A DNA stretch of 64,000 nucleotides, from contig OZ024741.1 in assembly GCA_964016885.1 (NCBI GenBank), positions 127,534,001 to 127,598,000 on the forward strand. The letters are read 5' to 3'. The position numbers were made by a program, and so were the translations under genes. Shown here piece by piece: positions 1-64,000 of this stretch; the first letter of the stretch is position 1, and every line of letters starts with the position of its first letter. The stretch comes from Eledone cirrhosa (lineage: Eukaryota). A model generated the notes under the pieces. That model worked only from the letters and a program-made list of their open reading frames with translations. It was not told the DNA's origin and did not search any database.

Positions 1-258
1 CCACTCCATCCCACCCGCCAATATATCTTTCATGAGAACAGGCCGAAACACTGTAAAGTGGTCGTGATGGTGACACGGTAAAAAACACCCAGTCCACACT
101 GTAAAGTAGTCGTGGAGGAATCACAACAAAAAACACCCAGTACTCATTGTAAATGAGCTTGGCATTAGGAAGGGCATCCAGCTGTAGAAACCAAGCCAAA
201 ATCAGTTCTTTATGAGCAAGACATGGTCACCTGACCTAACATTACCAACAATAGAAGG

Positions 259-452
259 CACATGGCTCAGTGGTTAGAGCATTGGGCTTGCAATTGAAAG
301 GTTGTGAGTTTAATTCTCGGACCGGGGGATGTGTTGTTTCCTTGAGCAAGACACTTTATTTCACATTGCTCCAGTTTACTCAGCTGTATAAATGAGATGA
401 TAGGACTGGGGTCCCTATCATTCCACTGCAAAGTGGTCGTGGAGGTGCCACG

Positions 453-488
<36 letters not shown>

Positions 489-657
489 ACCCAGCACTCA
501 CTGTAAATGAGGTTGGTGTTAGGAAGGGCATCCAGCTCTAGAAATCAAGACAGAATCAGTTCCCGTATGAGCAAAACAAGGTCAGCCGACTGGACACTGC
601 CCACAATAGGACAACCCATGCTAGCGTAGAAGAACTGACATAAAATGATGATGATGA
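259..657 (+). mobile_element. tRNA-derived SINE with RTE-like 3' tail
   Basis: A-box-like tggctcagtggttagagc, degenerate B-box, central ccttgagcaagacacttt domain, tail ttggtgttaggaagggcatccagc...atgatgatg. Confidence 0.75.
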
Positions 658-689
658 AATATAACAGTTTTATAGCTTGCTTGAAGCAT

Positions 690-1060
690 TGATGAAGAAG
701 AAACACAAATTTAAATTTTGAAAACCAAGTTGAGGGCCTTTGAACCCCAGGCTATTGCAATAGCTGCTCCTGATTCTAGATGTGGAAGACGGGACCTTTG
801 GTACCACACAGTGACGTCCTGTTCGAGAATTGGTCCAGCTCTCAATGCGAAAGTTTGGTCTTAGTCCCTCCAGGATTTTCCATATGTATATCATTGCATA
901 TCTCTCCCGTCTTCATTCCGAGGAGTGGAGTTTCAATTCTTTTAGACTCTCCCAGTAGTTTATCTCCATCGTGGCAACCTTCTTGGTGTAGCTTCCTTGG
1001 ATTGTTTCAAGCTCCAAGGTTAGTTTCATACTATGGGGGTGACCACAGCTGGGAGCATTC
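690..1060 (-). mobile_element. CR1/L2-type LINE 3' ORF2 fragment
   Basis: IYIWKILEGL.PNF.IESW.NSRTGR, preceded by LELHSSE.RRERY on the minus strand. Confidence 0.65.
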
Positions 1061-1114
1061 ATCATTTCATTTTACGTCCACATTTTCCCTGTTTGCAAGG
1101 GTGGGACGGGAACT

Positions 1115-1372
1115 GATTCTGGCTTGATTTCTACAGCTGGATGCCCTTCCTAACACCAACCTCATTTACAGTGAGTGCTGGGTGCTTTTTTGCCGTGGCA
1201 CCTCCACGACCACTTTGCAGTGGAATGATAGGGACCCCAGTCCTATCATCTCATTTCTACAGCTGAGTAAACTGGAGCAATGTGAAATAAAGTGTCTTGC
1301 TCAAGGAAACAACACATCACCTGGTGTGAGAATTAAACTCACAACCTTTCGATTGCAAGGCCAATGCTCTCA
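1115..1372 (-). mobile_element. SINE copy, inverted relative to 259..560
   Basis: Reverse complement of the 259..560 copy; ORFs 267(-) and 1182(+) give near-identical peptides. Confidence 0.8.
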
Positions 1373-1382
1373 ATATGTATGT

Positions 1383-1577
<195 letters not shown>

Positions 1578-1604
1578 GTAATAATAATACATATGCAGAC
1601 TAAA

Positions 1605-1726
1605 ATCCAAAGAGGGCTCGATAGGGATAAATATATAAGAAGCGTAGAGCAAATATTTATTAAAATAACAGATTAAAGTTTAAGCAAAGAACTGGCTGCT
1701 TTCACCCTTAATCGGATCTTCTGAAA

Positions 1727-1761
<35 letters not shown>

Positions 1762-2160
1762 ATCTGTGAACGCTGAAGTAAATATTTTGAAAAACGTTGC
1801 AACCGAAGGAAGACAGGAAAACGATACTTTGGTTCGTGGAGACGTAGTTTTAAGTATTTCTTCCTGCTTGGTACGGGTATGTTCTTTGTAGAAATATTCA
1901 GATGTTTCTGCATGATGAATATAAGTCAATAGAGTACTCAGTCAAGGGAGCCAAATAGTAAATATAATAAATTTGAAAACTAACATCCAAAGAGGGTTCG
2001 ATAAGGATAAATATATATCAAATATATAAGAACTGTAGAGCAAATATTTATTAAAATAACAGATTAAAGTTTAAGCAAAGAATTGGCTGCTTTCACCCTC
2101 AATGGGATCTTGTGAAACTAAAAAAAAAAATCAATCTGTGAACGCAGAAGTAAATATTTC
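1605..2160. repeat. ~180-bp direct duplication (1605..1790 and 1985..2160)
   Basis: atccaaagagggYtcgata...aatctgtgaacgcWgaagtaaatattt occurs twice. Confidence 0.85.
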
Positions 2161-2164
2161 TAAG

Positions 2165-2255
2165 ACGACCTTTCCCAATTGCACCTCTCAAGGGCAATGA
2201 CACACGACCATGACCTCTGGCGTCACACAGTAATACAGAAGACCCAACTTTCCAC
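2165..2255 (+). mobile_element. RTE LINE ORF C-terminal fragment
   Basis: LHLSRAMTHDHDLWRHTVIQKT matches the end of the RTE ORF at 35675. Confidence 0.75.
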
Positions 2256-2299
2256 AGGAACATATAGACAATATTTGTTTTCCTTTGTTTTTTTTATGT

Positions 2300-5200
2300 C
2301 CTATGAACTAATCCGACCTCCAAAATGCTTGCAATTAACTATTTTTTTTAGCATATTAACAACAAATATGATTTCCACTACAATTAAAAATGACTAGCTT
2401 TGTGAATGGTTTTTCCATCCACTTTCTGCCTTCATTTTTCTACAAAGCTAATCCTTGATGATAGGTTTCAAAGTTATATTCATTCATAATATGTGAAAAA
2501 AAATAGTCAATTGCGAGCATTGGTGTGATGTAAATGGTAGGAGGAGGTGTTCTGTAATAAATTTACCATTGGGTGAAGTATATGGTGTGGATTGGGTAGA
2601 TTTTTTCCTTCACTTTTGCATGTGCTATCAAATAATACAACTTTCAAGATGCTTGCAGTGGACTATGCTTTTAGCATATTAACAAAAAATATGACTTCCG
2701 CTGCAATAAAAAATGACTAGCTTTGTAAATGGTATTTCCACCCACATCCTCCCTCTTTTTTCTACAAAGCTAGTCATTTTCATCAGGTTTCCATGTCATA
2801 ACCATTGATAATATGTGCATAAAATAGTAATTTGTGAGTACCATTTATGTCAAATTGGATTGTAAGCAGGGAAAAAAAAAAAAAAAAAAAAAAAAAAAAT
2901 GCCAAATGTAAATTTGTCACACCAAAATCAATAGCTTGGTGCGATGTACTATGGTGTGGTTTGGTGAAGTTTCTACAAAGAGTCATTTTCGACAGGTTTC
3001 CATGTCATAATTATTGATAAGTGGAAAAAAAATAGTCAATTGGGAGCACCTTTAATGTCAGATTGGGGGGTAAGCACACACAAAAAAAAAAAAGAAAACG
3101 GGAAGAAAATGTTTCACACCAAGATCAATAGCTTGGTGCGATGTAGTATGGTGTAACTTGGTATGGTGTGGTTTGGTTTGGTGAAGTTATGAAATGGAAA
3201 CCAATTCTAAACGATAGATTCCCATGTCATATTCATTGATGTGTGAAAATAGTAATTTGCAAGCACCTTTGATGTTAGTTTGGGTGGTAACCACAAAAAA
3301 AACAAAAAAACAAAGCAGGTAGCAAATTTGTCACATTGATGTCCATACCATGGTGTGATGTAAATGATAGGAGTAGGTATTCTGTAATAAATTTACCATA
3401 ATATGGTGTTGTTTGATAAAGTGTGGTTTGGGGTAGATTAATGTGGTGTGGTGTGCTTTGTTATAAGTAAGGAATTAAATTTCCACTTTGATTTATATCA
3501 GAAAAAATTTTTTTCCTTCACTTTTGCATGTGCTATCAACTAATACAACTTTCAAGATGCTTGCAGTGGACTATGCTTTTAGCATATTAACAAAAAATAT
3601 GACTTCCGCTGCAATAAAAAATGACTAGCTTTGTAAATGGTATTTCCACCCACATCCTCCCTCTTTTTTCTACAAAGCTAGTCATTTTCATCAGGTTTCC
3701 ATGTCATAACCATTGATAATATGTGCATAAAATAGTAATTTGTGAGTACCATTTATGTCAAATTGGATTGTAAGCAGAAAAAAAAAAAAAAAATGCCAAA
3801 TGAAAATTTGTCACACCAAAATCAATAGCTTGGTGGGATGTGGTGAAGTTTCTACAAAGAGTCATTTTCGACAGGTTTCCATGTCATAATTATTGATAAG
3901 TGGAAAAAAAATAGTCAATTGGGAGCACCTTTAATGTCAGATTGGGGGGTAAGCACACACACACACAAAAAAAAAAAAAAGGAAATGGGAAGAAAATGTT
4001 TCACACCAAGATCAATAGCTTGGTGTGATGTAGTATGGTGTAACTTGGTATGGTGTGGTTTGGTTTGGTGAAGTTATGAAATGGAAACCAATTGTAAACG
4101 ATAGATTCCCATGTCATATTCATTGATAATGTGTGGGGAAATAGTCATTTGCAAGCACCTTTGATGTTAGTTTGAGGTGGTAACCAGAAAAAAAAAAAAA
4201 AGCAGGAGGTGTTTTGTAATAAATTTACCATATAGTGAAGTATGGTTATGGTGTGGATTGGGGTAGATTAATGTGCTGTGGTGTGCTTTGTTATAAGTGA
4301 GGATTTAAATTTCCACTTTGATTTATGTTATAAAAAAATGTTTCCTTCATTTTTGCATGTGCTATCAACTTCCAAGAAGCTCGCAGTGGACTATGCTTTT
4401 AGCATATTAACAAAAAATATGACTTCCGCTGCAATAAAAAATGGCTAGCTTTGTAAATGGTATTTCCACCCACATCCTCCCTCTTTTTTCTACAAAGCTA
4501 GTCATTTTCATCAGGTTTCCATGTCATATCCATTGATAATATGTGCATAAAATAGTAATTTGTGAGCACCATTTATGTCAAATTGGATTGTAAGCAGGAA
4601 AAAAAAAAAAAATGCCAAATGTAAATTTGTCACACCAAAATCAATAGCTTGGTGTGATGTAGTATGGTGTGGTTTGGTGAAGTTTTTACAAAGAGTCATT
4701 TTCGACAGGTTTCCATGTCATAATTATTGATAAGTGGAAAAAAAATAGTCAATTGGGAGCACCTTTAATGTCAGATTGGGGGGTAAGCACACACAAAAAA
4801 AAAAGAAAACGGGAAGAAAATGTTTCACACCAAGATCAATAGCTTGGTGTGATGTAGTATGGTGTAACTTGGTATGGTGTGGTTTGGTTTGGTGAAGTTA
4901 TGAAATGGAAACCAATTGTAAACGATAGATTCCCATGTCATATTCATTGATAATGTGTGGGGAAATAGTCATTTGCAAGCACCTTTGATGTTAGTTTGAG
5001 GTGGTAACCAGAAAAAAAAAAAAAAGCAGGAGGTGTTTTGTAATAAATTTACCATATAGTGAAGTATGGTTATGGTGTGGATTGGGGTAGATTAATGTGC
5101 TGTGGTGTGCTTTGTTATAAGTGAGGATTTAAATTTCCACTTTGATTTATGTTATAAAAAAATGTTTCCTTCATTTTTGCATGTGCTATCAACTTCCAAG

Positions 5201-8200
5201 AAGCTCGCAGTGGACTATGCTTTTAGCATATTAACAAAAAATATGACTTCCGCTGCAATAAAAAATGGCTAGCTTTGTAAATGGTATTTCCACCCACATC
5301 CTCCCTCTTTTTTCTACAAAGCTAGTCATTTTCATCAGGTTTCCATGTCATATCCATTGATAATATGTGCATAAAATAGTAATTTGTGAGCACCATTTAT
5401 GTCAAATTGGATTGTAAGCAGGAAAAAAAAAAAAATGCCAAATGTAAATTTGTCACACCAAAATCAATAGCTTGGTGTGATGTACTATGGTGTGGTTTGG
5501 TGAAGTTTCTACAAAGAGTCATTTTCGACAGGTTTCCATGTCATAATTATTGATAAGTGGAAAAAAAATAGTCAATTGGGAGCACCTTTAATGTCAGATT
5601 GGGGGGTAAGCACACACAAAAAAAAAAAGAAAACGGGAAGAAAATGTTTCACACCAAGATCAATAGCTTGGTGCGATGTAGTATGGTGTAACTTGGTATG
5701 GTGTGGTTTGGTTTGGTGAAGTTATGAAATGGAAACCAATTCTAAACGATAGATTCCCATGTCATATTCATTGATGTGTGAAAATAGTAATTTGCAAGCA
5801 CCTTTGATGTTAGTTTGGGTGGTAACCACAAAAAAAAACAAAAAAACAAAGCAGGTAGCAAATTTGTCACATTGATGTCCATACCATGGTGTGATGTAAA
5901 TGATAGGAGTAGGTATTCTGTAATAAATTTACCATAATATGGTGTTGTTTGATAAAGTGTGGTTTGGGGTAGATTAATGTGGTGTGGTGTGCTTTGTTAT
6001 AAGTAAGGAATTAAATTTCTACTTTGATTTATATCAGAAAAAATTTTTTTCCTTCACTTTTGCATGTGCTATCAACTAATACAACTTTCAAGATGCTTGC
6101 AGTGGAATATGCTTTTAGCATATTAACAAAAAATATGACTTCCGCTGCAATAAAAAATGACTAGCTTTGTAAATGGTATTTCCACCCACATCCTCCCTCT
6201 TTTTTCTACAAAGCTAGTCATTTTCATCAGGTTTCCATGTCATAACCATTGATAATATGTGCATAAAATAGTAATTTGTGAGTACCATTTATGTCAAATT
6301 GGATTGTAAGCAGAAAAAAAAAAAAAAAATGCCAAATGAAAATTTGTCACACCAAAATCAATAGCTTGGTGGGATGTGGTGAAGTTTCTACAAAGATAGT
6401 CATTTTCGACAGGTTTCCATGTCATAATTATTGATAAGTGGAAAAAAAATAGTCAATTGGGAGCACCTTTAATGTCAGATTGGGGGGTAAGCACACACAC
6501 ACACAAAAAAAAAAAAGGAAATGGGAAGAAAATGTTTCACACCAAGATCAATAGCTTGGTGTGATGTAGTATGGTGTAACTTGGTATGGTGTGGTTTGGT
6601 TTGGTGAAGTTATGAAATGGAAACCAATTGTAAACGATAGATTCCCATGTCATATTCATTGATAATGTGTGGGGAAATAGTCATTTGCAAGCACCTTTGA
6701 TGTTAGTTTGAGGTGGTAACCAGAAAAAAAAAAAAAGCAGGAGGTGTTTTGTAATAAATTTACCATATAGTGAAGTATGGTTATGGTGTGGATTGGGGTA
6801 GATTAATGTGCTGTGGTGTGCTTTGTTATAAGTGAGGATTTAAATTTCCACTTTGATTTATGTTAGAAAAAAATTTTTCCTTCATTTTTGCATGTGTTAT
6901 CAACTTCCAAGAAGCTCGCAGTGGACTATGCTTTTAGCATATTAACAAAAAATATGACTTCCGCTGCAATAAAAAATGGCTAGCTTTGTAAATGGTATTT
7001 CCACCCACATCCTCCCTCTTTTTTCTACAAAGCTAGTCATTTTCATCAGGTTTCCATGTCATATCCATTGATAATATGTGCATAAAATAGTAATTTGTGA
7101 GCACCATTTATGTCAAATTGGATTGTAAGCAGGGAAAAAAAAAAAAAATGCCAAATGAAAATTTGTCACACCAAAATCAATAGCTTGGTGTGATGTAGTA
7201 TGGTGTGGTTTGGTGAAGTTTCTACAAAGAGTCATTTTCGACAGGTTTCCATGTCATAATTATTGATAAGTGGAAAAAAAATAGTCAATTGGGAGCACCT
7301 TTAATGTCAGATTGGGGGGTAAGCACACACAAAAAAAAAAAGAAAACGGGAAGAAAATGTTTCACACCAAGATCAATAGCTTGGTGCGATGTAGTATGGT
7401 GTAACTTGGTATGGTGTGGTTTGGTTTGGTGAAGTTATGAAATGGAAACCAATTCTAAACGATAGATTCCCATGTCATATTCATTGATGTGTGAAAATAG
7501 TAATTTGCAAGCACCTTTGATGTTAGTTTGGGTGGTAACCACAAAAAAAACAAAAAAACAAAGCAGGTAGCAAATTTGTCACATTGATGTCCATACCATG
7601 GTGTGATGTAAATGATAGGAGTAGGTATTCTGTAATAAATTTACCATAATATGGTGTTGTTTGATAAAGTGTGGTTTGGGGTAGATTAATGTGGTGTGGT
7701 GTGCTTTGTTATAAGTAAGGAATTAAATTTCCACTTTGATTTATATCAGAAAAAATTTTTTTTCTTCACTTTTGCATGTGCTATCAACTAATACAACTTT
7801 CAAGATGCTTGCAGTGGACTATGCTTTTAGCATATTAACAAAAAATATGACTTCCGCTGCAATAAAAAATGGCTAGCTTTGTAAATGGTATTTCCACCCA
7901 CATCCTCCCTCTTTTTTCTACAAAGCTAGTCATTTTCATCAGGTTTCCTTGTCATATCCATTGATAATATGTGCATAAAATAGTAATTTGTGAGCACCAT
8001 TTATGTCAAATTGGATTGTAAGCAGGAAAAAAAAAAAATGCCAAATGTAAATTTGTCACACCAAAATCAATAGCTTGGTGTGATGTACTATGGTGTGGTT
8101 TGGTGAAGTTTTTACAAAGAGTCATTTTCGACAGGTTTCCATGCCATAATTATTGATAAGTGGAAAAAATAGTCAATTGGGAGCACCTTTAATGTCAGAT

Positions 8201-9330
8201 TGGGGGGTAAGCACACACAAAAAAAAAAAAAGAAAACGGGAAGAAAATGTTTCACACCAAGATCAATAGCTTGGTGCGATGTAGTATGGTGTAACTTGGA
8301 TGGTGTGGTTTGGTTTAGTTTGGTGAAGTTATGCAATGGAAACCAATTGTAAACGATAGATTCCCATGTCATATTCATTGATAATGTGTGGGGAAAATAG
8401 TCATTTGCAAGCACCTTTCATGTTAGTTTGAGGTGGTAAGCAGAAAAAAAAAAAAAGCAGGTAGCAAATTTGTCAAATTGATGTCCATACCATAGTGTAA
8501 TGTAAATGGTAGGAGTAGGTGTTTTGTAATAAATTTACCATATAGTGAAGTATGGTTATGGTGTGGATTGGGGTAGATTATTATGCTTTGTTATAAGTGA
8601 GGATTTAAATTTCCACTTTGATTTATGTTAGAAAAAAATTTTTTCCTTCATTTTTGCATGTGCTATCAACTTCCAAGATGCTCGCAGTGGACTATGCTTT
8701 TAGCATATTAACAAAAAATATGACTTCTGCTGCAATAAAAAATGACTAGCTTTGTAAATGGTATTTCCACCCACATCCTCCCTCTTTTTTTCTACAAAGC
8801 TAGTCATTTTCGACAGTTTTCCATGTCATAATTATTGATAGTATGTGCGAAAAATAGTCAATTGCAGCACCTTTGATGTCAGATTGGGTGGTAAGAACAC
8901 AAAAAAAAAAAAAAAGAAACAGGAAGAAAATTTTTCAGAGATCAAAAGCATGGTGTAATGTAGAATGGTATAGTTTGTTATGGTGTGGTTTGGATTGTTG
9001 TAGTTATGACATGGGAACCTATTGTAAATGATAGGTTTCCATGTTATATACATTGATAATGTGTAAAAAAATAGTCATTTGTGAGCACCTTTGATATCAG
9101 ATTGGGTGGTAAGCACACACACAGAAAAGAAAAACAGGAAGAAAAATGTTCTCACTGAGATTAGTAGCATGGTGTGATGTAGTATGGTGTAGTTTGTTAT
9201 GGTGTAGTTTGGTATGGTTTAGTTTGGTGTAGTTATAACATGGAAACCTATCATAAATTTACCAAGGTATGGTATAATCTGGTTTGGTGTAGTGTAGGTT
9301 AGTGTGGTGTGGTGTGTTATTGTGTTGGAT
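2300..9330. repeat. Macrosatellite, ~8 units of 819-908 bp with internal ~200-bp subrepeats
   Basis: Marker gtggactatgcttttagcatattaac at 2658, 3566, 4386, 5210, 6102, 6921, 7814, 8687. Confidence 0.95.
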
Positions 9331-9439
9331 CGTATAGCGTGATTCTCTTTAAATTAAAATCATTAAAATGTAATGCCTATCTTCTATATCTTAAAGAGTG
9401 ACCTTAAATGTGATTGCAAATGACTTTTTTCTCTGGATT

Positions 9440-12350
9440 AATGTTAGATTTAGGGTTAATGTTAGTGTAAGTTTTACTGTTAATGGTAAGTTTATTGTTA
9501 GTGACTGTGTTACTGTTAGCATTACTGTCACTGTTAGTGTTACTGTAACTCTTACTCTTACAGTTACTGTTTGCGTTACTGTCTGCATCAGTGTTAGCAT
9601 TTGCATAAGCGTCTATGTAGACTGGTGTTAGTGTCTATGTAGTTTGGATTAGCCTTAGTGTTTGCGTAAGTGTCAGCATCTATGTCAGCATTTGCGTCAG
9701 CGTCTGCATTGGTGATAGTGATTGTATCAGCATTTCTCTTAGCGTCTGAGTCAACATTAGTGTTTGTTTCAGTGCCTGCGTCTACATCAGCATTATCATT
9801 AGCGTCCGTGTCAGCGTTTGCATCAGGGTGCACGTCAGCATTTGCATTAGTGTTTGAGTCAGTGTTAGCATCAGCGTTTGCATTTGTGTAGGGGTTAGCT
9901 TCTACGTCAGCATCTACATTAGCTTCTACATCAGCGCTTACATTAGTGTCTGTGTCAGCATTTGTGTTAGCTTCTACGTCAGCGTCTGTGTCAACGTCTC
10001 TATTTACATCTACATCAGCATGTGTTTACATTTGCGTCTGTGTCAGCGTTTACGTTAGCGTCTGTGTCAACGTGTGTTAGCATCTGTGTCAGTGTTTATA
10101 TTAGCATCTGCGTCAGTCTTTACGTTAGCATCTGTGTTAACGTGTGTCAGCGTCTGTGTCAGCATTTTCATTAGTGTTTGCATCAGTGTTTCCTTTAGCT
10201 TCTATGTCAATGTTTACGTCTGCGTTAAGATTCACATTAGCATCGCTGTCATCGTTTGCGTCAGCATTTGCGTTTGCTTTAACATCTGCATCAACATTTG
10301 CATCTGTGTTTGCATTAGTGTCTGCATTTGCTTTAGTGTTTGCATCAGCGTGAGCATTTGTGTCAGTGTCCACGTCAGCGTTAGAGTCTGTGTAGCATTT
10401 ACATCAGCGTGTGCATCAGAGTCTTTGTCAGCATTCGCCTTTGCACCTGCATCAATATTCACGTTAGTGTTTGTGTCAACGTAAGCGATTGTGTCAACAT
10501 TTGCGCTAGCGTTTGTGCCAGCATAGCCATCTTCGTCAGTCTCAGCGTTGGCGTTAGTGTTAGTGTTTTATTTTGTGTTAGTGTTTCCATTAGTGTTAGT
10601 CTTTGTTTTTCTGTTAATCTTAGTATTTGTTTTAGTGTTGAGGTTAATGTTAGCTTAGTTTTCTGGATAGTATCAGTTTTCGTGTTAGTTTTAGTGTTAG
10701 TGTTTTTTTTAGTGTTAGTTTTTATGATAGTGTTAGTGCTCAGATCAGTGTTAGTGTTTGTGTTACTGTTTATGGTAGTGTTAGTTTTAGTGCTAGTGTT
10801 TAGGTTAATGTTAGTTTTAGTGTAAGTGTTCAGGTTAGTGTTAGTGTTAATGTTAGTTTTAGTGTAAGTGTTCAGGTTAGTGTTAGTGTTAATGTTAGTT
10901 TTAGTGTTAAGGTTAGTGTTAGAGATTGTGTTTGTTTTTGTGTTAATATTTGTATTAGTATCTCTGTTAGCATTAGTGATTGACGTTTCCATTACTGTTA
11001 GTGATTGTGTTAGCGTTAGTCTTTGTTTTTGTGTTAATGTTAGCATTAGTATTTCTGTTAGTGTTAGCATGAGTGTTTGTGTTAGTGTTCAGGTTAATGT
11101 TAGCTTAGTTTTCAGGTTAGTGTTAGCATTCAAGTTAATGTTAGTTTTAGTGTTAAGGTTAGTGTTAGAGATTGTGTTAGTGTTTGTTTTTGTGTTAATA
11201 TTTGTGTTAGTATCTCTGTTAGCATTAGTGATTGATGTTTCCATTAGTGTTAGTGATTGTGTTAGCGTTAGTCTTTGTTTTTGTGTTAATGTTAGCATTA
11301 GTATTTCTGTTAGTGTTAGCATGAGTGTTTGTGTTCAGGTTAATGTTAGCTTAGTTTTCAGGTTAGTGTTAGCATTCAAGTTAACGTTAGTTTTAGTGTT
11401 AAGGTTAGTGTTAGAGATTGTGTTAGTGTTTGTTATTGTGTTAATATTTGTGTTAGTATCTCTGTTAGTGTTAGTTTTAGTGTAAGTGTTCAGGTTAGTG
11501 TTCAAGTTAATGTTAGTGTTAGTTTTAGTGTTAAGGTTAGTGTTAGAGATTGTGTTAGTGTTAGTATTTGTTTTTGTGTTAATATTTGTGTTAGTATCTC
11601 TGTTAGCATTAGTGTTTGATGTTTCCATTAGTGTTAGTGATTGTGTTAGCGTTAGTCTTTTCTTTGTGTGTTAAGGTTAGCGTTAATGTTAGCATTAGTA
11701 TTTCTGTTAGTGTTAGCATTAGTGTTTATGTTAGTGTTCAGGTTAATGTTAGCTTAGTTTTCAGGTTAGAGTTAGTGTTCAAGTTAATGTTAGTTTTAGT
11801 GTTAGTGTTGAGGTTAGTGTTAGAGATTGTGTTAGTGTTTGTTTTTGTGTTAATATTTGTGTTAGTATCTCTGTTAGCGTTAGTGTTTGTTTTAGTGTTG
11901 AAGTTAATGTTAGCTTAGTTTTCTGGTTAGTATCAGTTTTCAGATTAGTGTTTGTGTTAGTGTTACTTTTAGTGTTAGTGTTTATGGTAGTGTTAGTTTT
12001 AGTGCTAGTGTTCAGGCTAATGTTTGTGCTAATGTTAGTTTTAGTGTAAGTGTTCAGGTTAGTGTTAGTTTTTGTATTAGTGTTTACGGTAGTGTTAGTT
12101 TTAGTGCTGGTGTTCAGGTTAGTGTTCAGGTTAGTGTTCAGGTTAGTGTTAGTGTTCAGGTTAGTGTTTGTGTTCAGGTTAGTGTTTGTGTTCAGGTTAG
12201 TGTTTGTGTTCAGGTTAGTGTTTGTGTTAGTTTTCTATTTAATGTTAGTTTTCAGATTTTGTGTTTGTGTTAGTTTTCATGTTAGCGCTAAGTTCACTGT
12301 TAGGGCATGTGTGAGTGCAAGTGTTAGGGTAAGTTCGGTTTTAGCTTAAA
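9440..12350. repeat. Degenerate hexamer (GTTAGT/GTCAGC)n low-complexity array with internal duplications
   Basis: 6-bp periodicity and strong G/T strand skew; the VLVLVF and TNTN ORFs are by-products. Confidence 0.9.
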
Positions 12351-12687
12351 GTTAGGTTTTCTACTTTCCAGGAAAAAAGTTGATCCTCTCTAACTTGAGT
12401 GGTGTGATATAGTGTGGTAAAGTATAGTGTTTCATAGTCTTGTGTGGTGTTGTCTATTGTTGTATAGTGTAGTATGGTATATTGTTTCATAGCATGGTCT
12501 GATGTGAGGTCGTACAGTGTTTCGTAGTGCAGCGATGGATAATGTGGTATGGTATAATGTTTGTCAGTGTGGTGTGGCATGGTATGGTATAGGTTGATGT
12601 AGTGTGGCTTAGTTTGATTATAATAATACAAATAATAATAACAATAATAATAGTAATAATAATTGTTCTTGTTCATTTTCTTTGTCT

Positions 12688-12910
12688 TCTTCTGTGCCTT
12701 TGACTTCTGTGCTTTTGACTTCTTCTGTGCCTTTGACTGCTTCTGTGCCTTTGACTGCTTCTGTGCTTTTGACTGCTTCTGTGCTTTTGACTGCTTCTGT
12801 GCTTTTGACTGCTTCTGTGCTTTTGACTGCTTCTGTGCTTTTGACTTCTGTGCTTTTGACTTCTTCTGTGCCTTTGACTTCTTCTGTGCCTTTGACTTCT
12901 TCTGTGCCTT
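12688..12910. repeat. 18-bp minisatellite (ttctgtgcYtttgactKc)n
   Basis: About 12 tandem copies, a few shortened to 15 bp. Confidence 0.95.
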
Positions 12911-13774
12911 TATCTTCTCCTCTGCATCTAAATACCAAAAGCAAAGAATGTAAAACATATATGTTGCCTATCTCTCAGACTTTACAAAGTGCTGAGGAGA
13001 TAAAATTAATTTAAAGAGCAGTGTGCTCATGCACTGTGATCCTATAATGTAGCTTATAAGCTATTTCATAACTAAAAAACAATGTCAAACATCAACAAAA
13101 GTATATACAAATATCTTTGAATGTTTAAGTTAAACCTAAATAGATCGTATCTACAGGTCATTAGGTTAAGGCTGAACTAAGATCATATCTATAAATCATT
13201 AGGTTTAGACTGAACTGAGATCATACTTTCTTCTTCTTTTCGTCATCTTCGTTTCCCGTGTCTTCTTTGTCTTTGTTGTCATTTTCATTTTAGTCGTCTG
13301 CTTCGTCGTCTTTTTCTTCTTTTCCATCTAAATATAAAAAAAAATTGTAAACAAATATATAGCTGATCACTCCGAGGAGATACAGTTAATATAACGAGTG
13401 GGGAGCTCATATATATATATATATATATATGGTATAGCATGGTGTTATGTGGTCTGGTGTGGTACAACATGGTGTGATGTGGTGTGGTATGATATGGTGA
13501 CGTTAGATTAATGTTAACAATACACATGTAGCATCCACATGTGATGAGAAGGGGGAAACAGTGTTTAACTAATTTTAACATTACATGTAGCATCCATCTA
13601 CAGGTGATTAAGTTAAGACTGAGGTGTAATCATATGAAAAGGTCAATTTAAAACTACACTGAGATTCTGCTTAAAATGATGGCCAATGAAGTGTTTACTT
13701 ACTCAGATCCTTTGAAATAACTTTCTCTTACTGTAACTGGACATACCTACGAAATAGAAAACAGTTGAATAGAC

Positions 13775-14213
13775 AGTGGTGTGGTGTGGTGTAGTGTAGT
13801 GTGGTTTAGTGTAGTGGACAGTGGTGTGGTGTAGTGTAGTGGAGTGTGGTTTAGTGTAGTGGACAGTGGTGTGGTGTAGTGAAGTGTGGTGGAGTGGAGG
13901 GTGGTTCAATGTAGGGTGGGGGATATGGTGTCGTGGAGTGTGGTGGGATGTAGTGTGGTAGCATGTGGTGTGATGGCATGTGATGTGATGTGATGTGGCG
14001 TGGTGAAATGTGATGTAATGTGATGAAATGTGGCGTGGCGTGGTGAAATGTGATGTGATGTGATGAAATGTGGCGTGGCATGGTGAAGCGAGGCGAGGCG
14101 AGGCGAGACGAGACAAGACGTGATGTGATATGGTGTAATGTGGTGTGGTGTGATGTGGTGAGATATAGTGTGATGTGGTGTGGTGTGGTGTGGTGTGATG
14201 TGATGTGATGTGA
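13775..14213. repeat. (GTGTG/GTGAT/GTGTA)n pentamer low-complexity tract; similar tracts at 12400..12610 and 15362..15625
   Basis: Directly visible 5-bp periodicity. Confidence 0.9.
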
Positions 14214-14636
14214 AATTTTTTCATCCTATTTTTCATGTGCTATCAACTAATCCAACCTCCAAGATGCTTGAAACTGACTTTTCCCCCCCAAGAAAACGGC
14301 GGGGTGAGGTGGTTCCCCCTTCACCCGGATAACTCCTGCTTACTCGGAATTTTCTCTTTGATTCTATTTTCATGCGTTATCAGTGAATATGACTTCCAAA
14401 CCAGTCAAAAACAACTAGCTTTGGAGAAAGAGGAGAGGGAGAGGGGAATAGTTTTGCAGATCTACACCCCACTCACATGTTGTGGGACTTAATCATTTTC
14501 GGTATATTTCCTATCCTATTTCCTATTCTATTTCCTATTCTATTTCCTATGCTATTTCCTATGCTATTTCCTATGCTATTTCTTGTGCTATTAATTAATC
14601 TGACATCCTAGATGCTTCCAATCAACTTATTTCCCT

Positions 14637-15000
14637 GGGTTGGGTTTAGGGTTGGGGTAATGTTTAGGGTTTAGTTTTAGGGTTGGGGTAAAGTTTAGGG
14701 TTTAGTTTTAGGGTTGGGGTAATGTTTAGGGTCTAGTTTTAGGGTTGGGGTAATGTTTAGGGTCTAGTTTTAGGGTTGGGGTAAAGTTTAGGGTTTAGTT
14801 TTAGGTTTGGGGTAAAGTTTAGGGCTTAGTTTTAGGTTTGGGGTAAAGTTTAGAGTTTAGTTTTAGGGTTGGGGTAATGTTTAGGGTTTAGTTTTATGGT
14901 TGGGGTATAGTTTAGGGTTTAGTTTAAGGGTTGGGGTAATGTTTATATTTAGATTTAGCTTGGTTTGGTTTAGATTTAGAGTTTAGGGTTGGGGCTAGAT
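14637..15000. repeat. 31-bp TTAGGG-containing minisatellite (ttttagggttggggtaatgtttagggtttag)n
   Basis: About 10 copies, period 31. Confidence 0.92.
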
Positions 15001-16000
15001 TTAATTTTATGTTTAATTTAGTTTTAATTTCCAAATCCCAGAAAAAAAAAATTGATTCAGAGCAACTAAAAGGTCAGATTAGTTGATAGCACTCAAAAGG
15101 AGACCAAAGAAAAATCATTAGGGTATATATCTACAAAACGACAATGGTTTTTCCACCTGCTTTACCCCTCCTTTTTCCTAGAACAACTAATCATTTCCAA
15201 CTGGTTTGGAGGTCATATTCGTTGATAACATGAGAAAACTCTGGGGTTAAATGAGAGAAGTGCATCCACCTAAGTTTTCTATGAAGAGAGAGTCAATAAC
15301 AAACATCTTGGAGTTCGGATTAGTTGATAACACATGAAAAAAAGATGAGGAAAAATTTTTGGGTGTGATGTGGTGTAGTGTGGTGTGATGTAGTGAGGTG
15401 TGTTTTTATGTGGTGTGATGTAGTGAGGAGTGGTGTGTTGTGGTGTGTTTTTATGTGGTGTGATGTGTTATAGTGTGTTTTTATGTGGAGTGGAGTAGTG
15501 AAGAGTGGTGTGTTGTGGTTTTATGTGGTGTGGAGTAGTGTGGTGTAGTGTTGTATGTTTTTATGGGGTGTGGTGAAGTGTGGTGTGGTGCGGTGCAGTG
15601 TGGTGTTGTGCAGTGCGGTGCAGTGAGATTCTTCATCTTTATCTTTCTCTTCTTCATCTTTGTATTCATCTTCTTTGTTTTGTCTTCCATCTAAACCAAA
15701 AAAAAAAATATATATAAAACATCTATGTAGCCAATCTCTCAGACTTTTACAAAGCTCCAGGGAGATAAATTTAATATAAGTGGTGTGTTCCTGAACAGAG
15801 ATACTACAAAATAGCTTAAAAGCTATATATATATATATATAAATAAATATACATGGGTGTGTATGATTGTGTATAGAAGATTATATTAATAAAAGGAATT
15901 CCAACTTTGTCTGATTTATTCGTTTTATATACAATCCTTTAAAATTATAATGGTATTAGAATGAAATAGTATGGTAGAATATTAAGTGTTAAATGTTAAT

Positions 16001-16039
16001 TGAACAAGTAATTTCATGCTTTCGCAATCTTCAGGTTCA
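16001..16039 (-). ncRNA. Second hammerhead copy in the inverted pLTR arm
   Basis: Reverse complement reads TGAAC-CTGAAGA-TTGCGAAAGCAT-GAAA-TTAC-TT-GTTCA. Confidence 0.7.
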
Positions 16040-16961
16040 TATTCTGTGGTGACAGTCAAGTTTACAATTTTCAACTGTAATGAGATGGGTAAATTTTGTG
16101 CCTTATATACAGTGAAAAGCGGCTACAGAATGCCAATTTTTGCAAATTGTATTTCGACCAATCGGTGTGTAGTTTCACTGGATTACTGAAGCTGATTGGT
16201 TTAGGCATCACGGTTGGTTGGGCATGTCTAACGACTTCTATTTGGCCCTATTCAAAGCATCAATTGTTTTGCTATTTTTAGAAATGATGAAAATAGCATT
16301 TTCTAGGGTTTTTATACCCCAAAGAATTATTATCCTTCATTTAGCTTGGGTTGGAATTTTGAAAAATATTCCCAAATGCAAATATGAACTGCAAAAGCAG
16401 AAATCTAATTTACTACATTAAATGCCCGAATTGTGAAGAACTACATGTCGGTCAAACTGGAAATGCACTATCGGAACGTGCACGGGTGCACCGACAGCAA
16501 ATCAGAGACCCAAATGTCCGTCAGATACCCCTGAGTAACCATCTAGCAACATGTGGTCAGAAAATATTTATAATATTTCCATTCTACAAATTACACAGGC
16601 CAAGTGAAATCAAGAGAAAAATCAAAGAAAAGAATTTTATTGATAAATTCCAACCCAAGCTAAATGAACAATAATTCTTAGGGGTATAAAAACCCTAGAA
16701 AATGCTATTTACATCATTTCTAAAAATAGCAAAACAATTGATGCTTTAGATAGAGCCAAATAGAAGTCGTTAGACATGCTCAACCAACCATGACGGCTAA
16801 ACCAATCAGCTTCAGTAATCCAGTGAAACTACACACCGATTGGTCGAAATACAATTTGCAAAATTTAGCATTCTGTAGCTGCTTTTCACTGTATATAAGG
16901 CACAAAATTTACCCATCTCATTACAGTTGAAAATTGCAAACTTGACTGTCACCACAGAATA

Positions 16962-17000
16962 TGAACCTGAAGATTGCGAAAGCATGAAAGTACTTGTTCA
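16962..17000 (+). ncRNA. Minimal type I hammerhead ribozyme motif
   Basis: TGAAC-CTGAAGA-TTGC-GAAA-GCAT-GAAA-GTAC-TT-GTTCA: stem I, core, stem II with GAAA loop, palindromic stem III loop, UH site. Confidence 0.8.
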
Positions 17001-17319
17001 ATTAAGATTTAACACTTAATATTCTACCATACTATTCAGATTACATCTATAAAATTCAGATTACATCTATATATATACACATACATATATATATATATAT
17101 ATATACATTCATATATATACACTTCTACGAAATGTAATGTAAAAATTCCATTTTCTTCTTGTCTCCCCACCCTTCGGTTCATTCATCCATATATCTGTAT
17201 TATCGCCCAGAATCCAATCCTACTTTCTCAATGCTATTCTATAATTCTGTCTGGCTGTTCTAAATAATCTTGTGTATTTTAAAATCCCAGTATATCGCTT
17301 GTTACTGTTATATGCTTTA

Positions 17320-20300
17320 TTTAAAACCTTCTCCTCGCTCGCTAACTACCCCATACCCCTCCCGCCCGCCCCCACTCTCCACCATTATTATTTGGACCAA
17401 TCATAAGTCAGCGGCCTATGCTATCACTTCTGGTTGCTTTTCGATATGATGGATGGACTAAGGAATTCTGGAGAGTCTGAAGAATCTGGACACTCAGAGA
17501 CAATGCCAAAGATAACGACAAATTCACCTCATGCTGCCAGACGAAAGGGCAAGGACACCTCTTTGTTTCGGCCGCGGATGGCCAACATAACTCCAACCCC
17601 ATCCCCCTCACCGCGCCCCACCCACCAAACGCAATCCAAAACTTCAGAGTTGGTACCATGAATGTAGGCACCTTAAAAGGTCACTCGAACAAGGTTGTAG
17701 AAATGCTTGAACGTAAGGAGGTTGATGTTTGCTGTATCCAAGAGACCAGATGGAGGGGCGGGTCTGCTAGATTCATTGTGGGTAAAAAACGATGCTATAA
17801 GCTTTTCTGGGTGGGAAATGACAATGGGCTGGGTGGGGTAGGAGTCATGTTAGCAGAAAAATGGGTGGATAAGATAATAGACGAAAATAGAGTGAACAAC
17901 AGAATAATTAAAATAAGACTTGTTCTAAATAGAACTACTATGACAATAATATCTGCATACGCACCCCAATCCGGACTGCCTGGCGCTATAAAAGACAGAT
18001 TCTATGAGACACTGATGCTCACTACCTCCCAAATAACTGACAGTGACTATATAATTATTGCTGGCGACCTAAATGGTCATGTTGGACAACATTGTGACGG
18101 CTATGACGGAATCCATGGAGGCTATGGGTTTGGTACTAGAAATGAGGAAGGCTCCAGAATCCTGGAATTCTGTGACGCAAATAACCTAACAATCTGTAAC
18201 ACTAACTTCAAAAAGCAAGACAATCACTTGATCACCAATAGATCAGGGGAACACGCCAGTCAGATAGATTATATCTTTACCAGAAGACGTGATAGAGTGT
18301 CTGTTGTAAACACTAAATCCTTCCCCCATGAAGAATGCATCTCCCAACATAGACTCATAATTAGCGACCTCATAGTCAGGACGAGACGTTCTCGACAACA
18401 GAAGAGGACTATCCTCAGGAGAAAAATATGGAAGCTAAAGGACCCCACAATCAGTAATAAATTTAAAAGCATATTACTTGATGCTTTCGACAGTAAGGAA
18501 GAGCAATTAGAGTCGTACAATATAGAGGATCAGTAGGAATTCCTCAAAGCAAACTTGCTGATGGCGACAGATGAAGTCTGTGGCTGGAGCAGGCCTATAG
18601 GCAGGAGGAGAGTAATGTGGTGGTGGAACAGTAAGGTGGAGGAGTCAATTAAGGCCAAAAAGCAGGCTTGGAAAGTATGGTGGGATGGGGGGAAGTAGAG
18701 AAGACTATCAAGTGGCCAGGAGGGAAGCTAGGAGACAAGTGTACTTCGCAAGAAGGGAAGCAGAAGAAAGAAAGTTCAAGCATGTTCTATAACGCGAGGA
18801 CCAAAAACGTGAGGTGTTCAGGATTACTTGGCAATGTGTCAAGGAAAACCGTGATATTGTCGGGGAGAAGTGTGTCCTTAATGATGATGTACTTGCCATC
18901 ACTGACGCTGATAAGAAGGTAGCTTGGAAGTGTCACTACGAAAGGCTACTAAATGAGGAGAATAAATGGGAGAAAGACAGTCTCCCCCACATCGATCCAA
19001 TAGAGGGACCATCAGTGCTAGTTGAAGGTAGTATAATAAGTAAGGCAATCAAAGATATGAAGACGGGTAAGGTGGCTGGGCCTTCGGAAATAGTTGCTGA
19101 AATGCTGAAAGCATCTGGAACGGTGGGACACACTATGGTCACCCGTATAGTAAACCAAGTCATACAGAATGGGGTCGTTCCGAAGGACTGGCGTAGCAAC
19201 ATCATCATTAACTGCTACAAGGGTAAAGGAGATGCCCTATATATGGGTAACTATAGAGGCATTAAATTAATCGACCAGGTCATGAAGGTCACAGAAAAAG
19301 TAATAGTGCAACTAATCAGAGAGCGAATTGATCTAGATGAAATGCAGTTCGGGTTTGTGTCAGGTAAAAGTACCACATACGCTCTTTTCATTGTACGACA
19401 ACTACAGGAGAAGTACCTAGCTAAAAGTAACTATTTATTATTGCCCTTCAGGCTATAACAGTGGAGTTCAAGACCGGCTGCCCATGGGAACTCCTATACG
19501 CAGATGATCTAACACTCATAGCTGAATCAATGGCTGAACTAGAGAAAAAATTCCAAACATGGAAGCATGGCCTAGAATCAAAAGGCCTTAAAATTAACCT
19601 GTCTAAGACTAAAGTTCTAGTTTGTAGGAAGGAAAATAGGGCACCGGTCCCATCCGGGAAATGGCCATGCTCAGTGTGTAGGAAAGGAGTAGGCAGAAAC
19701 TCCATTTTATGTCCCAAATGCAAAGTATGGGTGCATAAAAGATGTAGTGGGATCACAGGTAAGCTAACTAAGAATATAGATTTTACATGTGGCCGGTGCT
19801 CTGGTGCAATAAGTAGCAGCAAGTGCCCACAGAATACTAGCTCATTCCATTGCACAGATGATTCTATAGAAATAGTGGACAGCTTCCGTTACTTGGGAGA
19901 CAAAATCAGCAGTGGTGGAGAGTGCTCTGAAAGTACTGTAGCTAGAGTCAGAACTGGATGGAAAAAGTTCACTATTAGCCGCTAAAGGGTTCTCTCTAAA
20001 AATGAAAGGCAAGCTGTATGATGCCTGCATAGGAACAGCAATGTTACATGGCAGTGAGACCTGGGCATTGTGTGCAGAGGATATACGCAGACTGAGAGGA
20101 ACGAAGCTTGCATGCTCCGCTGGATGTGTAATAGTAATATACGTGAACGGCAAAGCATAAACGAACTAAGGGAAAAATTAGAAATAACAGGGATCAGATG
20201 TTGTTTACTCGAGAGAAGACTACGTTGGTACGGTCACGTGATGCGCATGAAAGATGACAGCTGTATAAAAAAGTGCAAGGCAATAAAAATAGACGGTAGC

Positions 20301-20797
20301 CACGGACTAGGCAGACCCAGAAAAACCTGGGACGACTTGATAAATTCCGACCTCACACACACCTCTCCAAGACAATGTCACTGGACCGAGATCTTTGGCG
20401 CTACACAGTAATACAGAAGACCCGCCTTACCTAAGTACAAAGTGAAACCTACCACAGTCAGTAGGCACCTCTAACAAAAATACACCACCATCCCACCCCA
20501 TCCACACCACCCCTTTCAATGTAAAGTTATGTTGGTACCACAACATCCAGTCCGAAACAAATGAGGTCGTGTAGGTGTCACGACAAAAAAAACACACAGT
20601 CCACGCTGTAATGTGGCCGTGTAGGCAACATGATAAAAACCTCCCAGTCCACACTGTAAACGTGGTTGGTGTTAGGAAGGGCATCCAGCCGTAGAAAACC
20701 CGCCAGACAGTCCTATGCAAGCAAGACAACCACTCTTGCCTCAAGTGGGAAAACTCCCGTCCAAACCCATGCAAGCATTAAACGACGATGATGATGA
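17320..20797 (+). mobile_element. Near full-length RTE-clade LINE (APE endonuclease + RT + PHD-like finger), disrupted; ~0.22-kb deletion in RT near 19430
   Basis: MNVGTL, IQETRW, SAYAPQ, GDLNGHVG, IDY (APE); NYRGIKL, QFGF, LYADD (RT); RRLRWYGHV, GRPRKTW; (GAT)n tail. 5' boundary approximate. Confidence 0.93.
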
Positions 20798-20799
20798 TA

Positions 20800-21013
20800 T
20801 ACATACATACACACATATACATATATACAAATACACATATACATGCATATATATATATACATATACAATATATATAGGATTCCTTTCCCTTTGAGCACAT
20901 AATTTACAGGGAATAACGCGACTATGGCTCTGTTAATTTATCTTCATATATATATATATATACATATATATACATACACACATATATATGCATACACACA
21001 CACATACATGCAT

Positions 21014-21044
<31 letters not shown>

Positions 21045-21152
21045 CATACACACACACATATATATATACATACACACACATATACATACACACACACATA
21101 TACATACACACACACATATACATACACACACATATATATATATATATATATA
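20800..21152. repeat. (TA)n/(CA)n/(TACA)n microsatellite mosaic
   Basis: Directly visible. Confidence 0.9.
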
Positions 21153-21424
21153 CGATATTAACAAATGGAAAGTATATTTATAAAACCATATTTATTTCCT
21201 TATACATATTTCAAGGACACCAAGTTAAATTATGGTGTGCTTTCATCAGATAAAATATAATATAGAGCAGTTTTATAAATAAATATTGACATACCCTAAA
21301 GAATGGAACCATTACTGTTGGAAGCTTATAAAGATATAACCCCACTATCCGGGAGCTTCCAACAGTAATGGTTGCATTCTTTAAGGGTATGTCAATATTT
21401 ATTTATAAAACTGCTCTATATTAT

Positions 21425-21490
21425 ATTTTATCTGATGAAAGCACACCATAATTTAACTTGGTGTCCTTGAAATATGTATAATGAAATAAA
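21425..21490 (+). ncRNA. Hammerhead-like motif in the Naiad pLTR (copies at ~25465..25530 + and ~21195..21255 -)
   Basis: CTGATGA, stem acacca/tggtgt, then GAAA-TATG-TA. The stem I register is imperfect. Confidence 0.5.
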
Positions 21491-24331
21491 TATGGTTTTA
21501 TAAATATAGTTTCCATTTGTTAATATCGTATTTTTACTCCAATTATTTGTTGAGTGCTTTATATCAGTTATAAAAATATTTGCTTGTTGTATCCCAACAA
21601 CTTAAATAGAACTTTTACATATATTCTGCTCCTGTATTGTCGAGCGCTTTATATTATAACTGAAAAATGGAATACTTTAAGATCTCTTCTCTAAAGGACA
21701 TACCTTTACCTAGGAATAAAGATTTTATGAAACAATTAATAGAAAAATCAGACTCTTAGAAGAATCAGGTGGCGTGCTTTCCACTTTGATAAATCTAATC
21801 TAAATGAAAATGTCTCCAATCTGGATAAAATCTTCAAATCTAAAAAAAATCCACCCCACAACAAACTAGTAATGGATTTTGAAAATGAAATCTATCATCC
21901 AAAGCATCAAATTCAAAAACAACTTCAAAGGCCAGGATTACTTAAGAAATATTAAAAATAATATTGAAAACTTGGAGAAAACGGAGAAAATTCTAGTCAA
22001 GTCTGACAAAACCAATAATCTTTACGGAATACAAAAGGATATTTATAACGATCTTATATTAAAGGAATTAAGGAAGAAATACAAAGTAGCAAATAATGAC
22101 GACCTTGAAAAATTGAATACAGATGCCTCTTATATAATGCATGAACTAGGCATTGAAAATAAGACAACCCTTCATGCCAAGGAAACCTAAAATTAATATG
22201 AAGGATCACAAAAGGAACTTTGAAACTGATTTACCAGTCAGATTAATTGCACCATCTAAATCGGACCTTGGCAGACTTAGCAAAAATATTTTAGACAAAA
22301 TAATACCACAAATTAAGAATTTATCTTATTTAAAATTATGGAAAGGAACTAGTGAAGTTATCGATTGGTTTAAGGGAATTAAATATAACTATAATAATAA
22401 GTTTATTCAGTTGGATATTGCTAACTATTACTCATCTATCACTCCTAATCTACTGAATAAAGCACTAACTTACGCATTTAAACATACAGACTTAACTAGC
22501 AATGAAATGCACATTATATTATCGGCACGGAAAACATTAATAGAATTTAATAACCAACTCTGGATTAGGGCAGATAGAAATAATAACTTTGATATAACTA
22601 TGGGATCATCCGATTCCGCTCAGGTAACGGATCTTGTGGGCCTCTTTATAAATAATTCTCTACATAAGAAAATACCTGAGATAACCGGAGGTTTATATCG
22701 TGACGACATGCTTTTACTCATAGAAAATAATAACTGAACTAAATAGGAAAAGAAAACAAATTATACAATTCTTTAATTACCTTAATCTAAAAGTAGAAAT
22801 AGAGAATAACCATAAAATAGTTAACTTTCTAGATGTAACACTAAACCTTAACAGGTCTTCATTATCCATTTCACAAACTAAATGAGAACTTAAACTACGT
22901 CAATTTTAACTCTAATCACCCCAGATCCGTTAAAAATACTATAGTGAACTCTGTACAGCAACGCATTCCGAGAATTTCAGCTAATAAGAATATATTTGAT
23001 GAAAAAGCACATTATTACAACGAAGCGTTAGGTAGAGCTGGGTATAGAAATAAAATTAAATACATTGATAATAATAATATAACAACTAACCATAATCTTA
23101 ACAATTTTAACAACTATAATAGAAAACCTTACAATAATTCCGAAAACAAAAAAAGAAATAGAACTAGGAATATATTATGGTTCGCTCCTCCTTTCTCATT
23201 AAATATTAAAACCCCTATTGCTAAACTATTTTTTAAAGCTCTTGACAAATGCTTCCCTAGAACACATAGATATTAATCAATTTTTAATAGACATACTATA
23301 AAATTAACTTATTCTTCCACCAAAAATTTAGCGCAAAATATTAATAGAATTAATAATAGAAATTTAAAACCTAACCAAAATACCGCTAATAACCAATTTG
23401 ATAAATGTAACTGTAGAAATAAATCTAACTGTCCGTTAAAAAACAATTGCTTAGCTACAAATATAGTATATAATTGTAATGTAAAAACTAATTTAAATTC
23501 ATTTAATTATGTGGGATCCACTTCCACAGAGTTTAAATCCCGTTTCAATAATCATAAAAATTCTTTTACGAATCCAAACAAAAAATCTTCAACTACTCTA
23601 TCTAGCTTATTATGGGACCTCAAACTAAAGAACGTTGAATATTCGTTGATTTGGAATATTATTTCAAAAGCTACTCCTTTTAACTCCTCCTCAGAAAATT
23701 GTGATCTTTGTATAGAGGAAATATTCTTTATATTAAAGACCAAAAATTCCCTGAACCTAAGGAACAATTTATTCAGTTGCTGTAGACATAGATTGAACTC
23801 AACGTTTAAATATAAATTTAAAATGTAATATATAATTAATTAATTAATTCTATTAATATATTGAACCTATCGATAAATCATTAGATTCCTTCATTTTTTG
23901 ACTGCTTATACTCTCAAGTAAACAAACTTTTCTTCCTAAATATAAATAAATATAATAAACTCCTCTAGAGAAATATACCGAAAGCTCTTAAAAGGGGAAA
24001 ATATTTTTTTGATAGTTTCTCCTATTTTCGAAAGTTTCTCTTTTGAAAGTTTCTCTTTTGAAAGTTTCTTTTTCTTTCTCTTATTGATATAAAATTAAGT
24101 TAAATATACGTAGAAAATTTTTATACTAAATTTATTAAACATATTATTATTTAAAAATTATAACTTGAAATATTCTATAATATTTTTAAAGTTATATTGA
24201 TTTAAAGTTATATTGCTTATAATTATATTTCCAAATCGTAATATAATTCTTTTGTATTTTATGTACTTCAATTATACTAAGTACTGTATTTATATATCTA
24301 TTTATCTATCTATATGTGTTGTTATATATGT

Positions 24332-24544
24332 TTATTTGTCACTAACCTTAAGATAATCCTTATAAATAAGTGCAATCGAATTGTATGCATCTACACATAT
24401 ATATATATACACACAATTCCCACATATACATACATAGACGTACCCACACAAATAGGTAGATATGCATCTCATATATATATACATACAGATACATATACAC
24501 ACATAAATATATGCACATGCATATCAAGTGTGTATATGTATCTG

Positions 24545-24579
<35 letters not shown>

Positions 24580-24701
24580 GATGCATATCTACCTATTTGT
24601 GTGGGTACGTCTATGTATGTATATATATATATATATGTGTATATGCATACAATTCGATTGCACTTATTTATAAGGATTATCTTAAGGTTCGTGACAAATA
24701 A
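24332..24701. repeat. ~370-bp near-perfect palindrome (foldback) in the Naiad 3' region
   Basis: Three nested arm blocks pair, e.g. aaccttaagataatccttataaataagtgcaatcgaattgtatgcat with its reverse complement at 24642..24688. Confidence 0.9.
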
Positions 24702-25653
24702 CAGGTAATCTTATTAGATATAAAACTTATATAAAAAAAATTTGTATAATAACAAAGTGTGTATAACAAAATTTCCTTTAATATCTTAACAATTGTAGCA
24801 TTTATATAACTAAATAACGTAATTTTCCTTCACGCTGCTTTGATATTACATAGAAATGATGTTCTCTGATTTTATAAGATTCCTATATCTTAAATTAAAA
24901 AATCCTTTATATTTTGTATGTATATATTATATACGTAGATATATATGTATATATGTTTATACGTGTGTATATATATTTATATGTGTGTATATGTGTGAAT
25001 AATATATAGATTTCTTAATATATAGATCTCAATTTTTAATGTATGGATCTCAATAATTTAATTGATTAACTAAACATTTAATCATATTTAAACAATGGTT
25101 AAAATTCTCATATCATATATGTATCTTCCATTCATGATTATTTACATTTCTATATTCATCCATAAAAAAATAAATATTTATTTACTCTTTCAATTCATCT
25201 CAAATGTTAAGATAACTCAACAACCTATCACTTAGAGTTTTCGCTCTCTCTCCTTTCTCTTTCTCTTCTCTCTCCTCTTTCTCTTGTTCTCTCTCTCTCT
25301 CTTTCTCTGTAACCCAACGGCTTATTTAAAAATATCCAATACTAACTTACATAATAGTATAATTAAAGATATAACCCCACTATCCGGGAGCTTCCAACAG
25401 TACAGTAATGGGTGCATTCTTTAAGGGTATGTCAATATTTATTTATAAAACTGCTCTATATTATATTTTATCTGATGAAAGCACACCATAATTTAACTTG
25501 GTGTCCTTGAAATATGTATAATGAAATAAATATGGTTTTATAAATATAGTTTCCATTTGTTAATATCGTGTTTTTACTCCAATTATTTGTTGAGTGCTTT
25601 ATATCAGTTATAAAAATATTTGCTTGTATCCCAACAATTTAAATCGAACTTTT

Positions 25654-25698
<45 letters not shown>

Positions 25699-26068
25699 CA
25701 TACATATATATACATACATAGTAATAATAATAATATTTATACTTATATATGATTATAAATATGGATGGTAGAACTAAGTATTAGCCAGTTACCGGTAGGA
25801 GAAAAGGCTCATAAATTTTCAAATGTATTACAGAGCCGAGATACAAAATATAAAACAATAAAATCTTAGTTTAATTTAATTATCCGTGTAATGCGACTCC
25901 TGTAACGTTTTTAATAATTATTTGATATTACTTACCGTTTTCTTATCTTTCGCTTTTACTATTTCTTCTTTTCTCCTGCGTTTGTTGACATTTCAACTAT
26001 TGGCTGGAGAAATATGGCGCCAAACTTTTCCTTTTGAAAGAATAATGTGATTGTGTTCACGTGATATA

Positions 26069-26231
26069 TAGCTGTCAGTCGTGAAAGCAGCCGATGAAAG
26101 CAGGCGAAGGTGACGTCATTCGCCATCGTTTATTTCCGTATTACTACCACCAAGTAACTCCACTTACGCGTGGTAGTAATACGGAAATAAACGATGTTTT
26201 GCTTTTATCGGCTGCTTTCGACTGACAGCTA
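26069..26231. repeat. Long imperfect hairpin with a perfect 27-bp inner stem
   Basis: 26124..26150 is the exact reverse complement of 26170..26196; outer arms tagctgtcagtcg / cgactgacagcta. Confidence 0.9.
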
Positions 26232-26261
26232 ATAGCGTTGTAGTGCCTTGTTTTCTAATTT

Positions 26262-26280
26262 GGCCCTTTTAAGGGCCACC
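26262..26280 (+). other. Histone mRNA 3' stem-loop-like motif GGCCCT-TTTA-AGGGCC-ACC (copy 1)
   Basis: Fits the 6-bp stem/4-nt loop consensus followed by ACC; no histone ORF upstream. Confidence 0.55.
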
Positions 26281-26497
26281 TATATTTTCATTTAAGTAAC
26301 TCCACTTACATCGATATGCTTTAATAAAAAACAAAACAAAAAAAAAACGCGTGATATTTTCATTTAAGTAACTCCACTTACATCTATATGCTTTAATAAC
26401 CCCCCCCCCCCCAAAAAAAAACCCCGCGGAGATCCATTAATTCTGTATAAACCTATCAGAGGTTCATCGATATACCAACCATTGGTAAATATTCCAA

Positions 26498-26560
<63 letters not shown>

Positions 26561-26830
26561 CGTACACAACATTCTCCTCAGGAAGGGCGAGAGTGGCGAT
26601 CGCACACATACACACCACAAATATATATATACGCCGAAACACACACATACAATAACGATTCTGGAGGAGATGAAGCTCTCTGCCGCAGAATAAATGGTAT
26701 TTAATTTTAATAATAATACTAATAATATATATATATATATATATATTTCTTAATTGAATTGATTATCATTATCGTTTTTATGGCAAAAGATAGACAGAGA
26801 GGGAAAGTGATAGACAGAGGGAAATATTTT

Positions 26831-26878
<48 letters not shown>

Positions 26879-27241
26879 AGAAAGAAGAGAAAAAAACGAG
26901 ACCCTTAGAAACGAATAAGAGTCATCAAAGCGATCATATGTATTGCTTTAAACTGTAATGCGAAGGGATACACTAGTATTTGAGGTAACATCATTTGGGA
27001 TTTTAACCCTCGGACTTTTCCCTCCCGGTTTTGAAATTTAGGGGTGACTGGGAATATTTCATAATGTTGGGATTTTCTTTTCCTTTTCTATCATTTCTTA
27101 TTTATGTATTTATATATTTATTTATCTACTCTCGTGATTGATATTCCGACAAATGTTAAGGGTGTATTTTGGTTTTTTATTATGTCAGGTATAGCATCCA
27201 CAAATTTCTCCCTTCCCCCAATATATATATATATACAAACA

Positions 27242-27317
27242 CAGTGTCCCAAAAAATGTATACACACTTCAACAGCAAAGTAATCAAAGTGTGTATATAT
27301 TTTGGAGGGGACACCGC

Positions 27318-27318
<1 letters not shown>
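27242..27318. mobile_element. ~75-bp Tc1/mariner-like mini-MITE
   Basis: Imperfect TIRs cagtgtcccaaaaaatgtatacacactt / aagtgtgtatatattttggaggggacaccg. Confidence 0.5.
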
Positions 27319-27363
<45 letters not shown>

Positions 27364-27410
27364 ATGTGTAACTAGTAAAATTGTAAAAACGCAGCGGTAT
27401 ATTCTAATTT

Positions 27411-27429
27411 GGCCCTTTTAAGGGCCACC
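27411..27429 (+). other. Histone mRNA 3' stem-loop-like motif (copy 2)
   Basis: Identical to copy 1, inside a duplicated ~100-bp block. Confidence 0.55.
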
Positions 27430-27949
27430 TATATTTTCATTTAAGTAACTCCACTTACATCTATATGCTTTAAAAAAAAAACAAAAAAAAACGCGTGAAA
27501 AAAAAAAATTTCATTTTAGTAACTCCACTTACGCGTGGTAGTAATACGGAAATAAACGATGTTTTGCTTTCATCGGCTGTTTCGACTGACAGCTAATAGC
27601 GTTGTAGTGCCTTTTTATTTACCCCCTAATCCTAACTTTAAGCCCTCTTCCGGGAAAAAAGGTCCTTTGCAGCATGTTCGCAGGTAAGACCGGTTGGTAG
27701 CACACGAAAAACAGAGTAAAAATAATAATTTCCCACTGAAATCGAAGGGGTATTCTACAATAAAACCATAGCGTACAAAAAAAAATTCTTCCGTGACAAC
27801 CAAACTAACAAAATCATTTCTGGAATGAATAAATGTTTATTCTAAATACATGTTTTTCACTCATAAAGTTGGCTTAAAAACCATGAATAATTACATAAAA
27901 ATGAAACAAAAACAATATTAACTAATGATAAAAAAGGGAAGGGGTAAAG

Positions 27950-28192
27950 AAAGACAGACCCGGCTAGGAGGAAAAGGTGGGAAAAAGCAAGAACTCTTAA
28001 GCCACAGAAGAAAGGAAGAGAGGTCAGGGTGGGGCAGTCTTTGAGCTGCGCCCCGCGGTAGACCTGATCTGATATTATGTAGTGAAAGTGCAACACGTTA
28101 AGCAAAAATATCTCCGCCTTTTTCAAGTTTACTCAATAAAATCTGATCCGAAGATTTACACAATAGCAACAGAATTATCTCCCTTGGATGAG
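27950..28192 (+). promoter_or_regulatory. Likely DDX23 promoter and 5' UTR exon ending at donor AG|GTAACT (28193)
   Basis: Locally GC/CpG-rich (ggggtggggc, gcgccccgcgg). The donor pairs with the acceptor at 28519 upstream of the ATG. The TSS cannot be determined. Confidence 0.45.
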
Positions 28193-28542
28193 GTAACTCT
28201 TTTCAGTTATTTTCACGTTCTCTTCCCCGCTTCTCTAACGTGACCAATATTTATTAGCAAGATGGCAGCTAATTCCACCCTGGAATGTTTTTGAATGTGT
28301 TTCTACAGCAAAATAGACATAATTTAGTTGGCAGTCCAGTTTAACAGGACATCTTAGTTGCACTTTACGCATAGTATTCCATCTGTAATCTATTTTTGTC
28401 GACTGTAATATTCATTCACCTATCATCTCTCTATATTTTATTAGACAGAATACACGGCGATTCTGTACCTACATGTACACAGTTTTTGTGTTACTTTTGT
28501 CAGTTTTCTTGCTCTACAGTTCTCTTATTTTACATCTGTATA

Positions 28543-57188
<28,646 letters not shown>

Positions 57189-57534
57189 ACATTATGTGAC
57201 TGTGTGTGTGTATTTTGCGTTTCATTGCATTAATATCCATGTAGAGATGTATATGTAAGCAAGTGCGTGCGTGTATGTAGCTGTGTGTTTATTTTGTGTC
57301 TCATTGCATAAATATCCACACACATATGCCTACACACACGCCCACATATGCACTCAATCACACATACAAACATGTACACACAACATCTATGTATCAGTGA
57401 CTGTGTGTGTATCTGACTGCTTGTGTGTGTGACTATATGTGAGATTATGTGTGACTGTGTGTGTGTGTGTGTGAGTGACTATATTCATAAACCAAAAAAT
57501 CCGTTCATCTGTCTTCTTCCATTATTTCTAACAC

Positions 57535-57540
57535 AATAAA
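57535..57540 (+). terminator. Probable DDX23 polyadenylation signal AATAAA
   Basis: First AATAAA ~350 nt after the stop, followed by a TG/T-rich stretch (tgtgtttgtcattt). Confidence 0.6.
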
Positions 57541-57604
57541 CATCAATTTCCTATCAAATACAACAGATGTATTACTGTGTTTGTCATTTCTTCTCCGCAT
57601 CCTC

Positions 57605-60600
57605 TGGTAGTGCTGGTTCTACTACAAAATACACCCAGCCTACTCTATAATGTGGTAGTGCCGGTTCTACTACAAAATACACCCAGCCCACTCTATAATG
57701 TGGTCGTGCTGGTTCTACTACAAAATACACCCAGCCCACTCTGTAATATGGTAATGCTGGTTCTACCACAAAATACACTCAGCCCACTCTATAATGTGGT
57801 AGTGCTTGTTCTACTACAAAATACACTCAGCCCACTCTATAATGTGGTAGTGCTGGTTCTACTACAAAATACACCTAGCACACTATAATGTGGTAGTGCC
57901 GGTTTAACTACAAAATACACTCAGCCCACTCTATAATGTGGTAGTGCCGGTTCTACTACAAAATACACTCAGCCCACTCTATAATGTGGTAGTGCTGATT
58001 CTACCACAAAATACACCCAGCCCACTCTATAATGTGGTAGTGCTGGTTCTACTACAAAATACACCTAGCTCACTATAATGTGGTAGTGCCGATTCTACTA
58101 CAAAATACACTCAGCCCACTCTAAAATGTGGTAGTGCTGGTTCTACCACAAAATACACCCAACCCACTCTATAATGTGGTAGTGCTGGTTCTACCACAAA
58201 ATACACCCAACCCACTCTATAATGTGGTAATGCTGGTTCTACTACAAAATACACTCAGCCCACTCTATAATGTGGTAGTGCTGGTTCTACCACAAAATAC
58301 ATTCAGCCCACTCTATAATGTGCTGGTTCTACCACAAAATACACTCAGCCCACTCTATAATGTGGTAGTGCTGGTTCTACAACAAAATACACCCAACCCA
58401 CTCTATAATGTGGTCGTGCTGGTTCTACTACAAAATACACCCAGCCCACTCTGTAATATGGTAATGCTGGTTCTACCACAAAATACACTCAGCCCACTCT
58501 ATAATGTGGTAGTGCTTGTTCTACTACAAAATACACTCAGCCCACTCTATAATGTGGTAGTGCTGGTTCTACTACAAAATACACCTAGCACACTATAATG
58601 TGGTAGTGCCGGTTCTACTACAAAATACACTCAGCCCACTCTATAATGTGGTAGTGCCGGTTCTACTACAAAATACACTCAGCCGACTCTATAATGTGGT
58701 AGTGCTGATTCTACCACAAAATACACCCAGCCCACTCTATAATGTGGTAGTGCTGGTTCTACTACAAAATACACCTAGCTCACTATAATGTGGTAGTGCC
58801 GATTCTACTACAAAATACACTCAGCCCACTCTAAAATGTGGTAGTGCTGGTTCTACCACAAAATACACCCAACCCACTCTATAATGTGGTAGTGCTGGTT
58901 CTACCACAAAATACACCCAACCCACTCTATAATGTGGTAATGCTGGTTCTACTACAAAATACACTCAGCCCACTCTATAATGTGGTAGTGCTGGTTCTAC
59001 CACAAAATACATTCAGCCCACTCTATAATGTGCTGGTTCTACCACAAAATACACTCAGCCCACTCTATAATGTGGTAGTGCTGGTTCTACAACAAAATAC
59101 ACCCAACCCACTCTATAATGTGGTAGTGCTGGTTCTACCACAAAATACACTCAGCCCACTCTATAATGTGGTAGTGCTGGTTCTACAACAAAATACACCC
59201 AACCCACTCTATAATGTGGTAGTGCTGGTTCTACCACAAAATACACCCAACCCTCTCTATAATGTGGTAGTGCTGGTTCTACTACAAAATACACCCAGCC
59301 CACTCTATAATGTGGTAGTGCTGGTTCTACTACAAAATACACCTAGCCCACTCTATAATGTGGTAGTGCCGGTTCTATTACAAAATACACTCAGCCCATT
59401 CTATAATGTGGTAGTGCTGGTTCTACTACAAAATACACCCAGCCCACTCTATAATGTGGTAGTGCTGGTTCTACTACAAAATACACCTAGCCCACTCTAT
59501 AATGTGGTAGAGCTGGTTCTACTACAAAATACACCCAGCCCACTCTATAATGTGGTAGAGCTGGTTCTACTACAAAATACACCCAGCCCACTCTATAATG
59601 TGGTAGTGCTGGTTCTACTACAAAATACACCCAGCCCACTCTGTAATGTGGTAATGCTGGTTCTACCACAAAATACACTCAGCCCACTCTATAATGTGGT
59701 AGAGCTGGTTCTACTACAAAATACACCTAGCCCACTCTATAATGTGGTAGTGCTGGTTCTACTACAAAATACACTCAGCCCACTCTATAATGCTGGTTCT
59801 ACTACAAAATACACCCAGCCCACTCTATAATGTGGTAGAGCTCGTTCTACTACAAAATACACCCAGCCCACTCTATAATGTGGTAGTGCTGGTTCTACTA
59901 CAAAATACACCCAGCCCACTCTGTAATGTGGTAATGCTGGTTCTACCACAAAATACACTCAGCCCACTCTATAATGTGGTAGAGCTGGTTCTACTACAAA
60001 ATACACCCAGCCCACTCTATAATGTGGTAATGCTGGTTCTACTACAAAATACACCTAGCCCACTGTATAATGTGGTAGTGCTGGTTCTACCACAAAATAC
60101 ACCCAGCCCACTCTATAATGTGGTAATGCTGGTTCACTACAAAATACACTCAGCCCACTCTATAATGTGGTAGTGCTGGTTCTACCACAAAATACACCTA
60201 GGCCACTCTATAATGTGGTAATGCTGGTTCTACTACAAAATAGACCCAGCCCACTCTGTAATGTGGTAATGCTGGTTCTACTACAAAATACACTCAGCCC
60301 ACTCTGTAATGTAGTAATGCTGGTTCTACTACAAAATACACCCAGCCCACTCTATAATGTGGTAATGGTGGTTCTACCATAAAATACAGCCAGCCCACTC
60401 TATAATGTGGTAATGCTGGTTCTACCACAAAATACACCCAGCCAACTCGATGATGTGGTAATGCTGGTTCTACCACAAAATACACCCAGCCCACTCTATA
60501 ATGTGGTAGTGTTGGTTCTACGACAAAATACACTCAGCCCACTCTATAATGTGGTAGTTTTGGTTCTGCTACAAAATACACTCAGCCCACTCTATAATGT

Positions 60601-63600
60601 GGTAATGCTGGTTCTACTACAAAATACACCCAGCCCACTCTGTAATGTGGTAATGCTGGTTCAACTACAAAATACACCCAGCCCACTCTGTAATGTAGTA
60701 ATGCTGGTTCTACTACAAAATACACTCAGCCCACTCTATGATGTGGTAATGCTGGTTCTCCTACAAAATACACCCAGCCCACTCTATAATGTGGTAATGC
60801 TGGTTCTACTACAAGATACACCCAGCAAACTCTATAATGTGGTAATGCTGGTTCTACTACAAAATACACCCAGCCCATTCTATAATGAGGTAGTGTTGGT
60901 TCTACTACAAAATACACTCAGCCCACTCTATAATGAGGTAGTGTTGGTTCTACTACAAAATACACCCAGCCCACTATAATGCGGTAATGCTGGTTCTACT
61001 ACAAAATACACTCAGCCCACTCTATAATGTGGCAGTGCTGGTTCTACTACAAAATACACTCAGCCCATTCTATAATGAGGTAATGCTGGTTCTACTACAA
61101 AATACACCCAGCCCATTCTATAATGAGGTAGTGTTGGTTCTACTACAAAATACACCCAGCCCACTCTATAATGTGGTAATGCTGGTTCTACTACAAAATA
61201 CACTCAGCCCACTCTATAATGTGGCAGTGCTGGTTCTACTACAAAATACACTCAGCCCACTCTATAATGTGGTAATGCTGGTTCTACTACAAAATACACC
61301 TAGCCCACTCTATAATGTGGTCGTGCTGGTTCTACTACAAAATACACCCAGCCCACTCTATAATGTAGTAATGCTGGTTCTACTACAAAATACACCTAGC
61401 CCACTCTACAATGTGGTCGTGCTGGTTCTACTACAAAATACACCCAGCCCACTCTATAATGTGGTAATGCTGGTTCTACTACAAAATACACCTAGCCCAC
61501 TCTATAATGTGGTCGAGCTGGTTCTACTACAAAATACACCCAGCCCACTCTATAATGTGGTAATACTGGTTCTACTACAAAATACACCTAGCCCACTCTA
61601 TAATGTGGTCGTGCTGGTTCTACTACAAAATACACCCAGCCCACTCTATAATGTGGCCGTGCTGGTTCTACTACAAAATACACCTAGCCCACTCTATAAT
61701 GTGGTAGTGCTGGTTCTACTACAAAATACATTCAGCCCACTCTATAATGTGGTAATGCTGGTTCTACTACAAAATACACTCAGCCCACTCTATAATGTGG
61801 TAATGCTCGTTCTACTACAAAATACACTCAGCCCACTCTATAATGTGGTAGTGCTGGTTCTACTACAAAATACACTCAGCCCACTCTATAATGTGGTAAT
61901 GCTTGTTCTGCCACAAAATACACCCAGACCACTACAATGTGGTAATGCTGGTTCTACCACAAAATACACTCAGCCCACTCTATAATGTGGTAGTGCTGGT
62001 TCTACCACAAAATACACTCAGCCCACTCTATAATGTGGTAGTGCTGGTTCTACCACAAAATACACCCAACCCACTCTATAATGTGGTAGTGCTGGTTCTA
62101 CTACAAAATACACCCAACTCACTCTATAATGTGGTAGTGCTGGTTCTACTACAAAATACACTCAGCCCACTCTATAATGTGGTAGTGCTGGTTCTACTAC
62201 AAAATACACCTAGCACACTCTATAATGTGGTAGTGCCGGTTCTACTACAAAATACACTCAGCCCACTCTATAACGTGGTAGTGCTGATTCTACCACAAAA
62301 TACACCTAGCCCATTCTATAATGTGGTAGTGCCGGTTCTACTGCAAAATACACCCAGCCCACTCTATAATGTGGTAGTGCTAGTTCTACTACAAAATACA
62401 CCTAGCCCACTCTATAATGTGGTAGTGCCGATTCTACTACAAAATACACTCAGCCCACTCTATAATGTGGTAGTGCTGGTTCTACCACAAAATACACCCA
62501 ACCCACTCTATAATGTGGTAGTGCTGGTTCTACCACAAAATACACCCAGCCCACTCTAGAATGTGGTAGTGCTGGTTCTACCACAAAATACACCCAGCCC
62601 ACTCTATAATGTAGTGCTGGTTCTACCACAAAATACACTCAGCCCACTCTATAATGTGGTAGAGCTGGTTCTACTACAAAATACACCTAGCCCACTCTAT
62701 AATGTGGTAGTGCTGGTTCTACTACAAAATACACTCAGCCCACTCTATAATGTGGTAGTGCTGGTTCTACTACAAAATACACCCAGCCCACTCTATAATG
62801 TGGTAATGCTGCTTCTACTACAAAATACACCTAGCCCACTGTATAATGTGGTAGTGCTGGTTCTACCACAAAATACACCTAGCCCACTCTATAATGTGGT
62901 AATGCTGGTTGTACTACAAAATAGACCCAGCCCACTCTGTAATGTGGTAATGCTGGTTCAACTACAAAATACACCCAGCCCACTCTGTAATGTAGTAATG
63001 CTGGTTCTACTACAAAATACACCCAGCCCACTCTATAATGTGGTAATGGTGGTTCTACCATAAAATACACCCAGCCCACTCTATAAAGTGGTAATGCTGG
63101 TTCTACCACAAAATACACCCAGCCAACTCGATGATGTGGTAATGCTGGTTCTACCACAAAATACACCCAGCCCACTCTATAATGTGGTAGTGCTGGTTCT
63201 ACTACAAAAAACACCCAGCCCACTCTATAATTTGGTAATGCTGGTTCTACTACAAAATACAATCAGCCCACTCTATAATGTGGTAGTGTTGGTTCTACGA
63301 CAACATACACTCAGCCCACTCTATAATGTGGTAGTTTTGGTTCTGCTACAAAATACACTCAGCCCACTCTATAATGTGGTAATGCTGGTTCTACTACAAA
63401 ATACACCCAGCCCACTCTGTAATGTGGTAATGCTGGTTCAACTACAAAATACACCCAGCCCACTCTGTAACGTAGTAATGCTGGTTCTACTACAAAATAC
63501 ACTCAGCCCACTCTATGATGTGGTAATGCTGGTTCTCCTACAAAATACACCCAGCCCACTCTATAATGCGGTAATGCTGGTTCTACTACAAAATACACCC

Positions 63601-64000
63601 AGCCCATTCTATAATGAGGTAGTGTTGGTTCTACTACAAAATACACTCAGCCCACTCTATAATGAGGTAGTGTTGGTTCTGCTACAAAATACACCCAGCC
63701 CACTCTATAATGTGGTAATGCTGGTTCTACTATAAAATACACTCAGCCCACTCTATAATGTGGCAGTGCTGGTTCTACTACAAAATACACTCAGCCCACT
63801 CTATAATGTGGTAATGCTGGTTCTACTACAAAATACACCTAGCCCACTCTATAATGTGGTCGTGCTGGTTCTACTACAAAATACACCCAGCCCACTCTAT
63901 AATGTGGTCGTGCTGGTTCTACTACAAAATACACCTAGCCCACTCTATAATGTGGTAGTGCTGGTTCTACTACAAAATACATTCAGCCCACTCAATAATG
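57605..64000. repeat. Homogeneous 48-bp minisatellite TGTGGTAGTGCTGGTTCTACTACAAAATACACCCAGCCCACTCTATAA, ~130 copies, runs off the window end
   Basis: Period 48; the 16-aa VVVLVLLQNTPSPLYN repeats in the ORF track reflect it. Confidence 0.99.

Follow-up and report, generated by a model that had tools for sequence, protein, structure and literature searches.

How can two LINE copies that differ at several per cent of their positions agree perfectly over one stretch of more than 200 bp, and why should that stretch carry both a stop codon and a frameshift? The question arises in a 64,000-nucleotide stretch of Eledone cirrhosa DNA (assembly GCA_964016885.1, contig OZ024741.1, positions 127,534,001 to 127,598,000 of the forward strand; hereafter, the window), in which two inverted copies of one LINE family lie 19 kb apart. 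The host genome measures 3.0 Gb and holds thousands of copies of this family. The first-pass annotation of the window left three readings of the shared block: a conserved recoding cassette or bicistronic arrangement of the endonuclease (EN) together with the reverse transcriptase (RT), recent local gene conversion, or an artefact of assembly polishing. Features and their coordinates are collected in Table 1.

Table 1 Features of the window that bear on the shared block (positions of the window; counterparts lie in copy 2).
Feature	Position	Strand	Remarks
Copy 1	17329..20798	+	Near-full-length LINE of the older subfamily (EN, RT, PHD, GAT-repeat tail); likely donor
Copy 1 EN frame	17481..18536	+	351 aa stop to stop; terminates at the TAG
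Tract, donor side	18518..18687	+	Putative; minimal extent, 170 bp; outer bounds 18483-18764, at most 18794
TAG codon	18534..18536	+	Nonsense mutation at a family Trp codon (EEQW); counterpart 37820-37818
G6 run	18687..18692	+	One G more than most copies, frameshift; counterpart 37667-37662
DDX23/Prp28 helicase gene	28544..57050	+	Ends approximate; orientation marker
Copy 2	35283..38562	-	LINE of the young subfamily, its 5' end truncated within EN; lies in a DDX23 intron, antisense; likely recipient
Copy 2 RT + PHD frame	35675..37669	-	664 aa; starts at an ATG put in frame by the extra G
Tract in copy 2	37667..37836	-	Putative; minimal extent; outer bounds 37590-37871; 7 old-type and 7 minority alleles; internal difference at 37824
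Third copy of the family	39951..41459	-	Older 3' fragment, 82% identity

Pairwise alignment of copy 1 (17792-20798, +) with copy 2 (38562-35283, -) gave mismatches in 183 of 3,006 columns (6.1%), together with 12 indels. The longest perfect match between them is 234 bp (18531-18764, equivalent to 37823-37590), the runner-up being 71 bp, and a single mismatch (T18530/A37824) falls within 18483-18764; the identity first noticed by eye is thus confirmed, and the TAG codon and G6 run were found in both copies where they had been placed. The copies differ clearly outside the block, as had also been noted, but the eye estimate of 8-10% proved slightly high, with flank divergence measured at 41/529 (7.8%) on the left and 48/657 (7.3%) on the right. 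When the differences between the two copies were placed at random, 3 of 100,000 trials gave a run of at least 234 bp. This makes the block look more exceptional than it is, since identical runs of at least 200 bp are held by 26 of 2,578 distant pairs of family members (at least 3.5% divergence), the family being a mosaic. Within a 1,470-bp segment, the longest run in 1,247 comparisons of an old with a young copy was 209 bp, short of 234 bp. Runs among distant pairs weaken run length alone as proof of transfer, and the decisive signal is instead the subfamily switch and the rare alleles that the two copies have in common.

The native design of the family is one continuous EN-RT frame. Pfam identified endonuclease (PF03372/PF14529) and RT (PF00078) domains, while three of the five scanned proteins gave no match, and a PHD finger (PF00628, above the cut-off) lies directly behind the RT domain in the single frame (36330-36460 on the - strand of the window). 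A single frame with an AP endonuclease and RT, ending in a short tandem-repeat 3' tail, is of the RTE type, and the family presumably belongs to the RTE clade, as the first-pass annotation had it. GAT repeats form the 3' end of both window copies and of 17 of 20 young loci, the other three having no tail or anchor. The frame is open across EN, linker and RT in 23/29 young copies versus 3/43 older copies. Since 12 of the 20 young loci retrieved over their whole length (L091-L110) have more than 1,000 aa open, and a young-type motif occurs at 876 places, the family has been recently active. Most of these young copies also carry a ~127-bp tandem duplication near the 3' end, in the 3' UTR, which copy 2, L097 and L106 lack, and young copies vary in their 5' regions as well. 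Eleven further loci (L143, L145-L147, L149, L150, L153, L154, L162, L163 and L171) represent intermediate or mosaic sub-lineages that combine old and young diagnostic alleles.

Against this background, the possibility that UAG editing or readthrough, followed by slippage or re-initiation at the G6 run, gates retrotransposition has next to no chance of being correct. The TAG does occupy the position of a conserved Trp, and a real ATG precedes the RT frame of copy 2, whose 664 residues from MGGSREDY were verified (687 aa stop to stop, with the Met as residue 24). However, an exact 22-base motif has TGG at 2,947 places in the genome and TAG at 23, both window copies included, and TAG followed by G6 occurs at three loci only, of which two are copies 1 and 2 and the third lies on another chromosome without the remaining rare alleles. 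We also aligned 72 other copies, comprising 43 unique loci (60 less 3 self-matches and 14 duplicates) and a further 29 (30 less self); in this sample, which is non-random because its members were selected for similarity to one or other of the two window copies, TGG is present in 70/72 and a G run of normal length in 68/72. TAG is no commoner here than at other Trp codons (3/72 at 18585 and 2/72 at 18678), and it was found at the linker Trp in none of the 29 young copies.

The two copies themselves are no better suited to such a scheme. After readthrough of the TAG, the EN frame hits a second stop 54 codons on, just past the G6 run, and the A of the UAG is predicted to be unpaired locally (pairing probability 0.08). 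The frame that opens at MGGSREDY in copy 1 stops after 34 residues, and the RT of that copy is disrupted by a stop at 18790 and by deletions of 223 bp at 19430 and 14 bp at 19970; copy 2 starts inside EN and lacks its 5' part. A two-part unit is therefore workable in neither copy. In copy 2, the ATG ahead of the RT frame belongs to normal Asp-Gly codons that any G6 copy brings into frame, and an unrelated G6 copy (L111) has the same upstream frame as copy 2. The signal is not conserved among active members, and recoding would yield a full product from neither copy. Because nearly all other copies are without both mutations, the patch is not a built-in recoding switch; the family counts rule out the proposed cassette, and with it goes the claim of editing-gated retrotransposition. 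Lesions common to two nearby copies are not in themselves evidence of conservation.

The ancestry of the two copies tells a different story. The 40 best matches to copy 2 EN are 99-100% identical to it, and the best matches to the copy 1 linker region reach 95-96%. Of 50 sites that tell the subfamilies apart, copy 1 has the old-type state at 48. Copy 2 has the young-type state at 43 of them, and its 7 old-type sites follow one another without interruption (18518-18617); counted along the entire element, 116/126 diagnostic sites in copy 2 are young-type. Old-type states make up 15 of 1,428 diagnostic cells in the 29 other young copies, where the longest old-type run is 2. Copy 2 diverges from young copies by 1.0% to the left of the tract, 5.2% inside it and 1.7% to the right. 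Within the tract, copies 1 and 2 have seven minority alleles in common: A18535 (2/72 other copies), C18545 (1/72), T18555 (3/72), the G6 run (3/72), A18567 (12/72), T18616 (13/72) and T18681 (7/72). No third 100% match to the block appeared among those 40 of the 2,511 candidates that were scored. One distant old copy (L004, contig C1, 392.5 Mb) has the TAG, C18545 and the old sub-lineage alleles of copy 1, without T18555 or G6, and so TAG and C18545 may be older than copy 1 and mark a small lineage, or their co-occurrence may be due to chance; the direction of transfer is unchanged by these alleles.

Taken together, these data favour the view that the 170-280 bp patch passed from copy 1 to copy 2 by gene conversion, in one direction and without crossover, a reading to which we assign a probability of roughly four in five. 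Seven old-type sites and the minority alleles of copy 1, lying inside a young element, set the direction from old to young, which the first-pass annotation had left unspecified in proposing local conversion. The switch to donor-type alleles is bounded, with young-type flanks on both sides, and the donor is identified by rare alleles, four of them present in 1-3 of 72 other copies. The exchange also appears non-reciprocal, since the flanks were not exchanged and copy 1 retains its old type. The third copy in the window was considered as a donor and rejected because the fragment ends short of the linker.

In the sequence of events that we envisage, the TAG and the extra G would have been ordinary decay mutations already present in copy 1. 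After both copies had inserted, a break or gap in copy 2 would have been repaired, without crossover, by synthesis templated on copy 1, which lies at a distance of 19 kb along the chromosome and is ~94% identical. The difference at 18530, which is private to copy 1, could reflect a later mutation or patchy mismatch repair. No function is predicted for the patch, which would have split the remaining frame of an element already short of its 5' end. Two clustered pairs of private substitutions lie 3' of the tract in copy 2 (37519-37518 and 37285-37283) and could be due to error-prone repair synthesis or chance. We regard the whole as a known process in a new instance, an ordinary cause for a real feature.

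Three other routes to the same pattern deserve consideration. The patch might have formed during insertion, if the nascent cDNA or the reverse transcriptase of copy 2 switched to copy 1, as DNA or RNA, and back. Gilbert et al. 2005 reportedly observed chimeras with nearby resident L1s. The age of the tract is consistent with that of the insertion (one difference in 170-282 bp, against 1.3-3.7 expected if the tract were as old as the insertion; P = 0.12-0.63), and the 5' end of copy 2 is truncated. A search for a target-site duplication around it found none, and the 5' flank does not belong to a common repeat. RNA template switching during L1 insertion is also described in the text of PMC11702581. 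However, this route requires two in-register switches, and a clear duplication is likewise missing from several young copies. Nascent DDX23 RNA was rejected as a template because the probable start codon of DDX23 comes only after a further ~8 kb downstream of copy 1, which is thus probably outside that pre-mRNA. Patches between two old copies elsewhere (L201/L202) point to a process acting after insertion, and overall we consider an insertion-coupled origin unlikely.

An assembly or polishing error that pasted copy 1 sequence into copy 2 seems to us a slim prospect. A read check limited to 37520-37960 of copy 2, at 100% likeness in 4 of 23 runs, showed no read or contig spanning a tract junction, as would suit such an error. 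Contigs of runs X1 and X3 lack a 100% piece over 37792-37819, which is weak evidence, as contigs drop rare variants and these samples may be unrelated to the assembly. The depth bins of raw run X21, taken from a different sample, are consistent with a single 113-bp fragment (37704-37816) bearing the rare alleles of the block, which suggests that the block haplotype exists as DNA, whichever copy the fragment came from. Stray reads should, moreover, stem from young copies, of which at least 876 are ~99% alike, rather than from a neighbour at 94%; the tract has an internal difference, as does that of another pair (L159/L160); and patches of this kind are seen in other pairs 17-33 kb apart, direct as well as inverted. 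Descent of both copies from one recombinant or defective source, or an inversion crossover at the block, is practically negligible. L004 does hold two of the rare alleles and the family is mosaic, but to either side of the tract the two copies are of different subfamilies, which excludes common descent and crossover alike. Both flanks retain their own ancestry and the DDX23 coding pieces between and beyond the copies (near 28.7, 31.3, 32.3, 35.05, 48.0, 49.0, 51.3, 52.0, 52.8, 55.0 and 57.0 kb) are all on the + strand, including across the copy 2 side, so that neither a crossover nor an inversion took place between the copies.

Gene conversion between neighbours may have left traces at other loci of the family. 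Neighbouring pairs were taken on contig C1 from the first 100 matches listed in three motif searches. A linker motif nominated 22 other pairs, of which 17 were scored (set 1; five were dropped for giving no alignment or <3.5% divergence), and an RT motif nominated 24, of which 23 were scored (set 2). The pair test scores minority alleles that both members have within a near-identical 100-bp interval, in pairs that have none in common outside it. With three such alleles, 2/40 neighbouring pairs passed versus 7/5,581 distant pairs; with two, the counts were 5/40 versus 62/5,581. The associated P values (0.002 and 0.0001) are only indicative because pairs share members.

The clearest case pairs the young L160 with its old neighbour L159, 17 kb away (C1, 2.06 and 2.08 Mb), which have 13 consecutive departures in common over 104 bp with one internal mismatch; by inspection, conversion from L159 to L160 appears as clear as that from copy 1 to copy 2. 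Likely conversion tracts are also seen in L161/L162 (32 kb apart; 4 common departures over 30 bp) and L152/L153 (33 kb, inverted; a common 202-bp run with one allele exclusive to these two copies). L201/L202 have 10 common alleles absent from every other copy aligned and may reflect conversion or a partial duplication; L205/L206 and L207/L208 are weaker candidates from set 2, and L169/L170 look like a duplicated segment. The four pairs with rare-allele tracts lie 8-33 kb apart, in direct and inverted orientation. Three set 1 tracts fall within ~520 bp of the linker; no linker hotspot is claimed, because set 1 was picked by a linker motif and set 2 candidates lie mostly in RT.

Whether such copying amounts to frequent overwriting of LINEs by decayed neighbours genome-wide, affecting about a tenth of pairs no more than 45 kb apart, acting over 17-33 kb and carrying lesions from old to young copies, is a tentative proposition that we think rather doubtful. 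None of the 13 young-old pairs scored in set 2 showed a tract, which counts against a high rate. If it were true, dead elements would poison young arrivals nearby, beyond the range known for Alu, and if the rate held genome-wide, insertion dating based on divergence would be biased and young copies would have a passive route to inactivation. With recoding set aside, the two copies offer a clean and directional example of probable conversion between transposons, matched by a few replicates, in a genome that holds thousands of copies of a recently active single-ORF LINE family.

Several other features of the window were recorded. Copy 2 ends ~100 bp downstream of the DDX23 exon at 35.05-35.19 kb, to which it is antisense, and a short sense 3' fragment at 39599-39759 could base-pair with copy 2 in the DDX23 pre-mRNA. 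Two frames at 22150-23828 (+) resemble those of a Penelope-like element, one for RT and one for a GIY-YIG endonuclease; a Pfam scan of these frames gave no match at E 0.001. The window also contains a tandem duplication at 4201-9257 (4.2-9.3 kb) and a long minisatellite array at 57605-64000 (unit ~48 bp, ~91% alike) that continues past its end.

Among known systems, hepatitis delta virus has an amber/W editing site, which the block resembles in having UAG at a Trp position and in nothing more; most family members lack the UAG, no duplex is predicted around it, and both a frameshift and a further stop lie downstream. Among the titles listed in a search, no report of conversion between cephalopod LINE copies was found, although supplements and subscription journals could hold one. 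Recently active RTE families have been reported in an article whose main text never uses the word conversion (PMC13282606). Octopus RTE LINEs such as RTE-2_OV are described in the text of PMC9115989 as having a single frame and microsatellite ends. Our family is similar in its one EN + RT frame of ~1,000-1,100 aa, its zinc-binding module and its microsatellite 3' end, a likeness of architecture; unlike that of RTE-2_OV, the module scores as PHD and sits just behind the RT domain.

For the process itself, the nearest parallels come from Alu and L1. Conversion between neighbouring Alus includes changes of identity from young to old and declines with distance over ~10 kb (Kass 1995, Roy 2000, and Aleshin and Zhi 2010; summaries in PMC8230782 and PMC6598467). 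The present case is similar in its partial switch of subfamily-diagnostic alleles, in the non-diagnostic mutations held in common, and in the 89-100% identity window and distance dependence described there. It differs in that the element is a LINE in an invertebrate-type genome, that the patch bears coding lesions, and that conversion is read from paralogues and not from orthologous loci. The separation of 19 kb (17-33 kb in other pairs) also exceeds the ~10-kb range reported for Alu, which counts against conversion. Endogenous L1s can serve as the source when a broken chromosomal L1 is mended by conversion (Tremblay et al. 2000, as cited in PMC3924843), and the transfer proposed here would likewise be a one-way, LINE-to-LINE copy into a damaged element; in that system, however, the break was engineered and active L1 donors were favoured, whereas the probable donor here is a decayed near neighbour.
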